Part shown: positions 1-64,000 of the stretch, in pieces | Layout of the letters: each line of letters opens with the position of its first letter | How positions within the stretch are numbered: the stretch's first letter is position 1 | Virus record (IMG/VR): IMGVR_UViG_3300048691_000224 | Origin: a virus | Taxonomy: Duplodnaviria; Caudoviricetes | DNA length: 64,000 nucleotides | Direction: 5' to 3' (one strand) | Made by a program: the position numbers and the translations under genes | The notes under the pieces: generated by a model | Told to the model about the DNA's origin: nothing | The model's database searches: none | The model's input: the letters and a program-made list of their open reading frames with translations, nothing else

Positions 1-708
1 CGTGAAATTAACGAATACTTAGAATCTACTCGCATGATGTCTCGGACAGAGCTGAATGCTATTATCCGAGATCTCGATCCTGAAGCAGCAGAGCTCCAGA
101 CTCAAGGTTTCGCGCACAGTGTGTTGGGATATATGATGGTTGACAAAATCGCCGGCCTGACTCCTAATTTCCGTGTCGGTGTGACTAAAGCAGGATCTCT
201 CAAAGACCGCCACCCGTGGTTGTTTGCTGAGCCAGTTGCTCAGGCAATTGTCGATGGTGAAGATCCTGTTGTTCTGCAAGATGTGAAACCACCTAAACCA
301 GCCAAACCAAAGTTGGAGACTAAATCCGACATCGCCAAGCGAATTTTTGCTGGTCTGACTGACCGATCAAAAGCGAATGTGATCAGTGTGTTTATGCAGG
401 AATTGGGAACCACAGCCTCCGGCGCACAGACATATTATTATGCCGCTGGCGGTGAGAAGAGTGGTAAGGCTAAGAAGTCACCAATCGCCTCATCGACCGT
501 GACTAAAGCTACTTCTACAAAAACACCAAAAATTGGTGTAACTAAGAAGCAACTGGCTCAAGAAATTTTCACTAAATCAACAGATCAGTCTCGTGATGTA
601 ATTGTGCAGAAGTTTATGGATGAGTTATCGATGACAAAATTGGGTGCATCAACATACTTCTACAACGTTGGTGGGGCACGTGCTCGCGGTAAATCATCAA
701 TCAAATAA
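1..708 (+). CDS. Hypothetical protein with two tandem ~44-aa helical (possibly DNA-binding) domains; probably 5'-truncated by the window edge
   Basis: Frame is open from base 1 (CGT GAA ATT...). Repeats KSDIAKRIFAGLTDRSKANVISVFMQELGTTASGAQTYYYAAGG and KKQLAQEIFTKSTDQSRDVIVQKFMDELSMTKLGASTYFYNVGG are joined by K/P/S/T-rich linkers. Confidence 0.7.
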   Translation, partial: REINEYLESTRMMSRTELNAIIRDLDPEAAELQTQGFAHSVLGYMMVDKIAGLTPNFRVGVTKAGSLKDRHPWLFAEPVAQAIVDGEDPVVLQDVKPPKPAKPKLETKSDIAKRIFAGLTDRSKANVISVFMQELGTTASGAQTYYYAAGGEKSGKAKKSPIASSTVTKATSTKTPKIGVTKKQLAQEIFTKSTDQSRDVIVQKFMDELSMTKLGASTYFYNVGGARARGKSSIK

Positions 709-992
709 GGATATTTAAATAATGTCACGTATATCAGAGCGCTTTGCGCAAATTACAACAGATTATTCTGCATCAGAACTCGACGACAGTATTCGCACCG
801 AACTATTCATACTACATGAGTTTTTTGGATGCTCTTCATGATGACCTGTTGACGAGGCGAGCTGTGAATGAAATTTTCAAACAGCAACAAAAGAAGGCTG
901 CTTGTGCAAGGGTGGCTGTACTATTAGCAGAAGCAGCGACAACGTCTGCACGGTATTTCACTGGTGATTCCTGAGGTTACTGACGCTGTTAG

Positions 993-1226
993 TTGATTAT
1001 GCACACGATTTCAGAAATTACTCCAGTGAATTTGAGTCGAGGAACACAAACGGTTAACCTGTGTGAGGTTCCTCGAAATTCAACTATTTCACCAGTTTTC
1101 GCCGCAGAGGTGAAAATTAAGTTTCATCACATCGACGGTGCGTACTCACTGTGTACACTAGTCGGAACCGATAATGTTGTACACCTTAGTGCTTTTACGG
1201 ACGTTTTTATTTGGAGTGCAGAATGA
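993..1226 (+). CDS. Hypothetical phage protein
   Basis: ORF track; lies in a tightly packed run of small + strand ORFs. Confidence 0.55.
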   Translation: MIMHTISEITPVNLSRGTQTVNLCEVPRNSTISPVFAAEVKIKFHHIDGAYSLCTLVGTDNVVHLSAFTDVFIWSAE

Positions 1227-1543
1227 TAGAAACCACACATGTACCAATGATTGCAGCTCGGATGGTAGCTGACCTGCGTAACCAATCCGACACCCCGATG
1301 ATGCAGTGCACGCAAGCACCCATCGCCGCTGAAGGTGATATGGGACTAGCTTTTGAGTTTATTCGCAACGGCATTCCGCCTAAATCACGCCAGACGCTCT
1401 TCGAAGCACTAACTGGTTGGCGTGCTTATCAAATGAATAAACACGACCTCGGTGAAACTCACGTAGAAGATTCTATCAATCAGTTAACTCAGTATGAGTT
1501 TTTAAGAGAGATCAGTGATTACTTAGCGAATCCTGAACTTTGA
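1223..1543 (+). CDS. Hypothetical phage protein
   Basis: ATGA overlap with the upstream stop; ORF track. Confidence 0.6.
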   Translation: MIETTHVPMIAARMVADLRNQSDTPMMQCTQAPIAAEGDMGLAFEFIRNGIPPKSRQTLFEALTGWRAYQMNKHDLGETHVEDSINQLTQYEFLREISDYLANPEL

Positions 1544-1557
1544 ATAAACCCACTAAA

Positions 1558-1962
1558 ATGAAAATCAAAACATCTGAACTGACCGGCGCTGCCCTTGATT
1601 GGGCGGTGGCGATATTAGAGTGCCCAAAAGGCACTTATGGGGGCGAAGCCACACACTATAGTGGTAATAGAGGGGAGCGATGGATACGTATTCCAGACAA
1701 GCAGAATCGCACTTATGGGCTTGCTCAATATTCAACCAACTGGGCCCAAGGTGGGCCGATCATTGAGCGGGAGAAAGTCTCTACAGTAGCTTGGTACAGA
1801 GATGGACACTTAATCGAGTGGTCTTCAAAAATAGAAGGGTCTGTGACAAAGCAATTCGGCCCCACCCCCCTAGTCGCAGCCATGCGCTGCTTCGTAGCCA
1901 GCAAACTAGGTGATGAGGTGGAAATTCCAGAGGAACTTAGTCGAACAAAGATTCGATTGTAA
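1558..1962 (+). CDS. DUF2591/NinX-like phage protein
   Basis: N-terminal MKIKTSELTGAALDWAVA, YSTNWAQGGPIIERE and GPTPLVAAMRCFVASKLGDEVEIP motifs typical of the family. Confidence 0.85.
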   Translation: MKIKTSELTGAALDWAVAILECPKGTYGGEATHYSGNRGERWIRIPDKQNRTYGLAQYSTNWAQGGPIIEREKVSTVAWYRDGHLIEWSSKIEGSVTKQFGPTPLVAAMRCFVASKLGDEVEIPEELSRTKIRL

Positions 1963-2429
1963 TTAACAAGGAAACAATTTTGCAGACCACCGCCAGAGTT
2001 GAGTACTGGCAATGTACATGCGTCCACGTCTCGCTGCAAAACTACCACACCAAGATTCTACCTGGAGTCTGTGCAGCTTGTGAACGGCCGCACATTGTGG
2101 TACAGCGCCCTTTGCTATTAGCTCACGATATGGGTTTCGTTGTGATAAACGCCCCCAGCGCCTCGGTCCCATATGGGGAATCTCATCAGAGGTTCATGGG
2201 AAACGTGATTACGGCGCTATTTTGGATTGCGTATATGAGATGGCCACACAAGTGGCTGCCGCTAATGAATGGGATGTGGACAAAGCTATTAATAATGTAC
2301 TGAAGGGTGAGGGTTGGAAAATACTACTGACACACCACACAACACAGCCATCCACGACCGCATTGTAACTGATAGAATGGTAGTAGCCTGATTTCTCTCA
2401 GACAAAAAACTTTAACCAAGGAACTGCAA

Positions 2430-2579
2430 ATGAGATATCTGATAGAACGTGTGGACACATCATCCTGTTGGATAGAAGCTGATTCGGAGGATGATGCGGT
2501 ATTGAAGTCTAATGATGATGGTAATTGCTGGGATATTTGTGTTGGTGATCCTCAGTGTGTAGAGGTTGACCAAAATTGA
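2430..2579 (+). CDS. Small acidic hypothetical protein (49 aa, not in ORF track)
   Basis: RBS AAGGAA then ATG; translates MRYLIERVDTSSCWIEADSEDDAVLKSNDDGNCWDICVGDPQCVEVDQN. Confidence 0.55.
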   Translation: MRYLIERVDTSSCWIEADSEDDAVLKSNDDGNCWDICVGDPQCVEVDQN

Positions 2580-2742
2580 AATTATGAGCAAACCATGCAA
2601 CCAACAATTCGACATCAAAGGCTGGCTGTTGCGTATAACTGGTCACTCCTGTTACGCGTGTGGTCAGTCCAAATTATTACCTTGGCAAACTCACTGCAAA
2701 GTTTGCGGGTACAAACACTGACACTGTATTGAAAAATAACTG

Positions 2743-2780
2743 TTGACCTCATTCAGTTTTGGGGTATAATAGACCCTAAG
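2743..2780 (+). promoter_or_regulatory. Sigma70-type early promoter with overlapping dyad operator (copy 1)
   Basis: TTGACC-N16-TATAAT; TTGGGGT-ATAATAG-ACCCTAA. Confidence 0.85.
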
Positions 2781-2803
2781 TTCACCACTAATAAAGGAAA
2801 ATT

Positions 2804-3151
2804 ATGAATCTAGAAACACTGCAATGCATTGCTCGCATCAATACTTTAGTATCGTACATTGCTGATTCTTGGTCTGATGAAGAAATCAGCTCTTATCTAA
2901 ATGCGGATATTCTCCAGGCCTTCGTAACTGAACTCGCAACTGCGGAAGCACTGCGTGCCAGCGCTCTCATTGAATTAGAGAACACCGCTCGTGAAAACGC
3001 CAAGAAGGCAGCGCTCGTGAAAATCGAAGAATTGATGAGAAGTGCACAGGAAATTGCCACCGCTGCGGGTGTTCCCTTTGTCGTACCCACGACTGAAAAA
3101 GCGGAAGAATTTGAAGAATCAGATTCTTGGTCGAATTCAAATTGCTACTGA
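2804..3151 (+). CDS. Small helical protein with an acidic C-terminal tail ending EESDSWSNSNCY
   Basis: RBS AAAGGA. The segment AQEIATAAGVPF resembles AEIIADKAGVSF of ORF 20864..21106. Confidence 0.75.
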   Translation: MNLETLQCIARINTLVSYIADSWSDEEISSYLNADILQAFVTELATAEALRASALIELENTARENAKKAALVKIEELMRSAQEIATAAGVPFVVPTTEKAEEFEESDSWSNSNCY

Positions 3152-3152
3152 T

Positions 3153-4127
3153 ATGAAGATCGCCATTATCGGGTCGACAGCACTGGCCCGTTTCTTGCCA
3201 CTCCGAGTCCCAAAAGACTTGGACATTGTTGGTTCGTACGACGACATCATTAAATACTGTAACCATAAAGTGGTAGAGTACGGTGGTAAGATTGTCGCAC
3301 AATACCCCGCATCTGGTGGCAATAAGCTGATCACAAAGATTGATTCAGGCTTACGCACTCTGATTATTGAGGCTGAGATCGCGTGGTCGGGATCACTCTC
3401 GGAAGAATTGCTCGAGATGATTATTGGGGATGTGTGCACAAAATCTAAATATGACACAACTTCCCCAGATAAACTCGGATATTCTCACACCATTGTAGAA
3501 TACTATCCATCGATCGACATCCTGTATATGCTCAAGATGTCGCACCGATATCTAAAAAATTCTCCACACTTTCTGAAGACGATGGAAGATATCCACACCC
3601 TGCGCTCAATGGGTGCACATATTCGTGAGTGTGATCAAGAATTCTATGCGAAGCGCATGGAAGCAACGTATAGTTATTCTCACCCCAGCCTGATGAAATC
3701 GACTTCTGAATTTTTCTCTGGTGATGGGGTTGAGTACAAATATTGTCATGATGACGTCCACATCGCCGTAGCAATTCTCAGTAGACCAGCATATACATTC
3801 TACCAGAAAGCTGGTGCTGAGGTTCAGTGTTGTAAGGAAAAGTTTTTTGCTGTGCATTCAGAAGTTCGTCTATATGGGGTTCTGGAAGAGGCATACGTGC
3901 TTGCTCTTGAGCGCTCAATTATTCCGTTTGGAACTGAGCCATCAAAGGCGTTTAAGATGGCACTGATGAAAGTCTGTACATCCATCACTTCTGGCTGGTT
4001 TCGTGAATTTGCATACGAGCACTACTATGAGGTGTGCAACTTGTATGAGATGATGGGTGATAGGTTCGTGCGTGATTTTCATTATGCGCACCGTATTGGC
4101 GCAGTTAGATTTTTCTCTCCCCCATGA
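3153..4127 (+). CDS. Putative Pol-beta-superfamily nucleotidyltransferase-like protein with a large helical C-terminal domain
   Basis: ATG at 3153 follows the upstream stop by 1 nt. N-terminal IIGSTALARF...PKDLDIVG fits the GS...DxD motif; C-terminal motifs YCHDDVH, EEAYVLALERS, TSGWFREF. Confidence 0.6.
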   Translation: MKIAIIGSTALARFLPLRVPKDLDIVGSYDDIIKYCNHKVVEYGGKIVAQYPASGGNKLITKIDSGLRTLIIEAEIAWSGSLSEELLEMIIGDVCTKSKYDTTSPDKLGYSHTIVEYYPSIDILYMLKMSHRYLKNSPHFLKTMEDIHTLRSMGAHIRECDQEFYAKRMEATYSYSHPSLMKSTSEFFSGDGVEYKYCHDDVHIAVAILSRPAYTFYQKAGAEVQCCKEKFFAVHSEVRLYGVLEEAYVLALERSIIPFGTEPSKAFKMALMKVCTSITSGWFREFAYEHYYEVCNLYEMMGDRFVRDFHYAHRIGAVRFFSPP

Positions 4128-4330
4128 TTACCACCGCAGTAAAAGACTATTTGGGAAATGTACTGTCTGTGGGTGACGAGGTGGTATTTGTTCAACAAAA
4201 TTACCGCAACTACTTACGAGGTACCATAACCACATTTACCCCAAAGTTTGTTCGGATTAGTTGGACAACTGGCTCAGACACTCAGCAAATTTTACAGACT
4301 GGGAGTCAGTTAATCAAAGTGTTAAAATAA
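4124..4330 (+). CDS. Small hypothetical phage protein (SH3/KOW-like)
   Basis: KDYLGNVLSVGDEVVF motif; ATGA overlap. Confidence 0.55.
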   Translation: MITTAVKDYLGNVLSVGDEVVFVQQNYRNYLRGTITTFTPKFVRISWTTGSDTQQILQTGSQLIKVLK

Positions 4331-4357
4331 AAAAAGGCTCCTTCAAGGAGCCTTTTT
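4331..4357. terminator. Bidirectional intrinsic terminator
   Basis: A5-GGCTCCTT-C-AAGGAGCC-T5 between convergent genes. Confidence 0.85.
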
Positions 4358-4371
4358 ATTGGTTGGGTAAA

Positions 4372-4848
4372 TTATTTTTGTGCTTCGGGCGCAGCGATGC
4401 GAACCACATCAAGGGAGCTGAGACCTTCCATAGCAGCACCAGTATCAGCAGCACCCTTGGTCGCATTCACTAAACCGAGAGCACCATTGATGCGCAGACC
4501 ATACAGACCCAGTGCAGTTTTGGTGATATCCTTAAATACTTCCATAGCTTCATTCACAGGTGCAGCAATTGTGGGTGCAGCACTCTGAGTCACAGCACCT
4601 GATGCAGCCTTCATGTTGGAGAATGTTAAGAATGCACCCATACGGCACATATCCGTGTCACACTTAGCTCCAACATCAGAAGCCGCTTTGGAAAGAGCCT
4701 TATCAGCATCTGCCTTTTGTTGAGCCTCGGAAATGCCTCGCTGGCTGGCTGCTGTGTGTGCTGCGACATATGCATCATTGCCGTTTGTTGCACAACCCAT
4801 TATCACAGCCGCACACAGTGCGATTAACGTAAGTTTCAAATAGTTCAT
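4372..4848 (-). CDS. Late-expressed lipoprotein
   Basis: Lipobox signal MNYLKLTLIALCAAVIMG-C; Ala-rich helical body; TATAAATA on the minus strand at 4879-4886. Confidence 0.75.
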   Translation of the reverse strand: MNYLKLTLIALCAAVIMGCATNGNDAYVAAHTAASQRGISEAQQKADADKALSKAASDVGAKCDTDMCRMGAFLTFSNMKAASGAVTQSAAPTIAAPVNEAMEVFKDITKTALGLYGLRINGALGLVNATKGAADTGAAMEGLSSLDVVRIAAPEAQK

Positions 4849-4907
4849 GGTAATTTCACTTTCTTCGTAGTATTTGAGTATTTATACGAAGTTTATCAAA
4901 ATATTCG

Positions 4908-4950
4908 TTGACTCTGCTCAAAATTAGGGTATAATAGACCCTAAGAGCAA
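4908..4950 (+). promoter_or_regulatory. Sigma70-type early promoter with dyad operator (copy 2)
   Basis: TTGACT-N16-TATAAT; TTAGGGT-ATAATAG-ACCCTAAGAGCAA. Confidence 0.9.
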
Positions 4951-4972
4951 AAACATCATAAGGAATTTAAAA

Positions 4973-5062
4973 ATGTCGATTAAAGAATTTTTCCAGTGCA
5001 TCGTACTAGCAGCTATTTTTTCAGGACCATTTTTGGTTGAAATTGTCAAGGAATTTGTGTAA
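4973..5062 (+). CDS. 29-aa single-TM microprotein (not in ORF track)
   Basis: RBS AAGGA after an early promoter; MSIKEFFQCIVLAAIFSGPFLVEIVKEFV. Confidence 0.55.
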   Translation: MSIKEFFQCIVLAAIFSGPFLVEIVKEFV

Positions 5063-5226
5063 TGAATGATGTGTTCAACGTCGTATCTGAAGTCGGCGAA
5101 ATTGCCACCGTATTATTCTCATCTGAGATGTTTGATGAGTGTGTGAGATACATTGTGGACGGCGACTTGCTTGCTGATTCGGATGTTTTCATTCAAAATC
5201 AGGATGGCGACATCTTTGGTTTTTAA
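5062..5226 (+). CDS. Small acidic hypothetical protein (54 aa, not in ORF track)
   Basis: TAATG overlap with the previous ORF; MNDVFNVVSEVGEIA...QDGDIFGF. Confidence 0.5.
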   Translation: MNDVFNVVSEVGEIATVLFSSEMFDECVRYIVDGDLLADSDVFIQNQDGDIFGF

Positions 5227-5234
5227 TTGAACTG

Positions 5235-5263
5235 TTGACTTATTGACACAAGTATTCTATAAT
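5235..5263 (+). promoter_or_regulatory. Sigma70-type early promoter without the dyad
   Basis: TTGACT-N17-TATAAT. Confidence 0.8.
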
Positions 5264-5295
5264 TTACTACCCAATCAAATACTGGAGAGCCTTAC

Positions 5296-5502
5296 ATGAA
5301 ATCACCGATCTTTACACAGTTGACACAACTTGATATCGCAGTTTTGATCTCCGCCCTTGGTGACTTCGAACTGAAATCCGATAATAACTCAATCGCCGCC
5401 AACCGAAATGGTGATGATGAGAAGGCAGCGCGCTGCATGCAATCCTCAATGGCAGCATTCAAATTACGCCGCCAATTAATGGACAGTGCACAAAATGGGT
5501 AA
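5296..5502 (+). CDS. Hypothetical protein
   Basis: RBS GGAGAG; follows the promoter. Confidence 0.6.
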   Translation: MKSPIFTQLTQLDIAVLISALGDFELKSDNNSIAANRNGDDEKAARCMQSSMAAFKLRRQLMDSAQNG

Positions 5503-5947
5503 TATTACCCGCCGCGCAGGGCTGATCCCATACCTCTTTAGCCCGAATGGGCAGCTTGTGATGGGATTTATGGTTCCATCAGATTCAGCATTCGGTGGCA
5601 TGATGCCACAAATTGCAAAAGGAACTGTGGATGATGGTGAAACTGACCTACAGGCAGCGATGCGTGAGTGTGAGGAAGAACTAGGCGTAAGTAGCGCACA
5701 CTACGCATCAACACCGCACTTAGTAGCAACGTCTGTTGGCAACACCCCATTAGTGGTGTATGCTGTCAATATTCTAACTTGCACTAATTTAAACGAACCA
5801 CACTTCGAAACTGGTCGAGTTGTGTTTCTCACCGCCGATGAATTCTATGCAATTGGTCGTGATTGGCAACGCCTTGCGGTATCAGAGATCGCGAATAAAC
5901 TCGAATCTGGCCACCGCATCACTAAACCACGAAGCTTTCGCAAATAA
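5495..5947 (+). CDS. Nudix hydrolase
   Basis: Nudix box KGTVDDGETDLQAAMRECEEELG; paralog of 46161..46628 (shared MPQIAKG). Confidence 0.9.
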   Translation: MGNITRRAGLIPYLFSPNGQLVMGFMVPSDSAFGGMMPQIAKGTVDDGETDLQAAMRECEEELGVSSAHYASTPHLVATSVGNTPLVVYAVNILTCTNLNEPHFETGRVVFLTADEFYAIGRDWQRLAVSEIANKLESGHRITKPRSFRK

Positions 5948-5967
5948 TAACCCAACCTATTCTTCCT

Positions 5968-7854
5968 ATGGATACTACACAAAAATTAGCACTGTACACC
6001 GAGGCTAAAGACGCCTACTACAACACTGGCACACCTCTCATGTCTGATGCAGAGTTTGATGCGCTTGAGTTAGACCTCATCGATTCAGGCGCACTCACTA
6101 TGACTAAAGTGGGAGCGCCTGAACGCGCGGGTAAGGTAGCACTACCCACACCAATGGGATCATTGGACCAATTGCGTACAAATGCTGAAATTCTTCGTTG
6201 GACGAGCAAATATCCTGGAGAGGTGATCGTCATCAGCGAGAAAATTGACGGCAACAGTTTACTACTGCAGTACAAGTCAGGGGTATTGGTTGGATCATTC
6301 TCTCGTGGTGACGGGCTCCGAGGCGCAAATAACCTGCGACACTCACAGCATATCACATCAGTCATTACCAAACTCCCATTTCAATACACTGGCACAATTC
6401 GTGGTGAAGTTGTTGTGGCGAAAGCTGACTGGAGCACAATTCAATCAATTGCTGCTGCTTCTGGAAAGGTCTACGCCAACTCACGCAACTTTGTAGCTGG
6501 ATTCATGAATGCTTCAGAGTCTGACCTTGCGATCTACAAATATCTAACATTTGTGGCATACCAGGTCACTCCAAGTCACTCTACCCCTTTGGACAAGTTG
6601 GATCAATTTGCGCTATTACAGCGCGGTGGCTTCACAATTCCTACAGTCGTGCAGTATGTTGCACACGCAGTCAATGAAAATCGCCTGATTGAGTTGACGA
6701 AAAATATGATCACACAATCTCGATATGAGCTCGATGGTTGTGTTGCTGAAATCAATTCGAGTCGCTTTCATTCGATTCCGACAGATCCCACCAATCTCAA
6801 CCCTCCACACGGTCGTAAATTCAAAGTCATCTCAGATGCCGCAAGCGCTGTGACCACCGTGACTCACGTTGAATGGAATATATCCAAGCACGGATTACTG
6901 AAGCCTCTCATTCACTTTACCCCAATCTCACTCGATGGAGCTACGATTACTAAGGCGACGGGACACAACGCACGAATGATGCAAGACAAACAAATCGGAG
7001 AGGGCGCGGTAATTCGCATCGCTCGATCAGGCGGCGTGATTCCAAAATTAGTTGATGTCATCAATCCTGGAAACTTTGTGTTGCCACCCGATTGTACGTG
7101 GAATGGAGCAGGAGTAGAATTGGTTAGTGCGACAGCATCATCACCAACCGAAGAGATTGAAAAACTAGCATACTTTTTTCAAAAGTTGGAGGTTGATGGA
7201 GCAAGCATTGGTGCTGCAGAAAAGTTACACAGTGCAGGATTGACCACGTGGATCGCGGTTGTGACTGCTCCTCAAGAAACTTACACTCAGGTGATTGGAA
7301 AGGCTAATGGAGCAAAGATCTTCAAAAACTTACACGCCGCACTCGATGAAGTATTGTTCGCCAAGTTTGCAGCGGCGTGTTGTGTATTTGATCGCGGAAT
7401 TGGCGAGCGCAAGCTAACAGATGTTATCAACCAATTGAAACTCACTGATCACTATCAAGTTCTTCTCCAACCACGCTCAGCATTCTTGGAGCTTGATGGC
7501 ATCCAAGCAACGTCTGCGGATAAATTGGTAGCAGGATTAGCCGAGTTGCACAAGCAGTTGAAAACACTCGAAAATGCATCATCCACAAAAATTTCATTCA
7601 CCCGCAGCGTGCCTGTTAAGAGTGTTACTTCAGGTGCACTTATTAATCAAGTGATTTGTACGACAGGTGTCAGACTGAGTCCAGAACAGAAGGACAGTAT
7701 AGTAGCACTCGGTGGAGAAGTGACAGATACACTTTCAACTGCAGTTACTATCCTGGTAGCAAAGGATCCTGACAGTACAAGCGCTAAGATTGTAAAAGCT
7801 AGATCTCGTGGAGTGACAGTCATGTCCCTTGCTGATTTTGTGGCTAAACTCTAA
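5968..7854 (+). CDS. ligA: NAD-dependent DNA ligase with C-terminal BRCT
   Basis: MSDAEFDALE, PMGSL, active site EKIDGNS, SRGDG, RGEVV, NSRNFVAG, ELDGCV, OB-fold RSGGVIPK, HhH region, BRCT (LGGEVTDTLS...LVA...SAKIVKARSRGVTVM). Confidence 0.97.
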   Translation: MDTTQKLALYTEAKDAYYNTGTPLMSDAEFDALELDLIDSGALTMTKVGAPERAGKVALPTPMGSLDQLRTNAEILRWTSKYPGEVIVISEKIDGNSLLLQYKSGVLVGSFSRGDGLRGANNLRHSQHITSVITKLPFQYTGTIRGEVVVAKADWSTIQSIAAASGKVYANSRNFVAGFMNASESDLAIYKYLTFVAYQVTPSHSTPLDKLDQFALLQRGGFTIPTVVQYVAHAVNENRLIELTKNMITQSRYELDGCVAEINSSRFHSIPTDPTNLNPPHGRKFKVISDAASAVTTVTHVEWNISKHGLLKPLIHFTPISLDGATITKATGHNARMMQDKQIGEGAVIRIARSGGVIPKLVDVINPGNFVLPPDCTWNGAGVELVSATASSPTEEIEKLAYFFQKLEVDGASIGAAEKLHSAGLTTWIAVVTAPQETYTQVIGKANGAKIFKNLHAALDEVLFAKFAAACCVFDRGIGERKLTDVINQLKLTDHYQVLLQPRSAFLELDGIQATSADKLVAGLAELHKQLKTLENASSTKISFTRSVPVKSVTSGALINQVICTTGVRLSPEQKDSIVALGGEVTDTLSTAVTILVAKDPDSTSAKIVKARSRGVTVMSLADFVAKL

Positions 7855-7864
7855 AGAAACTACC

Positions 7865-8437
7865 ATGCTAGAAATCGAACGCAAGTGGCTATTAAAACCT
7901 CAATCTATTGAAGTACTCTTGTCATACCTTGCCCAACACAACCAATTTGTGTGCTCTCCGTATATAAACCGGATCACTCAGTGGTATTCACCGACTGTAG
8001 TTGGTAAGTGCACCATGCGAATCCGAAACATTCATACTACCCACCGAAATATGGGATGGAGTGATCGGGTAGTAGAGTTGTACAACAAAGATCGTAACTA
8101 TATCACATTCAAATCACCAACAAAATTTGGATTGACTGTCCGTAACGAATTTGAATCGCTACTGGCACTCTCTAATGATGAGCGTGACGAGTTAATTGTT
8201 GAGTTGGAGATGGATCACACACGTGCCCAAAAAACTAGGCACTGCGTTGAATACAGTACTCCTGAAGGTATATTTGTGCTTGAGATTGACGAGTACGCAA
8301 ATGGAACACTAGTACTGGAGATGGAGAGTGCATCTACCACACCACTGTGCTCAGAACTCACCGCCATCATAGATAAAGAGATCTCAGGTGACGCAAAATT
8401 TCTTAATTCAAATTGGAAGCACATGAAGACGTTGTAA
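7865..8437 (+). CDS. CYTH/triphosphate tunnel metalloenzyme-like protein
   Basis: N-terminal LEIERKWLL (ExExK), MRIR, RNEFE, KTR, LEIDEY, LEME, GDAKFLNS. Confidence 0.85.
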   Translation: MLEIERKWLLKPQSIEVLLSYLAQHNQFVCSPYINRITQWYSPTVVGKCTMRIRNIHTTHRNMGWSDRVVELYNKDRNYITFKSPTKFGLTVRNEFESLLALSNDERDELIVELEMDHTRAQKTRHCVEYSTPEGIFVLEIDEYANGTLVLEMESASTTPLCSELTAIIDKEISGDAKFLNSNWKHMKTL

Positions 8438-8523
8438 CCAAATACCCTATCTTATACAATAACCATCAGGAGACAAGTGAGTCTCCAATAACCAAATCAC
8501 TTTTCATACAATCTAAGGAAATT

Positions 8524-9015
8524 ATGAGTACACCATCTACTACATGGCAAGAACGCCTCTCTATCGCAAAACACTTCAACATGACTGATCCACAGATTCT
8601 CTCGACATTCGGTGCTACACCAGTCGAGCTGACCACTGCCAACAGTTTGGTTGCAAAGGGTATCATCAAAGTACAACCGTTGTCTGAAGTTGACCAATTA
8701 GTGTGGGCAACCAAACTCACACAAACTGCTAAACCAACAGAAATTATAGCATCCACCTCACTGTCTGCTCCGCAATCTACAATTGCTAGTAGCAACACCA
8801 AGCCTCAAGCTAAGCGAGGCCGTACAGGTAGTAAGATCGTAAATGCTTTGAACTCCGTTCCGACCATTCCAACTCCAGTTGATAGCTTCCTCGCAGAACA
8901 CAAGATTTCCAAGACGATTTTGCGTCAAAGCAAGCGCTTCTTGCCTGTTCCTATCAAAATCAGCATTCGTGTGGATAAAACAACAGGCGTGGAGATGATT
9001 TCCCGCTGCTTGTGA
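8524..9015 (+). CDS. Hypothetical basic phage protein
   Basis: RBS TAAGGA; basic KRGRTGSKI and LRQSKRF segments. Confidence 0.7.
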   Translation: MSTPSTTWQERLSIAKHFNMTDPQILSTFGATPVELTTANSLVAKGIIKVQPLSEVDQLVWATKLTQTAKPTEIIASTSLSAPQSTIASSNTKPQAKRGRTGSKIVNALNSVPTIPTPVDSFLAEHKISKTILRQSKRFLPVPIKISIRVDKTTGVEMISRCL

Positions 9016-9032
9016 TGTGTTAATTTGTAGTG

Positions 9033-9072
9033 TTGACCTTTGCGCAAACTTAGGGTATAATAGACCCTAAGT
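9033..9072 (+). promoter_or_regulatory. Sigma70-type early promoter with dyad operator (copy 3)
   Basis: TTGACC-N17-TATAAT; 9-bp arms ACTTAGGGT-ATAATAG-ACCCTAAGT. Confidence 0.9.
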
Positions 9073-9127
9073 GCGAGAGACAGACTTATCTCGCACAATA
9101 ATTGTCTAATAAACTAAGGAATTATAC

Positions 9128-9382
9128 ATGATCAATACATCTCAAGAACATACGTGCAAAACATTACGCCGCGCGGCCAAAGTTCGGATTAAGTTCGATC
9201 CTGAGAATTCAGAGCACCGCTATTCCGTTCATTTTTTCAATAAGAATGGTTTTTGGCATGAAGGAAACTGCCCATTCGACCTTTCGTGGCCATTCTTGTC
9301 GATCCCACAGCAGTGTATGCAGTTGTTGCTTGATTATTACACAAGCAACGACAGTGAAATTCAGGCACGGATTGGTTCATAA
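9128..9382 (+). CDS. Conserved myophage hypothetical protein
   Basis: RBS TAAGGA; FDPENSEHR...CPF...LLDYY pattern recalled from T4-like hypothetical proteins. Confidence 0.65.
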   Translation: MINTSQEHTCKTLRRAAKVRIKFDPENSEHRYSVHFFNKNGFWHEGNCPFDLSWPFLSIPQQCMQLLLDYYTSNDSEIQARIGS

Positions 9383-9535
9383 GTACCTATCCAGTTACTG
9401 TTGGTGCTTGGCACCCTAAATAGTTCAAAGCTAGTTACCACAATTTGTGTAAACATTATTGAAATAACAATCTGAAGTCTACACACGATGGCTATTGCAT
9501 TGTGTGAGTATTTTTGTGGTACATCAGCGTAAAAT

Positions 9536-9553
9536 TATACCAAATTTGGTATA
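9536..9553. promoter_or_regulatory. Perfect 18-bp palindrome (candidate operator) upstream of the transglycosylase
   Basis: TATACCAAATTTGGTATA equals its own reverse complement. Confidence 0.5.
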
Positions 9554-9578
9554 TTAACTTTTCACAAGGAAACACAAA

Positions 9579-10304
9579 ATGTTCTTCACATCATCAAACC
9601 GCCCTACTCGGTTACCAACACTATCATCATCGTCTTTTCGAAAGAAGCGCACATTCGCGAATAAGATGAAATGGTGTTTGGCATTAATACTCATTACCAC
9701 TATTGGATTGGTTACGCTAATTAAAGGTGAAGAGTACCAGACAATTGCCCTAGATTGGTGGAATGAGCACATTGTCACATCGCGCGATCCAATAACAATT
9801 GATACGAGCGATCCGATCTTGGTTGACTCTGTTGCGGCCTGGGCAAATTCAGGCGTGTCTAAACCTGTCAACAAAGAATTGATGCAACAAATTGTGATCC
9901 TTGCTTTCAGCGAGTCTCAAAATCAAAAAATTGATCCACTGCTCACCCTGGCGGTCATTAAAGTTGAATCGAATTTTGATTACATGGCAGCAAGTAAAAC
10001 AAGCAACGCCTCAGGACTTATGCAAATCATTCCGTACTGGCACAAAGACAAGATCACAGTCGCTCAGGTGTTCGATCCAACCGCTAACATTCGTGCGGGT
10101 ACCAAGGCTCTGAGAGACTACCTAGGAAACCATGGTGGGGATGTCAATAAGGCACTAAAGAATTACAATGGTTCTCTTGGAGTAATTGGGTCAAACTATG
10201 ATGATAAGGTCCTAGCCGCTCGTGCTGACTTATCTAAATATGTCGAACGGAGTATTGTTCAAAACCTACGCCAGACTCGCACCAAACAAACCATCAAACT
10301 ATAA
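9579..10304 (+). CDS. SLT-family lytic transglycosylase with N-terminal TM/signal anchor
   Basis: LAVIKVESNF (catalytic Glu), ASGLMQI, NIRAG, ALKNYNG; hydrophobic N-terminal segment after basic residues. Confidence 0.92.
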   Translation: MFFTSSNRPTRLPTLSSSSFRKKRTFANKMKWCLALILITTIGLVTLIKGEEYQTIALDWWNEHIVTSRDPITIDTSDPILVDSVAAWANSGVSKPVNKELMQQIVILAFSESQNQKIDPLLTLAVIKVESNFDYMAASKTSNASGLMQIIPYWHKDKITVAQVFDPTANIRAGTKALRDYLGNHGGDVNKALKNYNGSLGVIGSNYDDKVLAARADLSKYVERSIVQNLRQTRTKQTIKL

Positions 10305-10305
10305 T

Positions 10306-10557
10306 ATGGCACAAAAACCAGCCCACAGAGTGACAGATCTCGACTCTACACCAGAAGCACTGAGCTCAGGTAGCCCGACAGTATTCACAAACCTATTGCG
10401 ACAAGGTAGAGTTGGGGACAAGTATGTTAGTGGAGCAGCAATCACAACAGGTAGTTCATCCGTATTCGTCGAATCCAAACCCCTTGCTCGAGTTGGGGAT
10501 GCAGTTGACGATGGGGCTACCATAACAACTGGCAGCCCGACGGTATTTGTAGGTTAA
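10306..10557 (+). CDS. PAAR-domain spike tip protein
   Basis: PAHRVTD, GSPTVF, KPLARVGD, ITTGSPTVFVG repeats. Confidence 0.9.
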   Translation: MAQKPAHRVTDLDSTPEALSSGSPTVFTNLLRQGRVGDKYVSGAAITTGSSSVFVESKPLARVGDAVDDGATITTGSPTVFVG

Positions 10558-10600
10558 TTGTAAATAAGATGCCAGCACAATACTTTTGAGGTGTAGAATT

Positions 10601-11074
10601 ATGAATATGAATAAATTGCGTGAGTTAGCCGGTCTCCCCACATTGAACGAATCTACCACCCAATTGATCGAAGGTTGGTGTTTGGTTGACTCTCAGACAG
10701 ATGAAGTGCTATCCCAGGGTAATAACAAGGATAAACTGATTGCTAAACAAGAGGGAAAATATGGGCAAACTTCTACAGAAATCTTGTGGGGATATGCTAA
10801 TGAAGATGGTGAATTTGTTGAAGTCAAGCAAGGGACTGTAGAGGAAGCTTATCATGATACTTCTGATTTTGATGCAGCAATCCATGAAGTGCTTGATCAT
10901 CTCCACGCCGCACAAAAAATTGTAAACACTCCAGCTTGGAAGCAACACATGGTGGATGCTGAGCATCACGGCGCTCCCGAATCTACAGTGGCGACTAACA
11001 AGACGATGACTATGCGTTTGGGTACCTTGATTGACTCATATGTGGCGCTGTATGTGTCATTTGAAAACCTGTAA
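10601..11074 (+). CDS. Probable internal head (virion) protein
   Basis: Late TAAATA at 10561; LRELAGL motif; repeated x-x-E sites (LNES, LIEG, VEEA). Confidence 0.6.
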   Translation: MNMNKLRELAGLPTLNESTTQLIEGWCLVDSQTDEVLSQGNNKDKLIAKQEGKYGQTSTEILWGYANEDGEFVEVKQGTVEEAYHDTSDFDAAIHEVLDHLHAAQKIVNTPAWKQHMVDAEHHGAPESTVATNKTMTMRLGTLIDSYVALYVSFENL

Positions 11075-11090
11075 GTTACAGGGATGATCT

Positions 11091-11129
11091 GCACAATAAA
11101 AAGGGCCTTCACGGCCCTTTTTATTGTGC
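11091..11129. terminator. Intrinsic terminator with 17-bp perfect inverted arms
   Basis: GCACAATAAAAAGGGCC-TTCAC-GGCCCTTTTTATTGTGC. Confidence 0.9.
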
Positions 11130-11276
11130 TAAGTGGTCGATGTTGGATTTTCTAAAGCCACCAGTGTTGTGTTATAGGTCGATCACAAAAATATCCATAG
11201 TCTAACCTCAGTTACGAGGACCAGGTGAGTAAATAAAATCAATGGATAAATTATTTTCTCACAGAATGTATTGACT

Positions 11277-11648
11277 ATGGACATCGCCTCTCTAACCCCG
11301 TTTCTCACATTACTTGCAAGCTCAGGACCTTTCTCAGTAACAACTGTTGTAGGACTTGTTGTGGTTGTTATTACCTTGTGGTTGCGTCTGCGCAAAGCTA
11401 CTATGGACGAATCCACATCAACAGCAGAGTTGGAAGGCATCCGATTCACAAACTTCACACGACAAGTAGACTTTCTTAGCAAGCAGCTAGAAGAAACACG
11501 AGCAGAGAATGAAGAACTGCGCACCCAAATCAAACAACTGTATGAACAAAACTTGGCAATTAGCAACAAGTTGTCGTACGTTCAGAGCCTATTGGACAAA
11601 ACTCACTTTCACGTTGAAGTTGAAACTATCCCAGACGCCGATAAATAA
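11277..11648 (+). CDS. Membrane protein with coiled-coil C-terminus (holin/lysis or assembly-like)
   Basis: TM VTTVVGLVVVVITLWLRLRK followed by a heptad coil; late TAAATA at 11230. Confidence 0.55.
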   Translation: MDIASLTPFLTLLASSGPFSVTTVVGLVVVVITLWLRLRKATMDESTSTAELEGIRFTNFTRQVDFLSKQLEETRAENEELRTQIKQLYEQNLAISNKLSYVQSLLDKTHFHVEVETIPDADK

Positions 11649-11698
11649 TCGACATATACTACAGGTAGAGGTTACTCGCCTGTATCTGGGAATTACAA

Positions 11699-12436
11699 AT
11701 GGCACTATCTCCGCATAAATTTTTAAAAATTAAGGACATCGATGCTGCAGCTGGTCTACAAGTCGGCGCGGCAGGTGAAGTCCGGGTCGTTTTATCACAA
11801 GCCGCAAACAACACAATTGCATTTGATGGCTCTGGAGCACTTTTCTCCCCAGAACCTGCTCCTGTTGAATTATCTACCCTACCCAACAATGCAATTAGCC
11901 TAATCGCTGGGCAACTCTATGCACCCACTGTAACGAGTACTACCGGCGTCTTCACTCGACTACCAGCAATCACAGCCACAGCTGGACAGACAGATGTGCC
12001 AACTCTTGGACTACCGTCTACGTACGCACCAACCCTGATTGCTCAGAATTCTGGCCTACTAGTATTTGTGAATGGTGTAGTGCAATCGATGACTGGATAT
12101 ACCCAGTACCCCGACCACATCACATTCACTACGCCATTAGAAGTAGGTGATCAAGTTGATATCTTATTCATTGGTGGTGAGTTTACGTCTGGTTCAGCTG
12201 GCCTATCACCGTTGGTGCAACGATTTGGCCAAGCAATCGCACTCAACCAAAGTTCAATTGAGTGGGTAGGGTTCACTGCCCCTCTCAACGTTGACGTCAA
12301 TCGTTTTGTTGTACACATCGATGGTGTATACCAATCACCGATCTTTGACTATGCTGTGACCCTGAATGTTGGTGTGCCGACATTCACGTTCTCAACTGCT
12401 TTCCCTTCGATGGCCCAAGTCGACATCACATACTAA
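11699..12436 (+). CDS. Tail/baseplate-associated virion protein
   Basis: Late TAAATA at 11642; repeated VFVNGVVQ/VHIDGVYQ beta modules. Confidence 0.65.
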   Translation: MALSPHKFLKIKDIDAAAGLQVGAAGEVRVVLSQAANNTIAFDGSGALFSPEPAPVELSTLPNNAISLIAGQLYAPTVTSTTGVFTRLPAITATAGQTDVPTLGLPSTYAPTLIAQNSGLLVFVNGVVQSMTGYTQYPDHITFTTPLEVGDQVDILFIGGEFTSGSAGLSPLVQRFGQAIALNQSSIEWVGFTAPLNVDVNRFVVHIDGVYQSPIFDYAVTLNVGVPTFTFSTAFPSMAQVDITY

Positions 12437-12479
12437 TATAAATATCCTACACACAACACAATAGAGAGACTAGATACCG

Positions 12480-13157
12480 ATGAGAATTATTCAATATAAA
12501 GATGAGGCAGGTAGTGGAGGACCGGTGGTGGTCGGAACCGACTCCCAAACGCTATCACTCGTAGGATCAACACTGTCGATCACGGGCGGAAACTCAGTAA
12601 ACCTTCCAGCATTCGACTCCCAAATGCTGTCAATGCAAGGAACCAGTCTATCGATTTCTGGTGGAAATACTGTGACAATTCCCAACGTTGACTCACAGAC
12701 TCTGACACTGGTCGGATCCAACTTGTCAATATCAGGCGGAAATTCGGTAACACTTCCAGCAAGTACCGCAGTGTCGACACAAACGCCAAACGGACTAGTT
12801 GTGGTCGCATTTGGTGGAATTCAAACATCTCAACTGAATAATCCTAGCTCGACAAGAGCACTGAAGGTGCTTGTTATGGCAGAGTATGGGGTGGATTACC
12901 CTGTCGGTAGTGGTTACACTGATACTCACTTTTATTACAACCTCAATACAACCGCTCCAGCAAATCCAACAACTCAATGGGCGCAGTATCATGATGCTCA
13001 CTCATATAGTAGCAATCGTGGTAGTGCTGTAAATCTGACACGAATCATTGACGTGCCACCAGGTGGTAGTGCATATTTTTCAACACAGGCGATTCAAGAG
13101 GGCGAAACTGCTGTAGCCTTATTCTATGCTCACACCATTTTAGGAATTACAATATGA
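12480..13157 (+). CDS. Fibre-like virion protein with three ~25-aa DSQTLSLxGxxLSIxGGNxVxLP repeats
   Basis: TATAAATA at 12437; three tandem repeats visible in the translation. Confidence 0.65.
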   Translation: MRIIQYKDEAGSGGPVVVGTDSQTLSLVGSTLSITGGNSVNLPAFDSQMLSMQGTSLSISGGNTVTIPNVDSQTLTLVGSNLSISGGNSVTLPASTAVSTQTPNGLVVVAFGGIQTSQLNNPSSTRALKVLVMAEYGVDYPVGSGYTDTHFYYNLNTTAPANPTTQWAQYHDAHSYSSNRGSAVNLTRIIDVPPGGSAYFSTQAIQEGETAVALFYAHTILGITI

Positions 13158-13669
13158 TAAAAATACGATATTTCATTGCTAGTGGGATCCCACAAATTGA
13201 AGAAATCAATTGGAGTGACCAGGTAGACAACTTTATTCTCAGTGCTAGTAACATCATCGCTGCAACTGCAGACAATGGTGGGGCATTGTATTACACTAGA
13301 CCCGCCGCGGTCGAAGCAACTAAAATTAGTGACTCATTGCTACACGGCACACCCCCACCAACTTGGTGGACTACAGCAAAAGTAGCACACGATGCTGCAA
13401 TGGAGACAGCTAGGGAACAAGCGCGATTATATCCAAAAGAGGTAACGATGCGTCAGGCGCGACTAGCCCTGTTGGCTATTGATCGACTTGGCGATGTTGA
13501 GACTGCAATCGCTTCAATGCCAGGCAAAGAGTGGGCGGCGGCTAAAATTGAATGGGAATATTCTAGTAACCTGAAGCGCACCCAACCACTAGTTGCTCAA
13601 ATCGGTGAAGTATTGGGTCTGAGCTCATCAGACCTAGATGAGTTGTTTAGAACAGCTTCTCAGTTATAA
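13154..13669 (+). CDS. Tail fibre assembly/chaperone-like protein
   Basis: C-terminal EVTMRQARLALL...IEWEYSS...R..PLV shared with 19859..20254. Confidence 0.65.
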   Translation: MIKIRYFIASGIPQIEEINWSDQVDNFILSASNIIAATADNGGALYYTRPAAVEATKISDSLLHGTPPPTWWTTAKVAHDAAMETAREQARLYPKEVTMRQARLALLAIDRLGDVETAIASMPGKEWAAAKIEWEYSSNLKRTQPLVAQIGEVLGLSSSDLDELFRTASQL

Positions 13670-13707
13670 GCACTAAATACTACTGCATACTTTAAAGGAG
13701 AAACATT

Positions 13708-14154
13708 ATGCGTGGTTTAAAAATTAGGAGCGCCGATACGCTAGCTGACTGGTCAGTAGGTATTGCTGGGTTAGTCGGTGCAGGCACCGTCAAAGAAGCA
13801 CTAGATGCTAAGATGCCCACATCAGGTGGTACCTTCACTGGAACTATTTCTGTCCCCGATAATACAGTGACAGCAACAGCGGCAGTTAACTTGGCTCAAG
13901 TTGAAGGCATGATTGCTGCAATCCCAACACAGACAGCATATGCTGGTGCGGAAGATGTGTTTGTTGGTGATGGTAGTCAATTGTTGTTTGTGTTTTCAAA
14001 TATTCCAACAACAATTACAAGCGCCCCCAATCGTGTGTTTGTGTTTATTGATGGTATTCGTCAATCTAAGACAAGCTACACTCTATCTACAACAGATATC
14101 TCTTTCAATGTTGCCCCAGTACTCGGCGCAGATATTGAAGTTTGCTTGTTGTAA
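13708..14154 (+). CDS. Short tail-fibre-like protein with conserved N-terminal anchor
   Basis: First ~70 aa paralogous to 18860..19852 (MRGLKIRSADTL.DWSVGIA); late TAAATA at 13674. Confidence 0.65.
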   Translation: MRGLKIRSADTLADWSVGIAGLVGAGTVKEALDAKMPTSGGTFTGTISVPDNTVTATAAVNLAQVEGMIAAIPTQTAYAGAEDVFVGDGSQLLFVFSNIPTTITSAPNRVFVFIDGIRQSKTSYTLSTTDISFNVAPVLGADIEVCLL

Positions 14155-14172
14155 TAATTAGCATTGTAATTT

Positions 14173-14198
14173 AAAAAAGCCGCAATGCGGCTTTTTTT
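14173..14198 (+). terminator. Intrinsic terminator
   Basis: AAAAAAGCCGC-AAT-GCGGCTTTTTTT. Confidence 0.85.
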
Positions 14199-14257
14199 GT
14201 TGCCCCCAAACCAACTTCCACTTAAACTTTAGTCATAAGTAAGTCAAGAGAGTTTTT

Positions 14258-15397
14258 GTGATAGACACAGAACACTCTCAAGTATCAACACATAACAGAG
14301 GAGCTTTGTTAGACATCATGCAAAAAACATTCGACGCGGTAGTATTCATTCTTCGTGGACAGCCGCTCCATAATTCTCACCTCAGTACAATCATCCAAGC
14401 AGCAGAGTTTGCATCTCAAGTGATCATACTCATTGGATCCAGTAACCGCCCTCGGACCATCAAAAATCCCTTCACATTTGAAGATCGCCGTAGCATGATC
14501 CTTGCTACGCTAGCACCACTCTCGGAGATCTACTCACTAGAAGACACGACGATTACAATCGCCCCACTCAATGATTATGTGTATAGTGATACAGGTTGGG
14601 AAATTGAAGTCCAACAGACAGTATCACAATGCACCAAACCTGATGACAAAATTGCGATCATTGGATCTAAAAAAGACTCCAGTAGTTTCTATCTGAGTAA
14701 GTTCCCACAATGGGAATTAATCGAAGTTCCAATTACCGAACAACTTTCATCTACCGACATTCGGAGTTTATATTTCCAACGAGATCCAAATCTCAATTTT
14801 CTTACTGGTGTGATGCCACAGCCTGTAATCACTTGGCTGAAAGACTTTGCTACAACGAAAGAATTTTCAGACCTAGTAACGGCTCGGGAGATGAATGTGA
14901 AATACCGCGCACCGTATTCAGCACTACCATATGAAGTAATCTTCGTGACAGCTGACTCGGTTGTGGTGCAGTCTGGACACGTATTACTAGTAAAGCGCCG
15001 CGCTAATCCTGGTAAGGGTTTGTTGGCTCTCCCTGGTGGATTCGTCAATGCAGTTGGTGATCGAACTGTCGAAGATGCAGCGATTCGAGAATTGTATGAA
15101 GAAACAAGCCTCAGAGTTCCTGAGAAGATTGTCAGAGGTTCTATTACACAAACTCGAGTATTCGATGCACCAGGCCGTTCAGAGCGGGGTAGGACAATCA
15201 CTCACGCAGTTCTCATCGAGTTATCTGAGCCAGGTGGAGTCTTGCCAAAAGTCAAAGGTAGCGATGACGCTATTAGTGCTAAGTGGTACCCAATATCAGA
15301 ACTAAAATCAGAAAATATGTTCGACGACCATTTTGATATTATTGTAACCATGTTGGGTGTACAACCAACAAAATCAGTTTCCCCAAGCAGTTTCTAG
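14258..15397 (+). CDS. nadM: Bifunctional NMN adenylyltransferase / ADP-ribose Nudix hydrolase (NadM-Nudix)
   Basis: RGQPLHNSH (HxGH-like), IGSS, KNPFT, LSSTDIR; C-terminal ALPGGFV...AAIRELYEET, RSERGRTIT, FDDHFDI. Start may be ATG 14318. Confidence 0.92.
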   Translation: MIDTEHSQVSTHNRGALLDIMQKTFDAVVFILRGQPLHNSHLSTIIQAAEFASQVIILIGSSNRPRTIKNPFTFEDRRSMILATLAPLSEIYSLEDTTITIAPLNDYVYSDTGWEIEVQQTVSQCTKPDDKIAIIGSKKDSSSFYLSKFPQWELIEVPITEQLSSTDIRSLYFQRDPNLNFLTGVMPQPVITWLKDFATTKEFSDLVTAREMNVKYRAPYSALPYEVIFVTADSVVVQSGHVLLVKRRANPGKGLLALPGGFVNAVGDRTVEDAAIRELYEETSLRVPEKIVRGSITQTRVFDAPGRSERGRTITHAVLIELSEPGGVLPKVKGSDDAISAKWYPISELKSENMFDDHFDIIVTMLGVQPTKSVSPSSF

Positions 15398-15499
15398 ATG
15401 AATTGATACCTGTAAGTGAAGTGATATACACGAGATACTTCAAGTACAGTCCATTGAGAAACTTTTTCAAAAACGCATAAACTAAAGGAGTTTTATAAC

Positions 15500-16894
15500 A
15501 TGCGCACATCTTCTATCCCTAACATGAAGTCTATTTTATTGAATGTAGACAGCTATAAAGTTTCCATGTGGAAACAACACCCACCTGGTACAAAGAAAGT
15601 ATATTCTTATGTAGAGTCCCGTGGTGGTCGTTACACAAATACAGTGTTCTTTGGGTTACAAACCTTCGTCAAGGAATATCTACTCACACCCTTCACACAA
15701 GCAGATCTGGATTTTGCAAATAAATTCTGGACAGCTCACGGTGAACCATTCAACTACGATGGCTGGAAGTACATTTTGGATGTGCACGGTGGATACTTAC
15801 CGCTGGCCATCTCTGCGCCTGAAGAAGGAACAGTAATTCCTTATAAAAATGTTCTGGCTACTGTCGTAAACACAGACGACAATGTGCCATGGTTGACTAC
15901 TTGGGTCGAGACAGCAATGTTGCGTGCAATTTGGTACGGTACGACAGTAGCATCACAATCCTGGACAATCAAACAGATCATCTTAGATTACCTTGAAAAA
16001 TCTGGAACACCCGAATCAATAGGGTACAAATTACACGATTTTGGAAGTCGTGGGGTGTCATCATTCGAATCAGCCGGCTTGGGTGCTTGCGCTCATTTGG
16101 TGAACTTCTCGGGTACAGATACTGCAACCGGTCTATTGTATGCACACGTGTACTACGGTGCTGATTTGGCGACTACTGCTCATTCTATACCCGCCTCTGA
16201 ACACAGCACAATTACATCCTGGGGTCGTGATAATGAACGTGATGCGTATGCAAATATCATCAAACAGTTCAATAAGCCTGGAGCACTATTCGCCTGTGTG
16301 AGTGATTCATATGATATCTATGCTGCATGTAGAATGTGGGGATCTCTGAAGTCAGAATTAGAAGCAGGTGGTGGTACACTGGTAATCCGTCCAGACTCTG
16401 GTGATCCACTCGATGTACTTCCTAAGATGTTGACAATTCTTGAGAAAGAATTCGGAGTTACTAAAAACTCCAAAGGTTACAAGGTACTCAATACTGTACG
16501 GCTGTTGTGGGGTGATGGTATTGATGAGCTGTCTATCCGATCCATTCTCCGTACGGTAGTAGACTTACACGGATTCTCTGCCGACAACATCGCATTTGGT
16601 ATGGGTGGAAAACTCTTACAAATTGTTGACCGCGACACTAACAAATTTGCAATGAAGGCTTCAGCAGCACTGATTGGTGATGACTGGGTTGATGTGTTCA
16701 AAGATCCAGTCACAGATCAAGGAAAATCTTCAAAGAAAGGTTTGGTCACATTGTACAAGGGTGCTGATGGCAAATATTTTACCGCCCTAATTGACCCATT
16801 GTACGAATCTGAACTCCAACTTGTGTTTAGAGATGGGGTACTGATGCGAGATATGGATCTTGAACGCGTTCGAGCTAATTCTGATAAACGCTAA
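15500..16894 (+). CDS. nadV: Nicotinamide phosphoribosyltransferase (NAMPT)
   Basis: DSYK, YVESRGG, FFGLQ, LHDFGSRG, SIPASEHS, SDSYD, IRPDSGDP, GDGI, FGMGG, KDPVTD. Confidence 0.96.
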   Translation: MRTSSIPNMKSILLNVDSYKVSMWKQHPPGTKKVYSYVESRGGRYTNTVFFGLQTFVKEYLLTPFTQADLDFANKFWTAHGEPFNYDGWKYILDVHGGYLPLAISAPEEGTVIPYKNVLATVVNTDDNVPWLTTWVETAMLRAIWYGTTVASQSWTIKQIILDYLEKSGTPESIGYKLHDFGSRGVSSFESAGLGACAHLVNFSGTDTATGLLYAHVYYGADLATTAHSIPASEHSTITSWGRDNERDAYANIIKQFNKPGALFACVSDSYDIYAACRMWGSLKSELEAGGGTLVIRPDSGDPLDVLPKMLTILEKEFGVTKNSKGYKVLNTVRLLWGDGIDELSIRSILRTVVDLHGFSADNIAFGMGGKLLQIVDRDTNKFAMKASAALIGDDWVDVFKDPVTDQGKSSKKGLVTLYKGADGKYFTALIDPLYESELQLVFRDGVLMRDMDLERVRANSDKR

Positions 16895-16916
16895 TAATCA
16901 TTGAGCCCATATTAAT

Positions 16917-16944
16917 AAAAAGAGAGGATGGCATCCTCTCTTTA
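16917..16944 (+). terminator. Intrinsic terminator-like hairpin
   Basis: AAAAGAGAGGATG-GCATCCTCTCTTTA. Confidence 0.75.
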
Positions 16945-16968
16945 ATTTTCAACAAATTTTTTCACAAC

Positions 16969-17724
16969 ATGAATATCACAGAACGTAAAACAAAAATCCA
17001 ACGATATGCTTCCGTGGGGCTAGTAGCACTAGCAGCGCTGGTAGTATCTCCTATAATCTTTCTAATTATCAAGGGGGTTATTGGGTTAGCTATCGCAGCT
17101 GTAGTTGGAGTAGCAATTGCCACCACCACCCCTGTAATCTCTATGAAGTTTGCAAACTGGCGAGTGCGAGCAATTACTAATGAAGCGCGGGAAAATCCAA
17201 TCGAAACTCTCACAAACTTAATCCAGGCTAAACAACGAGCATTGAATGTATTTGAAGAGAGTGTTGTTGAGGCGGTTACGGCTCGTGCAGATTTTGCGAT
17301 AAAGTGTTCAAATTTTAGCAAACAATATCCCCATCGAGCAGCAGAATTTAGCAAACAATTGGAATCAATGACTATAGCAGTCGATAAGATGAAACAAGCG
17401 CTCAGCGAGGCAAGAGATTCACTGGTTGATGGTAACAATAAACTCACAGAGATGCGTGCATATTGGGATATGAGCCAGGCTGCTCAGGTCGCAAACAAAG
17501 CGACAGGTATGGATACTGGCGATATGTATGAAAAATTAAAGTTGGATACTGCTGTAGATGCTGTGTATGAGTCGATGAATAGGGCATTTGCACAACTGGA
17601 AGTTGCGGCAGTATTGGATTCAGGGTACACCACCAAGCAACAGGTGCAGTTGATTGAACACAACGATGAACAACTTATCCCTGGTCAGTTGTTTGCACTA
17701 CACAAAGAAAAGGTAAACGTATGA
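16969..17724 (+). CDS. PspA/IM30 (ESCRT-III-like) protein with two N-terminal TM helices
   Basis: ARENPIETLTNLIQAKQRAL aligns by eye with PspA AEDPQKLVRLMIQEMEDTL; NNKLTEMRA with ENKLSETRA; long coiled coil. Confidence 0.7.
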   Translation: MNITERKTKIQRYASVGLVALAALVVSPIIFLIIKGVIGLAIAAVVGVAIATTTPVISMKFANWRVRAITNEARENPIETLTNLIQAKQRALNVFEESVVEAVTARADFAIKCSNFSKQYPHRAAEFSKQLESMTIAVDKMKQALSEARDSLVDGNNKLTEMRAYWDMSQAAQVANKATGMDTGDMYEKLKLDTAVDAVYESMNRAFAQLEVAAVLDSGYTTKQQVQLIEHNDEQLIPGQLFALHKEKVNV

Positions 17725-17873
17725 AAATTCAGATGATTGGGATTGTTCTAGTACTCACTGTGCTCATAGGGCTCGCCCTACTGTCAGATCTTCAACAACC
17801 CCAGACAAACTCCCCCACCCAACCGCCTGTAGTCAATACAGACAACTCTTTCAAAGACCTCAAAATTAACTAA
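17721..17873 (+). CDS. 50-aa single-TM protein (not in ORF track)
   Basis: ATGA overlap; MKIQMIGIVLVLTVLIGLALL followed by a Q/P/T/N-rich tail. Confidence 0.7.
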   Translation: MKIQMIGIVLVLTVLIGLALLSDLQQPQTNSPTQPPVVNTDNSFKDLKIN

Positions 17874-17881
17874 GGATACCC

Positions 17882-18814
17882 ATGAAAACAACTTTATTCG
17901 CTCTAGCACTCTCTATCGCCACAACCTTGGCCGCCGCCCAGACCACTCAACTCAAAGTATCCACAGGATCTGCAACAGGAACATACTCTCGAATGTTCAA
18001 GGAATTCTCGGGTGTGTGTAAGGATCAAATCTTGCTGATTGAATCACCAAGCACTGGTTCTATCCAAAATATGGATCGTCTCTTGGGAAACGAAGTCAAT
18101 GCAGCAATTGTACAGACAGATGTTCTGTTTCACCGCAGCAGAAACGAAGATCTCAGCAACATCAAGACACTATTCAGCTTACACCCTGAAGAAGTTCACA
18201 TCATCGCTCGTACTGACAGTCAGATTAAAGAAGGCGGTTATGGTCTAAGGATTGGAGCAAAGACTGTTCAAATGAATGACATTACATCTCTAGGCGGTCG
18301 TAAGGTGGCGGCTTGGGGTGGTAGTTTTGTGACCGCACAGGTAATTCGACTGCAAACAGAAATTCCTTTCAGTGTCGTAGAAGTAGCAGATTTCAAGACG
18401 GCAAAGGCTGGATTGGATGCAGGTGAGTTTGCAGCAATCATGATGGTCGGTGGACAACCAATGAGTGACGTGCAATCGCTATCACAAGCATACAAGTTGC
18501 TCATGGTGCCCGAAGCAATCGCTGGTCGTTTGAAGAGTGTATACGTCCCAGCAAAGTTGACGTACTCAAACCTAAGTGCATCAGCTGGTATTCAGACTAT
18601 CGCAACAGAGGCGTTGTTCGTATCACGAGAGTATAAAACCGCAAAATACGTCGAATCCCTTGGAGCGCTCCGTGGTTGCTTTAAATCCAGTGTGGATGAT
18701 TTGAGTGAAACTACAGGAACGCATAAGAAATGGGTCACTGTAAAAGTTGGCAACACAGGCAAGTGGCCGTACTACGAGTTGCCTTCAGTGAAGCTAGTGG
18801 CTGCAAAGAAGTAA
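17882..18814 (+). CDS. TAXI-family TRAP solute-binding protein (secreted)
   Basis: Signal peptide; VSTGSATGTYS, STGSIQNM, AAIVQTDV, LHPEEVHIIAR motifs. Confidence 0.85.
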   Translation: MKTTLFALALSIATTLAAAQTTQLKVSTGSATGTYSRMFKEFSGVCKDQILLIESPSTGSIQNMDRLLGNEVNAAIVQTDVLFHRSRNEDLSNIKTLFSLHPEEVHIIARTDSQIKEGGYGLRIGAKTVQMNDITSLGGRKVAAWGGSFVTAQVIRLQTEIPFSVVEVADFKTAKAGLDAGEFAAIMMVGGQPMSDVQSLSQAYKLLMVPEAIAGRLKSVYVPAKLTYSNLSASAGIQTIATEALFVSREYKTAKYVESLGALRGCFKSSVDDLSETTGTHKKWVTVKVGNTGKWPYYELPSVKLVAAKK

Positions 18815-18859
18815 TTTGTAGTGATATAAATAGAGCATCTTCAATAGCTTAATGTTACT

Positions 18860-19852
18860 ATGCGCGGTTTAAAAATAAGAAGTGCTGATACGCTAACCGA
18901 CTGGTCGGTCGGTATTGCCAATCTCGCGGGCGCAGGTACTGTTAAAGAAGCCCTAGATACCAAAATCTCAGCTGACGGAGGAACGTTTGCGGGAACCATT
19001 CACGTTCCGGACAACGCTGTAGATCTTACCGCAGCGGTTAACTTGGCACAAGTAGAGAATTTGGTGGCCTCCTTCGGTGGCACCACCGCTCAAATAACCA
19101 ATAAAATTATCAACCCAAACTTTACGATTGGCCAGCGGTGGGGAGTTCCATTGGTGGTTACATCAGGAACCTGGGGACCTGGATATCGCTACTTTGATAT
19201 GTGGAAGGCTGGGTCCAGTGGATGTACATATTCATTTGACCCTACAACACATACGATCACAATTTCAGCAGGAACCTTGGTCCAAGTTATCGACGGCATC
19301 AACCTCCGCAGTGGACAACATACACTGTCGTGGAATGGTACGTCACAAGGACGAGTTGATTCTGGCTTGTATGGAGCATCTGGTTTGATAGGCACCGCCG
19401 TCGGTGGCGTTAATCAGGCGGTTGAGTTTGGTGTAGGTACACTATCGGATGTACAATATGAGGAGGGTACCTCTGCTACCTTATTTTCACCTAGGCAGTA
19501 TGGTGCTGAGTTAATGTTGTGTGAGAGATATTACCAAACTGGTAATATTTGGTATGAGGCATCTGTAATAGCTGGGAATTATTATAACCATAATGTGCAG
19601 TTCCGAACACAAATGCGAGGGTACCCTACAATATACTTCGGAACTGCATACCAAGAACAATCTCCATTGGGTCAATATACTTTCTACCAAAATCCTTCGG
19701 TGGGGTATGGGGAATATCCAATGACAGTTACAAGTGTATATGGTACATATAGTGGGGGGAATTCCACAGCATTCCGAGTGCAGATGTACGCCCTAGAGAA
19801 TTCACCAACAGCATATGTCGAATATGATTATATGGCGGCTTCGGATATATAA
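18860..19852 (+). CDS. Tail fibre protein with carbohydrate-binding-like domain
   Basis: TATAAATA at 18825; anchor shared with 13708; NKIINPNF...QR, VQYEEGTSATLF...ELMLCERYYQ. Confidence 0.8.
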   Translation: MRGLKIRSADTLTDWSVGIANLAGAGTVKEALDTKISADGGTFAGTIHVPDNAVDLTAAVNLAQVENLVASFGGTTAQITNKIINPNFTIGQRWGVPLVVTSGTWGPGYRYFDMWKAGSSGCTYSFDPTTHTITISAGTLVQVIDGINLRSGQHTLSWNGTSQGRVDSGLYGASGLIGTAVGGVNQAVEFGVGTLSDVQYEEGTSATLFSPRQYGAELMLCERYYQTGNIWYEASVIAGNYYNHNVQFRTQMRGYPTIYFGTAYQEQSPLGQYTFYQNPSVGYGEYPMTVTSVYGTYSGGNSTAFRVQMYALENSPTAYVEYDYMAASDI

Positions 19853-19858
19853 TTAATT

Positions 19859-20254
19859 ATGTACAAATTAACATCTCCTCCTTCAACTACAATAATTAGA
19901 ATTGCAGATGGTGCGTTCATTCCAGCAAATCCTGAGAATCCAGATTACTCAGCGTATTTGGTGTGGGTATCTGAGGGCAATACTCCTCAACCCGCCACAA
20001 CCTTCTCTTCCATCATCCCTGCTGAAGTCACAATGCGGCAAGCACGACTAGCACTACTAGAGGCAGGGCTGCTAACGACTGTAGAAACGGCCATTGCATC
20101 AATGTCGGGGCCTGTTGGGGAAGCAGCTCGGATTGAGTGGGAATATTCATCGACGATGAAGCGAACTCAACCGCTGGTACTTGCGCTCGGGGCTCAATTG
20201 GGACTATCGGAAACTGATCTCGATAATTTGTTTCTATCAGCTTCCCAAAAATAA
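19859..20254 (+). CDS. Tail fibre assembly chaperone-like protein
   Basis: IIRIADGAFIPANPENPDYSAYLVWVSEGNTPQPA plus a C-terminal module shared with 13154. Confidence 0.75.
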   Translation: MYKLTSPPSTTIIRIADGAFIPANPENPDYSAYLVWVSEGNTPQPATTFSSIIPAEVTMRQARLALLEAGLLTTVETAIASMSGPVGEAARIEWEYSSTMKRTQPLVLALGAQLGLSETDLDNLFLSASQK

Positions 20255-20258
20255 ACTG

Positions 20259-20286
20259 TTGACTTCTTCGTTAAATAGGGTATAAT
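20259..20286 (+). promoter_or_regulatory. Sigma70-type promoter carrying only the left operator half-site
   Basis: TTGACT-N16-TATAAT, with ATAGGGT before the -10. Confidence 0.8.
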
Positions 20287-20292
20287 CGCCTT

Positions 20293-20910
20293 ATGTTTAA
20301 TAGAATCAAACAATACATCAACAAGTTCACTGTACGCCGAAGGGAAACTTCGCCAAGTATCAGTGAACTTGTTATATTTGACGGTGATCAGACTCCTCCT
20401 GATACGTTCACGCGACTGTACCGACCAAACCAAGCCCACTGCAAGTATATTTGGGTCACTGTCACTACCATTCCGAGAGTAGTAAAGCACACCTCTGTAG
20501 AAGTTATCAAACCTTCATCGGTTGGCAAAGAGGCTACAGACACACAAATCGCGCTTTCGGTGTTTAATTCGTTGACCACAACTCCAAACATCACTAAAGT
20601 CTTTATTGTATCATCTGATGGTGATTTCATTGATGTCATAATCAATCTCTCGAGGTATTTTCCGACCATTAAATTTGTACTCGTTGATGATCAAAAGCAT
20701 CCAACATCAAAGGCATCTGGAATTGCTCGGCGAACACTTTCACTACGGTTCACAAATTGTAGTGTGGTTAGACTCAAGAGATCACAACCAAAGAAACTCT
20801 CACCCCCACTGGAGAATATAGAGTTACCTAACTCTCACCAGACTACAACCGCAAAAGGAACAAATGCAAGAAACCCAAGACCCCCGCAAAATAGCGTACG
20901 CCCAAATTGA
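20293..20910 (+). CDS. NYN/PIN-like ribonuclease-domain protein
   Basis: FDGDQ, GKEATD, IVSSDGDF acidic motifs. Confidence 0.75.
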   Translation: MFNRIKQYINKFTVRRRETSPSISELVIFDGDQTPPDTFTRLYRPNQAHCKYIWVTVTTIPRVVKHTSVEVIKPSSVGKEATDTQIALSVFNSLTTTPNITKVFIVSSDGDFIDVIINLSRYFPTIKFVLVDDQKHPTSKASGIARRTLSLRFTNCSVVRLKRSQPKKLSPPLENIELPNSHQTTTAKGTNARNPRPPQNSVRPN

Positions 20911-21106
20911 AGCAAAGTTGCACGAAATTGCAGTGCTGTACGCTGAGGCTGAGATAATCGCAGACAAAGCGGGAGTATCATTCAGCACATCTGGCCCATC
21001 ATATGGAATGGGTGGATACTACCAACCTAAAGCTAACCCGACCACAGGTTGGTCAGCCTCCGACGATGATGAGACTGGTTGGGTTTCTTCTAGCAACAAC
21101 TGTTGA
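20864..21106 (+). CDS. Small protein ending GWVSSSNNC, paralog of 2804..3151
   Basis: RBS AAAGGA; helical N-terminus, GPSYGMGGYY, acidic W/S-rich Cys-terminated tail. Confidence 0.75.
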   Translation: MQETQDPRKIAYAQIEAKLHEIAVLYAEAEIIADKAGVSFSTSGPSYGMGGYYQPKANPTTGWSASDDDETGWVSSSNNC

Positions 21107-21378
21107 ATATGCACCAAATTAGCATCACTGATCTGATAGCTCAGCTTGCTGGCGCAACCATGTACGTCAATGACAGTGGTGGATTGGGGCCAATGATTGA
21201 CTATAGAAACGTCGTCGTATCGCTGATTAGCATAACAACTGGAAAACCCGCGGTTGATGTCCAAACAGAACTCACTGCAGCCAGTACCAAACACTACGCA
21301 GACTTATTGCGGAACCACAACAGCAACATTAGGAGCGAGTTGAACCCATTCGTTCCTCACACACGATCAACTGAATAG
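21103..21378 (+). CDS. Hypothetical protein
   Basis: ORF track; operonic packing. Confidence 0.5.
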   Translation: MNMHQISITDLIAQLAGATMYVNDSGGLGPMIDYRNVVVSLISITTGKPAVDVQTELTAASTKHYADLLRNHNSNIRSELNPFVPHTRSTE

Positions 21379-21396
21379 ACACTTGCTGATACTACT

Positions 21397-21729
21397 ATGC
21401 ACTTTTTGACAAACCCACTAGCAGACCTATTATACTACAACCAGAAGGATATTCTACAAACACAAGCGCTAGATGATCACCACCGCCGACAAAAATTCTG
21501 CGAAAATGATAAAAGCATTTGGCGGAAGTATTTTTTACTAAAAGAAATTCATCCTGATGACTTGCATGCACTCAATCGTGGATTCGAGAGTTGCTGGGTG
21601 ATACTATCTGAGGTCGATGATTTAATTATTGGCTCTCGCAATTGCAATCAATTGGTATTGAATACAATCCGGCACACCACAGGCGGAATTGAGTTTATCA
21701 TTCCCAAATTAGAATACAAGACAACATGA
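21397..21729 (+). CDS. Hypothetical protein
   Basis: ORF track; ATGA overlap with the next gene. Confidence 0.55.
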   Translation: MHFLTNPLADLLYYNQKDILQTQALDDHHRRQKFCENDKSIWRKYFLLKEIHPDDLHALNRGFESCWVILSEVDDLIIGSRNCNQLVLNTIRHTTGGIEFIIPKLEYKTT

Positions 21730-22313
21730 TCCACACGACACCATCAGAAATTGCTCGCTACTTGGCAGACAACTTCACGGGATCCACTGACAGAGCAATT
21801 GTGTTGATGGTTGGGATACCTGGTTCTGGCAAGACGACAATTATCAATCAAATCATCCCAGAATATTACAAAATGCTCTCGGATAGTGACCAAGCGGTTG
21901 GGCTTACGGCCGTCAGTACTGATGCTATAATTGAACAGCACGGTGTCGATAATAACTTAAACTACAGTGAAGCATTTGAAGTAATAGACAGTAAACTAGT
22001 CACCACGTTGTTTAATGATATGTTACTCAGCTCAACAAACAGCCGCGAGAATATTATCATCGACCAAACGAATGTGGGAGTCAAATCCCGCAATCGAAAA
22101 ATCCGACACATACAGAACGCAAATTCTTGCTACAAACCAATTATTATCTGCGTATCACCCCCGTCTAGGTTTGAGTTGGAACGACGGTTGCAAGCTCGGA
22201 GCACCGAGACAGGTAAACACATTCCCGTCTCAGTGATTGATCAGATGACACGCGACTTTACAGGACAGTGCCCTGAAGATATCTGTCAAACGTGGTTTGA
22301 AATTATTAACTGA
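21726..22313 (+). CDS. P-loop kinase (AAA_33/polynucleotide kinase-like)
   Basis: Walker A MVGIPGSGKTT, VSTDAII, IIIDQTN, lid R..AR...IP. Confidence 0.85.
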   Translation: MIHTTPSEIARYLADNFTGSTDRAIVLMVGIPGSGKTTIINQIIPEYYKMLSDSDQAVGLTAVSTDAIIEQHGVDNNLNYSEAFEVIDSKLVTTLFNDMLLSSTNSRENIIIDQTNVGVKSRNRKIRHIQNANSCYKPIIICVSPPSRFELERRLQARSTETGKHIPVSVIDQMTRDFTGQCPEDICQTWFEIIN

Positions 22314-22324
22314 AATGCTTACAC

Positions 22325-22654
22325 ATGAATCCTCTACTCAACATTGTTTACATATCCAATCGCTCTGAAAACTCAATGCCCGTCATTGCACGAGGACTCA
22401 AGCTTGGAGAAGAGTTTGGTGAATTTTCAGAAGCACTCCTCCACTCTCAAGGTTTATTGCCGCACAAAGAGATGAAGGAACCACTAGTAGGGGAGGCTGC
22501 AGATGTTATTATTTGCACACTCGACGCGCTAGCTGGCGCCCATCCAGATTGGGCGCCTGAATATTTGATCGACCGGTTGAACGAACAACTAGACAAGAAG
22601 TCAGATAAGTGGTTGCGTGTAATGAGAGCACTTGCAAATGAAACGCGCACATAA
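22325..22654 (+). CDS. MazG-like nucleotide pyrophosphohydrolase
   Basis: KLGEEFGEFSEA...GEAADVII. Confidence 0.8.
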   Translation: MNPLLNIVYISNRSENSMPVIARGLKLGEEFGEFSEALLHSQGLLPHKEMKEPLVGEAADVIICTLDALAGAHPDWAPEYLIDRLNEQLDKKSDKWLRVMRALANETRT

Positions 22655-23261
22655 GAAACGCGGTGAGGGTAACAAGTTTCGTGTCCTCGCACTAGATTCT
22701 GCAGGTAATCCCAGGAAATGGTTGGATCCTAAAACAGCCATCGGATACTACGCCAGTGGGAAAGTCGCTTGGGAGTACGGCACGAGCTCATACACGATGG
22801 TTGGAGGTACTCAAGCTAGCACTGGTCTGTTAAGTACAATTACTACACGAGGTATAGTCGCGATCAAAGGGCACCCAGGATTCTCGACCAGAGGGTCAAA
22901 TCGTCCACCACCTGTTACCAAATCACTGTTATTTGCACGAGATCAGTACACCTGTGCATACTGCTGCAACAAGTTTCGAGCAAATCAATTAGAGCAGGAA
23001 CACATCGTCCCTGATTCTCGTAACGGAAGCAGAAGTTGGGCCAATTTGGTAACCTCCTGCATCTCTTGTAATAACTTTAAGAAGAATCGAACCCCAACAG
23101 AAGCGGGGATGGTGTTAAACTATCAACCTTACGTCCCATCTTTCCCTGAATCGTTACTGTTGAGCAATCAACACATCATGCCCGATCAATATGAACTATT
23201 GATCACTAAGGCTAAAAATTTCATAACCTACCCTAGACCCGTTCCATTAAATGAACACTGA
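22638..23261 (+). CDS. HNH endonuclease (McrA/HNH_5-like)
   Basis: LFARDQYTCAYC...EHIVP.SRNG...WANLVTSCISCNNFKKNRTP. Confidence 0.9.
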   Translation: MKRAHKKRGEGNKFRVLALDSAGNPRKWLDPKTAIGYYASGKVAWEYGTSSYTMVGGTQASTGLLSTITTRGIVAIKGHPGFSTRGSNRPPPVTKSLLFARDQYTCAYCCNKFRANQLEQEHIVPDSRNGSRSWANLVTSCISCNNFKKNRTPTEAGMVLNYQPYVPSFPESLLLSNQHIMPDQYELLITKAKNFITYPRPVPLNEH

Positions 23262-23799
23262 CTCCACAATTAACCCCCAACTCAACAATGTCTTCACAGA
23301 CATGCAACAGCTCGTAGAGGATCGAACCGCCGGCATCCGACAAACTGAGTCGGTATATGCACTTGATGAACACAACGTCCATTCGATTTCATACACCGTC
23401 CCTATCATAATTGAGGGGCACAAAGTATCCTCTGTTAAACACGCCCTAGTGTTGCTCAAAGCGATCTTTGCGCGTGACGAGAAAGCACTGAAAGCAATCG
23501 GCGGTGCGTATAGCTATCAAGCTGCTGCTGATATTCACATCAATAACTTCAAAGCAAACCACTGGAAGGCGGTCGAGAGCCGTTGTATCCAACTAGCGAT
23601 ATCGTTAAAATACAAACAGCACCCGAAACTCGCTGAGAATCTCAAGTTCACAGGAGTGAAGAAAATTGTATACACTGGTTCTGACACATATCTGACCTGT
23701 GGGCTCCACATCAAGAGTGATAATATCTTTTATCCTCAATTCTGGAGTGGTGCAAATGTACTTGGTAAAGCGCTTGAGTATCAAAGAAAATTACTATAA
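23251..23799 (+). CDS. NADAR (YbiA/DUF1768)-like protein
   Basis: W..V...I..AISLKYKQHPKLAENLKFTG...W.GANVLGKAL. Confidence 0.7.
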   Translation: MNTDSTINPQLNNVFTDMQQLVEDRTAGIRQTESVYALDEHNVHSISYTVPIIIEGHKVSSVKHALVLLKAIFARDEKALKAIGGAYSYQAAADIHINNFKANHWKAVESRCIQLAISLKYKQHPKLAENLKFTGVKKIVYTGSDTYLTCGLHIKSDNIFYPQFWSGANVLGKALEYQRKLL

Positions 23800-24659
23800 T
23801 GACACACCACCAAACAAAATATATTAAACTAATGAGTGACCTACACCTAGACAGTGATAGGTCACTCCAGTTGTGGGAACCAACTGCGTCAGAATCAGAT
23901 GGTGAAACAATCTTGGTGATTGCGGGCGATATCTGGAATGGTACTGAGTTCATAACATCTGGATGGTTGGGAAAATTAGCGTCCCGCTATTTTCACATCA
24001 TTTTGGTATTAGGTAACCACGACTACTGGCATGCTGATTTGTATACTCTACCGAACAAGGTTCGGTCAGCACTAGTGGAAGTTGACATCAATCACGTCAC
24101 TCTGTTGGATGACGACAGCATCACAATTGATGGGGTTTTATTCTTGGGTTCGACTCTCTGGACGAGCTATGGTGGTGGGGATCCCCTGGTACTATATAAT
24201 GCACAACGAACGATGATTCCCGACCACACCCTCATATCAGCAGGATTGTCGGAACACTATGCACGCAATCGAGTCTCAGCTCAACAGTTGTATCACGTAC
24301 ATTGCACATCCAAAGATTTCATATTCAGCACTTTGAGTAACCAAGTTGATGCAGAGCTCAGAGCGCGGGTCGTAGTGACTCACATGGCTCCTAGTTGGAG
24401 TAGTGTAGATAAAAAGTACCACAATGAGGGGTACGTAAATTTCTACTTCTATTCAGAACTAGGTGAAGAAATCGCCCTGTGTGCTGCGGACTTGTGGATA
24501 CACGGTCACGTACACAATGTGTGTGACTATACAATCGGTGATACACGAATCATGTGTAACCCTCGAGGATATCCTGGAAGTGAACGGCAAAATGGGTTCA
24601 ATGATCAAATGTTGATTGTAATCGACGAACTATCTAACACAAGAAAGGTTGGTGAGTGA
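23799..24659 (+). CDS. Calcineurin-like metallophosphoesterase
   Basis: SDLHLD, AGDI, LGNHD, VTHMAP, WIHGHVH, CNPRGYP. Confidence 0.93.
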   Translation: MTHHQTKYIKLMSDLHLDSDRSLQLWEPTASESDGETILVIAGDIWNGTEFITSGWLGKLASRYFHIILVLGNHDYWHADLYTLPNKVRSALVEVDINHVTLLDDDSITIDGVLFLGSTLWTSYGGGDPLVLYNAQRTMIPDHTLISAGLSEHYARNRVSAQQLYHVHCTSKDFIFSTLSNQVDAELRARVVVTHMAPSWSSVDKKYHNEGYVNFYFYSELGEEIALCAADLWIHGHVHNVCDYTIGDTRIMCNPRGYPGSERQNGFNDQMLIVIDELSNTRKVGE

Positions 24660-24922
24660 TGAAAGATTTATTAGAATTGAGAGCGAAAATAGTTGATGAG
24701 TTGAACTCAGCACAAAGTCACCACTATTATATTACCCACATATCTGGCCAGTATACAGAAGAGGAATTTGCGTGGAGCTCTGCTACTGTGGGTAACTTCC
24801 AGGATGTGCTTGAGTTGATCGACTATCAATTGGAGAGTGCTATTGATGAATGCAATTTGATACTCGACGCACTAAGTAATGAGCGGCGAGGAAATATTGA
24901 CGAGTTAATTTATGAACATTAA
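24656..24922 (+). CDS. Hypothetical protein
   Basis: ORF track; overlaps both neighbours. Confidence 0.55.
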   Translation: MMKDLLELRAKIVDELNSAQSHHYYITHISGQYTEEEFAWSSATVGNFQDVLELIDYQLESAIDECNLILDALSNERRGNIDELIYEH

Positions 24923-25823
24923 ACCTATTACCGAAGGTGGTGCGGCCACAAGCTCTTACAACACCATGAGAGCTACCAAGACTGATATAACTAGCGCACT
25001 CAAAAATGTCGCACGTGTGCTAGATATTCCATTATCTACACTCAAAGCAAATCTATTGGGTAGCACCGAATTAACCCTACTTGGTAAACAAGTCGATTCG
25101 GGTGACATCGATATTGCATTTAAAAAGTCTGACTCTGATATGCAGCAGTTGGATCAGAAGATGATGGCGGCGGTAGAAGGTAGAGGGAAGCTTTCAGCCG
25201 GCCTGGGTGTAGGGTCATATGCCGTTGAGACCACACCTGGTAGGTACGTCCAAGTCGATCTGATGTTCGTTGATAACACAGACTGGGCAAAATTTATGTA
25301 CCATTCTGAGTTTGGCGCTGGTAGTGAATATAAAGGAGTCATCCGCAACCTGATTCTCGAGGCCGTCTGTCGCCACTCTCAACAGCAAGGTGATATCATC
25401 GTCAAAGATGCTGATGGTAATCTGATTGCTCGTGGATCAATGGGAATTGATTCCAATAAAGGAATGAAGCGAATCTTCAAAATTGCGCTGGTAAACAAAA
25501 GGACGGGTTTGAGAAACAAATCATTGACCGCCGTCACCCCAGCAGAGTTGAAGGCGGAGTTGGTTGCACTTGATCCAAAATATGGCGGTAGTGAAATCGA
25601 GTATGCTGACAAGTTGATAGATGACTCTTCAAAAGTGACAGAAATCTTGTTTGGTGAGGGTGTGCTACCAGGCGACATTTCATCAGCAGAAAAACTCATC
25701 GCTGTCATAGCGAAGACTAGCAAGATTTCAAAAGCACAAAAATCGGTAATCGCTCGTGATGCAATTTTGACGCTCGAACGCCGTTCCCTCCCAGTTCCAC
25801 CCACCCTACTTGATTTGAAATAA
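24912..25823 (+). CDS. Pol-beta-like nucleotidyltransferase-fold protein
   Basis: LLGS...SGDIDIAF and YVQVDLMF provide the three acidic metal ligands. Confidence 0.75.
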   Translation: MNIKPITEGGAATSSYNTMRATKTDITSALKNVARVLDIPLSTLKANLLGSTELTLLGKQVDSGDIDIAFKKSDSDMQQLDQKMMAAVEGRGKLSAGLGVGSYAVETTPGRYVQVDLMFVDNTDWAKFMYHSEFGAGSEYKGVIRNLILEAVCRHSQQQGDIIVKDADGNLIARGSMGIDSNKGMKRIFKIALVNKRTGLRNKSLTAVTPAELKAELVALDPKYGGSEIEYADKLIDDSSKVTEILFGEGVLPGDISSAEKLIAVIAKTSKISKAQKSVIARDAILTLERRSLPVPPTLLDLK

Positions 25824-25834
25824 GGAAAAATCTA

Positions 25835-26185
25835 ATGGCGCAATTAAGTCCTGCATTGATCACTGCTATATTGAACGGCGAGACAGTTCAGAGAGAGTAC
25901 CAAGGTGGGTGGATCGATCTACCTTCGGGGCCCACTCTAACTCACACTACGACATTCTGTGAGGGATTGGCTGATTATTTCATACCACTCCGAGCCAAAC
26001 CTAGTGGATTTGAAACTGATACGTACAAAACACGCGACTTTATACTCAATAACAAACAAATCCTAACGTGGAATGATCATTCCACGTTCACTCAACACGA
26101 GCTTGAGGCTGAATTTAAACGAGATGGGTTTGAGTTCAGGTGGATCAGTCAGACTGATACTAAAGTATACGAGGTAATCACATGA
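25835..26185 (+). CDS. Hypothetical protein
   Basis: RBS TAAGGA; ORF track. Confidence 0.6.
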   Translation: MAQLSPALITAILNGETVQREYQGGWIDLPSGPTLTHTTTFCEGLADYFIPLRAKPSGFETDTYKTRDFILNNKQILTWNDHSTFTQHELEAEFKRDGFEFRWISQTDTKVYEVIT

Positions 26186-26523
26186 GTACATACAACCCAG
26201 ACCGCTGGGTAATTGTCAAAATTCACACTGCTGAGGGGGAGTTACATCATAGAATATTAGCTACCTGGTATGGTGGATATACAACTGGAGCGTCGTGGAA
26301 ATTATCCTCAGGGGTAACAGGTATCAGAGAGACGGAGTTTCATTATGAGATCAAAAACACATCTGGGTCACTATACATCTGTCACAAGCAGGGACTGGGC
26401 ACTAGTGCATATTCCCAGGGAATTTTTGATACCTATAAGTCAAGAATGACCGATCAGGATATTTTTGAAATTGTTTCTACTACACTGGACCCTCTCGGTG
26501 GATTGCCTGTTGACCTTACGTAG
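26182..26523 (+). CDS. Conserved myophage hypothetical protein
   Basis: YNPDRWVIVK...WYGGY...SWKLSSG...SGSLYIC pattern. Confidence 0.7.
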   Translation: MSTYNPDRWVIVKIHTAEGELHHRILATWYGGYTTGASWKLSSGVTGIRETEFHYEIKNTSGSLYICHKQGLGTSAYSQGIFDTYKSRMTDQDIFEIVSTTLDPLGGLPVDLT

Positions 26524-26553
26524 ATTTGGGGTATAATAGACCCTAAGAGCAAG
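26510..26553 (+). promoter_or_regulatory. Early promoter with dyad operator (copy 4)
   Basis: TTGACC-N16-TATAAT; TTGGGGT-ATAATAG-ACCCTAAGAGCAAG. Confidence 0.9.
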
Positions 26554-26572
26554 TAAACACGGGAAATTCAAA

Positions 26573-26893
26573 ATGTCACAATTCAAATACTCATACGAAA
26601 CTGAAGCTCAATTTGAAGCGCGTAAAGCACAAGATGCTGCAGAAATGAAAGCAATTGCAGACCGTAAATCAGCATTCTATTCCGAAATGCGCGCAGTGAT
26701 GGAAAAGTACGGCGCAGAGTTTGATGTGCGCGTATCGGCCCGTGATTACTACACATCTGTAGATGGAATTGATATCTCAATCAAACAGTTTGAGTTTCAA
26801 CGTGAGGGTGAGTGGTGTTGCGCGTTCCCTAAGGAAGACGAGTTTTCTACAAATATCACCGCGGAAGATATGGCAACTGTAATATTTAAGTAA
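26573..26893 (+). CDS. Early hypothetical protein
   Basis: Follows promoter copy 4. Confidence 0.65.
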   Translation: MSQFKYSYETEAQFEARKAQDAAEMKAIADRKSAFYSEMRAVMEKYGAEFDVRVSARDYYTSVDGIDISIKQFEFQREGEWCCAFPKEDEFSTNITAEDMATVIFK

Positions 26894-26901
26894 GGTACCG
26901 C

Positions 26902-27120
26902 ATGGAAAAAGAACTGGTAAAACTGAACCCAGTTAATGGGAGTGACCCCATGTTCTTTCGATGTGAATTTGAAGGTAGCAAACTTAGTGGGTACGGGGCG
27001 CTTGTACAGCTTGTGGTAGATCTCAGGAATATGTGTGATGTGTATGATGTTAATATCGCACAAATTCCGAGGGAGCTTCCAAACGCCGAGTTGAGTGATT
27101 TCCTAATTAATGAAAATTAA
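26902..27120 (+). CDS. Hypothetical protein
   Basis: RBS TAAGG; ORF track. Confidence 0.55.
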   Translation: MEKELVKLNPVNGSDPMFFRCEFEGSKLSGYGALVQLVVDLRNMCDVYDVNIAQIPRELPNAELSDFLINEN

Positions 27121-27133
27121 TTACAAATAATCG

Positions 27134-27177
27134 TTGACTCGGTCCAAATTTAGGGTATAATAGACCCTAAGAGCAAG
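27134..27177 (+). promoter_or_regulatory. Early promoter with dyad operator (copy 5)
   Basis: TTGACT-N16-TATAAT; TTAGGGT-ATAATAG-ACCCTAAGAGCAAG. Confidence 0.9.
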
Positions 27178-27201
27178 CGAATGACAAGAAGGAAATTCAA
27201 A

Positions 27202-27579
27202 ATGACAAAATCTGAACGATTAAAGCAACTAACACAATCAACGGTGATTTGTACGATGGTGGGTGGTAGTGCACAAGAGGACTTTGATGCATTGGTAGAT
27301 TCTTTGTTGAATGCCGGATGGCGCTGGCAGTCGGCCAGTAATTGCCAGGTGTTGGAAAAGGGTCCACAAATCATAATCCGCCCTAAGATTGCGCGAGTGC
27401 GTATTGGGAAATTTTCACACACAAGTACAAAATATACATTAGATTGGGTTGACGAAGATGGCACGCCACGTAGTTCGGGTGGGCAAGTTAGCGATCTGAA
27501 GCCCATCAGTGATAGTTCTACAGGTTTGCAGCTCAGGATGATTAATGGTGCTGTGTTACGATACCAGACATACGATTGA
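27202..27579 (+). CDS. Early hypothetical protein
   Basis: RBS AAGGA before ATG 27202; follows promoter copy 5. Confidence 0.6.
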   Translation: MTKSERLKQLTQSTVICTMVGGSAQEDFDALVDSLLNAGWRWQSASNCQVLEKGPQIIIRPKIARVRIGKFSHTSTKYTLDWVDEDGTPRSSGGQVSDLKPISDSSTGLQLRMINGAVLRYQTYD

Positions 27580-27666
27580 TCCACATATCACTTAGTCACG
27601 TGGTGGACACAAATCTACCCAGCAGTTTGAGAATTTGATTTCACTTAAAACACTTAAAATATAACG

Positions 27667-27710
27667 TGGACTCTATATAAATTTAGGGTATAATAGACCC
27701 CAAGAGCAAG
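27667..27710 (+). promoter_or_regulatory. Early promoter with dyad operator (copy 6)
   Basis: TGGACT-N16-TATAAT; TTAGGGT-ATAATAG-ACCCCAAGAGCAAG. Confidence 0.85.
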
Positions 27711-27729
27711 TTAACTAGGAGTTTGCATC

Positions 27730-27990
27730 ATGACTTACACAGAGACACTAGCAAATTTATACAAGGTAAAATTCCAACACGCTACTATCACAGAGTGCGA
27801 TTATGCAATTCGTGATATAGACGCTACCTTAAAGTTGTACATTCATGAGGATATTAGCCATCACTATGTAGCCAAACTGTATGCCGAACGTGATGCAATT
27901 CTGGAGCGTAAAATGGTACTGTCGCGTAAAATACGTCAAGCAACAGAGGTCCTTGAAGCTTGGCAGCAAGTTGTTAAGACCAATACTTAG
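27730..27990 (+). CDS. Early hypothetical phage protein
   Basis: RBS TAGGAG; CDYAIRDI...L..E.D.I pattern. Confidence 0.65.
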   Translation: MTYTETLANLYKVKFQHATITECDYAIRDIDATLKLYIHEDISHHYVAKLYAERDAILERKMVLSRKIRQATEVLEAWQQVVKTNT

Positions 27991-28044
27991 TCCACGGCGT
28001 ACCGATCCTCAACAATTAATTACTCAACTAACATTCTAAATTAC

Positions 28045-29061
28045 ATGATTACACCATTGCATCCAAATCTACAAAAAGTAAGCACTGAAAAACTTGGTGC
28101 TGCTTTTCGAGAAATCCTATACGATAACTTGTGGGAACTTTATGAGCAAACACCTGAACAGGAAACCTACATCACAGCAGTACAGGCGCGAGAGCTTGGG
28201 GTGGGGAAAGCTGAGATGCTTGTTTTTAATGATTGGCTTTTGTGTGGGGTTGGCTGTGCCTACATTTCTAATTATATGGGTGAGCCACTTAAATACCGCG
28301 CCATCAAGCAAGCACAGCCCGTAAGCTGGAATACAAAATATTCCGACAGTACGCCAAAACTAAGCGTCGGCAATAGTGCGTTTGAAGACTGGTTTCAATC
28401 CCAGCCATTCACCACACAAACCGGCATAAAGCAAATGTGTCGTGATAGCTATGCGGCAGGCATGGGCGACCCGCTAGTTACTTATGTGACTACTCAAGCA
28501 CAGCCTGAGCCAGTCAGAGAATATGATGAGGCAGCTTTCTTAAAACGTTTTGAGCAGAACTTGAACCGCGACAATGAAGATTTTTTTAGAGTTACGGAGC
28601 CAGCCGACCCACATGCTGATAATTTTGCAGAAGAATCACATCCAGCCTATCGTGCCATGTATGACAAGCAAGTCAAAGAGGGCACGACTGGGTTTTATTT
28701 GTGGGAGCTTATGACCACGACTAACCCCGATGTTTGGCAACAAAAAACAACAGGTGATGAGCCACATTGGACTGCTACTACGCAATACCGCTGCACAGAC
28801 ATAAGCTGCTATGTTTCAAAAGACGGTGAGCCAGCTATCAGGATGCTTAGAACTGAGGCGCAGGCTTTGCAGGCTAAGTTGGGTGATACGGTTGAGTGGT
28901 GGGCAGGTACAACCAAGGCATTTAATGGCGAAGATTTTACTTTTAATTTACGTGGTACAACTTACACCTACCGCACCAAAGCCACCATCAAACTGGACGG
29001 ACGCATGGTCACGCCTGAGCAGGCGGCGGCTGAGTGGAAGACTAAAAAAGCCGACGCATGA
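28045..29061 (+). CDS. Mosaic accessory protein
   Basis: Modules joined by AQP linkers; N-terminal segment shared with 30100..30654. Confidence 0.6.
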   Translation: MITPLHPNLQKVSTEKLGAAFREILYDNLWELYEQTPEQETYITAVQARELGVGKAEMLVFNDWLLCGVGCAYISNYMGEPLKYRAIKQAQPVSWNTKYSDSTPKLSVGNSAFEDWFQSQPFTTQTGIKQMCRDSYAAGMGDPLVTYVTTQAQPEPVREYDEAAFLKRFEQNLNRDNEDFFRVTEPADPHADNFAEESHPAYRAMYDKQVKEGTTGFYLWELMTTTNPDVWQQKTTGDEPHWTATTQYRCTDISCYVSKDGEPAIRMLRTEAQALQAKLGDTVEWWAGTTKAFNGEDFTFNLRGTTYTYRTKATIKLDGRMVTPEQAAAEWKTKKADA

Positions 29062-29230
29062 TGTTTGGTATCGAAGTGATATATAAAGAGTTTAGTAAAC
29101 AGAAAGGCTCTTGCTGGAATAGATTTACAGAAATATCTGGTGCTGAATACGAACTCCGACTAAAGGCGCTAAAGCAATGGCAAAGTAGCCGCGAAGACGT
29201 GATTGCTTTGCTTAAAGAGAAGGAGTTGCT

Positions 29231-29539
29231 ATGAACCACTTCAACGTGAATGACATTGGCAACCACGACGCCTATACGCCCGCCGGAGCATTTAATAAAC
29301 CACTACCAATTTATTACGAACCAGATGAGGCATCTATGAGCCCTAAATCACGAAAGGCTTTTGAGGCTTGGATGGAAAACGAAGCCAAGGTTATTGGAAT
29401 CAGTAACGTAGGAATATCACTACCTTGGCATGTAGCTTTTACACCAGAAGAGCGCTCCACCTTTAAGCGACTTTGGACTGTAGCCGAAGCCTACGGGCGC
29501 GAGCAAGCCCTAGAGGAAGCTCTAAAAGCCACAACATAG
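29231..29539 (+). CDS. Hypothetical protein
   Basis: RBS AAGGAG. Confidence 0.6.
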   Translation: MNHFNVNDIGNHDAYTPAGAFNKPLPIYYEPDEASMSPKSRKAFEAWMENEAKVIGISNVGISLPWHVAFTPEERSTFKRLWTVAEAYGREQALEEALKATT

Positions 29540-29604
29540 GAATCTACTAACCAGTGCAACCATGACTTTTTTGAGCTTAAACAAGCTATTCAGGAGCTAA
29601 TCAA

Positions 29605-29820
29605 ATGAACGAACAACGCGCATTTACTGTTGTAGTTACTGGGTGTAGTAATTGCCCAAATTATTCCGATGAATTTGGCACTTGCAACTTAGATTGCATC
29701 AACAAAGGTATAGCAGGTTATCGAGGTGATTACAACCTAATAAAAGCTAATGAAGTGCAAATCACCACCACTTGCCCGATGTGGAATGAGGCTAGACCTT
29801 TTATTGGAGAATTGAAATGA
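29605..29820 (+). CDS. Small Cys-containing hypothetical protein
   Basis: RBS CAGGAG; CSNCP...C...C...CP. Confidence 0.55.
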   Translation: MNEQRAFTVVVTGCSNCPNYSDEFGTCNLDCINKGIAGYRGDYNLIKANEVQITTTCPMWNEARPFIGELK

Positions 29821-30099
29821 CAAACAACGACTTAGCTTTAATTATCGAAAGCACAAACCATTTGCTGGCAAAGATACCCCACGATAGTGAACGCTACCAA
29901 CCATTGCTTGAGCACTATAAGGCACTTCTTTTAGAGCAACTACGCCGTGCAAAGGAAACCAAATGAAACCCCAAATAAAAGTAGTTTGGCGCGTAGTAAT
30001 GCCCCACGGCGCACTGCGACTGTTCTCGCTTGTTAAAAAACACAAACACATGAACCTGAAAAAGACTTGCATAATGAAAATGAACTTGGAGGCGAGGAA

Positions 30100-30654
30100 A
30101 TGACACCATCACCCGAACAAATAGCGCAATGGCGCGCAGCCGCCGAAAAACCATACCACGATGAGTACGGTATAGACAATGACGCGAGAACTAAGTTTGC
30201 ATACACACTAGGCTACCTACGCGCCCGTACCGAGCAAGCCACCGAGATAGCAGCACTCAAAGACGACTTGCAATTTGTGGAGCGCTGGGCTGTACATCAC
30301 GGTACAAAGCCACACATGACACCAGAAAATGCATTGTCGGTTATTCAGCACTATCCTGCGATAACTACCATAACTAAGAGCTACACAGACGGTAAAGTTC
30401 CTGACACTTTCAATCCGTTTGCGCAGATAGCCGAGCTAAAAGCGCAGATTGAAGTGTTGCGCGATGCGCTATACGCTGCAACATCTAAAGACACAACACC
30501 AAACATTGAGTCCAAGCTAGTAGAGCCAACCTTTACAGGTCTCAAAAAAGTAAGCACTGAAAGCCTGCCTCCTGGGTTTGAGAAAATTCTGCACGACAAT
30601 TTATGGGAGCTTTACGAAAGCGATAACCCGGCCGACACCCATACAAAGGACTAA
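30100..30654 (+). CDS. Mosaic accessory protein
   Basis: RBS GAGGA; shares MTPSPEQIAQWR...GYLRARTE...EIAALK with 31108 and KVSTE...NLWELYE with 28045. Confidence 0.65.
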   Translation: MTPSPEQIAQWRAAAEKPYHDEYGIDNDARTKFAYTLGYLRARTEQATEIAALKDDLQFVERWAVHHGTKPHMTPENALSVIQHYPAITTITKSYTDGKVPDTFNPFAQIAELKAQIEVLRDALYAATSKDTTPNIESKLVEPTFTGLKKVSTESLPPGFEKILHDNLWELYESDNPADTHTKD

Positions 30655-30655
30655 C

Positions 30656-31108
30656 ATGCCACAAATATCAAAAGCTCAGATTGAAGCGCTTGAAAAATTA
30701 ATCATGTGCACGACAAAAAGTGACAATGCAAATAAAGCCTTAGTCATGCTCCAAGGGCTACTAGACCAGCCAGAGCAGATGCCAGTAAACAACACATTCT
30801 TAACTACCCCAGAAATGGCGGCGTTCAATCGGTTTTTAGAGACTTGTGAAGATGGCGAAGGCTATGACGTCCCAAAAACAATGATGCAGCGACTAGCACA
30901 AATCGGTGTTGTGCGGCATTTGTCAAGAGGCATCTATAACATCACTGAATTTGGGCAGTCGGTAATTGACCCCGCACCATTCACACATATTACCACAGAT
31001 GATGTGACGGATGAGATGATGGCTAATTTTATAAGAGGGCACACTGACAATATGACTTACGCAAAAACTTTTGCAGCCGCTGTCAACGCATACATGAAAG
31101 GTAAATAA
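30656..31108 (+). CDS. Hypothetical accessory protein
   Basis: RBS AAAGGA before ATG (MPQISK); CEDGEGYDV...LAQIG.V...G.YNITEFG. Confidence 0.6.
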   Translation: MPQISKAQIEALEKLIMCTTKSDNANKALVMLQGLLDQPEQMPVNNTFLTTPEMAAFNRFLETCEDGEGYDVPKTMMQRLAQIGVVRHLSRGIYNITEFGQSVIDPAPFTHITTDDVTDEMMANFIRGHTDNMTYAKTFAAAVNAYMKGK

Positions 31109-31356
31109 TGAGCCCCACACCCGAAGAAATAACAGAGTGGCGCAAAGAGTCTCACAAAAACTGGCTTGAAGACAAGGAACTAAACGCTACCTCATGTTCT
31201 AGTAAAGCATATGAGAATGGATACCTACGTGCTCGCACCGAGCACGTCCCTGAGATAGCAGCGCTAAAAGAACTACGAGCCGTGTTCCACAGCACATACC
31301 CATCAATAGAGGCGCAGCTGACAGCTATTGCCAAGCTACTGAAAGAAAACCAATGA
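31108..31356 (+). CDS. Hypothetical accessory protein
   Basis: TAATG overlap; paralogous to the N-terminus of 30100. Confidence 0.6.
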   Translation: MSPTPEEITEWRKESHKNWLEDKELNATSCSSKAYENGYLRARTEHVPEIAALKELRAVFHSTYPSIEAQLTAIAKLLKENQ

Positions 31357-31847
31357 GCGCTACTACAAAACTAGAAAATAGCCTATTGCGGTTGTCTGAG
31401 CACCATACCCTGCAATATAAAGAGAGTGCATCAATCAGTGATGCTGTTGAAACGCTACACACCCAAGCAGCTAAGATAGAGGCACTGCAAGCCGAAGTAG
31501 AAGCGCTGCGTAAGGATGCTGAGTGGATACCAGTGAGTGAGCGATTACCTGAAATACCAACTAACTGCACACGCGAATTTATTGTTGCTTGCAAGAGAGT
31601 GCACAACGGGGAAACATACGTTTTTGCTGCCGAGTATCTACAGGATATGCTATTGCAAAGTACCTATCCCGATGATGATGATGATGATGAACCCGAAGAT
31701 GGAAAACCATATACAGGTTGGTATCAAGAGCGTAACTGCGAAAGTGGCGATTTTGACACTGAATGGCAAAACATCGAAGCTGATGGGAGTGTAATAACCC
31801 ACTGGATGCCCCTACCACAGCCACCCATAGCAGGAGAAGCGACATGA
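31353..31847 (+). CDS. DUF551-domain phage protein
   Basis: WIPVSERLPE...ITHWMPLPQPP. Confidence 0.85.
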   Translation: MSATTKLENSLLRLSEHHTLQYKESASISDAVETLHTQAAKIEALQAEVEALRKDAEWIPVSERLPEIPTNCTREFIVACKRVHNGETYVFAAEYLQDMLLQSTYPDDDDDDEPEDGKPYTGWYQERNCESGDFDTEWQNIEADGSVITHWMPLPQPPIAGEAT

Positions 31848-32089
31848 AACCAAAATCACTCACAACCGCAGACCAAGTGCGAGAGCTTGGCTTATCTGTT
31901 GGCGATGTCATCGTCGGGCGTGAGGAATACAGTGATGGGTGGTGCGACGCTGAGTTAACCTTGCTTTTTGTTGGTAAAGAAGTTGCAGTTTTCAATAAGC
32001 GGACCCGCAGTAACCGTGCCCCAAGCTGGAATGACGTGAGAGAAAACGGCAATTGGACATTGGCATTTAGAGATTGGATAAAATCATGA
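31844..32089 (+). CDS. Hypothetical phage protein
   Basis: ATGA overlap; VGDVIVGREE...LTLLFVG. Confidence 0.6.
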   Translation: MKPKSLTTADQVRELGLSVGDVIVGREEYSDGWCDAELTLLFVGKEVAVFNKRTRSNRAPSWNDVRENGNWTLAFRDWIKS

Positions 32090-32439
32090 CTACTACTATT
32101 GAACACGCTGAAATTCTTGAGCGCACAATCAAATATAAGTACAACGAAGCAGACGAATTTTGTACCCAATCGCTTCACATCAAACCGACTGAAATTCAAT
32201 GCCGAGAAGCCGCCCAGCGCCTGAGAGAGCTCGAGAAGGATGCAGTGCGGTATCGGTGGCTTTGCGATAAAGGTCACAGCTATCACGGCGCTGTGGCAGG
32301 CACCGGCTCAATGTCTATTTGCCGTGGGCCTTACATCCTGCTTGAGCTACCATCACATAACAAATTTAGCAACATGATTTTGACAAAGCAAGCCGCCGAT
32401 GTGATTATCGACAAAGCTATATCAGAGGAAGCGCAGTGA
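32086..32439 (+). CDS. Hypothetical phage protein
   Basis: LEKDAVRYRWL motif typical of proteobacterial phage accessory proteins. Confidence 0.65.
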   Translation: MTTTIEHAEILERTIKYKYNEADEFCTQSLHIKPTEIQCREAAQRLRELEKDAVRYRWLCDKGHSYHGAVAGTGSMSICRGPYILLELPSHNKFSNMILTKQAADVIIDKAISEEAQ

Positions 32440-32648
32440 GTATTGCAAAAATACTGCAAGGTATTGACCACGATGAAATAAGTCACACAGACGGCTGGTG
32501 GGAAACTTCAGCGGGTACTGAATTTGGGCGAGTAAAGCTAATCGAGGCACTGGCGTACGAGGTTGGATTGCTTACACGAATTGCTGAACTAGAGACGCGT
32601 CTAGTAGAAACAATCATCATTCAACATTTAGGTACCAACAAGATATAG
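32436..32648 (+). CDS. Hypothetical phage protein
   Basis: GWWETSAGTEFG motif; GTGA overlap. Confidence 0.6.
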   Translation: MSIAKILQGIDHDEISHTDGWWETSAGTEFGRVKLIEALAYEVGLLTRIAELETRLVETIIIQHLGTNKI

Positions 32649-32674
32649 TTCCTAGCTGAAGTGCGTATTTGTTG

Positions 32675-32712
32675 TTGTCTTTACTCAAATATAGGGTATA
32701 ATTAACCCTAAG
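32675..32712 (+). promoter_or_regulatory. Early promoter with dyad operator (copy 7)
   Basis: TTGTCT-N16-TATAAT; ATAGGGT-ATAATTA-ACCCTAAG. Confidence 0.8.
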
Positions 32713-32742
32713 AACAACTACACGCACGCGACAACAAGAAAC

Positions 32743-32922
32743 ATGAAACTCAAAATAGTTCAACTCAGCGCAATTATACTCAGCACTATTGTCGTCATAT
32801 CAGGATATACAAGTACAGTACAACGGCAGACCATCACCATCAGTGATTCAGTTGCAATTGCGCTGATTGGTGGACTACCTGCTGCATATGTTGTTGAGCA
32901 GACAACCTGCCCCACCCAATAA
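32743..32922 (+). CDS. Small secreted/membrane protein (59 aa, not in ORF track)
   Basis: MKLKIVQLSAIILSTIVVISG signal-like start after promoter copy 7. Confidence 0.55.
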   Translation: MKLKIVQLSAIILSTIVVISGYTSTVQRQTITISDSVAIALIGGLPAAYVVEQTTCPTQ

Positions 32923-32926
32923 CTTT

Positions 32927-33181
32927 ATGGCATTTGGTTATACATCAAGTGATGCTGAATCAGAACACGCACTGATTGTTGCAGAAAATGCGCTACAGGC
33001 AGTACGCCTGGAGTTGTACAATCACCATACCCACGCAGTGAACTGTCGTGAGTGCGGTGAGGAAATCCCACCAGCACGCCGCAAAGCTGCTCCAGGGTGT
33101 TATCAGTGCGTATCTTGCCGCTCGCTGTTTGAATTATCGAAAACCCGTCACACAGTGAAAATGTTAGATCGAATTTTGTAA
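32927..33181 (+). CDS. TraR/DksA-family C4 zinc-finger protein (YbiI-like)
   Basis: CRECGEEIPPARRKAAPGCYQCVSC. Confidence 0.85.
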   Translation: MAFGYTSSDAESEHALIVAENALQAVRLELYNHHTHAVNCRECGEEIPPARRKAAPGCYQCVSCRSLFELSKTRHTVKMLDRIL

Positions 33182-33191
33182 CAACCAACCG

Positions 33192-33230
33192 TTGACTTTA
33201 TCGCAGAATTGCTTTATAATATACCCTAAG
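33192..33230 (+). promoter_or_regulatory. Early promoter carrying only the right operator half-site
   Basis: TTGACT-N17-TATAAT-AT-ACCCTAAG. Confidence 0.8.
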
Positions 33231-33256
33231 AGTAAAAATAACTAGGAAAGCTCAAG

Positions 33257-33733
33257 ATGATGAAAATTGTGAATATTATTGACGGTAACCCACAAATTGC
33301 GGAAGTGCCTGATGACTACATCCGTTGCTCCATTTCCGGTGAGTTCCGCCCCCGCAGTGAGTTTTGTGACGAGAATGGTGTCCAGACTCGCACTAACTGC
33401 ACCAGTACATACCTAGCAAAGCACGCAGATAATGTGGTTCTATCTGCACGCACTGCGGATATTATGCGTGAGATGCCGTTCAAATCATTGGCCAGCCAAT
33501 TGAGTCGAGCACGCTCGCTGGAAGCAATGTCTGTGCCTATTGCGGATATGATTGCTACCCTACTAGACCTACAATCAAAAAATCCAAATACGCGCCTAGT
33601 AATGACTCAGAATGGCTACTACGCTGATGGAGACTTGGCAGACATCTACACCGTTCCGGAATTGCTCGCCAAAGTGCCAGCTTGTGGTGAGGTAGATTAC
33701 TACTCACTAGGTAGCTCATCACAAAATTATTAA
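33257..33733 (+). CDS. Early hypothetical protein (possible two-domain fusion)
   Basis: RBS AGGA; Cys-containing N-terminal half, GYYADG C-terminal half. Confidence 0.6.
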   Translation: MMKIVNIIDGNPQIAEVPDDYIRCSISGEFRPRSEFCDENGVQTRTNCTSTYLAKHADNVVLSARTADIMREMPFKSLASQLSRARSLEAMSVPIADMIATLLDLQSKNPNTRLVMTQNGYYADGDLADIYTVPELLAKVPACGEVDYYSLGSSSQNY

Positions 33734-33786
33734 TGAACAGGATTGTTTTGTGGTAAGAGTAGAACAACTTCACACAGGGTTTACAA

Positions 33787-34032
33787 ATGGTCGATTATCT
33801 ATATTTTTGGTTGATGAAATCAGCCGCTGAGTTTTTGATTGGTGTCGGCATCTTCACTCTGATCGTACTAGTATACCTACTGGCTCAAGTACCAACGTAT
33901 TTGAGCCAGCGACGATGTGCCCACAAAACTGTACATGAAGATATGAGTTGCAACGCATGGTGTAGATCGTGCGGTAAGAATTTAGGCTTCATCGGGACAT
34001 ACAGAGCAAAGCAGCATGCTGACAAAAAGTAA
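33787..34032 (+). CDS. Single-TM protein with C-terminal Cys/His knuckle
   Basis: FLIGVGIFTLIVLVYLLA; CAH...WCRSCGK. Confidence 0.55.
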   Translation: MVDYLYFWLMKSAAEFLIGVGIFTLIVLVYLLAQVPTYLSQRRCAHKTVHEDMSCNAWCRSCGKNLGFIGTYRAKQHADKK

Positions 34033-34453
34033 ATTTCACCCAGACAGTACCGTACCCAAATCGGGGATATTTGTATTTGGATCGAATCTCTCTGGCGTCC
34101 ACGGCGCTGGTGCTGCAAAAGCCGCACACAAGTACTTTGGTGCGGAGTGGGGGAATCCTCACGGTAGGCAGGGGAATAGTTACGCTATTCCCACAAAAAA
34201 TGCATCTATTTCTGCAACACTTCCATTGCCTGCCATCAGAGATTTTGTTATCGAATTTGCGCAATACGCTCTTTCCCACCCTGAGCTGGAGTTCTTCATC
34301 ACACGAGTAGCCTGTGGCTTAGCTGGGTGTAAAGATTCCCAAATCGCCCCGATGTTTAGAGATGCTGGCTGTTGTGAGTTGCAGAATTGTAGCTTCCCGA
34401 GTCCCTGGCAGCAATACTTAGTTGATGATACTCAGTCTCCAATTACACTATGA
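34016..34453 (+). CDS. Macro-domain-like phage protein
   Basis: IFVFGSNLSGVHGAGAA...SYAIPTK...FFITRVACGLAG. Confidence 0.75.
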   Translation: MLTKSKFHPDSTVPKSGIFVFGSNLSGVHGAGAAKAAHKYFGAEWGNPHGRQGNSYAIPTKNASISATLPLPAIRDFVIEFAQYALSHPELEFFITRVACGLAGCKDSQIAPMFRDAGCCELQNCSFPSPWQQYLVDDTQSPITL

Positions 34454-34998
34454 CTATGCTAACCGAACTAACCCCCAACCACATCACTGCGCTATTACGT
34501 GCTCTCCCTCAGATCAATAAAATAATTTCTGAAATTGATGCTGATCTCCAATGGCGTGATGGTGTCAACCGAGGCAGAGAGATTATAGCTGGGCTAGCAA
34601 CTGCTACCAACCAAATTCACGTGAGTCCACCACCCGCAATTGGTGAAATGTGGCGAGGCGGCATTTACGCAGGTATTAGTGTTGGTACGAAAAATCAGCC
34701 AGATAGTCACATCGTCTTGTTGACCACCACACCAGAAGATAAACTCGATTAGCAGACTAGCGTCGATTGGGCAAAAAGCTTAGGCAACGGTGCGCACGTT
34801 CCTACCCTCAGCGAATCAGCCCTGCTACATGCTAATCTACCGAATGAATTTGATGTAGATAACTGGTATTGGACTAGCACAGTATGCGAAACCAAAGCAG
34901 CTTGGATCAAGTACTTTAACGAAGATAGTCACTGTTGCACTACCTGGAAGTCTGTAGATAATTTATGCCGGGCTGTCCGCAGGCATCCAGTCTACTAA
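34450..34998 (+). pseudogene. DUF1566/Lcl-like (C-type lectin fold) gene interrupted by an in-frame TAG at 34750-34752
   Basis: Frame continues past TAG as QTSVDWAKSLG...PTLSESALLHANL...WYWTST...AW...RAVRR to TAA 34998; TAG sits where Trp (TGG) is expected. Confidence 0.8.
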
Positions 34999-35029
34999 TA
35001 ACACGACACAATTAAATTTAGGAATAAAA

Positions 35030-35257
35030 ATGCGAACAATAGTAAAACTCATGCTGGTAATTAGTATTTTGGTCACAGTTGGGTGTAACCAAATAGTTAC
35101 TGCAAAATCTATCACCGAAGCGGAGCGCTTGTGTAAAGAGTTTGGTGGGGTATACTACATACTAACTGATCCAATGTCGACGACTCGCACCAAACAATTC
35201 CATCAAGTGACTTGTATCAACGATGATTACCAATTTACATTTTCAGTCCGCCGGTAA
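35030..35257 (+). CDS. Small lipoprotein
   Basis: MRTIVKLMLVISILVTVG-C lipobox; RBS TAGGA. Confidence 0.7.
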   Translation: MRTIVKLMLVISILVTVGCNQIVTAKSITEAERLCKEFGGVYYILTDPMSTTRTKQFHQVTCINDDYQFTFSVRR

Positions 35258-35357
35258 TCAAACATGAAACACGATCTAGAATACATTGGACTTTCCGTTC
35301 TGTAAGCTAGAGGCTCTCAATCTAGGATAAATATACGTTAGTTTAACAAGATGGAAA

Positions 35358-36056
35358 ATGAAATTACGTTACGTAATGGAGATGGTGAAAGCTTCACCAA
35401 GCTACGAGCACCTAGGTATGTTCCTAGGCAAATTCGAAGACCAGTTGCGTAAGGGGACGGACCACGTAGGTGACATCGAAGGTGTCAAAATCTACAAGGG
35501 CCTAGACCAAGGGGATGTAAATTACATTGCGTCCCATGATGGTGTGACTGTACTTGGATTCTTTATTATTACTGGTAGAAATATATTGACTACTGTATAT
35601 GTCGTACCGGAAGCTCGCATGCAGAGTTTACTTGCGATGTTCATCATGTTCCTATTCAGGGCTGAACGGATGAGTGAAATACAGATTGGTGACGATCAAA
35701 GTTTTGCAATAATCTCAGCATTGCAGCGACTAGGAACTCGATTCGCGTGCACCTGGGTTGATAAGAACACTGGTGGGAGAGTACCTTACGACCCAAAAAC
35801 AGCAATTCAATTTTATGCTATTGACGGTAAATCATCAAAATGGACCCTTGTTCTTGCTGAGCACCCACTGAGTGAAGGCAGCAGCACATTAGTATCGAGG
35901 TATTGGCACCCTGGGCGGCTGGGCACTTGGTACCACTCGGAGTTAGCTGAGGGATTCAATGACCCTCTCGAATATCAAGGTCAAGTGCTGTTCGGGTATC
36001 AATTTTTCAATCCCAACCACGAAGAATTTACAAGACCACAACAATATATCCGTTGA
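35358..36056 (+). CDS. Late hypothetical protein, possibly GNAT-like fold
   Basis: TAAATA at 35328; TVYVVPEARMQSL resembles the acetyl-CoA loop only weakly. Confidence 0.45.
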   Translation: MKLRYVMEMVKASPSYEHLGMFLGKFEDQLRKGTDHVGDIEGVKIYKGLDQGDVNYIASHDGVTVLGFFIITGRNILTTVYVVPEARMQSLLAMFIMFLFRAERMSEIQIGDDQSFAIISALQRLGTRFACTWVDKNTGGRVPYDPKTAIQFYAIDGKSSKWTLVLAEHPLSEGSSTLVSRYWHPGRLGTWYHSELAEGFNDPLEYQGQVLFGYQFFNPNHEEFTRPQQYIR

Positions 36057-36311
36057 CTTTAGGTTGAACTGGCATGGTTCTAACCAAGAGACAATCATAT
36101 GCTATTTTCACCATCACTGTCGATGGAACACCAATTTTCTTTTCCTGATGAGATCACCTATAAACCAATATGACAACATTCTATTATAACAAAACAGGTG
36201 GGTTGATTAGTATCACTTGGCCACGTGGTACAGTGAAAACATTCTCTCCCCCCTGTGTATCAAGATAATAATTTCATATCAACTATTACTCACTACGACT
36301 CACTACGCAAA

Positions 36312-37160
36312 ATGATTCACGATCTACAATACATTAAACTAATTGAAACCATCTTGAGAGATGGTGAAACAAAAACAGACCGTACAGGCACAGGTACCCG
36401 CTCGATTTTTGGCTATCAAATGGTGTTCGACCTACGAGAAGGATTCCCAATCTTGACAATCAAAGAGACTCGATACAAGACAGCGTTCTTAGAGATGCTC
36501 TGGTTCCTTTCTGGGAACCACAATATTTCGTGGCTTAATGAACGAGGATCTAAATTGTGGGATCCATGGGCGGGCCCAGATGGTTCCATTGTTGGATACG
36601 GACAGATGTGGAGAGAGTGGCCACAGTATTCGCTACACTCTATCCGCCCTGATGCTGCGGTATTTGAATCCTCAAGTGTAGTGGATCAGGTGCGGGTTGT
36701 GATTGATTCTATCAAAACAAACCCCGATTCACGCCGCCATATTGTAGAAGGTTGGGACCCATCTCGTTTGGGTGACTATTCACTGCCACCATGTCATAAA
36801 ATGCACCAGTTGTATTGCACCAACGATAATCAGTTGGACCTCCAGGTATACGTCAGATCAAATGATATTGGATTGGGTGCCCCATTCAACATCGCTCAAT
36901 ATGCACTATTGCTGAGCTTATACGCCCAGTGTACTGGTAGGACACCACGCAAGTTAATTTACACCATTGGTGATGCGCACATATACGAAAATCACATTCC
37001 TCAATTGAGTGCTTGGCTACAAACATATAAACCTGTAGAATGTACTCCACGTCTGGTTATTTCTAATCCTACTACTGATATCGATTCATTTCAAATGAGC
37101 GACTTCACGATTACTGGATACGAGTGTAACCCTTTCCTAAAACTTCCAATTGCGGTATAA
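36312..37160 (+). CDS. thyA: Thymidylate synthase
   Basis: DRTGTGT, EMLWFLSG, PDSRRHIV, LPPCH, YVRSNDIGLGAPFN (Asn indicates dUMP specificity), GDAHIYENH. Confidence 0.97.
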   Translation: MIHDLQYIKLIETILRDGETKTDRTGTGTRSIFGYQMVFDLREGFPILTIKETRYKTAFLEMLWFLSGNHNISWLNERGSKLWDPWAGPDGSIVGYGQMWREWPQYSLHSIRPDAAVFESSSVVDQVRVVIDSIKTNPDSRRHIVEGWDPSRLGDYSLPPCHKMHQLYCTNDNQLDLQVYVRSNDIGLGAPFNIAQYALLLSLYAQCTGRTPRKLIYTIGDAHIYENHIPQLSAWLQTYKPVECTPRLVISNPTTDIDSFQMSDFTITGYECNPFLKLPIAV

Positions 37161-37165
37161 CCCAT

Positions 37166-37288
37166 ATGAACTACATCAAAAAATTAGCTAACCAACTCTA
37201 CTTCTGGTACCAAACAGAACCGACAGCACCATCCACAATAGGCATGGTTGCCATGGTGATCGTGATGGCCGTATTAATCCTAGCTTAA
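37166..37288 (+). CDS. 40-aa TM microprotein (not in ORF track)
   Basis: MNYIKKLANQLYFWYQTEPTAPSTIGMVAMVIVMAVLILA. Confidence 0.5.
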   Translation: MNYIKKLANQLYFWYQTEPTAPSTIGMVAMVIVMAVLILA

Positions 37289-37292
37289 AGAT

Positions 37293-37733
37293 ATGATAAA
37301 AGCGCCCCTTGATTGGAAGTATAGTGTAATTGAACGCCAACAGGTGGGTCTGGTGCTGACTGGTGAACAGGTTAAACAGTTTGCAGCGAACAAAGTGTCG
37401 ATAGTCGGCGCCCGAGTGGTATTTCAATCAAGTGGTTCAGGGGCGGTCACGGGGTTCTCATTCCATGGAGTGGAGACTCAAGAATCAATCAAGATCCTCG
37501 CCCACAAAAAACAACTTGTGTCGTGGCAATCGAAAGGCGTTAAAAACGGCATGACGTGGATGGTAGCGGAAGTTGAGCAAATCAACGGCAAATTCAAAGC
37601 AATCATCGCATTATGTAGGGGCAAAAAACTTCAAGATGTTCGTGCTGATAGTAAGGCCAAAACCGTCGATAAGATGATTGCCAACACTATGAAGACCAAA
37701 GTAAAATCACCAAGCTCTTACAGCACTAAATAG
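37293..37733 (+). CDS. smpB: Divergent SsrA-binding protein (SmpB-like)
   Basis: [29 protein letters not shown] aligns with SmpB [38 protein letters not shown] with [25 protein letters not shown] with KVKIGVAKGKKQHDKR. Confidence 0.8.
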   Translation: [146 protein letters not shown]

Positions 37734-37760
37734 TGCTCTTCTAAGTTATTCCTATATAAA

Positions 37761-38414
37761 ATGTCCCACACAACTACTGGATTAGGTCCAGCAATCATCT
37801 ATGTCCACGGCGCTTTCGCCTCACGTCAGTCCATGCCGCTCAATTACTACAAAGTAAATTTGAAGCACTACGACGGGTTTGATTTCACCTACGATTGGAA
37901 CACACCAACTGATCAAGTTGGTGTCGCCCTGTCTGAATTTATCAACACGCAGATTCCTAACGCAGAGGTATTCATCATTGGACACTCTCTTGGTGGCAAT
38001 GTAGCACTACACTCTGCATTGCACATTGCACAACATGACATACGAAACAGTGCAGGGCATAGAAAAATTAAGCACATATTTACTGTCGGCAGTCCGCTAG
38101 GCGGAAGTAAAGCAGCACTGCTATTGAAGTATGGTTATAACGCCCCAGAGGTATTTTCTCACATCACACCCAACAATCCCAATATCACAGCCCTGCGGCG
38201 GTGGAGTGGGGTACCAGTGACAAGCTTTGTCACTACAAAAGGGGTCCATTCAAAATGGATGCAGCAGAATGATGGTGTAGTAACGGTAGCTTCTCAAAAA
38301 GCAGTTGGTTACCCAACCTATATTGAGGTTGATTGCGGCCACATGGAAGTGTTATTATCCGATGCTGTAGTGAATACCATATCATCAACAATCCAAGGCT
38401 ACAATGAAACTTGA
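37761..38414 (+). CDS. Alpha/beta hydrolase (lipase/esterase-like)
   Basis: YVHG, GHSLGG nucleophile elbow, GSPLGGS, NDGVV, H; late TAAATA at 37727. Confidence 0.9.
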   Translation: MSHTTTGLGPAIIYVHGAFASRQSMPLNYYKVNLKHYDGFDFTYDWNTPTDQVGVALSEFINTQIPNAEVFIIGHSLGGNVALHSALHIAQHDIRNSAGHRKIKHIFTVGSPLGGSKAALLLKYGYNAPEVFSHITPNNPNITALRRWSGVPVTSFVTTKGVHSKWMQQNDGVVTVASQKAVGYPTYIEVDCGHMEVLLSDAVVNTISSTIQGYNET

Positions 38415-39123
38415 TCCAAATTCAGTCGACTCGATCCGCACAATTGCTGGATTCACCAAAGTATTCGACATTGAAACACTATTACTGTCTACGGACCACA
38501 CGGTTGCTGTCGATGCGGCTCCTACGCTTGTGATATTCTTCGATCTCAAAACTACGTATACTGGCCCATCACTCGGCCTCGTTCGCTTGAAGGTGTTGGA
38601 ACAAAGGTTGTCCCAACCAGCATCATCAGTTGAGATCATTGAAAACTCTCAGGGTAAACCAACGTCCATCAAGTTGAAGAGCGGCCGCAGCGCCCTTGAT
38701 TTCAAGTTAGCTAATGAGAAGCTGACAACACGGCTGCCGAAAGCCTTTGCGGGCAAGTTTGCTCACACACTTGCTGTGAGTAATCATGACCTCGTTGAAC
38801 TAGTGAAGGGTGCACGGTTAATCGACTCGAAGGTAATGATGTTCAAAAGCACCGGTGGTGAGATTGAGGTATCTGGATCTAGCGAATCAGAATCATTTAC
38901 GATTACACTGGATCCGACCGTCACAAAACCATCTACAGACTTCGTGTATACATATTCAACTGCTCACTTAGCTGGGTTGTCAAAATTACAACAATCGCTA
39001 CCGGGATTTACTCTCACTGACGTGTTCATGGTACAGTTGACTGCTAATGGTCAGTTGGCAACAACAGTAAAAACAGATAACATAGCAGCGCAAATATTTT
39101 TAATGGATATAAAAAACAGATGA
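38404..39123 (+). CDS. Putative sliding clamp / processivity factor-like protein
   Basis: Size and two-domain alternating beta pattern; position beside the RNase H-like gene. Motif support is weak. Confidence 0.5.
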   Translation: MKLDPNSVDSIRTIAGFTKVFDIETLLLSTDHTVAVDAAPTLVIFFDLKTTYTGPSLGLVRLKVLEQRLSQPASSVEIIENSQGKPTSIKLKSGRSALDFKLANEKLTTRLPKAFAGKFAHTLAVSNHDLVELVKGARLIDSKVMMFKSTGGEIEVSGSSESESFTITLDPTVTKPSTDFVYTYSTAHLAGLSKLQQSLPGFTLTDVFMVQLTANGQLATTVKTDNIAAQIFLMDIKNR

Positions 39124-39560
39124 TTTCAAGTATTACTAAATGGTTCGGAACTGCAAAAGTTGTCGAAATGCAAGGTGGGTTGTTGAAGAAGCAACAAGAG
39201 TTGCTATCTGCACAATCCATGGAGATTCATAATCTTAGAGCAGAATTTACCGCTTTGAAACACAGTGTGCCAGAGCTAATTTCTCTTAGCATTAGTGAAA
39301 CTAATGCTGTAGTCGAAACAGAGAAAGCCACCACTCGTGACAGTGCCAAGAATGGGTCAAAGCCTTGGGTGGAAATTATATCTGATGATTATGATACAGA
39401 GAAGGGGCTGGGGCTGCAGTTGGATTGGAACGATGCATTCGTCAAGGAACTGAGATCGAAGGGATTTTCAGGTGCTACTGATTATGCAATTGTGAATTCT
39501 TGGCTTGTGGCCCTCCACAAACAAATGGGAGAAGGCGCTAACGATGGTTCGGGTCTATGA
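39120..39560 (+). CDS. Conserved jumbo-phage hypothetical protein
   Basis: PWVEII...LDWNDAFVKELR..GF.G...IVNSW motif. Confidence 0.7.
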   Translation: MISSITKWFGTAKVVEMQGGLLKKQQELLSAQSMEIHNLRAEFTALKHSVPELISLSISETNAVVETEKATTRDSAKNGSKPWVEIISDDYDTEKGLGLQLDWNDAFVKELRSKGFSGATDYAIVNSWLVALHKQMGEGANDGSGL

Positions 39561-39979
39561 CTCAACCTACCACCGTGGTAGACGATGCTGACATTACCAC
39601 ACCCTTTCAGTACTTCTCTCGATATAGAACTCTCAGCGCCGAGGACCATCCTGCTTGGATGGTTGGGTTAAGGAGTGGCAATATTAATTCCATCCATGTT
39701 CACGCTCACAGTCAGAGTAGCGAAAACTCGGAACTGTATTTTCAAGTTGACTTAAATGGTGTTGATTACCCCGAGGCTCTTGAGTTGGATTCTGACCCAA
39801 TGTGTGCTCTAGGATATCTGTACATTCACTCCCCTTGGCAGCCCGTAATCGAAATGTTGACAATCGCAAATGCTCGTAACTTGAGTGAGCGAGCAACAAC
39901 TCAGATTGAGGGTCTAATAAATTATCTTCACGCCGTCGGTAAATTACACCCCAACTTCTATATTTTAAAACACACTTAA
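39557..39979 (+). CDS. Hypothetical protein
   Basis: ORF track; ATGA overlap. Confidence 0.55.
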   Translation: MTQPTTVVDDADITTPFQYFSRYRTLSAEDHPAWMVGLRSGNINSIHVHAHSQSSENSELYFQVDLNGVDYPEALELDSDPMCALGYLYIHSPWQPVIEMLTIANARNLSERATTQIEGLINYLHAVGKLHPNFYILKHT

Positions 39980-39983
39980 TACA

Positions 39984-41003
39984 ATGACACCCATCGAGCC
40001 TCAGGTTGATAATTTAATTTTTGATGTGTCAGGTATGATCTACCGGACATTCCATGCGTCTAAAAAAGCCCCAGTGTATCGCCGTAGAAACTTTCTCGAC
40101 GAAGGTACGCCCGAGCAAGATGTTGATGGTGGTATTGGAATTGCCATGCACGCCGCCCTTCAATCAATGAACAAATACACCAAACAGTTCAGGCCTCGAA
40201 GAGTGATTGCTTGTTTTGACCGACCGAACAACTGGCGCAAACTCTATATGAAGTCAAGTGCAGCAATATCGAAGTTACCATACAAGGGTCAACGCCGTCA
40301 GAATCAGACTCCAGCTCAAGCGAAAGAGTTTGCAGAGTTAATAGACCACATGGTTCAATTTGAGCAGATGTTGAGAGACGAAACGGGAATCATCACCCTA
40401 GCCGCCAACAAACTTGAAGCTGATGATTGTATTGCTGGCTTTGTACAGATGTTTCCAACTGAGCGCAACATCATTATGACCAACGACTCTGATATGACTC
40501 AACTTACCACAGAGTATACAACAGTGTGCAATTTCACATCAGGAAAACTTATTGAGTGTGAAGATCCGAACTATTTCCTGTTTGAGAAGGCCATGAGGGG
40601 CGATAAGTCCGACAATATCTTAAACATCTTACCTGGCATTCGCTCTACAAAGTTACAGAAAGCTTGGGAATCCCCATACGACATGGCTAATTTGATGAGT
40701 GAGGTAGTCGTGCACCTAGGTGGCCCTGCTACTTTATTGGACGATAACACTACTGACAGTTCCCCGACTACCGCACCTGTGCTCGTCGGCCAGTTGTTAG
40801 AAGAGAATATGCTGCTGATGGATCTGACAAAACAGCCAGAGGTAATTAAACAATTGATGGTTGATACGATTACTGCTGACCTTGCACGGACTAGAGCCTA
40901 TAATTTTTGGAAGATCTCAACATTCTGCACTAAGCACAAGTTAAATCGAATTGTAGAAGACCTCAAGAACTTCAGGCCACTATTTTCAGGAGGATACAAA
41001 TGA
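39984..41003 (+). CDS. rnh: T4 RNase H-like 5'-3' exonuclease (FEN/PIN fold)
   Basis: IFDVSG, CFD...WRK.Y...YKGQR, EADDCIA, TNDSDMTQL, GDKSDNI. Confidence 0.9.
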   Translation: MTPIEPQVDNLIFDVSGMIYRTFHASKKAPVYRRRNFLDEGTPEQDVDGGIGIAMHAALQSMNKYTKQFRPRRVIACFDRPNNWRKLYMKSSAAISKLPYKGQRRQNQTPAQAKEFAELIDHMVQFEQMLRDETGIITLAANKLEADDCIAGFVQMFPTERNIIMTNDSDMTQLTTEYTTVCNFTSGKLIECEDPNYFLFEKAMRGDKSDNILNILPGIRSTKLQKAWESPYDMANLMSEVVVHLGGPATLLDDNTTDSSPTTAPVLVGQLLEENMLLMDLTKQPEVIKQLMVDTITADLARTRAYNFWKISTFCTKHKLNRIVEDLKNFRPLFSGGYK

Positions 41004-41251
41004 TCGATGCAAAAAAACTTCAAGTGCAACTAGATCTGTCGTGGGAAAGATGTCAGAAAGACGCAGCAAATCTAAACAATTTGTATGAACACATCGCGTT
41101 GCTGACAACTGCGCTAATGGATACAATACACGCTACCAATAGGAATGGCAGATCTTCTGTACAATTTGGTGGATCTGATAACATTTCGGCAGTCGGATCA
41201 CAACTCCCAGCGCACCAATTACCCCAAGCTCCAACAATTAAATCACTATGA
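41000..41251 (+). CDS. Hypothetical protein
   Basis: ATGA overlap; coiled N-terminus. Confidence 0.5.
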   Translation: MIDAKKLQVQLDLSWERCQKDAANLNNLYEHIALLTTALMDTIHATNRNGRSSVQFGGSDNISAVGSQLPAHQLPQAPTIKSL

Positions 41252-41257
41252 ACCAAG

Positions 41258-41284
41258 AAAAAAGGTCCCGGCGGGACCTTTTTT
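41258..41284. terminator. Bidirectional intrinsic terminator
   Basis: AAAAAGGTCCC-GGC-GGGACCTTTTTT between convergent genes. Confidence 0.85.
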
Positions 41285-41288
41285 CTCA

Positions 41289-43550
41289 TTAGGGAATAGC
41301 AAATGTTTTGACAAATACGTGAGTACCACAATCATATATTTTGTGGTATCCGTTATTGTGCATATTGACCGCCTCTGTGAGGTTGGGATCGAATACCGCC
41401 AGCATTTTCGATAACTTGTGTTTTTGGAACTGGGTGCGGTTAAATCGCTTTGTGTAATTCCCACCATCCCCTTTAGTGGATTTGACGTACTGATATGCTG
41501 GTTTGCTGGAGTGCAATAGTGTGAATCCGAGAGCGTTGTACAACCCTCCTGTCGAGTAACGTCTATCGGCATATGATATTATGCTGGTGGGCTTGTACTC
41601 GGTTGAGAAGTGTGATAGTAGTTTAGCTGCACCACCGACGATTTGTGTGTTGAGTTTTGTGCAAAATCTATACATTTCATACTCATAATTTTTGTTAAAC
41701 CTCGATTTGCCAAAAGTCATTACAGCCGTTAGTTTGTTGTCGTACATCAGTCCTAATCGGACAGAACTTGAATCAGCCCCTTGAATGTGGTTGGCAGCTA
41801 AAAATTGATTACACTCAGTGGCCGTTAGTTGCACAACCTGGCACTTACGAGCATATACCCTAACTTCGAATATTCCCAACTTAGCATTGATCACTGATTT
41901 AACAATATCTGATTTATTGTCCCATTCATCTTCAAACACGTGGAGTAGCTGGACCCCCGCTGCTTCACACGCTAGTGTCTTGTTTAGGTGATACCCAGCA
42001 TCAATTTTCGTGTAGTTGTGTACACTGTGCCAAAATAATCCATTGAACTCTATAGCTACTGATTTATCTGGGATAAACACGTCTAGCTCGCGAGGCGCTA
42101 TTATTTTTCTGGTATTTTCAACAAATTTAATATGATTTGACGCCAAGTGTTCTGTAATCTGCTTTTCCTTTCTGTTTCTACCTCCAAACAATGGATAACA
42201 TGTCAGACATCTTGGGGTACTACCATCCATCAACATCGATAAGAAACCAGTACTACAATCGACACACTTGTATGGCATCGGTTCTGTTCGGTGTGTATAA
42301 TCACCGACTTCATATTCGGGAGTTATTTGATTAGAAATGTTCTCCATCCGGTTCGGCCACCACCTATCGATCCTGGTCTTCTGGGCGCGCTCAGCGATCG
42401 CCGCAACCTTTTGGATTTCCCCAAAATTTGAAACTCCATATTTGTCTGCTAAAGTAGATTTAACTTTGGCTTGGATGATGGGGCTAGAACCAGCGCGCTC
42501 GCTACCATAATTTTCCAACATGTGAGCTCGAATGTTCTCGGATATAGTGGGATCGTGTAAAGGTGTGATCGCTCCATATCTAGCTAAACAGGTTTCATTT
42601 TTACGTTGCTTGACATCTGAATTTCTCGCAGAAGTAATATCTCCATACTTCTCCATGCACGTGGCCAATCTTTTTGCTTCCACCTCGGGGTGCCGACTTC
42701 GGCACGTGGGTGAGCACCAGGGTAAGAATGTTGCCTTATTGCTACTCCACAACACTTCTGTAGCATTACATACTCCACAACACTTCGCCGGCCCCGACGG
42801 CCGAATCCTAGCATCTCTTGCCAGCTCTCGACCAGTCTGTTTAACTAACTGAGCTAATCGCTTCTTCTCCACTTCGCGCTGCTTTCGTTCGTGGGTCTTT
42901 GCTAGTTTATCCTCTTTTGTCTTTTTGTGAGTATCGTGCTGATCAGCCATGTAATCTCGCCCAGTTCGAACCCAGTAAATTCGCTCTTTTAGCTGATAAG
43001 CTTCTGGAAGGTGCTTAGTCATATCTTTGATTTTGTTATACTCAGCTCGATACTTTGGTGCAAAAGTACGCATGTCAAACTTTGAATCCAATGAAGCAAG
43101 GACCAACCTAACTTGAGATTCGCTGCACACAACGTTTTGTCGTGTACTTGCCGCACACTCTACTGAGCACGTCGTTCGCCACCTACCACCCACTGATGTC
43201 CATATTACTGGTTTATCGCAAGATGGTACTGAGCACGTCGGCGGCTTCCCATGTAGTGGAGCCTTCTGAGCAGCGATCCAGCGGGCAGAGCAAGTCATCC
43301 CACAAAATTTCCTGTAGTTTTGTGTGACGATGTCCCATTTCACACTATTAGTGCAATTTGCACATTTTGGTATGGCAAAGCAACTATTCCAAAAATGCCA
43401 CAATCGTTGTGTGGAAGAAACTCCTGGAGGCAGAAATTCAGTAGTATCTACAATGTACTCATACGCTTCTGGGTATTTCTTGGGTAAATGCGTTGTTTTC
43501 GTTGTTTTATATTCTTCTAATATATTGGTAAAATTGGGGATGTGTGTCAT
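41289..43550 (-). mobile_element. Free-standing Hef-like homing endonuclease (Cys-rich repeats + PD-(D/E)xK/Vsr-like nuclease + Mom-like GNAT domain)
   Basis: Repeated CxxC...C-S/G-xx-C knuckles; ELDVFIP...AIEFNGLFWHS...HVFEDEW; ARKC...FL..NHIQG...RFC...GGAAKLL...ISYADRR...GGLY..LGF; inserted antisense. Confidence 0.8.
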
Positions 43551-43613
43551 ACTGTTGGCGACAAAGTTGTTTGAGTGTAAGATTACCGTCTGTTAATAAG
43601 AAAGGCAATCTAA

Positions 43614-44507
43614 ATGAGTAATGTTTTTGAAGTAAGCGAGGTATTTATGTCTCTCGAAGGTGAGTCTAAGTACACATTCCACCCGACGGTATACGCCAGA
43701 TTAGCAATCTGTAATTTCAAATGTCCAAAATTTAATAATCCTGATAACCAAGTTGCTGCCAATGGTTATGCGCCTTTGACGTTCAATCCAAGTGATTATA
43801 GTAACATCAAAGATATGCCATTCATTAGCGCAGGCTGTGATTCGCAGTATTCCGTCTCGCCGGAATTCCGTCATACATGGGCTAAGATGACCGGCTCTGA
43901 AATTGCTGCTGAGTTGGTCATTAAATTACCGCACCAAAGTTGGGTGCATCCGAAAACTAATCTGCCAGTTATTTTCAGCATTACGGGTGGTGAACCAACA
44001 ATGCAGTGGAAGTGGTTGCATGAAATTTTTCGTGACCCGGCTATGTCTGGTTGCCAGCACATCTTGCTGGAGACCAACTGCGCCGTCCCATTCAAAGAAT
44101 CATTCACTCAGCAAATTGACGAATGGTTGAGTGAGGATGACTCCCGCCGTTGGACGTGGAGCAATTCTCCAAAGTTATCAATCAGTGGTGAGAGTTGGAA
44201 TAAAGCAATCAAACCACAGATCGCAATGAATCAGTTGAATGTTCGTAACATCAGCCAGGTTGACCAATATTTCAAATTTGTGGTTACCAACAAACGAGAG
44301 TCATTTGATGAAGTGATGAGAGCCATGGGTGAATACTGGGCAGCAGGTATTCCACTAGATGCTCAGATCTGGGCAATGCCAATGGCGTGCACAGGTGAGC
44401 AACAAAATGAGGTCGCTCGAGAAGTCGCTGAATTGTGCTTGGAATACGGCTTTTTATATTCTCATCGAATTCAGAATGTATTGTGGGATAATATAGTTGG
44501 CACTTAA
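43614..44507 (+). CDS. queE: QueE-like radical SAM enzyme (7-carboxy-7-deazaguanine synthase)
   Basis: EVFMSLEGE, CNFKC...(insertion)...GCDS, ITGGEP, LETN, SPK, KFVV, MP, YSHR. Confidence 0.85.
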   Translation: MSNVFEVSEVFMSLEGESKYTFHPTVYARLAICNFKCPKFNNPDNQVAANGYAPLTFNPSDYSNIKDMPFISAGCDSQYSVSPEFRHTWAKMTGSEIAAELVIKLPHQSWVHPKTNLPVIFSITGGEPTMQWKWLHEIFRDPAMSGCQHILLETNCAVPFKESFTQQIDEWLSEDDSRRWTWSNSPKLSISGESWNKAIKPQIAMNQLNVRNISQVDQYFKFVVTNKRESFDEVMRAMGEYWAAGIPLDAQIWAMPMACTGEQQNEVAREVAELCLEYGFLYSHRIQNVLWDNIVGT

Positions 44508-44586
44508 TATGCATTTTTCCCAATTTCCAGAACACTCTATTAAATACCCCAGCCAGATTTACTCAACAACTACAGTCGCCTACAAA

Positions 44587-44952
44587 ATGTCAAATAAAGA
44601 TCAGATCGAATACGAAGTGCCAATTGAGGCGGAAGAACAAGCTCAGTTGGTTGAGTTGCGAACGCGCGAACAAGCCATCGCTCGCGTCAACGCAAAACTC
44701 ATCACATTAGAGGGAATCACGTGCCCTGAAGATATTACAGAAGATCAGGAGTGCCAGCAGTGCGGTGATGATATTCCGATGCAACGAGTGAAGGCGCTGA
44801 TGACCCAAATAGAGGTGGGTGATAAATTAGTGTGGAAAGCAAGCCCTAACGCAATAATCTGCGTAGCTTGTGCGTCTCTTAACGAGAAAAAAGGTAAGCA
44901 ATATTGGCATGGTGCTAAAGATGATTCCCCGGCAAGTTCTCAATTCTCCTAA
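44587..44952 (+). CDS. DksA/TraR-family C4 zinc-finger protein
   Basis: CQQCGDDIPMQRVKAL...CVACAS; acidic coiled N-terminus; TAAATA at 44541. Confidence 0.75.
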   Translation: MSNKDQIEYEVPIEAEEQAQLVELRTREQAIARVNAKLITLEGITCPEDITEDQECQQCGDDIPMQRVKALMTQIEVGDKLVWKASPNAIICVACASLNEKKGKQYWHGAKDDSPASSQFS

Positions 44953-45328
44953 AACCCCACCCCGCTTGCAGCAACTCCGCAAGCAACTAGATGCACCACC
45001 TAAGCCACAGACAGATCGACTGAAGAAGGTTCGTAAAAAATTAGTTAAAGATGCACCAAGTGTATCTAAAGCGAACTCTAATTCTAATGTCGCAAAATTT
45101 GTGGCTGAGATTGCACTTGGGTGGAAGGATAAATTAACATTCGGCAAATATTCTGGAAAGACTTTGAAGTTTATCTTCAATCAAGATCCAATGTATCTCG
45201 CATATATTCAGTCTGTCAATACGACTATCGTCTACAGCAATGATATCATGACGAAACTAGCGCCCTTTTTAGTCGAAGAAGATTTTGATGATATGGCAGA
45301 TTTTGATGTCCCTGATCCGAATGAATAG
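44909..45328 (+). CDS. Protein with exodeoxyribonuclease-X-C/QSregVF-like FGKY domain
   Basis: LTFGKYSGKTL...DPMYLAYI; start uncertain. Confidence 0.6.
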   Translation: MVLKMIPRQVLNSPKTPPRLQQLRKQLDAPPKPQTDRLKKVRKKLVKDAPSVSKANSNSNVAKFVAEIALGWKDKLTFGKYSGKTLKFIFNQDPMYLAYIQSVNTTIVYSNDIMTKLAPFLVEEDFDDMADFDVPDPNE

Positions 45329-45360
45329 TACCGCACAACTGACAAATCAGCCATAATACA

Positions 45361-45390
45361 GATATCACCACTAATCGGTGATATCTTTTT
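45361..45390 (+). terminator. Intrinsic terminator
   Basis: GATATCACC-ACTAATC-GGTGATATC-TTTTT. Confidence 0.8.
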
Positions 45391-45421
45391 ATTTCAAACC
45401 AACCAACACTCCCTCACTAAG

Positions 45422-45772
45422 ATGAACCATAAACTGGCAGCAGTACTTTTAGCAACACTCACAATAACGAGCTCACCAGCACGTGCTATTACCAGTGAAC
45501 GGTTCACCGAGCTCGCTCGCCGAGATCCGGATGGAGCACTGGTATATACCAGCGGGATTTTAGCAGGTCTCGCTGCAATCCAATCTGTATCAGCAGTCAA
45601 GGTGTTCTGCGCCCCGAGTGAATTTCATAGTAATTCATATGCAGCCACAGTAGTTGTGGAATTACAAAACAGAAAAAGCTCACCGATTCCTGATTCAATC
45701 AAGAATCTTGAGTTCTCAGACGTATTGCTGATGCGACTTAGAGCAACATATCCATGTGGAAAGAACATTTAA
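45422..45772 (+). CDS. Secreted Rap1a/Tai-like immunity-fold protein
   Basis: Signal peptide; YTSGILAG, FCAPS, LRATYPC pattern. Confidence 0.5.
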   Translation: MNHKLAAVLLATLTITSSPARAITSERFTELARRDPDGALVYTSGILAGLAAIQSVSAVKVFCAPSEFHSNSYAATVVVELQNRKSSPIPDSIKNLEFSDVLLMRLRATYPCGKNI

Positions 45773-45777
45773 AAACC

Positions 45778-46155
45778 ATGCAACAATATACACAAACAAC
45801 ATCTGAAGTATTCTGCTCACTGAGAGTGGATGGATTACACAATTGGCCAGAGTGCCCATTTGAGGAAGTCGACTTCCTCCGCCCGCTTCACCGACACATG
45901 TTCCACATCAAAGCGTACGTGCCTGTCACTCACAGTGATAGAGATGTAGAGTTCATCGTACTAAAGCATAAGATCACCCAATTTTTGAGAGATCAGTATT
46001 GGGATGAAGTTAAGCAGACTCACGTCTTTGGTAGAATGTCATGTGAGGCAATCGCTGAACAACTCCACATCGTATTTGGGCTATCTGCGTGCGAGGTATC
46101 GGAGGACGGTGAGAATGGTAGCTTCACTCGTTGGGCAACAGTATGGGCGCAGTAA
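45778..46155 (+). CDS. queD: QueD/PTPS-like T-fold protein
   Basis: GLHNWP...HRHMFH (metal ligands)...SCEAIAEQL...EVSEDGENG. Confidence 0.75.
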   Translation: MQQYTQTTSEVFCSLRVDGLHNWPECPFEEVDFLRPLHRHMFHIKAYVPVTHSDRDVEFIVLKHKITQFLRDQYWDEVKQTHVFGRMSCEAIAEQLHIVFGLSACEVSEDGENGSFTRWATVWAQ

Positions 46156-46160
46156 ACTCC

Positions 46161-46628
46161 ATGACACAGAAAGAATTTGCAAATACAAGGCAACAACAAA
46201 CATGGAGAGCAGGTGGCATTCCATTTACAATATGCCCTGATACAGGGGAAGTGAGAATGTTGTTTATGGTTCCAGCTAACACCCACTACAATCAAGAGGT
46301 GCCTGAGCTCAAGATGCCTCAAATTGCCAAAGGTCGCATCGAACAATTTGAGTTGCCAGATACAGCTGCAATTCGAGAGTGTGCAGAAGAGCTGGGACTC
46401 GTTGCTGATAGTATCTTGTCAACAATCGACGGTGGAGTAGTACTCGGGCGCACCTACATATATGCGTTTGAAGTTGCGAGTACCGCTGCATTCACCCCAT
46501 TCAGCGCTGAGACAGAGTCAACTATTTGGTTAAATTATGATCAATTCATGGAAGTGGGGCGCGAGCTTCACAAACCAGTGGTCAATATGCTGTACGAAAA
46601 AATAATCGAAAAGGTGTTTTCTGCATGA
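46161..46628 (+). CDS. Nudix hydrolase
   Basis: MPQIAKGRIEQFELPDTAAIRECAEELG. Confidence 0.9.
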   Translation: MTQKEFANTRQQQTWRAGGIPFTICPDTGEVRMLFMVPANTHYNQEVPELKMPQIAKGRIEQFELPDTAAIRECAEELGLVADSILSTIDGGVVLGRTYIYAFEVASTAAFTPFSAETESTIWLNYDQFMEVGRELHKPVVNMLYEKIIEKVFSA

Positions 46629-46816
46629 GTTCAGAAGATTTGGTCTACCGCTTGCGCAAACGTGCTGAAATCCGGCGGCAAATTCCTAGCAGGAAAAGTG
46701 TTCAGGAAGGTCAACCAGATCGAATTGCCGACTTATTAGAGGAAGCTGCCCAGGAAATCACCGAATTGAGGGGGCGAGTCGATTTTGGCGATTTAGATGG
46801 TGACCTATTACCATAA
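46625..46816 (+). CDS. Small conserved phage protein
   Basis: LVYRLRKRAEIRRQI..RKSV.EG.PDRIADLLEEAA. Confidence 0.7.
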   Translation: MSSEDLVYRLRKRAEIRRQIPSRKSVQEGQPDRIADLLEEAAQEITELRGRVDFGDLDGDLLP

Positions 46817-46834
46817 TTGGTGTATAATTTACCC

Positions 46835-47863
46835 ATGAATACACAAACCACACTATTTCGCACTGTTTACGGCTCCAAGCTATATGGCACTGCGACTCCT
46901 AGTTCTGATTCAGACTACAAGGAGATTGTGTTGCCTAGTATCCGTTCGCTGCTGTTAGGCCACAAATTGGTAAATGTTGTGAAACAAACTGCGCCTGGCC
47001 CGGGTGCGAATAGCGCCAGTGATGTCGATACTGAGTATATTCCAGTTCAAGTATTCGCGCGAGATTTTCTTGGTGGGCAGACTTACGCTATAGAATTAGC
47101 GTTTGCAGTAAATTCTAATCAATTTAGTCCCGAACAATCTGGAACCAGCCTATCAAATACTCGCTTGTTCAGTGCATTTGTCGATGAGCTAACAACTAAG
47201 TTCTTGACGAGCAACATGAAGGCGCTAGTAGGATACGCTCAAAACCAAATCTACCTATTGGGAAATAAAGGCACGCAGGTGACTGCGCTGACTGATCTAC
47301 AATCGCTCCTGCAAGCTACCCCCGATCTACGGTTGTGGTCAATTGCAGATCTGGTGAGTCGGCAGGATTATCAAGCACTTGCTGTTAAGTACCCTACACT
47401 TTATGGTAGTAGTTTGCTGCAGGCAGATCCCATCAATGGTGTAGTACAACAAAAGTTCTTGTCTGTATTTGGTAAATCTCTGGCAGAAAATATGAAGTTG
47501 AGTGAATTATTGCAATTGACACAAAACCGATTGTCAAAGTATGGGGCTCGGAGTCACACAGCGTCAGCTTCGGATAATGTTGATTGGAAAGGCGTTGCTC
47601 ACGGCGTGCGTATCGTCGACCAAGGACTGGAATTGTTGACTACAGGTAAATTATCATTTCCGGTATCGAATCAACAACGTGCACTACTTTTAGATATTCG
47701 TGCAGGTAAATTTCAAATCGATGGTGTTATGCGCACAATAGAGGATAAATTAAATCTTCTAACTGAACTCCAGAAGACGTCGACACTACCAGCTACAATA
47801 GACCTCACGACATTTGAGGATTGGTTATCTACTTGGGTAATGCGTTTTTATAAGATCCAATAA
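46835..47863 (+). CDS. Nucleotidyltransferase (NrdC.11/RlaP-like, Pol-beta family)
   Basis: YGSKLYGTATPSSDSDYK; DWKGVAHGVR...ELL.TG.L.FP. Confidence 0.85.
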   Translation: MNTQTTLFRTVYGSKLYGTATPSSDSDYKEIVLPSIRSLLLGHKLVNVVKQTAPGPGANSASDVDTEYIPVQVFARDFLGGQTYAIELAFAVNSNQFSPEQSGTSLSNTRLFSAFVDELTTKFLTSNMKALVGYAQNQIYLLGNKGTQVTALTDLQSLLQATPDLRLWSIADLVSRQDYQALAVKYPTLYGSSLLQADPINGVVQQKFLSVFGKSLAENMKLSELLQLTQNRLSKYGARSHTASASDNVDWKGVAHGVRIVDQGLELLTTGKLSFPVSNQQRALLLDIRAGKFQIDGVMRTIEDKLNLLTELQKTSTLPATIDLTTFEDWLSTWVMRFYKIQ

Positions 47864-47883
47864 ATAACCCCATCAACTCTCTC

Positions 47884-48492
47884 ATGCCACCGATGAAACT
47901 ACTCGCTAACATTCTTACACAAATGTCACTCGCTGAAGCTACTACTGCTTCAGCGATTTATGACGATCCTACAAAAATCGCCTCCCTGGCTGATTCAGCT
48001 GTCAAGCAACTTATCGCTACACACGGCAGTGATATAAAAAGCGCACGAATGGCAGTAATCGCTACTCAAGTTCGATCACACGTTGATGGTGTTCTACTTG
48101 ATGATAAGATTCGGTTAACCAAAGAGAATTTGAATAAAGTAGTTGATTGTGTTCTTAAACACATTCAGAAGAACGCCAAGGTATATAAATTGGTAGAACG
48201 CCAAGACCCAACTCTTGAGACTACTTTCAAGGAAGGTTGCTGGGCATATCCAAAGACAGAGACAGAACTACAAGCCCTCCGTGATCTAATTACTAGAACA
48301 CCCTCACTGACATGGCATCAGTTGTCTGTTGAAGTGTATCGCATATTTGGTTGTGACGAGTTATTTGATATGATCGCTGAAATTTCAGCTGATGTTGGGG
48401 AAGATTCAGTCATTGGGTACGACTTCCTTGGACAGTGGATCAACAATAACGCACAGTATCCTGATTTGTTTAAACAACTGTATCCAGCGTAA
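47884..48492 (+). CDS. Probable internal head protein (paralog 1)
   Basis: TAAATA at 47861; ~100-aa N-terminal domain shared with 48529; x-x-E sites LAEA, LVE, FKEG. Confidence 0.6.
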   Translation: MPPMKLLANILTQMSLAEATTASAIYDDPTKIASLADSAVKQLIATHGSDIKSARMAVIATQVRSHVDGVLLDDKIRLTKENLNKVVDCVLKHIQKNAKVYKLVERQDPTLETTFKEGCWAYPKTETELQALRDLITRTPSLTWHQLSVEVYRIFGCDELFDMIAEISADVGEDSVIGYDFLGQWINNNAQYPDLFKQLYPA

Positions 48493-48528
48493 ATAGTACG
48501 CACATTACCACACTCACGAGACACTTTA

Positions 48529-49404
48529 ATGCAATTCCTCAATAAATTAATCCAACACGTAGCGCTCACAGAAGCAACCAGCGCAGACGCTCTTTGTTCT
48601 GACGCCGCGAAAATCTCTGCCCTTGCGCAGGCTGCCGCGAAATACCTCAAACGCGAGGGCGACAAAGATATTAGTAAAATGCCTATGGCACTCGTCGCAG
48701 GGCAAGTTCGCTCTTCTGTAGATGCCTCACTTCTGGTAGATAAAGTCAAGCTCGGTAAAGACGCACTCGACAAAGTTGTCACCTGTGTAATGAAAGACAT
48801 TCAACAAAACGCAAAATCCTATAAGTTGGTTGAAGCGGAACAAAAACCCCGCTACTACGTGACCCAAACAAAAGCAGATGGTTGGGTAGTTGTTAGCTTA
48901 GCCACTGATGAAATTGTTAAGTGGGCAGATTCGAGTGATCACGCCCACCAGCTGGAGGCAGAGTTGATGGCTGGTACAATTCAAGAATCAGCAAAGCCTG
49001 CAGATCAGGTGTTGATATCCGCAATTGGCCAGAAGGTATCAGAAGGTGCTAACCCACTAGAAGATCTGAAAGATGAACTCGAAGCCTTGAAAGCAGAATT
49101 GGCAGAAGAATCTGATGCCAAGAAACGCAATTTAATCCGTAATCAGATTGCTCAATTGCGAACAGATATTGCAAAAGGCAAGCGCAGTGTAGCAGAAGGA
49201 TACAATGCAGTACCTTTGGATACAATTCTGACTAAATTTGCAAAAGAATATGCAGCTTTCAAAGCAGGTGGGGATTTGGACCCAGGTTCTGATTTCTATG
49301 ATGCACTGTATGACTTCTATGATGACCAGATGCCATATGGTGTCCAAAAGGCGCGTGATGGCGATCCAGTAGAGTGGATCTCTGATAAACTCGCCGACGA
49401 ATGA
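48529..49404 (+). CDS. Probable internal head polyprotein (paralog 2)
   Basis: TAAATA at 48490; modules separated by LTEA, LVEA, IQES, VSEG, VAEG; C-terminal MPYGVQKARDGDP. Confidence 0.6.
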   Translation: MQFLNKLIQHVALTEATSADALCSDAAKISALAQAAAKYLKREGDKDISKMPMALVAGQVRSSVDASLLVDKVKLGKDALDKVVTCVMKDIQQNAKSYKLVEAEQKPRYYVTQTKADGWVVVSLATDEIVKWADSSDHAHQLEAELMAGTIQESAKPADQVLISAIGQKVSEGANPLEDLKDELEALKAELAEESDAKKRNLIRNQIAQLRTDIAKGKRSVAEGYNAVPLDTILTKFAKEYAAFKAGGDLDPGSDFYDALYDFYDDQMPYGVQKARDGDPVEWISDKLADE

Positions 49405-49664
49405 TATTAGATATTATTGGGTGGCTTGGCAGTATCTGCTTCGCCATCTGCGCATTGCCACAGGCGTATAGTTCCTGGAAACATAAAAACTCTGACGGCA
49501 TAAGTTGGGGTTTTTTAATTTTGTGGCTCGTAGGTGAAGTATTAACACTGACCTACATATTACTGACAACAGCTCAACTACCGCTGATTGCAAATTACTG
49601 CTTAAATTTCGTGTTCTTAGTAGTAATCATCTGGTTTAAAGTATACCCACGACCTCTCAGATAA
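49401..49664 (+). CDS. PQ-loop/SemiSWEET-like three-TM membrane protein
   Basis: IGWLG...ALPQAY...GIS...W..GE...Y. Confidence 0.85.
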   Translation: MILDIIGWLGSICFAICALPQAYSSWKHKNSDGISWGFLILWLVGEVLTLTYILLTTAQLPLIANYCLNFVFLVVIIWFKVYPRPLR

Positions 49665-49690
49665 ATAGTAGTCCAATATAGGACTAATTA

Positions 49691-50257
49691 ATGTTAACCC
49701 AATCAGATTTTTTAGATGATGCAGAACTTCTGCAGTGCCCTGTTGCTGCGATTCAAGCCGTAGCTTTCGTTGAAGCCGGCGGTAGTGGATTTTGCCCGGA
49801 TGGCTTTGTAAAAACTCTATTCGAGGGTCACTACTTCTCTAGATTAACCAAGGGGAAGTACAATAGTACCCACCCCACGATTAGTTATACCAAGTGGACA
49901 AAGCAATTCTACGGCAAGACATGGCAGCAAGAGCGCGCCCGACTTGATACCGCTCTGACACTTGACCGAGCTGCTGCTATTCGTAGTACTAGTTGGGGTA
50001 TGTTCCAGATTATGGGTGAACACTACAAGTTGTGTGGCTTTGACACCCCTCAAGATTTCCTAAACGAAATGATGCTCGGGGAAAACGCTCAGCTAGGTAT
50101 ATTCACAAAGTTTATATTAGGTAGCCCAAAGCTACTTCAAGCAATCCAAGATCAAGATTGGCAGACCTTTGCGCACTTTTACAACGGCGCCGGCTTTAGG
50201 GCTAATAGCTACGATACGAAGATGAAAGCAGCATACGAAAAGTATAGTGAAGCTTGA
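49691..50257 (+). CDS. N-acetylmuramidase (DUF3380) endolysin
   Basis: AIQAVAFVEAGG, LFEGHYF, STSWGMFQIMG, FA..YNGAG...YD.KM; TAAATA at 49662. Confidence 0.92.
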   Translation: MLTQSDFLDDAELLQCPVAAIQAVAFVEAGGSGFCPDGFVKTLFEGHYFSRLTKGKYNSTHPTISYTKWTKQFYGKTWQQERARLDTALTLDRAAAIRSTSWGMFQIMGEHYKLCGFDTPQDFLNEMMLGENAQLGIFTKFILGSPKLLQAIQDQDWQTFAHFYNGAGFRANSYDTKMKAAYEKYSEA

Positions 50258-50285
50258 TTGACATCACACAAGCAGTGTAACCAAT

Positions 50286-50314
50286 AAAAAGAGTGTACCA
50301 GTTGCACTCTTTTT
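50286..50314 (+). terminator. Intrinsic terminator
   Basis: AAAAAGAGTG-TACCAGTTG-CACTCTTTTT. Confidence 0.8.
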
Positions 50315-50509
50315 CACTTCACGTGTGCACCAGTTAACACAATTGTGTTGACCACACCACGAAGAAGTGATCATAATCATAATACAGTCATCCATCACAG
50401 TTGACACACCTTAGATATTCAATGGCAGGTGTTGTCGAATGTTCATAAATATTACCAACCAGTTTCGGTGGAGTACCCGAAACTACATTTTATAAAGTCG
50501 CGAACTACT

Positions 50510-52060
50510 ATGCACACCGCTTTTCGTCAGGGTATTATCTTATCGCCCTATGATACCAATAAACACCCGACATTTCTTCGAGTAGTCAAAAATACCGCGT
50601 TTCCGGGTCGATACGACGTTGATTTGATCGGTGAATATTCACTACCTGTAATCACAACGCTTGCTTTTGGTCAGAGTGAGGTACTACTCAATGTAGACAC
50701 TGTACAGAAAAGTATTTGCTCCTTCGGAACACCGACTGCCCCAATTGGAGTGCGTTACTGGATATACCAACAATATGATATTGTAACAAAAACAATATCT
50801 TACTCATCTTCACAGTACGAGCCTGTATATGACGTCACCGCCCCGTCCGCATTGAGTGGTCAGCTGTGGTTTAATACATCAACCAACATCATGTATCGTT
50901 GGTCTGGAATTAGTTGGTCACCTATTGTTGCAGTTGTGTTGGGTTCTTTTGAACCGAATACTAGCGTGATTACCCAAGCATTTGGTAGTAGCGCTGGCTT
51001 GACTTACACCCACAATACTCTGAGTACTGTCAAATTATATCTTGACACAAACACACTCCGTGATGATTCAGTGTTGATGGACTCACTACAACACGAGTAC
51101 TATCCTATCGAGTCGCTGTATGTCGATCCAAACTTCAACCACAAACACAATATTCTGATATCAGGTACTGCGATAGTTGCGTGTAGTGCATTTACGTACG
51201 TTCGTGTTGACACAGATGGTAGAATGTCCCCAGCTAGCTATAGTGATATTGGTGCTTACCAAGTTGGTATCATTACCGAAGACGTAGCGATTAGTCAGAC
51301 AACAAATGTGATTATTTTCGGTCTGGTTAGCAATCCTAGTTGGAACTTCGCAGCCGCGGGTGCATCACTCTGGGTATCCTCAGCAGGTGCTATCACAACA
51401 AGTGACCCAGCTCAGCTCCCACTCAAAAACGCCATCGGCAAAACAGCAAGCCGTACTTCCATAGTACTTGGGAGCACAAGTGGTTCTGCAATTCAAGCAA
51501 CTAGTAGTGGAAGTAGTGGTGGAACAACACCATCCCCAGTAATTGCTGCGAATGTAACTTCGACTATCAATTTACCGATTGCAAATGGTGCAGATTCGAT
51601 TGCACTTGGAATCGGTGCTACAACCAACAGCCAAGGATCAATTGCTCAAGCTAGTGGTGTGTTCACAGGGATGGGTGATGCACAAGCTGTGAGTTATGTT
51701 GTACGGAATGTCACAACAAACGCCACTCCTCAAACACTTTATCTAGATGGGGTATCGGAAGCAATGTTAATTGCTGATGGTACCACTCTCGTATTCGAGG
51801 GCCTCGTCGTTGGAAGAAGCCAGACAAGTACTGATGCTGCAGGTTTCAGTATATCCGGATTGGTAACGAAACAATCTGGAGCAAATACACTCGAGTTTGT
51901 TGGAACGCCCAGCATTTCAGTAATCTCACGTAGTAATGCTGTATGGGATGTTTTGTTGAGTGTTAATACATTCTCTGGTGCCCTACAAATCAAAGCTAGA
52001 GGAGTATCAGGAGAGACTATCCACTGGGTAGCGAATGTTAAGACTGCAGAAGTCAAGTAA
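50510..52060 (+). CDS. Tail/baseplate structural protein
   Basis: LWFNTSTN..YRW module; C-terminal GDAQ..YV.RN.T...L.LDG...W.A...T.EV domain shared with 52116; start uncertain. Confidence 0.7.
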   Translation: MHTAFRQGIILSPYDTNKHPTFLRVVKNTAFPGRYDVDLIGEYSLPVITTLAFGQSEVLLNVDTVQKSICSFGTPTAPIGVRYWIYQQYDIVTKTISYSSSQYEPVYDVTAPSALSGQLWFNTSTNIMYRWSGISWSPIVAVVLGSFEPNTSVITQAFGSSAGLTYTHNTLSTVKLYLDTNTLRDDSVLMDSLQHEYYPIESLYVDPNFNHKHNILISGTAIVACSAFTYVRVDTDGRMSPASYSDIGAYQVGIITEDVAISQTTNVIIFGLVSNPSWNFAAAGASLWVSSAGAITTSDPAQLPLKNAIGKTASRTSIVLGSTSGSAIQATSSGSSGGTTPSPVIAANVTSTINLPIANGADSIALGIGATTNSQGSIAQASGVFTGMGDAQAVSYVVRNVTTNATPQTLYLDGVSEAMLIADGTTLVFEGLVVGRSQTSTDAAGFSISGLVTKQSGANTLEFVGTPSISVISRSNAVWDVLLSVNTFSGALQIKARGVSGETIHWVANVKTAEVK

Positions 52061-52115
52061 AGCGTGCTAAATAAACAGCATTTAATTTTTATCAACCCCA
52101 AAGAGAACCGCAATT

Positions 52116-54677
52116 ATGAATTTCGATTATGATTTAGAACAAATTACGCCCAAGAACACGGACAGCTTGCTAATTGCAGCAACTGGTGCCTTTGGCATAC
52201 CAGCAGGTACCACTGCTCAACGCCCTGTAGCTCCACCCGCTGGTTCTATTCGCTTCAATACGGATACCCAACTGTTTGAAGAGTTTGATACTGTTTGGCG
52301 CAATATAGGTACAGTAACATCTGTAGCTACAACTGCTCCTGTAGCAGGTTTGACCATCTCTGGTGGTACAATTACTGAAGCAGGCACATTGACTTTTGCA
52401 CTCGCTAATGACTTGGCTGCTGTTGAAGGTTTGGCTACTACAGGTCTTGCAGTACGCACAGATGCTGATACATGGGCAACACGCACCGTTACAGGAACAG
52501 CAGGTAATGTTACTATCACCAATGGTGATGGTATCGCTGGCAATCCCACAATTGACTTAGCTGCACTGGGTACACCTGTGACCGCTTCGATGGTCAAGGT
52601 TACTACTGATGCATACGGTCGCGTTACTGCAACAACTCCTGTAACACAAAGTGATATCTCGAGTTCACTCGGATTCACTCCTGTAAACATCGCAGGTGAT
52701 ACAATGACCGGACCATTGGTCTTGTCTGCAGATGCTGTGTCTGGACTCCAAGCCGCGACGCTACAACAAGTTCAAAGTTTGGTTAGTTCAGCTGTCAATA
52801 ACCGCGACGATAAACAATCAGTTCGTGTCGCATCATCGACCAACATCACACTGACTGCACCAGGTGCAACAATTGATGGTATTACAATGGCAACTGGCGA
52901 GCGCTTCTTGGCACTCGGACAAACCAACGGTGCACAGAATGGTATCTACGTATACAACGGTGCACTGACTGCTGCAACTCGTGCCTCAGACGCAGACACA
53001 TCAGCTGAAGTTACAGCTGGTTTGACAACATTCGTATCTGAAGGTACTTCTGCTGGTTCTAGCTACTCTATCATTGGTACAGATCCAATCGTCCTTGATA
53101 CTACATCACTGACGTTTGCTCAGACAGGATCATCTACTCCTTATACCGGTGCAAATGGCGTTTCTGTATCTGGTACAGTGATTGAGACAGAAGCATCTAG
53201 CTCACTTCGCTCGTTGCACACTCTTGCTACCAACGGCATGCTGGCGCAAACCGCCGCCGGTACTGTTGCAGCTCGCACAATCTCTGGTCCATCTTCAGGT
53301 GTGACAGTTGCAAATGGTGATGGTGTTGCTGGTAACCCTACAATTTCATTGGCCAATGACTTGGCTGCTGTTGAAGGTTTAACTACTACTGGTGTTGCTG
53401 TTCGTACTGGCGTCGATACGTGGACAACACGTACAACACAAGGCACTGCAAGTCAAGTTACTGTCGCAAATGGTGACGGCGTATCTGGCGATCCTACAAT
53501 TTCACTAGCAAGTGATGTTGTTTTACCTGGCACAATCGGTGTGACATTACCTTCAGGTACCAATGCACAAGAAACCGGTACGACAGATGGTCAAGTTCGT
53601 TACAACACAACAACAAACCGTGCGCGCATTCGCCAAGGTGGTGTGTGGGCAGATGTTGGTACAGGTGATGGTTCTGTAACTAGTGTTGCTGTTACTGGAT
53701 CTACTGGCTTGGATGTAACAGGCGGTCCAGTAACTTCTGCTGGAACATTTGGTCTGACTCTCGGTGCAGAACTGCAAGCACTCAGTGCACTCAGCGCAGA
53801 CGGTATTGTAGTTCGTAATGGTGCAGCATATGCATCTCGAGCACTCAACGCCGGAACAGGTATTTCGATTACCAACGCAAACGGCACAGGTGGTAACCCC
53901 GTAATTTCAAATACTGGTGTTACATCAGTCGCATTAGAGTTACCAACCATGTTCGTTGTGACAGGATCACCTGTGACAACAACTGGTACACTGACTGCTG
54001 AACTGAGCACTCAAGCCGCGGCTACGGTATTCGCTGGCCCCACATCAGGTGGATCAGCCACTCCAACATTCCGCGCCCTTGCAGTCGCTGATTTGCCGAT
54101 CGCATTGTACCGCGAGAATCCAAACGGTAGTGTTGTAACTCCAATTGCAACTGGTACCAACTCTTATGCACAAGGATCAGGATCCAAGGCTACTGGATTA
54201 AACACTGTCGCAACAGGCGCTGGAACAGATGCTCGTTTGCCTGGTGGTAATGTGTACGCAAACGGTGCCTTCACATCAGCTGGTGATGCACAGATTGGTC
54301 AGTATGTGATGCGCAATATCACAACCGACGACACGGCATCTGAGCTGTTCTTGGATGGAGTTGCCGCACAGTTTGTACTCCAAGACAATAGTGCCGTGAC
54401 ATTTGAGTTGACAATGACAGCCCTGCGCACTGATGCTTCAGGTGGTGCGGCTTCATACATGTTTGTTGGTGGCATCCGTAGAGATACAGGCGCAGCTTCA
54501 ACAACAATCACAGGATCTGTGTCCAAGGTGATTGTTGCTGAGACAAACGCACAGTGGGGATGTGACGTAGTTGCAGATACCACAACTGGTGCACTCAAAG
54601 TTGTGGTCACGGGCCAGGCCGCGAAGACTATTCGTTGGGTGGCGCGTCTGGATACTGTAGAAGTGCTTAAAGCTTAA
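52116..54677 (+). CDS. Long tail fibre-like protein with internal repeats
   Basis: TAAATA at 52068; G/T/A-rich GTVTSV and ANDLAAVEGL...NGDG..GNPTI repeats; DDKQSVRVAS...Q.NG..NGIYV module. Confidence 0.8.
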   Translation: MNFDYDLEQITPKNTDSLLIAATGAFGIPAGTTAQRPVAPPAGSIRFNTDTQLFEEFDTVWRNIGTVTSVATTAPVAGLTISGGTITEAGTLTFALANDLAAVEGLATTGLAVRTDADTWATRTVTGTAGNVTITNGDGIAGNPTIDLAALGTPVTASMVKVTTDAYGRVTATTPVTQSDISSSLGFTPVNIAGDTMTGPLVLSADAVSGLQAATLQQVQSLVSSAVNNRDDKQSVRVASSTNITLTAPGATIDGITMATGERFLALGQTNGAQNGIYVYNGALTAATRASDADTSAEVTAGLTTFVSEGTSAGSSYSIIGTDPIVLDTTSLTFAQTGSSTPYTGANGVSVSGTVIETEASSSLRSLHTLATNGMLAQTAAGTVAARTISGPSSGVTVANGDGVAGNPTISLANDLAAVEGLTTTGVAVRTGVDTWTTRTTQGTASQVTVANGDGVSGDPTISLASDVVLPGTIGVTLPSGTNAQETGTTDGQVRYNTTTNRARIRQGGVWADVGTGDGSVTSVAVTGSTGLDVTGGPVTSAGTFGLTLGAELQALSALSADGIVVRNGAAYASRALNAGTGISITNANGTGGNPVISNTGVTSVALELPTMFVVTGSPVTTTGTLTAELSTQAAATVFAGPTSGGSATPTFRALAVADLPIALYRENPNGSVVTPIATGTNSYAQGSGSKATGLNTVATGAGTDARLPGGNVYANGAFTSAGDAQIGQYVMRNITTDDTASELFLDGVAAQFVLQDNSAVTFELTMTALRTDASGGAASYMFVGGIRRDTGAASTTITGSVSKVIVAETNAQWGCDVVADTTTGALKVVVTGQAAKTIRWVARLDTVEVLKA
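52407..53380 (+). repeat. Intragenic direct repeat (26-nt identical core at 52407-52432 and 53355-53380)
   Basis: AATGACTTGGCTGCTGTTGAAGGTTT occurs twice. Confidence 0.85.
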
Positions 54678-54696
54678 TAGCTAGTATTCTGATGAG

Positions 54697-54725
54697 AAAA
54701 AAGGGTCCTACGAGGACCCTTTTTT
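54697..54725 (+). terminator. Intrinsic terminator
   Basis: AAAAAAGGGTCC-TACGA-GGACCCTTTTTT. Confidence 0.88.
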
Positions 54726-54751
54726 ATTGGGGAGTCGGGGGTGGCGCTGTG

Positions 54752-54759
54752 TATAAATA
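54752..54759 (+). promoter_or_regulatory. T4-type late promoter TATAAATA (representative of about 20 TAAATA sites)
   Basis: Exact TATAAATA also at 12437, 18825 and on the minus strand at 4879-4886; TAAATA precedes most structural genes. Confidence 0.8.
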
Positions 54760-54801
54760 CAATATTGATACCGCACAACAAGCCCGAGAGTACCCACAAC
54801 T

Positions 54802-57645
54802 ATGGATTTCGATCACAGTATAGATAAAATAAGCCCCAGCACGTCAGAGAATATTATTGAATTTGGTGGCGAAGGTATCATTTTGCCTGTTGGACCAGAT
54901 AGTGGGCGACCACCAAATTCTCCTGGCCTTATCCGATACAACACCACACGTGATGTATTAGAATTTAATAATGGTAGTGGGTGGAGTAGCTTTGGGCAGA
55001 CATATGACCAGCTCGTCACAGGATCTTCCGTATTAATTTCTAAATTCATCCCCGAAGGAATTTGGAACGCGATTGTCGCAGGAACCAACACCACACCAGT
55101 CGGTACCTATATCCAGGCAGCACTCACTTCATGTGCCATATCACATGCAACCCTGATTTTCTCACCATACACCTATCTTATTGAAATCGGGTTGGAGTAT
55201 GACTATGGTAGTCACTCAATTATTGGTAACGGGGCTAAACTAGATTTTTCAAATACCAATCCAGGAGTCACAATTGCATTCAGTATAGTAACGCCACACA
55301 ATTACTATCCTCTATGGGATTCTGCAATCCACAGCTTGCATGGCCTCAACATTAAAGGTTATAACTATGGGGCCGTCCGCCCCATTGGTCTCACTGGAGT
55401 ACAGTTTGGCGTCGGCCTTGCTGATACCGGAGCGCATGCTGCAATGCAAAACTGCTCAGTGTCGGGGTTCGATACTCTGATCAATTTCGGACACCACTCT
55501 TACGTACAAAAAATTGACTCATGTGCACTCCATAATGGAAACATTGCCGTGTTGTACAGTGGAATATCACTTGAAGATTCGGGTGAACGGATTGGCTTCA
55601 CAAACTGTGTTATATTCAATAGTAATACTCTCGTGAAGGCTATTTCGGGTAATATATCACTCAGCAATTGTTCATTCGATTATTTCACTGAAGAAGCTAT
55701 TGTTGCTGAGTATGGTGGGTCTGTGTACGTCACTGATTCGCACGTAGAAAGTATCAACAACCCTAACTTGAAGCCGTGGTTCGTCGCACAAGATTCGAAC
55801 TCCAGAATCTGTTTCAGTAACACAATTATTGTTGTGAATGAACCGGTAAGTGTATACATGGGAATTGCTGATGATTCTGTAAACGGATCAGACACAGGAT
55901 CGGCTGATGCTGGTATATTCTTAGTTAACACTCACATTTCATTCACACCAACTGGTGAGTATACACTACAAACCTTATTTAAAGGTGCTGTATACATATC
56001 TAACATGTCAACTTTTGACGGTGGACGATATTCTCCTTCTAACAAGCGTGTTCACGTCCATGTTGATAGGAATAACCTGCTCGCTAATGGATCATTTGAG
56101 AGTTCCATAGCTCTGGCTGAGTGGATATCAAGTACAGGATCCACGTATAATGCCCCCATTATATCAACAAACTTGCCTGCGACTGGTACCAAGTCACTGA
56201 GACTTCAAGCTTCAGATGGTGTATCAACAACATCTAGTAAGATTTACAAATCTTTCTTGGCATCTCCTGGTGCAAAACCTACAATTGGATTCAAGGCAAG
56301 AGGGTCCATTCCAGTTGGTAGTAATTTGGTAGTCACAGTAGGATATGCAACTGCTTCTGGATTTGATTCTTCTGTAGCATCACGTACGTTTGTCTATAAC
56401 TACACAGCCACGGAAGTATCATCGTCAAGTTGGAGTTTGGAGAGTATTCGCCCATATTCTCGTGCACCTATAGGAACATCTCGCGTATATGTATCTTTCG
56501 AAGCTACAGTAGAGGCTGATGTGTACATCGATGATGTTATATTCGAAGTATTAGACAATAGTCCGACTACGATGGATTTGTCAGACGTCTCTATAAACTC
56601 TCTGAAGGATGTTGATACAATTAGTGTACCACCGACTACAGGTCAGGCGTTGTTGTATAATTCTACATCAGGAATCTGGGCTCCAGGTACAGTATCAGGT
56701 GGGGGCGGTGGAGGTGGATTATCTGCATCTGCAGCGGAAGTTATTACAGGGCGCTGGGAATTTGTCAACGGTGGGCGATTAGCACGGTTTGACTTCTCTG
56801 GTGGTGATATCACCGACAAGGTACTTGCGGCTGATGGTGGCATAACATTCAACTACTCTTCTTCATATTCAGGTGTAGATCCATTTCCATACTACCGAGA
56901 TTTTACAGTTTTCAATGGTAAGGGTCTAGCAGCGATGAAGATCTTTGGTGCAACCCGAACTGCACTATTTTACTCTAAGATACAATTTGGAAATTTGACT
57001 GCGGGTGCAAATCAGATTGGATTTACTGGTGGTGAGGGCGATCCGGGTGACACCGCTGAGATTGCGATCAACTACAACTCAGGATATGACGCTACCACGA
57101 ACGTTTACGACTTCCCGTATTATAGATCGTTCCACATATTCGACGGCAAAGGTGGTAGCTTACTAAAATGCACAGGCCTTGGACGGAGAATTGACTTCAA
57201 TACTGACAATGTGTACTTGTCAGGGATACTGCACTTCAAGGGCTATCAAACATTCGATACTCAAATCTATTGCAACTCAACCGCGCAGCGTTACATCACA
57301 ATTCCTGACTCGTCTGGAACTCTTGCAACACAAGAATGGGTCACACCTCAACTCACTGCGATATCTAATTCAGTTAACACTGTTGCTGTAAGATACACTA
57401 CTGCAGATTACAGTGCACTAACAACTGATAATACACTACTCGTTGACGTAGCGATTGGGCAAACTATCACACTGCCTGCTGCTAATGCAAACACAGGAAA
57501 GTTGTATAGAATATCAAATGTTGGTGCTAATGCGGTAACACTGACTGCAACTCAGGGCTCTATCCAATGGGGAGCAAGTCAGTCTGTTGGACCTCAAGTA
57601 CAGAGAGTTGTGGTCAGTGACGGCAACAACTGGTTTTGGTGTTAA
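54802..57645 (+). CDS. Tailspike/depolymerase-like protein (beta-helix + CBM-like domain)
   Basis: Beta-helix-like Asn/Cys/Ser ladders (IIGNGAKLDF, NCSVSGF, FTNCVIFN), NLLANGSFE...YIDDV CBM-like segment, C-terminal adhesin-like end. Confidence 0.75.
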   Translation: MDFDHSIDKISPSTSENIIEFGGEGIILPVGPDSGRPPNSPGLIRYNTTRDVLEFNNGSGWSSFGQTYDQLVTGSSVLISKFIPEGIWNAIVAGTNTTPVGTYIQAALTSCAISHATLIFSPYTYLIEIGLEYDYGSHSIIGNGAKLDFSNTNPGVTIAFSIVTPHNYYPLWDSAIHSLHGLNIKGYNYGAVRPIGLTGVQFGVGLADTGAHAAMQNCSVSGFDTLINFGHHSYVQKIDSCALHNGNIAVLYSGISLEDSGERIGFTNCVIFNSNTLVKAISGNISLSNCSFDYFTEEAIVAEYGGSVYVTDSHVESINNPNLKPWFVAQDSNSRICFSNTIIVVNEPVSVYMGIADDSVNGSDTGSADAGIFLVNTHISFTPTGEYTLQTLFKGAVYISNMSTFDGGRYSPSNKRVHVHVDRNNLLANGSFESSIALAEWISSTGSTYNAPIISTNLPATGTKSLRLQASDGVSTTSSKIYKSFLASPGAKPTIGFKARGSIPVGSNLVVTVGYATASGFDSSVASRTFVYNYTATEVSSSSWSLESIRPYSRAPIGTSRVYVSFEATVEADVYIDDVIFEVLDNSPTTMDLSDVSINSLKDVDTISVPPTTGQALLYNSTSGIWAPGTVSGGGGGGGLSASAAEVITGRWEFVNGGRLARFDFSGGDITDKVLAADGGITFNYSSSYSGVDPFPYYRDFTVFNGKGLAAMKIFGATRTALFYSKIQFGNLTAGANQIGFTGGEGDPGDTAEIAINYNSGYDATTNVYDFPYYRSFHIFDGKGGSLLKCTGLGRRIDFNTDNVYLSGILHFKGYQTFDTQIYCNSTAQRYITIPDSSGTLATQEWVTPQLTAISNSVNTVAVRYTTADYSALTTDNTLLVDVAIGQTITLPAANANTGKLYRISNVGANAVTLTATQGSIQWGASQSVGPQVQRVVVSDGNNWFWC

Positions 57646-57700
57646 TTCTATTACAATAAATATAACTCAAATTATGTATTTTGTTTAGGGAGAATAGAGA

Positions 57701-58114
57701 ATGGATATAGATCATAGCTTAGATACCATTGCACCAACAACGCCGAGTGGAGTAATAACAACAACTGGTGCTGCGGTGCGCTTGCCAGTTGGTACTACCG
57801 TACAGAGACCGGCAGCGCCTCTCAAAGGTGAGATTCGATACAACGATTCAATCGCCGCATTTGAAATATTTGATACTAAGTGGGAATCTGTTGCACGGCA
57901 ATCTGACGGACCACAGAAGAGTCCAGTGTTTAACTACAATCCTGACGGATCACTTGCGAGTATATTATACGCAAATGGTAGTACCAAGACGTTTGGTTAC
58001 AGTAGTGGTAACTTATCCCAATTAGTCCAGGTCGTCAATGGTAGTACCAAGACAAAGAACTTTAGCTATTCGGGTAACCAACGACTGCTGCAAATTGTGG
58101 AGACTGTTGTATGA
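57701..58114 (+). CDS. Small tail protein with shared anchor module
   Basis: MDIDHSL...LPVGTT.QRP...GEIRYN; YNPDGSL repeats; TAAATA at 57657. Confidence 0.7.
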   Translation: MDIDHSLDTIAPTTPSGVITTTGAAVRLPVGTTVQRPAAPLKGEIRYNDSIAAFEIFDTKWESVARQSDGPQKSPVFNYNPDGSLASILYANGSTKTFGYSSGNLSQLVQVVNGSTKTKNFSYSGNQRLLQIVETVV

Positions 58115-58284
58115 ACTTAAATTTACAAAACCCAACAGAGCTTAATGAGGCTCTTTCTACGATATTCTCAAGTATGGGTGTACAAATTCGAGAAGCGATG
58201 CATGCACAAGTTCAAGTTGAAGTTAGTGCGGTATTGGAAAGATTAGCGACTCTCGAGGCCTTGCTTCGGCCACCAACCCAATAA
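58111..58284 (+). CDS. 57-aa coiled virion-associated protein (not in ORF track)
   Basis: ATGA overlap; MNLNLQNPTELNEALSTIFSSMGVQIREA...ERLATLE. Confidence 0.6.
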   Translation: MNLNLQNPTELNEALSTIFSSMGVQIREAMHAQVQVEVSAVLERLATLEALLRPPTQ

Positions 58285-58377
58285 ATAGATTGGGGGACGG
58301 GAAAGACGTTCGATTAGGAGTTGGCGGGTGTAATAGGTATACTCGCTACATAGTTTTATTTTTAAAGGAAAACTCAC

Positions 58378-59205
58378 ATGAGTGATTTACAAACAATCTT
58401 AGAATGCGTAAGCACGCAATTTGGTATCGCAACTGGTAATGCTATCAAAGCAGAAATCAGCAATTTAGTTGGTATGCAAAATGTTGACTTGACAGCAATT
58501 AATGCTGCAATCACACAGATCAATGCTCTTTTGGATACTGATCCAGAAACAGCTGGCGTCCAGTTTAATGCTGCTTCGTTGATCGCACAGTTGACCGACT
58601 TGGGTTCACGTTTGACCACACTTGAGAATAGTGAAGTTGTTCAGAACTTGACAGTCATCATCAACCAAATCGATACTTCATTGACTGCTGAAGTTACCCG
58701 CGCTCAAGCTGCTGAAGCTGCATTGGGTGAACAAATCACCACCATCAACGGTACAATCGCCACATTGACTACTCAATTGGCTGCATTGGAAGCCTCTGGT
58801 GGTTCAGGTGGTTGTGATTGTGCACAGATCGCTAGCGATATCTCTGCTCTTCAAACAGCCGTAACAAATTTGCAAGCAACTGATGCAGGAACAGCTACTC
58901 AAGTAGCTGGGATCCAAGCTCAATTGGCAACTTTGGCATCTGATATCGCAACGGCTACAGCTGCCGCTGCTGCTGCTAGTGCTTCTGCTGCTGCTGCTCA
59001 AACAGCCGCCGCTGCAGCTTCCGCAGCTGTTGCCACATTGGCGACAGCCGTCGGTGAATTGGACACACGTGAAAACGAGCGTCACAATGGCCACGGTGGT
59101 AGACTGAATAGTATCGAAGGCAAAATGAATGCCATCGAAGCTATCGACTGTACAGCCTTGGCTGCTTTGTTCTCAGCAGGTATCACAAGCGGCTTGGCTG
59201 CTTAA
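58378..59205 (+). CDS. Ala-rich coiled-coil fibre-like virion protein
   Basis: RBS AAAGGA; TAAATA at 58282; long heptads, EVTRAQAAE, poly-Ala. Confidence 0.7.
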   Translation: MSDLQTILECVSTQFGIATGNAIKAEISNLVGMQNVDLTAINAAITQINALLDTDPETAGVQFNAASLIAQLTDLGSRLTTLENSEVVQNLTVIINQIDTSLTAEVTRAQAAEAALGEQITTINGTIATLTTQLAALEASGGSGGCDCAQIASDISALQTAVTNLQATDAGTATQVAGIQAQLATLASDIATATAAAAAASASAAAAQTAAAAASAAVATLATAVGELDTRENERHNGHGGRLNSIEGKMNAIEAIDCTALAALFSAGITSGLAA

Positions 59206-59230
59206 TATCGACGAGATTGGTTAGTATAAG

Positions 59231-59254
59231 AGGGGCCTTCAGGGGCCCCTTTTT
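59231..59254 (+). terminator. Intrinsic terminator
   Basis: AGGGGCC-loop-GGCCCCT-TTTT. Confidence 0.8.
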
Positions 59255-59332
59255 CACGTCTATTGTTGGTGTACATGATTAGAAATTAATACTCAACATA
59301 AATATCCCATCACCACTTACACACCCTCACCA

Positions 59333-59533
59333 ATGCAAAATTTCAATTTACCGGTGGTGTCTATCTTAGCTCGAGAAGATACCAAACAACTGCGGAAGAC
59401 TATATGTGAAGACTGCCCAAGTAAAATATCTAGGCTAAATATGGATGTATGTTCTGAGTGTGGGTGTGCTCTTCGTGCTAAACTTATCATAGCAAAATCA
59501 GCCTGTCCGCTCGGAAAGTGGGGTAAAGAATAA
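59333..59533 (+). CDS. DUF6171-like small Cys-rich protein
   Basis: CEDC...CSECGC...K...CPLGKW. Confidence 0.8.
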   Translation: MQNFNLPVVSILAREDTKQLRKTICEDCPSKISRLNMDVCSECGCALRAKLIIAKSACPLGKWGKE

Positions 59534-62500
59534 TGACGACTTATACAATAACAACAACACAAAATATGACACAACTCGCTGGAAAAGTCGGTGGGGATGC
59601 GTACAACATAAATGGTGCAGAATTGATCATCAATACTGACACACGATATGGTCCAAATACATCACCAACTATTGGTCCAACTGGTAATATTACTGTATCA
59701 GCAACTCTTGGAGGTACACTGACGATCGAAGGTTTTAGCGTTCGTTTAATTCCGTATAATAACGGTACGGGTAATGTGCCACCGTCTGGTACTATTCTGA
59801 CACAAGGTGGTGTGACTTGTGAATTATTGTGTGTAATGTCACTACGCACCGGCGGAACTGTCACTGGCAGTGGAGCTACCCTACCGACCACTGGATGGTT
59901 AAAAGTACGTGGTGTGACTGGTGGTTTAGTTGTTGCTGGAGCTTTCACGGGTGGAATATCTGCTTCCGCAACAGCATCTGATGAAACTGGTTGGATATTA
60001 CTCGCAGGAGTACGAGATAGAGGGTTTTCTATTCCTCGTTTGGGCTACATGAATGTTGATGGACGGATGTTCTCTGTCGGTACGACAACAGGCGTACGGG
60101 GCCAAACGATTCAATTACCCCACTATACAGTCGACCAAGTTACAGCGTATCCTGGAGTTGAGATTGAGACTGCACCTGGATCGGGTGTGTACCAATTTTG
60201 GCCCAACGCCGCAAATAAATTTGCAAGTACTGATTCCTCAACCGACACGCGTAGTAGTTTCGTAGGTATCACAAATGATGGTGTTGTGACAATTGGTATG
60301 GGCCGCGATGCAGTAGCAGCGGGTGCTCTACCTGTAGCGGGATGTAATGTTCGTATCCCAAATATTATATTGCAGTCTACAGAAACAACTAACCTCAATG
60401 TATCCGTACAACCCTTTACGACAATGGGAACTCGATTTGACTCAACGTTCTCAGGTGCTGGCCGACTGAATCATTCATGTAGCACTGGCGCATGGTATTG
60501 GAATATTGTACAACCATACTCGATCTACATTCGCGATCTTCACACGTGTGATCAAATTGTGATCCAAGAGACGGCAACTTTAGCTGATATCGACCGCCTA
60601 CACGCCGGACTTTCTAATTACACCACACCTTATGCGTCAAATTCTATTGTATTTCAACAGTGTTATAATGGTGGAATTATTGGCGAGATTAGTGGCCTTC
60701 GAGCTGAAGCAACATCAACTAGCGGATACTGTATGTCTCTCACCAACTTGTATGGTGGATGGACATTCCGTAAAATTCGAGCAGGTCAAACCGGTATCGC
60801 AACTGCTGTGTCAGGCGCGATTATTTTCAACACCTGTGATGATACTACAGTCGATCTCATTGAGTCGTTTACTAAGCGGCTACTTGTCAGTGCGTGCAAT
60901 CGCTTGAGACTCAAGAGGCACATATACGCTGACAATTGCATTGGTACTACACAAACTACGGTTGGTACTCATGCTGTCGAGTGTATGTCTCAGTCGGCTG
61001 ATGTTGAAATTACAAACATTGAGAATTGGCCTGGTGTTGCGAATTGCCATCCTTACAATGGATTATTCTTCAGTAATACGACAAAGCGTGGCAGCCTGAG
61101 ATATTGCGGAACAGCTGTCGCTCCATACAATGGTGGATCAGCTAATTTAATGGGGTACATATATTCCGACGGTGGGAATAATGATGAGTGTAAGGTACAA
61201 AGAAACTGGACTACCGGTCTCCGACTTGGGGTGTCTAGTGGTACCAATACTACTAACCGGTTCCATGTCGAGAACAATTACATGACCGATGCATCCAAGA
61301 CCGTTGGCCCTCAACAGTCTAACTCATTCAGTCGAGGCAATCGTTGTAATGGTGGATCAGTTCCAACAAGCTACATCGCTGTATATGGTACTTGCATGTG
61401 GGATTCATTTACGGGCGACACCACAACAAGAGCTGCACTGGCGCTTGCTGAAAAGTCACTGTACTACCCCGACTTGTATCAAATTACTGCAGGTACACCT
61501 GTGTTCACCGCCCAAGGCGCTCTCGTCATGCGAACAATCGGCGATGCAGTGGTATGGACTTGGCCATGGAGGATTTTAGGTTGGAATGGCCTGACAACAA
61601 TGGCTTCTCAGGGTACTAATACCGCTAATCACCTATTTGAGTATGATCTTGATAAGGGAACAGGCTTTAGTGGTGCTTGGAAGGTCTTGAGTAATGCCAA
61701 CTTAGCAACTGAGACTGGAATCGATCCTGTAGTGGGGTTTATTCCTAAGCTACGAGTATCGTGTATTGCGGCTTCGAGCATTAACAGGCTAGATTCTCTG
61801 AGATTCGATGGTACTACAACACTGGCTCTCCAAAATGCAGCGCTGTACCCACTCGATTTAGCTACTCTTACTATGACAGGTATACAACCTGACAGTACAA
61901 TTGCGGTATTTGTGGGTGCTGCTGCAAGCATTCTGCCGGGGCAACTACCGGTCGCATCAACTTCTGGAACAGGAACATCCGTTGTACTAAACTATGTGTA
62001 CAATACTTCAATCCCTACATACACAGTGAGAATCCGTAAGGCTGGGTATGACTGCATTCAATTAGAGTATGCTAATGTATTGAATCCGACAATTCCAGTT
62101 GCTCAACAGCTGAATGCTGACGGATTTGGTGTGCAGGTATATTCTCGTGGTACAGGATCTACCTCAGCATTCGTAACAATTGACGCGAGTGCACTCAGGA
62201 TTGATATCGGCAACACTCGGACCGTTGCAGAAGATGTATATAATGCTGTTGCGCTCTGGCAGGCAACCCCAGGTGGGATTACCTACCCTGAAGCACTGAG
62301 ATTTGATGGAACAGATATGCTATTGCTAGGTAGTTGGAGATTTAGGCGAGCACTCGCTGCCTACACCGCTGCTGGAATTGATGCGGTGCCTGTCATCGAT
62401 GGCAATGTCACTGGCAGTCCTGATGATGAGACCAACGGGTCGGTTGACTTCAGAGCTCGCTCAGTACGCACATACCAATTTAATGCTGCACCTGCACTAA

Positions 62501-62619
62501 CAGCTGATGATGTTGCTGCAGCAGTATGGAATTTCGCCCACGGCAACGGAGCCACGGCAGAGGCAAACTTGCGAGGTGCTCGCGCCGCCGCAGAAAATGC
62601 TTTTGCTGTGAGTGCTTAG
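59533..62619 (+). CDS. Large beta-rich virion/tail protein
   Basis: 1028 aa, G/T/N-rich, late cluster; C-terminal DVAAAVWN motif. Confidence 0.65.
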   Translation: MTTYTITTTQNMTQLAGKVGGDAYNINGAELIINTDTRYGPNTSPTIGPTGNITVSATLGGTLTIEGFSVRLIPYNNGTGNVPPSGTILTQGGVTCELLCVMSLRTGGTVTGSGATLPTTGWLKVRGVTGGLVVAGAFTGGISASATASDETGWILLAGVRDRGFSIPRLGYMNVDGRMFSVGTTTGVRGQTIQLPHYTVDQVTAYPGVEIETAPGSGVYQFWPNAANKFASTDSSTDTRSSFVGITNDGVVTIGMGRDAVAAGALPVAGCNVRIPNIILQSTETTNLNVSVQPFTTMGTRFDSTFSGAGRLNHSCSTGAWYWNIVQPYSIYIRDLHTCDQIVIQETATLADIDRLHAGLSNYTTPYASNSIVFQQCYNGGIIGEISGLRAEATSTSGYCMSLTNLYGGWTFRKIRAGQTGIATAVSGAIIFNTCDDTTVDLIESFTKRLLVSACNRLRLKRHIYADNCIGTTQTTVGTHAVECMSQSADVEITNIENWPGVANCHPYNGLFFSNTTKRGSLRYCGTAVAPYNGGSANLMGYIYSDGGNNDECKVQRNWTTGLRLGVSSGTNTTNRFHVENNYMTDASKTVGPQQSNSFSRGNRCNGGSVPTSYIAVYGTCMWDSFTGDTTTRAALALAEKSLYYPDLYQITAGTPVFTAQGALVMRTIGDAVVWTWPWRILGWNGLTTMASQGTNTANHLFEYDLDKGTGFSGAWKVLSNANLATETGIDPVVGFIPKLRVSCIAASSINRLDSLRFDGTTTLALQNAALYPLDLATLTMTGIQPDSTIAVFVGAAASILPGQLPVASTSGTGTSVVLNYVYNTSIPTYTVRIRKAGYDCIQLEYANVLNPTIPVAQQLNADGFGVQVYSRGTGSTSAFVTIDASALRIDIGNTRTVAEDVYNAVALWQATPGGITYPEALRFDGTDMLLLGSWRFRRALAAYTAAGIDAVPVIDGNVTGSPDDETNGSVDFRARSVRTYQFNAAPALTADDVAAAVWNFAHGNGATAEANLRGARAAAENAFAVSA

Positions 62620-62646
62620 TAAATATTAAAATACTAAGGATATTCC

Positions 62647-63063
62647 ATGGTGACTGTCAGTGAATGGTTGATGCAAAATCTCGATATGCCAGCAATGGTA
62701 TTATTGATGATATTCGTTCTTGGATTATATGTTCTTTTCCGAACACAGAAGTCCAATGCAACATTCGATTTTGCAGATATGTTGCGAGATGAACTGGGAA
62801 AACCATCAGCCTTCCGACTAGCAATATTTGTGTGCCTGGCAATTAGCTCTTGGGCAATCATGTATATGTTAGTCAAGGCTGGAGGTACGATTGATCCATG
62901 GATCTACGTAGCCTACATCACAGTGTGGTCTGGGGCGAAGGTAGCTGAAAAGGCGCTCGATGCATATAGTGGAAAACCTTCACAATATAAAGCTGCGAGT
63001 GAAGTGAATGAGGCTGATGGACCAATTGCGCCTCCACCAGTAGCTAAGAAGCGAGTGTCTTGA
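62647..63063 (+). CDS. Multi-TM holin-like membrane protein
   Basis: Three hydrophobic segments, charged C-terminus; TAAATA at 62620. Confidence 0.5.
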   Translation: MVTVSEWLMQNLDMPAMVLLMIFVLGLYVLFRTQKSNATFDFADMLRDELGKPSAFRLAIFVCLAISSWAIMYMLVKAGGTIDPWIYVAYITVWSGAKVAEKALDAYSGKPSQYKAASEVNEADGPIAPPPVAKKRVS

Positions 63064-63619
63064 GTTGCATCACAATTACATACGCATATGCGATTGCATG
63101 ACCGCGCCTAAAAGATGACTTATCTTCGGTTTCTGATATTCTGTACAGTTGTTCTCGCACTGAAGCCGGCGATTTCATATAAGCCGAAAGCAACGACCTT
63201 TTACCAGGGCGAATCATTGCAACGACGTCAGCAAGTGTTTGGATATTAGTTGGTTTTACCACACTTATGATATCCCAACTATTGCGTAATTGAAATAATT
63301 GTTCAACAATTTCCCTGGTACCTAGTAGTGACCAATCAGGATCAGTCTTAATTGCTTCCATAATATCTGCACGCGACTTAAACTGATCCAATATTGATAG
63401 GTGAAGCAAATCGAATTTGGTGTACCCTAACTGATCAGCACGCTTGAAGGGGATTGCGGCAAGGCCTGTGATTCCATCTTTCGGTATAGTTTGAAAATAT
63501 ACTCCACACGGATGTTTAAGTAATTGATCTGAGTCCACCCGTGATGCTCTGGTGCAATACTCAGATCCAAATATTGCCACAGGGTCAATAAAACTTGGGA
63601 CGTCAATGTCGATATCCAT
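63044..63619 (-). CDS. Miniature DNA polymerase III alpha (DnaE)-like protein
   Basis: DIDID, KHPCGVY, KFDLL, LFQL, AMIRPG, FRRGHAIAYA: C-family palm/finger motifs in only 191 aa. Confidence 0.75.
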   Translation of the reverse strand: MDIDIDVPSFIDPVAIFGSEYCTRASRVDSDQLLKHPCGVYFQTIPKDGITGLAAIPFKRADQLGYTKFDLLHLSILDQFKSRADIMEAIKTDPDWSLLGTREIVEQLFQLRNSWDIISVVKPTNIQTLADVVAMIRPGKRSLLSAYMKSPASVREQLYRISETEDKSSFRRGHAIAYAYVIVMQLKTLAS

Positions 63620-64000
63620 TTACAACCCCAACTCTGCCAATATGCCCTTCGTCTGTTTAACAACCTCAGGACTGTTGCGGATTTTCTGAGCCCAATTGTC
63701 AATATCAATGATTGCATTGATTGCATCTTGATCATCTTCATCTAAAGCCGCATACCACTGTTTAAACTTAGTACTAACCAATAATAACCAAGGAGTTACA
63801 TCATTGTCCCGAATCCATTGTACAAGCTGTGGACACGTTATAGATTGGAAGAACTCGGATATGCTATAACCTTCTTTGTCACAGAACTCCATGATGAAGA
63901 GTGTAGCCTCTTGCACTTGTTTGATAGGCGATTCGCGCTTGGTAGACTTAATGTACATCTTATACACATCGGGGTGCGCCCAAATCGCCGGCTGCATATT
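63620..64000 (-). CDS. Hypothetical protein, probably 5'-truncated by the window edge
   Basis: Frame is open to base 64000; lies directly upstream of the DnaE-like gene. Confidence 0.6.
   Translation of the reverse strand, partial: NMQPAIWAHPDVYKMYIKSTKRESPIKQVQEATLFIMEFCDKEGYSISEFFQSITCPQLVQWIRDNDVTPWLLLVSTKFKQWYAALDEDDQDAINAIIDIDNWAQKIRNSPEVVKQTKGILAELGL

Follow-up and report, generated by a model that had tools for sequence, protein, structure and literature searches.

A diverged copy of a widespread phage gene pair encoding a Cys-tailed small protein and a predicted Pol-beta-type nucleotidyltransferase

Introduction

In the GlnD-PII and MNT-HEPN pairs, a Pol-beta-fold enzyme nucleotidylates its small protein partner at a defined residue, a Tyr that sits in a folded loop or helix; MNT AMPylates the HEPN toxin. 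The nucleotidyltransferase (NTase) of the MenAT and AbiEi-AbiEii (DUF1814) systems is bilobed: a Pol-beta core forms the N-terminal lobe, and Lys and Asp residues come from a helical C-lobe. The substrate of MenT and AbiEii is tRNA, not protein (PMC10435456), and each is inhibited by a small partner encoded upstream. The partner of MenT1 is MenA1, a 68-aa helical protein encoded upstream of the toxin that spans its active-site face (PMC10435456; PMC11375011). The MenT enzymes carry a phospho-acceptor Ser or Thr two residues before the first Asp, T39 in MenT1 and S78 in MenT3 (PMC11375011; PMC10435456).

We analyzed a 64,000-nucleotide stretch of DNA from a tailed phage (IMG/VR record IMGVR_UViG_3300048691_000224), referred to here as the window, in which adjoining genes encode a small protein, P0001, and a putative NTase, P0002. 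The locus is like MenAT and AbiEi-AbiEii in the architecture predicted for the enzyme, and like MenAT in having a small helical partner gene directly upstream, as at MenT1 (PMC10435456). It differs in that P0002 has no sequence or Pfam relationship to those enzymes and in that the C-domain of the phage enzyme is much larger, with its own invariant HDxxH/EE/KVCTSITSG motifs. The phospho-acceptor Ser/Thr of MenT1 and MenT3 is replaced in the phage family, mostly by Pro, and is Pro20 in P0002. The phage partners are arrayed and share an invariant W-x-x-S-x(1-3)-C C-terminus, and the module here is phage-borne, not chromosomal. An adjoining Pol-beta-fold enzyme and small partner are also found in GlnD-PII and MNT-HEPN, which we took as the working analogy for the explanation that we favor. 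The putative acceptor at this locus would differ from theirs in being a C-terminal Ser/Cys tail, and no HD, ACT or HEPN domain was recognizable in P0002 by Pfam or fold search.

Organization of the transcription unit

A sigma-70-type promoter-like site, TTGACC-16 nt-TATAAT, was located on the + strand at 2743..2770 and matched 11 of 12 consensus positions. It is one of a family of phage promoters, with eight sites of this type in the window, all on the + strand, compared to 0.1 expected by chance. An imperfect palindrome with one mismatch, TTGGGGT-ATAATAG-ACCCTAA, lies over the -10 box at 2759..2779 (no strand assigned), and a perfect 7-bp form, TTAGGGT-ATAATAG-ACCCTAA, covers the -10 box of five or six of the eight promoters. 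The original prediction of an operator-controlled promoter ahead of the 115-aa ORF was correct in placing a strong promoter-like site there; the operator was partly borne out, as a sequence feature only, the palindrome across the -10 box being a possible regulator site.

The promoter-like site is followed by an AAGGA ribosome-binding site (2794-2798) and by ORF A (2804..3151, + strand), the gene for the 115-aa P0001. The TGA of ORF A occupies 3149-3151 and is separated by one T from the ATG of ORF B at 3153, in agreement with the 1-nt spacing first read from the letters. ORF B (3153-4127, + strand) encodes the 324-aa P0002, and no clear ribosome-binding site precedes its ATG. The 1-nt gap together with the lack of a clear ribosome-binding site suggests that translation of P0001 and P0002 is coupled.

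The last gene of the unit is a 68-aa ORF (4124..4330, + strand; phrog_2251, function unknown), whose ATG overlaps the stop codon of the enzyme gene (ATGA). No homologue of this ORF was found among roughly 90 related loci, suggesting that it is probably outside the conserved module, and we rejected it as a third component on that ground. Downstream is a hairpin with a 12-bp stem (4331..4357), flanked on both sides by A and T runs; it was listed on the - strand, the sequence being symmetric. The hairpin is a terminator-like site that would close both this unit and the convergent gene at 4372-4848.

The enzyme and its structural relatives

The P0002 sequence, which begins with MKIAIIGSTALARFLPLRVPKDLDIV, matched phrog_2141 at E 1.3e-91. 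Pfam returned only DUF7277 and DUF7275. DUF7277 (PF23942, E 1.4e-9) corresponds to the N-terminal NTase domain encoded at 3153..3500 on the + strand, and DUF7275 (PF23940, E 3.6e-66) to the C-terminal all-helical domain encoded at 3501..4127 on the same strand. The GS...DLD motif reported earlier for the 324-aa protein is part of an intact GS...DLD...ExE signature (G7, S8, D22, D24, E73 and E75). In 36 homologues and 79 further loci, G7, S8, D22 and D24 were invariant, while E73 and E75 were nearly so.

A predicted model of P0002 (pLDDT 92) was compared with solved structures. The closest folds were MenT1 (8an4, Z 7.5), TglT/MenT3 (6j7n, Z 7.3) and JHP933 (Z 7.2), followed by MenT4 (Z 6.3) and ANT(2'') (Z 6.0); the Z values against the MenT toxins are modest. 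Foldseek against solved structures gave E 4.5e-6, and AbiEii/AbiGii family models in the AlphaFold DB matched at E 7e-6 to 4e-4. On the strength of this model, P0002 is a Pol-beta-superfamily NTase of MenT/AbiEii-like architecture. The metal ligands are intact and the catalytic residues conserved, and an NTase fold of the kind originally foreseen does emerge from the prediction.

These fold matches bring in a competing account, in which P0002 would work in the manner of MenAT1. The substrate of the enzyme would be RNA, such as the 3' ends of host or phage tRNA, and the small proteins would act by non-covalent binding to the enzyme, turning it off or on or redirecting it from one target to another, with the tail plugging the active site or mimicking the substrate end there. 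We consider this account possible but rather unlikely. MenT1, MenT3, MenT4 and AbiEii are the best fold matches, the order and coupling of the MenAT1 genes equal those found here, and the action of MenT and AbiEii on tRNA counts against a protein-modification reading. On the other hand, AbiEii (PF08843) was absent from the Pfam search at E 1 or better, and the P0002 profile matched nothing among all PDB sequences at E 10 or better, the solved MenT enzymes included. Pro20 of P0002 lies two residues before the first catalytic Asp, and this position was Pro in 49 of 79 loci (Ser in 8, Cys in 6 and Gly in 5), so the known auto-phosphorylation control cannot be general in this family.

We also analyzed the C-domain, which shows very strong conservation, by itself. 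Its fully conserved residues are K128, H131, K142, H199-D200-x-x-H203, E245, E246, E253, R254, K273 and R284. Folded alone, the domain gave a pLDDT of 90 and no convincing relative among solved structures (best VIA Z 4.4; best Foldseek E 0.44). A profile search of PDB sequences found nothing, the AlphaFold DB gave uncharacterised relatives only, and the ESM Atlas gave sub-threshold leads only. HD, HEPN and zincin identities were rejected for this domain, since no solved fold matched (Z 4.4, Foldseek E 0.44). An R132-x6-H139 spacing is present in the P0002 sequence, without fold support.

P0001 and the partner family

P0001 ends in ...EEFEESDSWSNSNCY, and the Cys tail that had been noticed on the 115-aa protein is the C-terminus SWSNSNCY of the ORF A product. 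The tail codons, W109-S-N-S112-N-C114-Y115, lie at 3128..3148 on the + strand and spell W-x-x-S-x-C plus one residue; WSNSNCY is thus the W-x-x-S-x(1-3)-C motif with an extra terminal Tyr. Ordinary searches leave P0001 an orphan. At a threshold of E 0.1 the protein did not match the phrog_899 model; it produced nothing significant in Pfam and PHROG, and had no tblastn match in 50,697 phage records. A search of 5.8 billion proteins recovered a single match, a copy 99% identical to P0001, and we rejected the JGI name of that copy, WzzB/FepE, as probably a coiled-coil artefact.

The assignment of P0001 to the partner family rests instead on its genomic context, our own profile and BLASTP. Residues 65-114 matched our family HMM at E 3e-5, and the match persisted at E 1e-3 with the tail removed (both against all window frames). 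Residues 65-94 aligned to the helix of the family model in the profile alignment, and BLASTP of the body matched two array members (2e-5 and 6e-5). The helix and the G-h-x-F strand of the family are matched in P0001, and the YGMGG block is absent. These sequence comparisons make P0001 a probable, diverged family member, by its body and its tail alike.

The window also carries a second, canonical member of the family, an 80-aa protein encoded at 20864..21106 on the + strand (phrog_899, E 7e-15; family HMM, E 1e-20). Its layout runs from the helix through GVSF, YGMGGYY and an acidic linker to GWVSSSNNC. The gene is 17 kb from the enzyme gene and no second enzyme was found near it, which indicates that adjacency is not obligatory.

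To define the tail motif we used 152 unique partners; the Cys is the final residue in 143 of them, and 3 finish in CY. Between the S and the C lie 3 residues in 105 partners, 1 in 42 and 2 in 5. Identity between the bodies falls to about 30%, whereas the W, S and C do not vary, and conservation in the small proteins is highest in the tail. From the alignments, the typical partner is a small acidic protein composed of an amphipathic helix, a short G-h-x-F strand, a flexible acidic linker and the C-terminal tail, and the tail behaves like a tag common to the partners. The canonical partner family comprises 986 clusters at 50% identity; the enzyme family comprises at least 2375 clusters at 90% identity and occurs in 730 GenBank phage records.

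The original prediction compared the small protein with RiPP precursors. In such a scheme the helix would serve as a leader, and the W/S/C tail would be matured, for example by activation of the Ser and ring closure onto the Cys, and released as a peptide. The conserved helix followed by a short conserved C-terminal core, tandemly duplicated in some partners, fits this layout, and so do the Ser-to-Cys spacings of 2 and 4 residues, which fall in the lanthionine ring range. The invariant HDxxH...EE of the enzyme C-domain could also bind metal. However, the partners are 65-140 aa in length, with conserved bodies and often in arrays; the unit yielded no recognition element (PqqD-like domain), protease, transporter or immunity gene, and among known RiPP enzymes we found no fold match to the C-domain. 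The precursor framing is not supported by these observations, and we think it very unlikely.

Linkage of the two families across phages

The original prediction mentioned similar gene pairs in other myophages. We counted frames ending in W-x-x-S-x(1-3)-C in 80 enzyme-bearing viral contigs from IMG/VR and found 168 on the enzyme strand versus 1 on the opposite strand, indicating that the tail motif is not a chance occurrence. At least one such frame was present at 71 of the 80 loci, and in three of the nine loci without one the sequence extends less than 400 nt upstream. The motif-ended ORFs form arrays of 1-6, and 148 of 159 end within 2 kb upstream of the enzyme gene. In four complete phage genomes phrog_899 matched only beside the enzyme. 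The linkage also held from partner to enzyme: all eight small proteins sampled have an enzyme gene within three genes downstream. The linkage is real and strong in both directions, and it extends over many unrelated phages, these counts being samples of phage genomes.

Carriers of the pair include T4-like, rV5-like and Otagovirus-like phages, Pseudomonas and Ralstonia jumbo phages, and uncultured contigs. Among the coliphages are the T4-like Dhakavirus MX01 and the rV5-like phAPEC8. Brevibacillus phage Sundance carries the enzyme with no W...C tail found upstream, a point against our preferred explanation below. A search of 185,579 species genomes gave only 6 hits, in every case on a MAG contig, so we found no sign of a chromosomal toxin-antitoxin system and the module appears to be essentially phage-only. 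This distribution weighs against a MenAT1-like role, and so do the arrays, since antitoxins do not usually come as 1-6 diverged proteins that share one invariant tail.

The two families could also be early accessory genes with no direct interaction, each independent of the other and kept together only by membership of one conserved early-gene block. The canonical copy lying 17 kb from the enzyme in the window, the three unrelated small genes between the partner array and the enzyme in MX01, and the few enzyme loci that have no tailed partner are in keeping with this possibility. It has difficulty with a two-way linkage that persists in phages whose other genes differ, from T4-like, rV5-like and Otagovirus-like to jumbo and uncultured, and with the strand bias. 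The predicted complex described below, which outscored all controls, is a further point against it, and we regard mere synteny as very unlikely.

Within the literature searched, we found no paper on phrog_899, phrog_2141, DUF7277/DUF7275 or their pairing, and all of these are annotated as of unknown function. P0002 and the product of 20864-21106 are clear members, and the pair in the window is, as judged from sequence, a diverged copy of a very widespread and unstudied phage gene pair. The two families belong to the more frequent “hypothetical” early genes of large phages, including tractable coliphages.

Predicted complex and proposed mechanism

The predicted enzyme-partner complex had an ipSAE of 0.47, compared to 0.00 for the best control. 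This value is in a weak-support band: 58 of 80 solved complexes attained the mark, as did 2 of 110 mismatched pairs, and, unless the guess was probable beforehand, a pass at or below 0.60 is wrong more often than right. The predicted contacts are between partner helix residues 61-78 and enzyme residues 29, 51-53, 55-56, 59, 76 and 78-79, and the part placed confidently on the enzyme is the partner helix, not the tail. The model thus lends weak support to binding of the partner by the enzyme. Contacts through the partner helix would also suit a MenAT1-like inhibitor or switch, whose acidic and aromatic tail could resemble the end of a nucleic acid.

Our preferred explanation, to which we give somewhat less than an even chance, is that the enzyme binds and modifies tailed small proteins as a two-part phage module. 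P0001 and P0002 would be made together through coupled translation, and the partner helix would dock on the NTase domain. The tail would then be offered to the active site, where the hydroxyl of the invariant Ser or the terminal Cys would receive a nucleotide. Because the tail would be presented as the acceptor, one enzyme could serve several small proteins that share it. The probability just given applies to the whole of this explanation, including the proposal that a single transcription unit, carrying a diverged copy of the conserved module, starts from the promoter at 2743.

A more specific version, which we hold to be doubtful, is that of a phage tagging system. A single NTase would recognise the helix common to up to six acidic proteins and place a nucleotide or oligonucleotide on the tail Ser or Cys, and the conjugates would act on host targets early in infection. 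A tail tag common to arrays of diverging proteins, together with one NTase, points to a phage-specific system of protein modification or regulation. If the tail is nucleotidylated, protein nucleotidylation would gain a new kind of acceptor as well as a new enzyme family. If the pair behaves like MenAT, phages would widely carry their own regulated tRNA-modifying NTases.

We attempted to relate the predicted docking patch (W78) to the presence of partners across enzyme loci. The association had a raw Fisher p of 0.001, and of 0.02 with near-identical loci collapsed. On the tree there were only 4-5 independent contrasts, and the patch changed with the partner in about 0.8 of them. The covariation vanishes under phylogenetically independent contrasts, and we rejected it as evidence. 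The docking patch is missing from lineages such as MX01 and phAPEC8, in which 3-4 partners are nonetheless retained, a point against the preferred explanation.

Transcription unit of the small protein and the nucleotidyltransferase

We confirmed in the sequence the promoter, the 115-aa ORF and the ORF spacing of the original prediction. A promoter-like site (TTGACC-16-TATAAT; 2743-2770, +) matches 11 of 12 consensus positions and is followed on the same strand by an AAGGA ribosome-binding site and the ORF of P0001, the 115-aa Cys-tailed small protein (2804-3151, +), whose C-terminal end is EEFEESDSWSNSNCY. One base separates the P0001 TGA from the ATG of P0002, the 324-aa nucleotidyltransferase (NTase; 3153-4127, +), whose stop codon overlaps the ATG of a 68-aa ORF (4124-4330, +). 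A symmetric hairpin with a 12-bp stem (4331-4357) lies at the end of the NTase unit and of a convergent gene (4372-4848, -), as a terminator-like site common to both. The 158-aa product of the convergent gene starts with MNYLKLTLIALCAAVIMGC, apparently a lipoprotein-type signal that includes a lipobox, and had no PHROG match.

The window contains eight TTGACY-N15-18-TATAAT sites, all on the + strand (2743, 4908, 5235, 9033, 20259, 26510, 27134 and 33192), compared to a chance expectation of 0.1. A perfect 7-bp palindrome (TTAGGGT-ATAATAG-ACCCTAA) covers the -10 box and start site of five or six of the eight promoters, and the copy at the 2743 promoter has one mismatch. A single phage regulator of early genes probably binds this shared palindrome. 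Since the palindrome lies across the -10 box of most promoters, the earlier term ‘operator-controlled’ is fair as a description of the sequence, which makes the element a putative operator.

P0002 is an NTase with MenT/AbiEii-like architecture

P0002 comprises Pfam DUF7277 (residues 5-89) and DUF7275 (residues 123-302) and belongs to phrog_2141. Judged from the alignment, its residues fit the hG[GS]...DxD...E signature of Pol-beta-type NTases: across 36 aligned homologues, G7, S8, D22 and D24 do not vary and E73 and E75 hardly vary, and the same catalytic-residue conservation was observed in 79 further enzyme loci. The AlphaFold model (pLDDT 92, pTM 0.86) gave MenT1 as the best solved match (8an4; Foldseek E 4.5e-6; Z 7.5, 159 aligned, rmsd 4.3), with further matches to TglT/MenT3 (Z 7.3), H. 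pylori JHP933 (Z 7.2), MenT4 (Z 6.3), ANT(2'') (Z 6.0) and LnuA (Z 5.2). In the AlphaFold DB, the first named families were ‘AbiEii/AbiGii toxin’ NTases (E 7e-6 to 4e-4). The matches to MenT1 and MenT3, together with the four invariant residues, bear out the suspected NTase fold with intact catalytic residues. Because the Z scores are modest and no sequence-level relation of P0002 to any solved protein was found, we describe the enzyme as MenT/AbiEii-like in architecture and not as a family member.

In MenT1 and MenT3, the antitoxin controls auto-phosphorylation of a Ser/Thr that stands two positions ahead of the first Asp (PMC11375011; PMC10435456), whereas this position is Pro20 in P0002 and Pro in 49 of 79 relatives. 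One of the features that define MenT is absent from P0002.

Conservation of the enzyme is highest in its C-terminal 200 residues, where K128, H131, K142, H199, D200, H203, E245, E246, E253, R254, K273 and R284 are identical in 79 of 79 loci. The C-terminal domain folded alone with a pLDDT of 90 and had no match among solved structures (best Z 4.4, best Foldseek E 0.44); at these scores an HD, HEPN or zincin identity was not recognisable. The enzyme is near-absent from cellular genomes: 185,579 species gave 6 matches, each of them on a MAG contig.

A family of Cys-tailed partners is linked to the enzyme in both directions

P0001 was an orphan by ordinary homology searches, and its family was revealed by the genes upstream of P0002 homologues. 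In Ralstonia phage RsoM2USA, two small genes upstream of the enzyme end in ...GWYPSSQSC and ...YWMGSSC. We scanned 80 IMG/VR enzyme loci in six frames for stop-to-stop frames of at least 40 aa ending in W-x-x-S-x(1-3)-C or up to two residues after it, and recovered 168 on the enzyme strand versus 1 on the opposite strand. At least one tailed frame was present in 71 of the 80 loci, and for three of the nine others, less than 400 nt of sequence is available upstream. Tailed ORFs, 87 aa in median length, occur singly or in numbers up to 6 per locus; of the 159 with an ATG start, 148 end in the 2 kb upstream of the enzyme. Cys is the exact C-terminal end in 143 of 152 unique partners, and Ser and Cys are separated by 3 residues in 105 partners, by 1 in 42 and by 2 in 5; the tail motif is doubled in tandem in some partners. 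Features common to typical partners are the helix, the G-h-x-F strand, the YGMGGxY block, the acidic linker and a tail of the form GW-x-[PS]-S-S-x-x-C. Typical partners belong to phrog_899 (function unknown) and matched no Pfam family.

Partners are followed by the enzyme in Dhakavirus MX01 (T4-like; four partners, ORF126-129, then ORF122), phAPEC8 (rV5-like; gp188, gp190 and gp191, then gp192) and Pseudomonas phage Kremar, and in these complete genomes, phrog_899 matches adjoin the enzyme only. In the reverse search, a profile of 23 canonical partners against 1.84 billion representatives yielded 986 clusters at 50% identity. The enzyme was located within three genes downstream in all eight partner representatives sampled along the matches listed, three of which are short contigs where it was confirmed by a truncated downstream ORF matching the enzyme profile. 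The proposed co-occurrence of the two families across phages was thus recovered from either side. Mere synteny of partner and enzyme is hard to square with such two-way linkage across unrelated phages, and we consider it very unlikely.

Brevibacillus phage Sundance carries the enzyme and no tailed partner. Upstream of its enzyme, gp88 (2675-2956 of locus L003) encodes a helical protein with a NIPLVV strand and an acidic tail of repeated EEEYSSSYY that contains neither Trp nor Cys, and it may be a Gram-positive partner variant with a different tail. Genes for tRNA or nucleotide functions are often found near the module (partner and enzyme genes), as in loci L092, L095 and L085: HisRS-like fragments, peptidyl-tRNA hydrolase PTH2, an RlaP-like NTase and phosphatases. 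We regard these neighbours as an unquantified lead towards an RNA-related role.

P0001 is probably a diverged family member

When a family profile from 120 partners was run against all ~1100 window frames, P0001 was the second-best match (E 3e-5; 1e-3 with tails removed from the model), its residues 65-94 (KKAALVKIEELMRSAQEIATAAGVPFVV) aligning to the family helix and strand. The tail-less P0001 body also matched two array members by BLASTP (2e-5 and 6e-5; database of 154 sequences). The tail, W109-S-N-S112-N-C114-Y115, falls in the class with the short spacer and carries one additional residue, which three other cases also have, and a P0001 orthologue ending in SWSSSNCY neighbours an enzyme 76% identical to P0002. 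P0001 is extended by 60 residues at its N-terminus and has no YGMGG block.

A canonical partner (YGMGGYY...GWVSSSNNC; phrog_899 E 7e-15; 120-partner profile E 1e-20) is located at 20864-21106, 17 kb from P0002, and no second enzyme was found near it. This copy and the final part of a NYN-domain (RNase-like) ORF (20293-20910) overlap, and an AAA_33/zeta-toxin-like P-loop kinase (21726-22313) lies two genes on; these neighbours give the region an RNA-metabolism flavour. The 106-aa ORF behind promoter 26510 (26573-26893) weakly matched the helix-strand body (E ~1e-3 against all window frames), has no W...C tail and is a possible tail-less relative.

Predicted complex and possible mechanisms

The enzyme alignment was paired with P0001 residues 60-115 for complex prediction, along with three controls. 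The ipSAE was 0.47, versus 0.00 in all three controls, and was graded as weak support; 58 of 80 solved complexes attained the pass mark, as did 2 of 110 mismatches, and a pass at or below 0.60 is wrong more often than right for any guess that is not already likely. Confident contacts involve partner residues 61, 64, 67-68, 71-72, 74-75, 78 and 95 and enzyme residues 29, 51-53, 55-56, 59, 76 and 78-79; the tail was not confidently placed. In a covariation test of this interface, enzyme residue W78 of the predicted docking patch was kept in 59 of 79 loci that have a partner and in 1 of the 8 that have none (Fisher p 0.001). On the tree, only 4-5 independent contrasts are left, the patch following the partner in ~0.8 of them, and we withdrew covariation as support for the interface.

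The points to explain are the invariant W, S and terminal C on diverging bodies, the free C-terminus, the arrays of partners with one enzyme, and an NTase with intact catalytic residues whose gene is tightly coupled to that of the last partner. Most simply, the enzyme would use the tail as a common handle, with the helix serving for docking. As our leading hypothesis, held tentatively and purely by inference, the enzyme may covalently nucleotidylate Ser112 or Cys114. The main rival, possible and somewhat less probable, is a MenA1-MenT1-like arrangement in which the small helical proteins would regulate an RNA-directed NTase and be themselves unmodified. The RiPP reading originally suggested for P0001 is very unlikely, as the unit is without the expected accessory genes and domains.

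An NTase with a small partner protein is a kind of system already known, and there is a real chance that the module is more distinct than that. In the literature searched, we found no paper on these Pfam and PHROG identifiers or on the concept. New here are the diverged single-copy partner with its CY end and a canonical copy far from it, the linkage counts in both directions, the absent MenT phospho-acceptor, the C-terminal domain without a recognisable fold, the weak complex prediction via the helix and the negative covariation test.

Source phage and other genes

The window is part of an uncultured large phage. P0002 is already on record, on a 221-kb contig; the window had no DNA-level matches among 50,697 phage records, and its NAD-dependent DNA ligase is only ~32% identical to jumbo-phage ligases. 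A NAD-related gene set (5486-7854 and 15500-16894) includes this ligase, a nicotinamide phosphoribosyltransferase (phrog_448, E 3e-150) and an ORF (5486-5947) that, by its sequence, is possibly of Nudix type. A 753-aa HNH/homing endonuclease (41289-43550, -; phrog_3339, E 3e-133) lies inside an otherwise + strand region.

Follow-up and report, generated by a model that had tools for sequence, protein, structure and literature searches.

A strongly diverged phage-encoded SmpB with no tmRNA gene in the surrounding DNA

tmRNA genes are common in phages, and a phage-encoded protein partner is much rarer. A 146-residue reading frame in a 64,000-nucleotide stretch of viral DNA (record IMGVR_UViG_3300048691_000224; hereafter, the whole stretch is called the window) raises the question of whether it encodes such a partner and, if so, which RNA the protein would serve. 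Read from the sequence alone, it had been taken for a divergent SmpB that either works with a tmRNA encoded elsewhere in the phage genome or acts as a decoy on host trans-translation. Our analysis confirms a genuine, strongly diverged member of the SmpB family. Of the two proposed roles, partnership with a phage tmRNA is favoured by analogy, as three of five cultured relatives carry such an RNA and other SmpB genes with a short central loop lie beside permuted tmRNAs; the decoy is left without positive support.

Family membership and fold

The gene and its parts are as follows.

37293..37733, + strand: smpB-like gene, whole feature (146-aa ORF; Pfam, NCBIfam, PDB, AlphaFold2 and Foldseek)
37293..37619, + strand: SmpB beta-barrel body, residues 1–109 (E. 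coli alignment; secondary structure of the model)
37464..37490, + strand: shortened central loop, approximately residues 58–66, HGVETQESI (alignments)
37620..37730, + strand: C-terminal tail, residues 110–146 (alignment and model)

The protein matches the Pfam SmpB profile PF01668 over profile positions 9–142 of 143 (53.4 bits, E = 3.3e-14, gathering score 27) and SmpB chains in the PDB with a best E value of 1.6e-8. It also matches the unnamed phage family PHROG 6791 (E = 1.4e-10). Scores against the two NCBIfam models, 53.7 bits for TIGR00086 and 51.1 bits for NF003843, lie under the respective equivalog cut-offs of 119.1 and 130, which are the NCBI thresholds for assigning the same function. 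An identical protein is encoded on 17 metagenome contigs, and JGI gene calls agree on 6 other contigs. Close relatives are few: among 1.8 billion cluster representatives, only five proteins were found at E ≤ 1e-10, with P0002 (54% identity), P0003 (46%) and P0004 (38%) the closest.

An AlphaFold2 model, built with an alignment of 17 relatives, reached a mean pLDDT of 85.5. In a Foldseek search of the PDB, all 21 matches to E = 1e-3 (20 at E ≤ 0.001) were SmpB, and the next match had an E value of 0.16. The OB-like beta-barrel and flanking helices superimpose on Thermus thermophilus SmpB (1wjx) with a TM score of 0.86 and an rmsd of 2.2 Å, at the upper end of the range of 0.79–0.86 obtained for solved bacterial SmpB bodies, which include that of Aquifex aeolicus (1p6v). 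Alignments to ribosome-bound E. coli SmpB (6q97 and 7ac7) cover 142–144 columns, spanning the full length and including the tail helix. A fold search of BFVD returned no SmpB-like viral structure at E ≤ 0.001, which we take as a gap in that library and not as evidence. Six weak tblastn matches in cultured phage records were set aside; they come mostly from short unannotated records and may be host DNA.

The identification made from the sequence alone is borne out by the Pfam score, 53.4 bits where 27 would suffice, and by a model that matches SmpB structures alone. The SmpB OB-fold is present in the predicted structure rather than missing, and the profile score lies above the gathering threshold rather than at background. 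Both strings quoted in that reading, GKKLQDVR and a 15-letter piece of the tail, occur in the translation, and its statement that SmpB has been reported in huge phages is correct (PMC7162821).

Residues, central loop and tail compared with canonical SmpB

We used E. coli SmpB (b2620, from NC_000913.3) as the reference for numbering. The phage protein is 24–26% identical to bacterial SmpB and shares its order of elements, but lacks the usual N-terminal extension and opens directly with strand 1. The hinge is kept, with G110-K111-K112 at the positions of E. coli G132-K133-K134, and D115, R117 and K121 correspond to Asp137, Arg139 and Lys143. Ile68-Leu69-Ala70 occupy the place of the Leu90–92 patch, with Leu69 at the position of Leu91, which is nearly invariant in the alignment; Trp8 retains an aromatic residue at the position of His22. 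Lys102 is the counterpart of E. coli Lys124, invariant in the alignment and said, after Dulebohn et al. 2006, to have a functional role. The Leu90–92 hydrophobic patch packs on G19 of tmRNA, and a role for His22 of E. coli SmpB has been described (PMC8363625).

Four other tail positions have changed. Gln114 replaces His136 and Val116 replaces Lys138, which turns the DKR motif into DVR, and K123 and V125 stand in place of Arg145 and Trp147. Position 136 is Tyr, His or Phe in 130 of 158 aligned relatives and Gln in only 3; position 138 is Lys in 146 of the 158, with Val restricted to this phage and its 97% variant. The 80 SmpBs taken from IMG/VR viral contigs all have Tyr, His or Phe at 136 and Lys at 138. 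The two closest lineages have likewise lost the aromatic side chain at 136: G001, the closest uncultured relative, has Val there and P0003 has Ala. The G052/P0004 lineage retains Phe136 and DKR. Experiments have given these positions functions in the decoding centre: G530 of 16S rRNA is the stacking partner of His136 (Tyr126 in Thermus), and replacing this residue by Ala in E. coli lowers activation of the EF-Tu GTPase 44-fold while leaving ribosome binding and in vitro peptidyl transfer intact (PMC3895274). Near the same nucleotide, Lys138 and Arg139 bind the 16S backbone; changing all three residues of DKR abolishes tagging, and single changes have marginal effects (PMC4151336, PMC8363625).

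The tail as a whole is long and basic, with 37 residues compared with 29 in E. coli, 10 Lys or Arg against 3 Asp, and a net charge of approximately +7; a helix is predicted over residues 116–138. The sequence-only reading had described the tail as changed, which holds for its sequence but not in the sense of loss or shortening.

Shortening of the central loop, claimed in the same reading, is upheld: depending on the alignment, the loop has 8–11 residues compared with 17 in E. coli and is thus 6–9 residues shorter. Loop lengths among relatives have a main mode at 16–17 residues and a second population at 5–10. The central loop contacts tmRNA's tRNA-like domain and is credited with helping alanylation, and its loss has been known only from Carsonella, Hodgkinia and hemoplasmas (PMC4131195). 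In those SmpBs, as in the phage protein, the loop is lost or shortened with the beta-barrel intact, and the tmRNA partner is missing in some lineages. Theirs is a case of genome decay in endosymbionts, with the tail lost in Carsonella, whereas the phage protein has a full-length tail and its gene is maintained in several phage lineages.

Phage context, conservation and the search for a tmRNA

The window is packed with same-strand genes, which include those for a thymidylate synthase, an alpha/beta hydrolase, an RNaseH, a clamp-like protein and structural proteins. Neighbouring and other features mentioned here are listed below.

36255..37160, + strand: thymidylate synthase gene thyA (Pfam PF00303, 295.7 bits), upstream of smpB in three lineages
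37166..37288, + strand: ORF of 40 codons in the thyA–smpB gap, its C-terminal half hydrophobic (ORF list)
5968–7854: NAD-dependent DNA ligase
14258–16894, + strand: NAD salvage pair, a NadR-like cytidylyltransferase/NUDIX protein and NAMPT

Among cultured phages, tblastn places the RNaseH closest to jumbo phages of 300–385 kb (XacN1, Stenotrophomonas CM1 and RAS14, Xoo-sp13 and RsoM2USA) at 31–33% identity. Judged by this RNaseH similarity, the source is probably an uncultured freshwater jumbo phage whose nearest cultured relatives are of the XacN1 type. Its DNA recurs in approximately 20 freshwater metagenome runs. The NAD salvage pair and the ligase are typical jumbo-phage auxiliary metabolism. 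G001 (54 kb, from IMG/VR) is collinear with the window sequence and its extension from 32.9 to 71.6 kb, and CheckV rates it 20% complete, which puts the genome near 270 kb.

The junction between thyA and smpB differs in divergence on its two sides. Compared with G001, genes at 32.9–37.2 kb have pS values of 0.18–0.72 and 75–91% identity; beginning with smpB, pS reaches saturation, and the SmpB proteins share 54% identity. To judge from these values, the junction looks like a recombination (mosaic) boundary. The 40-codon ORF before smpB is also called at the matching site of G001 (L194 3735–3857) and may encode a conserved small membrane peptide. Behind smpB, an alpha/beta-hydrolase gene follows after 27 nt in the window, and G001 has an additional DUF6899 gene (L194 4291–4614) that overlaps the smpB 3′ end and is absent from the window. 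The G001-type phage carries the segment corresponding to approximately 33–95 kb of the window in reverse orientation to the segment corresponding to 11.7–25.8 kb: contig L187 is collinear with the latter and connects via G051 (L169) to the distal end of G001. An assembly join would explain this arrangement, as would a large inversion between two closely related jumbo phages. A scan for promoters and terminators around smpB gave nothing above shuffled expectation. Elsewhere, at 58953–59034 (+ strand), a weak Rfam match to isrG (30.3 bits compared with a gathering score of 100, E = 3e-4), with weak overlapping matches on both strands, is probably a strong hairpin at the 3′ end of the 58378–59205 gene.

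Intact smpB orthologues are present in at least four related uncultured phage lineages, among them G001 (54% identity, 146 aa), P0003 (46%) and G052/P0004 (40%). The order thyA–smpB is kept in three of them, the window phage, G001 and the P0003 contig L007, where thyA is 77% identical to that of the window; this adjacency describes context and not function. On the 110-kb contig G052, smpB sits between tRNA clusters. Between the window and G001, SmpB ranks eighth lowest of 44 shared genes (54% identity, median 72%), and the neighbouring ThyA is 90% identical. pN is 0.32 and pS 0.84. On these comparisons smpB evolves fast yet under constraint, as a gene that is maintained and not decaying. Contigs from four metatranscriptome libraries overlap smpB, with partial coverage of the region that leaves gaps, and variants in these RNA libraries amount to 9 third-codon changes and 4 conservative replacements (A51V, V52I, S77L and R109K). 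The contigs suggest that smpB is expressed, with DNA carry-over a possible source.

The absence of a tmRNA from the window, noted in the sequence-only reading, stands: neither tRNA nor tmRNA was found in the 64 kb by ARAGORN or by Rfam searches at gathering thresholds and at E ≤ 5, permuted models included. With an extension (L162) that takes the sequence to 71.6 kb, the stretch free of tmRNA genes reaches 37 kb upstream and 34 kb downstream of smpB. Approximately 200 kb of relatives' DNA, comprising G001 with its extensions and the 110 kb of G052, likewise yielded none; an RF04321 match in G001 (11 bits, E = 0.12) is noise, as ARAGORN and Rfam found nothing there. A permuted-tmRNA pattern scan of IMG/VR matched at least 120 contigs, and among those listed none came from the lake samples in which this phage occurs. 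Because the window is approximately a quarter of the genome, the absence of a tmRNA from it says little.

G052 itself (IMGVR_UViG_3300046313_000683), a jumbo-phage fragment, carries approximately 20 tRNAs and a short-loop SmpB with no tmRNA. One of its tRNAs (L200 15279–15352) has a CTA anticodon, an amber suppressor that ARAGORN labels tRNA-Pyl.

Among short-loop SmpB genes on IMG/VR viral contigs, 8 of 11 have a permuted tmRNA within approximately 2 kb. On contig L011, a short-loop SmpB 36% identical to ours is followed directly by a permuted tmRNA, called by ARAGORN and scoring 46.8 bits against RF04321 (gathering score 47). A short loop is thus no sign of a partnerless protein. Permuted tmRNAs directly downstream of short-loop smpB genes lie at L011 2809–3224, L211 9125–9595 and L212 2097–2567; their tags are unusually long, at approximately 30 residues, with several lysines, and end in ALA or AFA.

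The SmpBs of huge phages (PMC7162821), here represented by G003 (385 kb) and L210 (369 kb), resemble the window protein in being phage-encoded beside an investment in tRNAs and translation factors and in having a loop shortened to 10 residues. In the complete G003 genome, smpB and a permuted tmRNA are 14 kb apart. The SmpBs of huge phages and IMG/VR contigs differ from ours in their Pfam scores of 150–169 bits compared with 53, in Tyr or His at 136 compared with Gln, in DKR compared with DVR, and in a permuted tmRNA 0–14 kb away, where the window smpB has none over the distances given above. Bacterial smpB, for its part, adjoins ssrA, ratA or rnr, whereas the phage gene adjoins thyA.

The association does not hold in the other direction, from tmRNA to SmpB. 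SmpB is encoded by 5 of the 86 permuted-tmRNA pattern matches listed from IMG/VR, and by 1 of the 13 among these that are at least 90% complete. Three of five cultured relatives carry a two-piece, permuted tmRNA (XacN1, 123 bits; RsoM2USA, 97; Xoo-sp13, 66), and none of the five encodes SmpB. With these five cultured relatives tested, SmpB is seen in this group only in the uncultured freshwater lineage.

Possible roles of the phage protein

The most likely role, to which we give somewhat better than even chances, is that of a working SmpB serving a tmRNA. The beta-barrel body would bind the tRNA-like domain of a tmRNA, and the basic C-terminal tail would reach into the vacant mRNA channel of a host ribosome that has stalled, allowing translation to pass to the tag frame of the tmRNA. 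The more likely partner would be a phage-encoded two-piece tmRNA distant from smpB, with the host tmRNA as the other candidate. Gln136, Val138 and the short loop would then tune activity rather than abolish it; they could reflect tuning to the phage tmRNA or tolerated drift. On the simplest account, a lineage already using its own two-piece tmRNA would later have gained its own SmpB, acting on host ribosomes.

For a working SmpB count the retained hinge, the D and R of DKR, the residues at the Leu91 and Lys124 positions, the basic and predicted-helical tail, and intact copies across lineages. In E. coli, the His136Ala protein supports peptidyl transfer in vitro, and single DKR changes have marginal effects. 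The wider phage group uses tmRNA, and in G052 smpB sits between tRNA clusters. Against it count the lack of a tmRNA in the clade DNA examined, scores under both equivalog cut-offs, the rare Gln136 and unique Val138, and the finding that a non-stacking residue at 136 cuts activation of the EF-Tu GTPase. The gene also belongs to the faster-evolving fifth of the 44 genes shared with G001, which would fit relaxed or altered function too.

[quoted passage not shown] We think this improbable, and the link drawn in the sequence-only reading to ribosomes stalled by defences that cleave tRNA or mRNA is speculative. A decoy would account for the changes at decoding-centre positions with tested roles, His/Tyr136 to Gln and Lys138 to Val (PMC3895274, PMC8363625), for the shortening of a loop linked to alanylation, for the missing aromatic 136 in the two closest lineages as well (Val in G001, Ala in P0003), and for an smpB without tmRNA linkage, unlike most other short-loop phage copies. 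Titration also has a precedent in the RNA of mycobacteriophage DS6A, which consists of the tRNA-like domain only (PMC4131195). However, nothing speaks positively for a decoy, and normal in vitro peptidyl transfer by His136Ala SmpB (PMC3895274) argues against such a crippled factor. A long basic helical tail with hinge and D.R kept would be superfluous for a simple tmRNA sponge, Phe136 and DKR are kept in the G052/P0004 lineage, and related phages carry their own tmRNA, against which a block of trans-translation would work. A related proposal, to which we likewise give low weight, concerns the clade of the window phage, G001 and P0003, which has lost the EF-Tu-activating aromatic and most of the loop. 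Its protein might act as a rescue factor that is either private, being orthogonal to host SmpB and serving only the phage two-piece tmRNA, or antagonistic, as a dominant-negative that shuts down host trans-translation during infection.

Re-use of the SmpB fold, as a tmRNA-independent A-site rescue factor or as the partner of a tRNA-like phage RNA other than tmRNA, seems to us quite unlikely. It would suit the divergence of the protein, with 53 bits compared with 150–169 for five SmpBs on IMG/VR contigs bearing permuted tmRNAs, and the lack of a tmRNA in the DNA reachable around smpB. What is conserved, however, are the positions through which SmpB engages tmRNA and the decoding centre, and we know of no SmpB-fold protein with a tmRNA-independent role. 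Least credible of all is a decaying or functionless gene acquired from a host, with which a pace of evolution above that of most neighbours (54% identity; median 72%) and scores under the equivalog cut-offs would agree. Against it stand a reading frame that stays intact at 146 aa in two phages whose proteins differ at 46% of residues, intact copies in two further lineages, pN well under pS, a confidently folded model and thyA–smpB linkage kept in three lineages.

SmpB in huge phages has already been published (PMC7162821), and SmpB relatives are encoded on at least 531 IMG/VR contigs. Because ssrA is a known integration site (PMC4131195), many of these contigs probably represent host DNA flanking prophages inserted there. 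The novelty lies in a small clade confined to phages that evolves fast, has non-canonical decoding-centre residues and shows no linkage to tmRNA. Because positions that were mutated in E. coli (His136 and Lys138) have changed in the window copy, together with a shortened loop, this copy offers a natural test of how much decoding-centre mimicry trans-translation needs. If the protein is simply a working SmpB, it is ordinary jumbo-phage cargo; were it to prove inhibitory, phages would have a new type of tool against a quality-control pathway of the host. A phage with both components, tmRNA and SmpB, could run ribosome rescue independently of the host supply of SmpB and direct it to its own tag.
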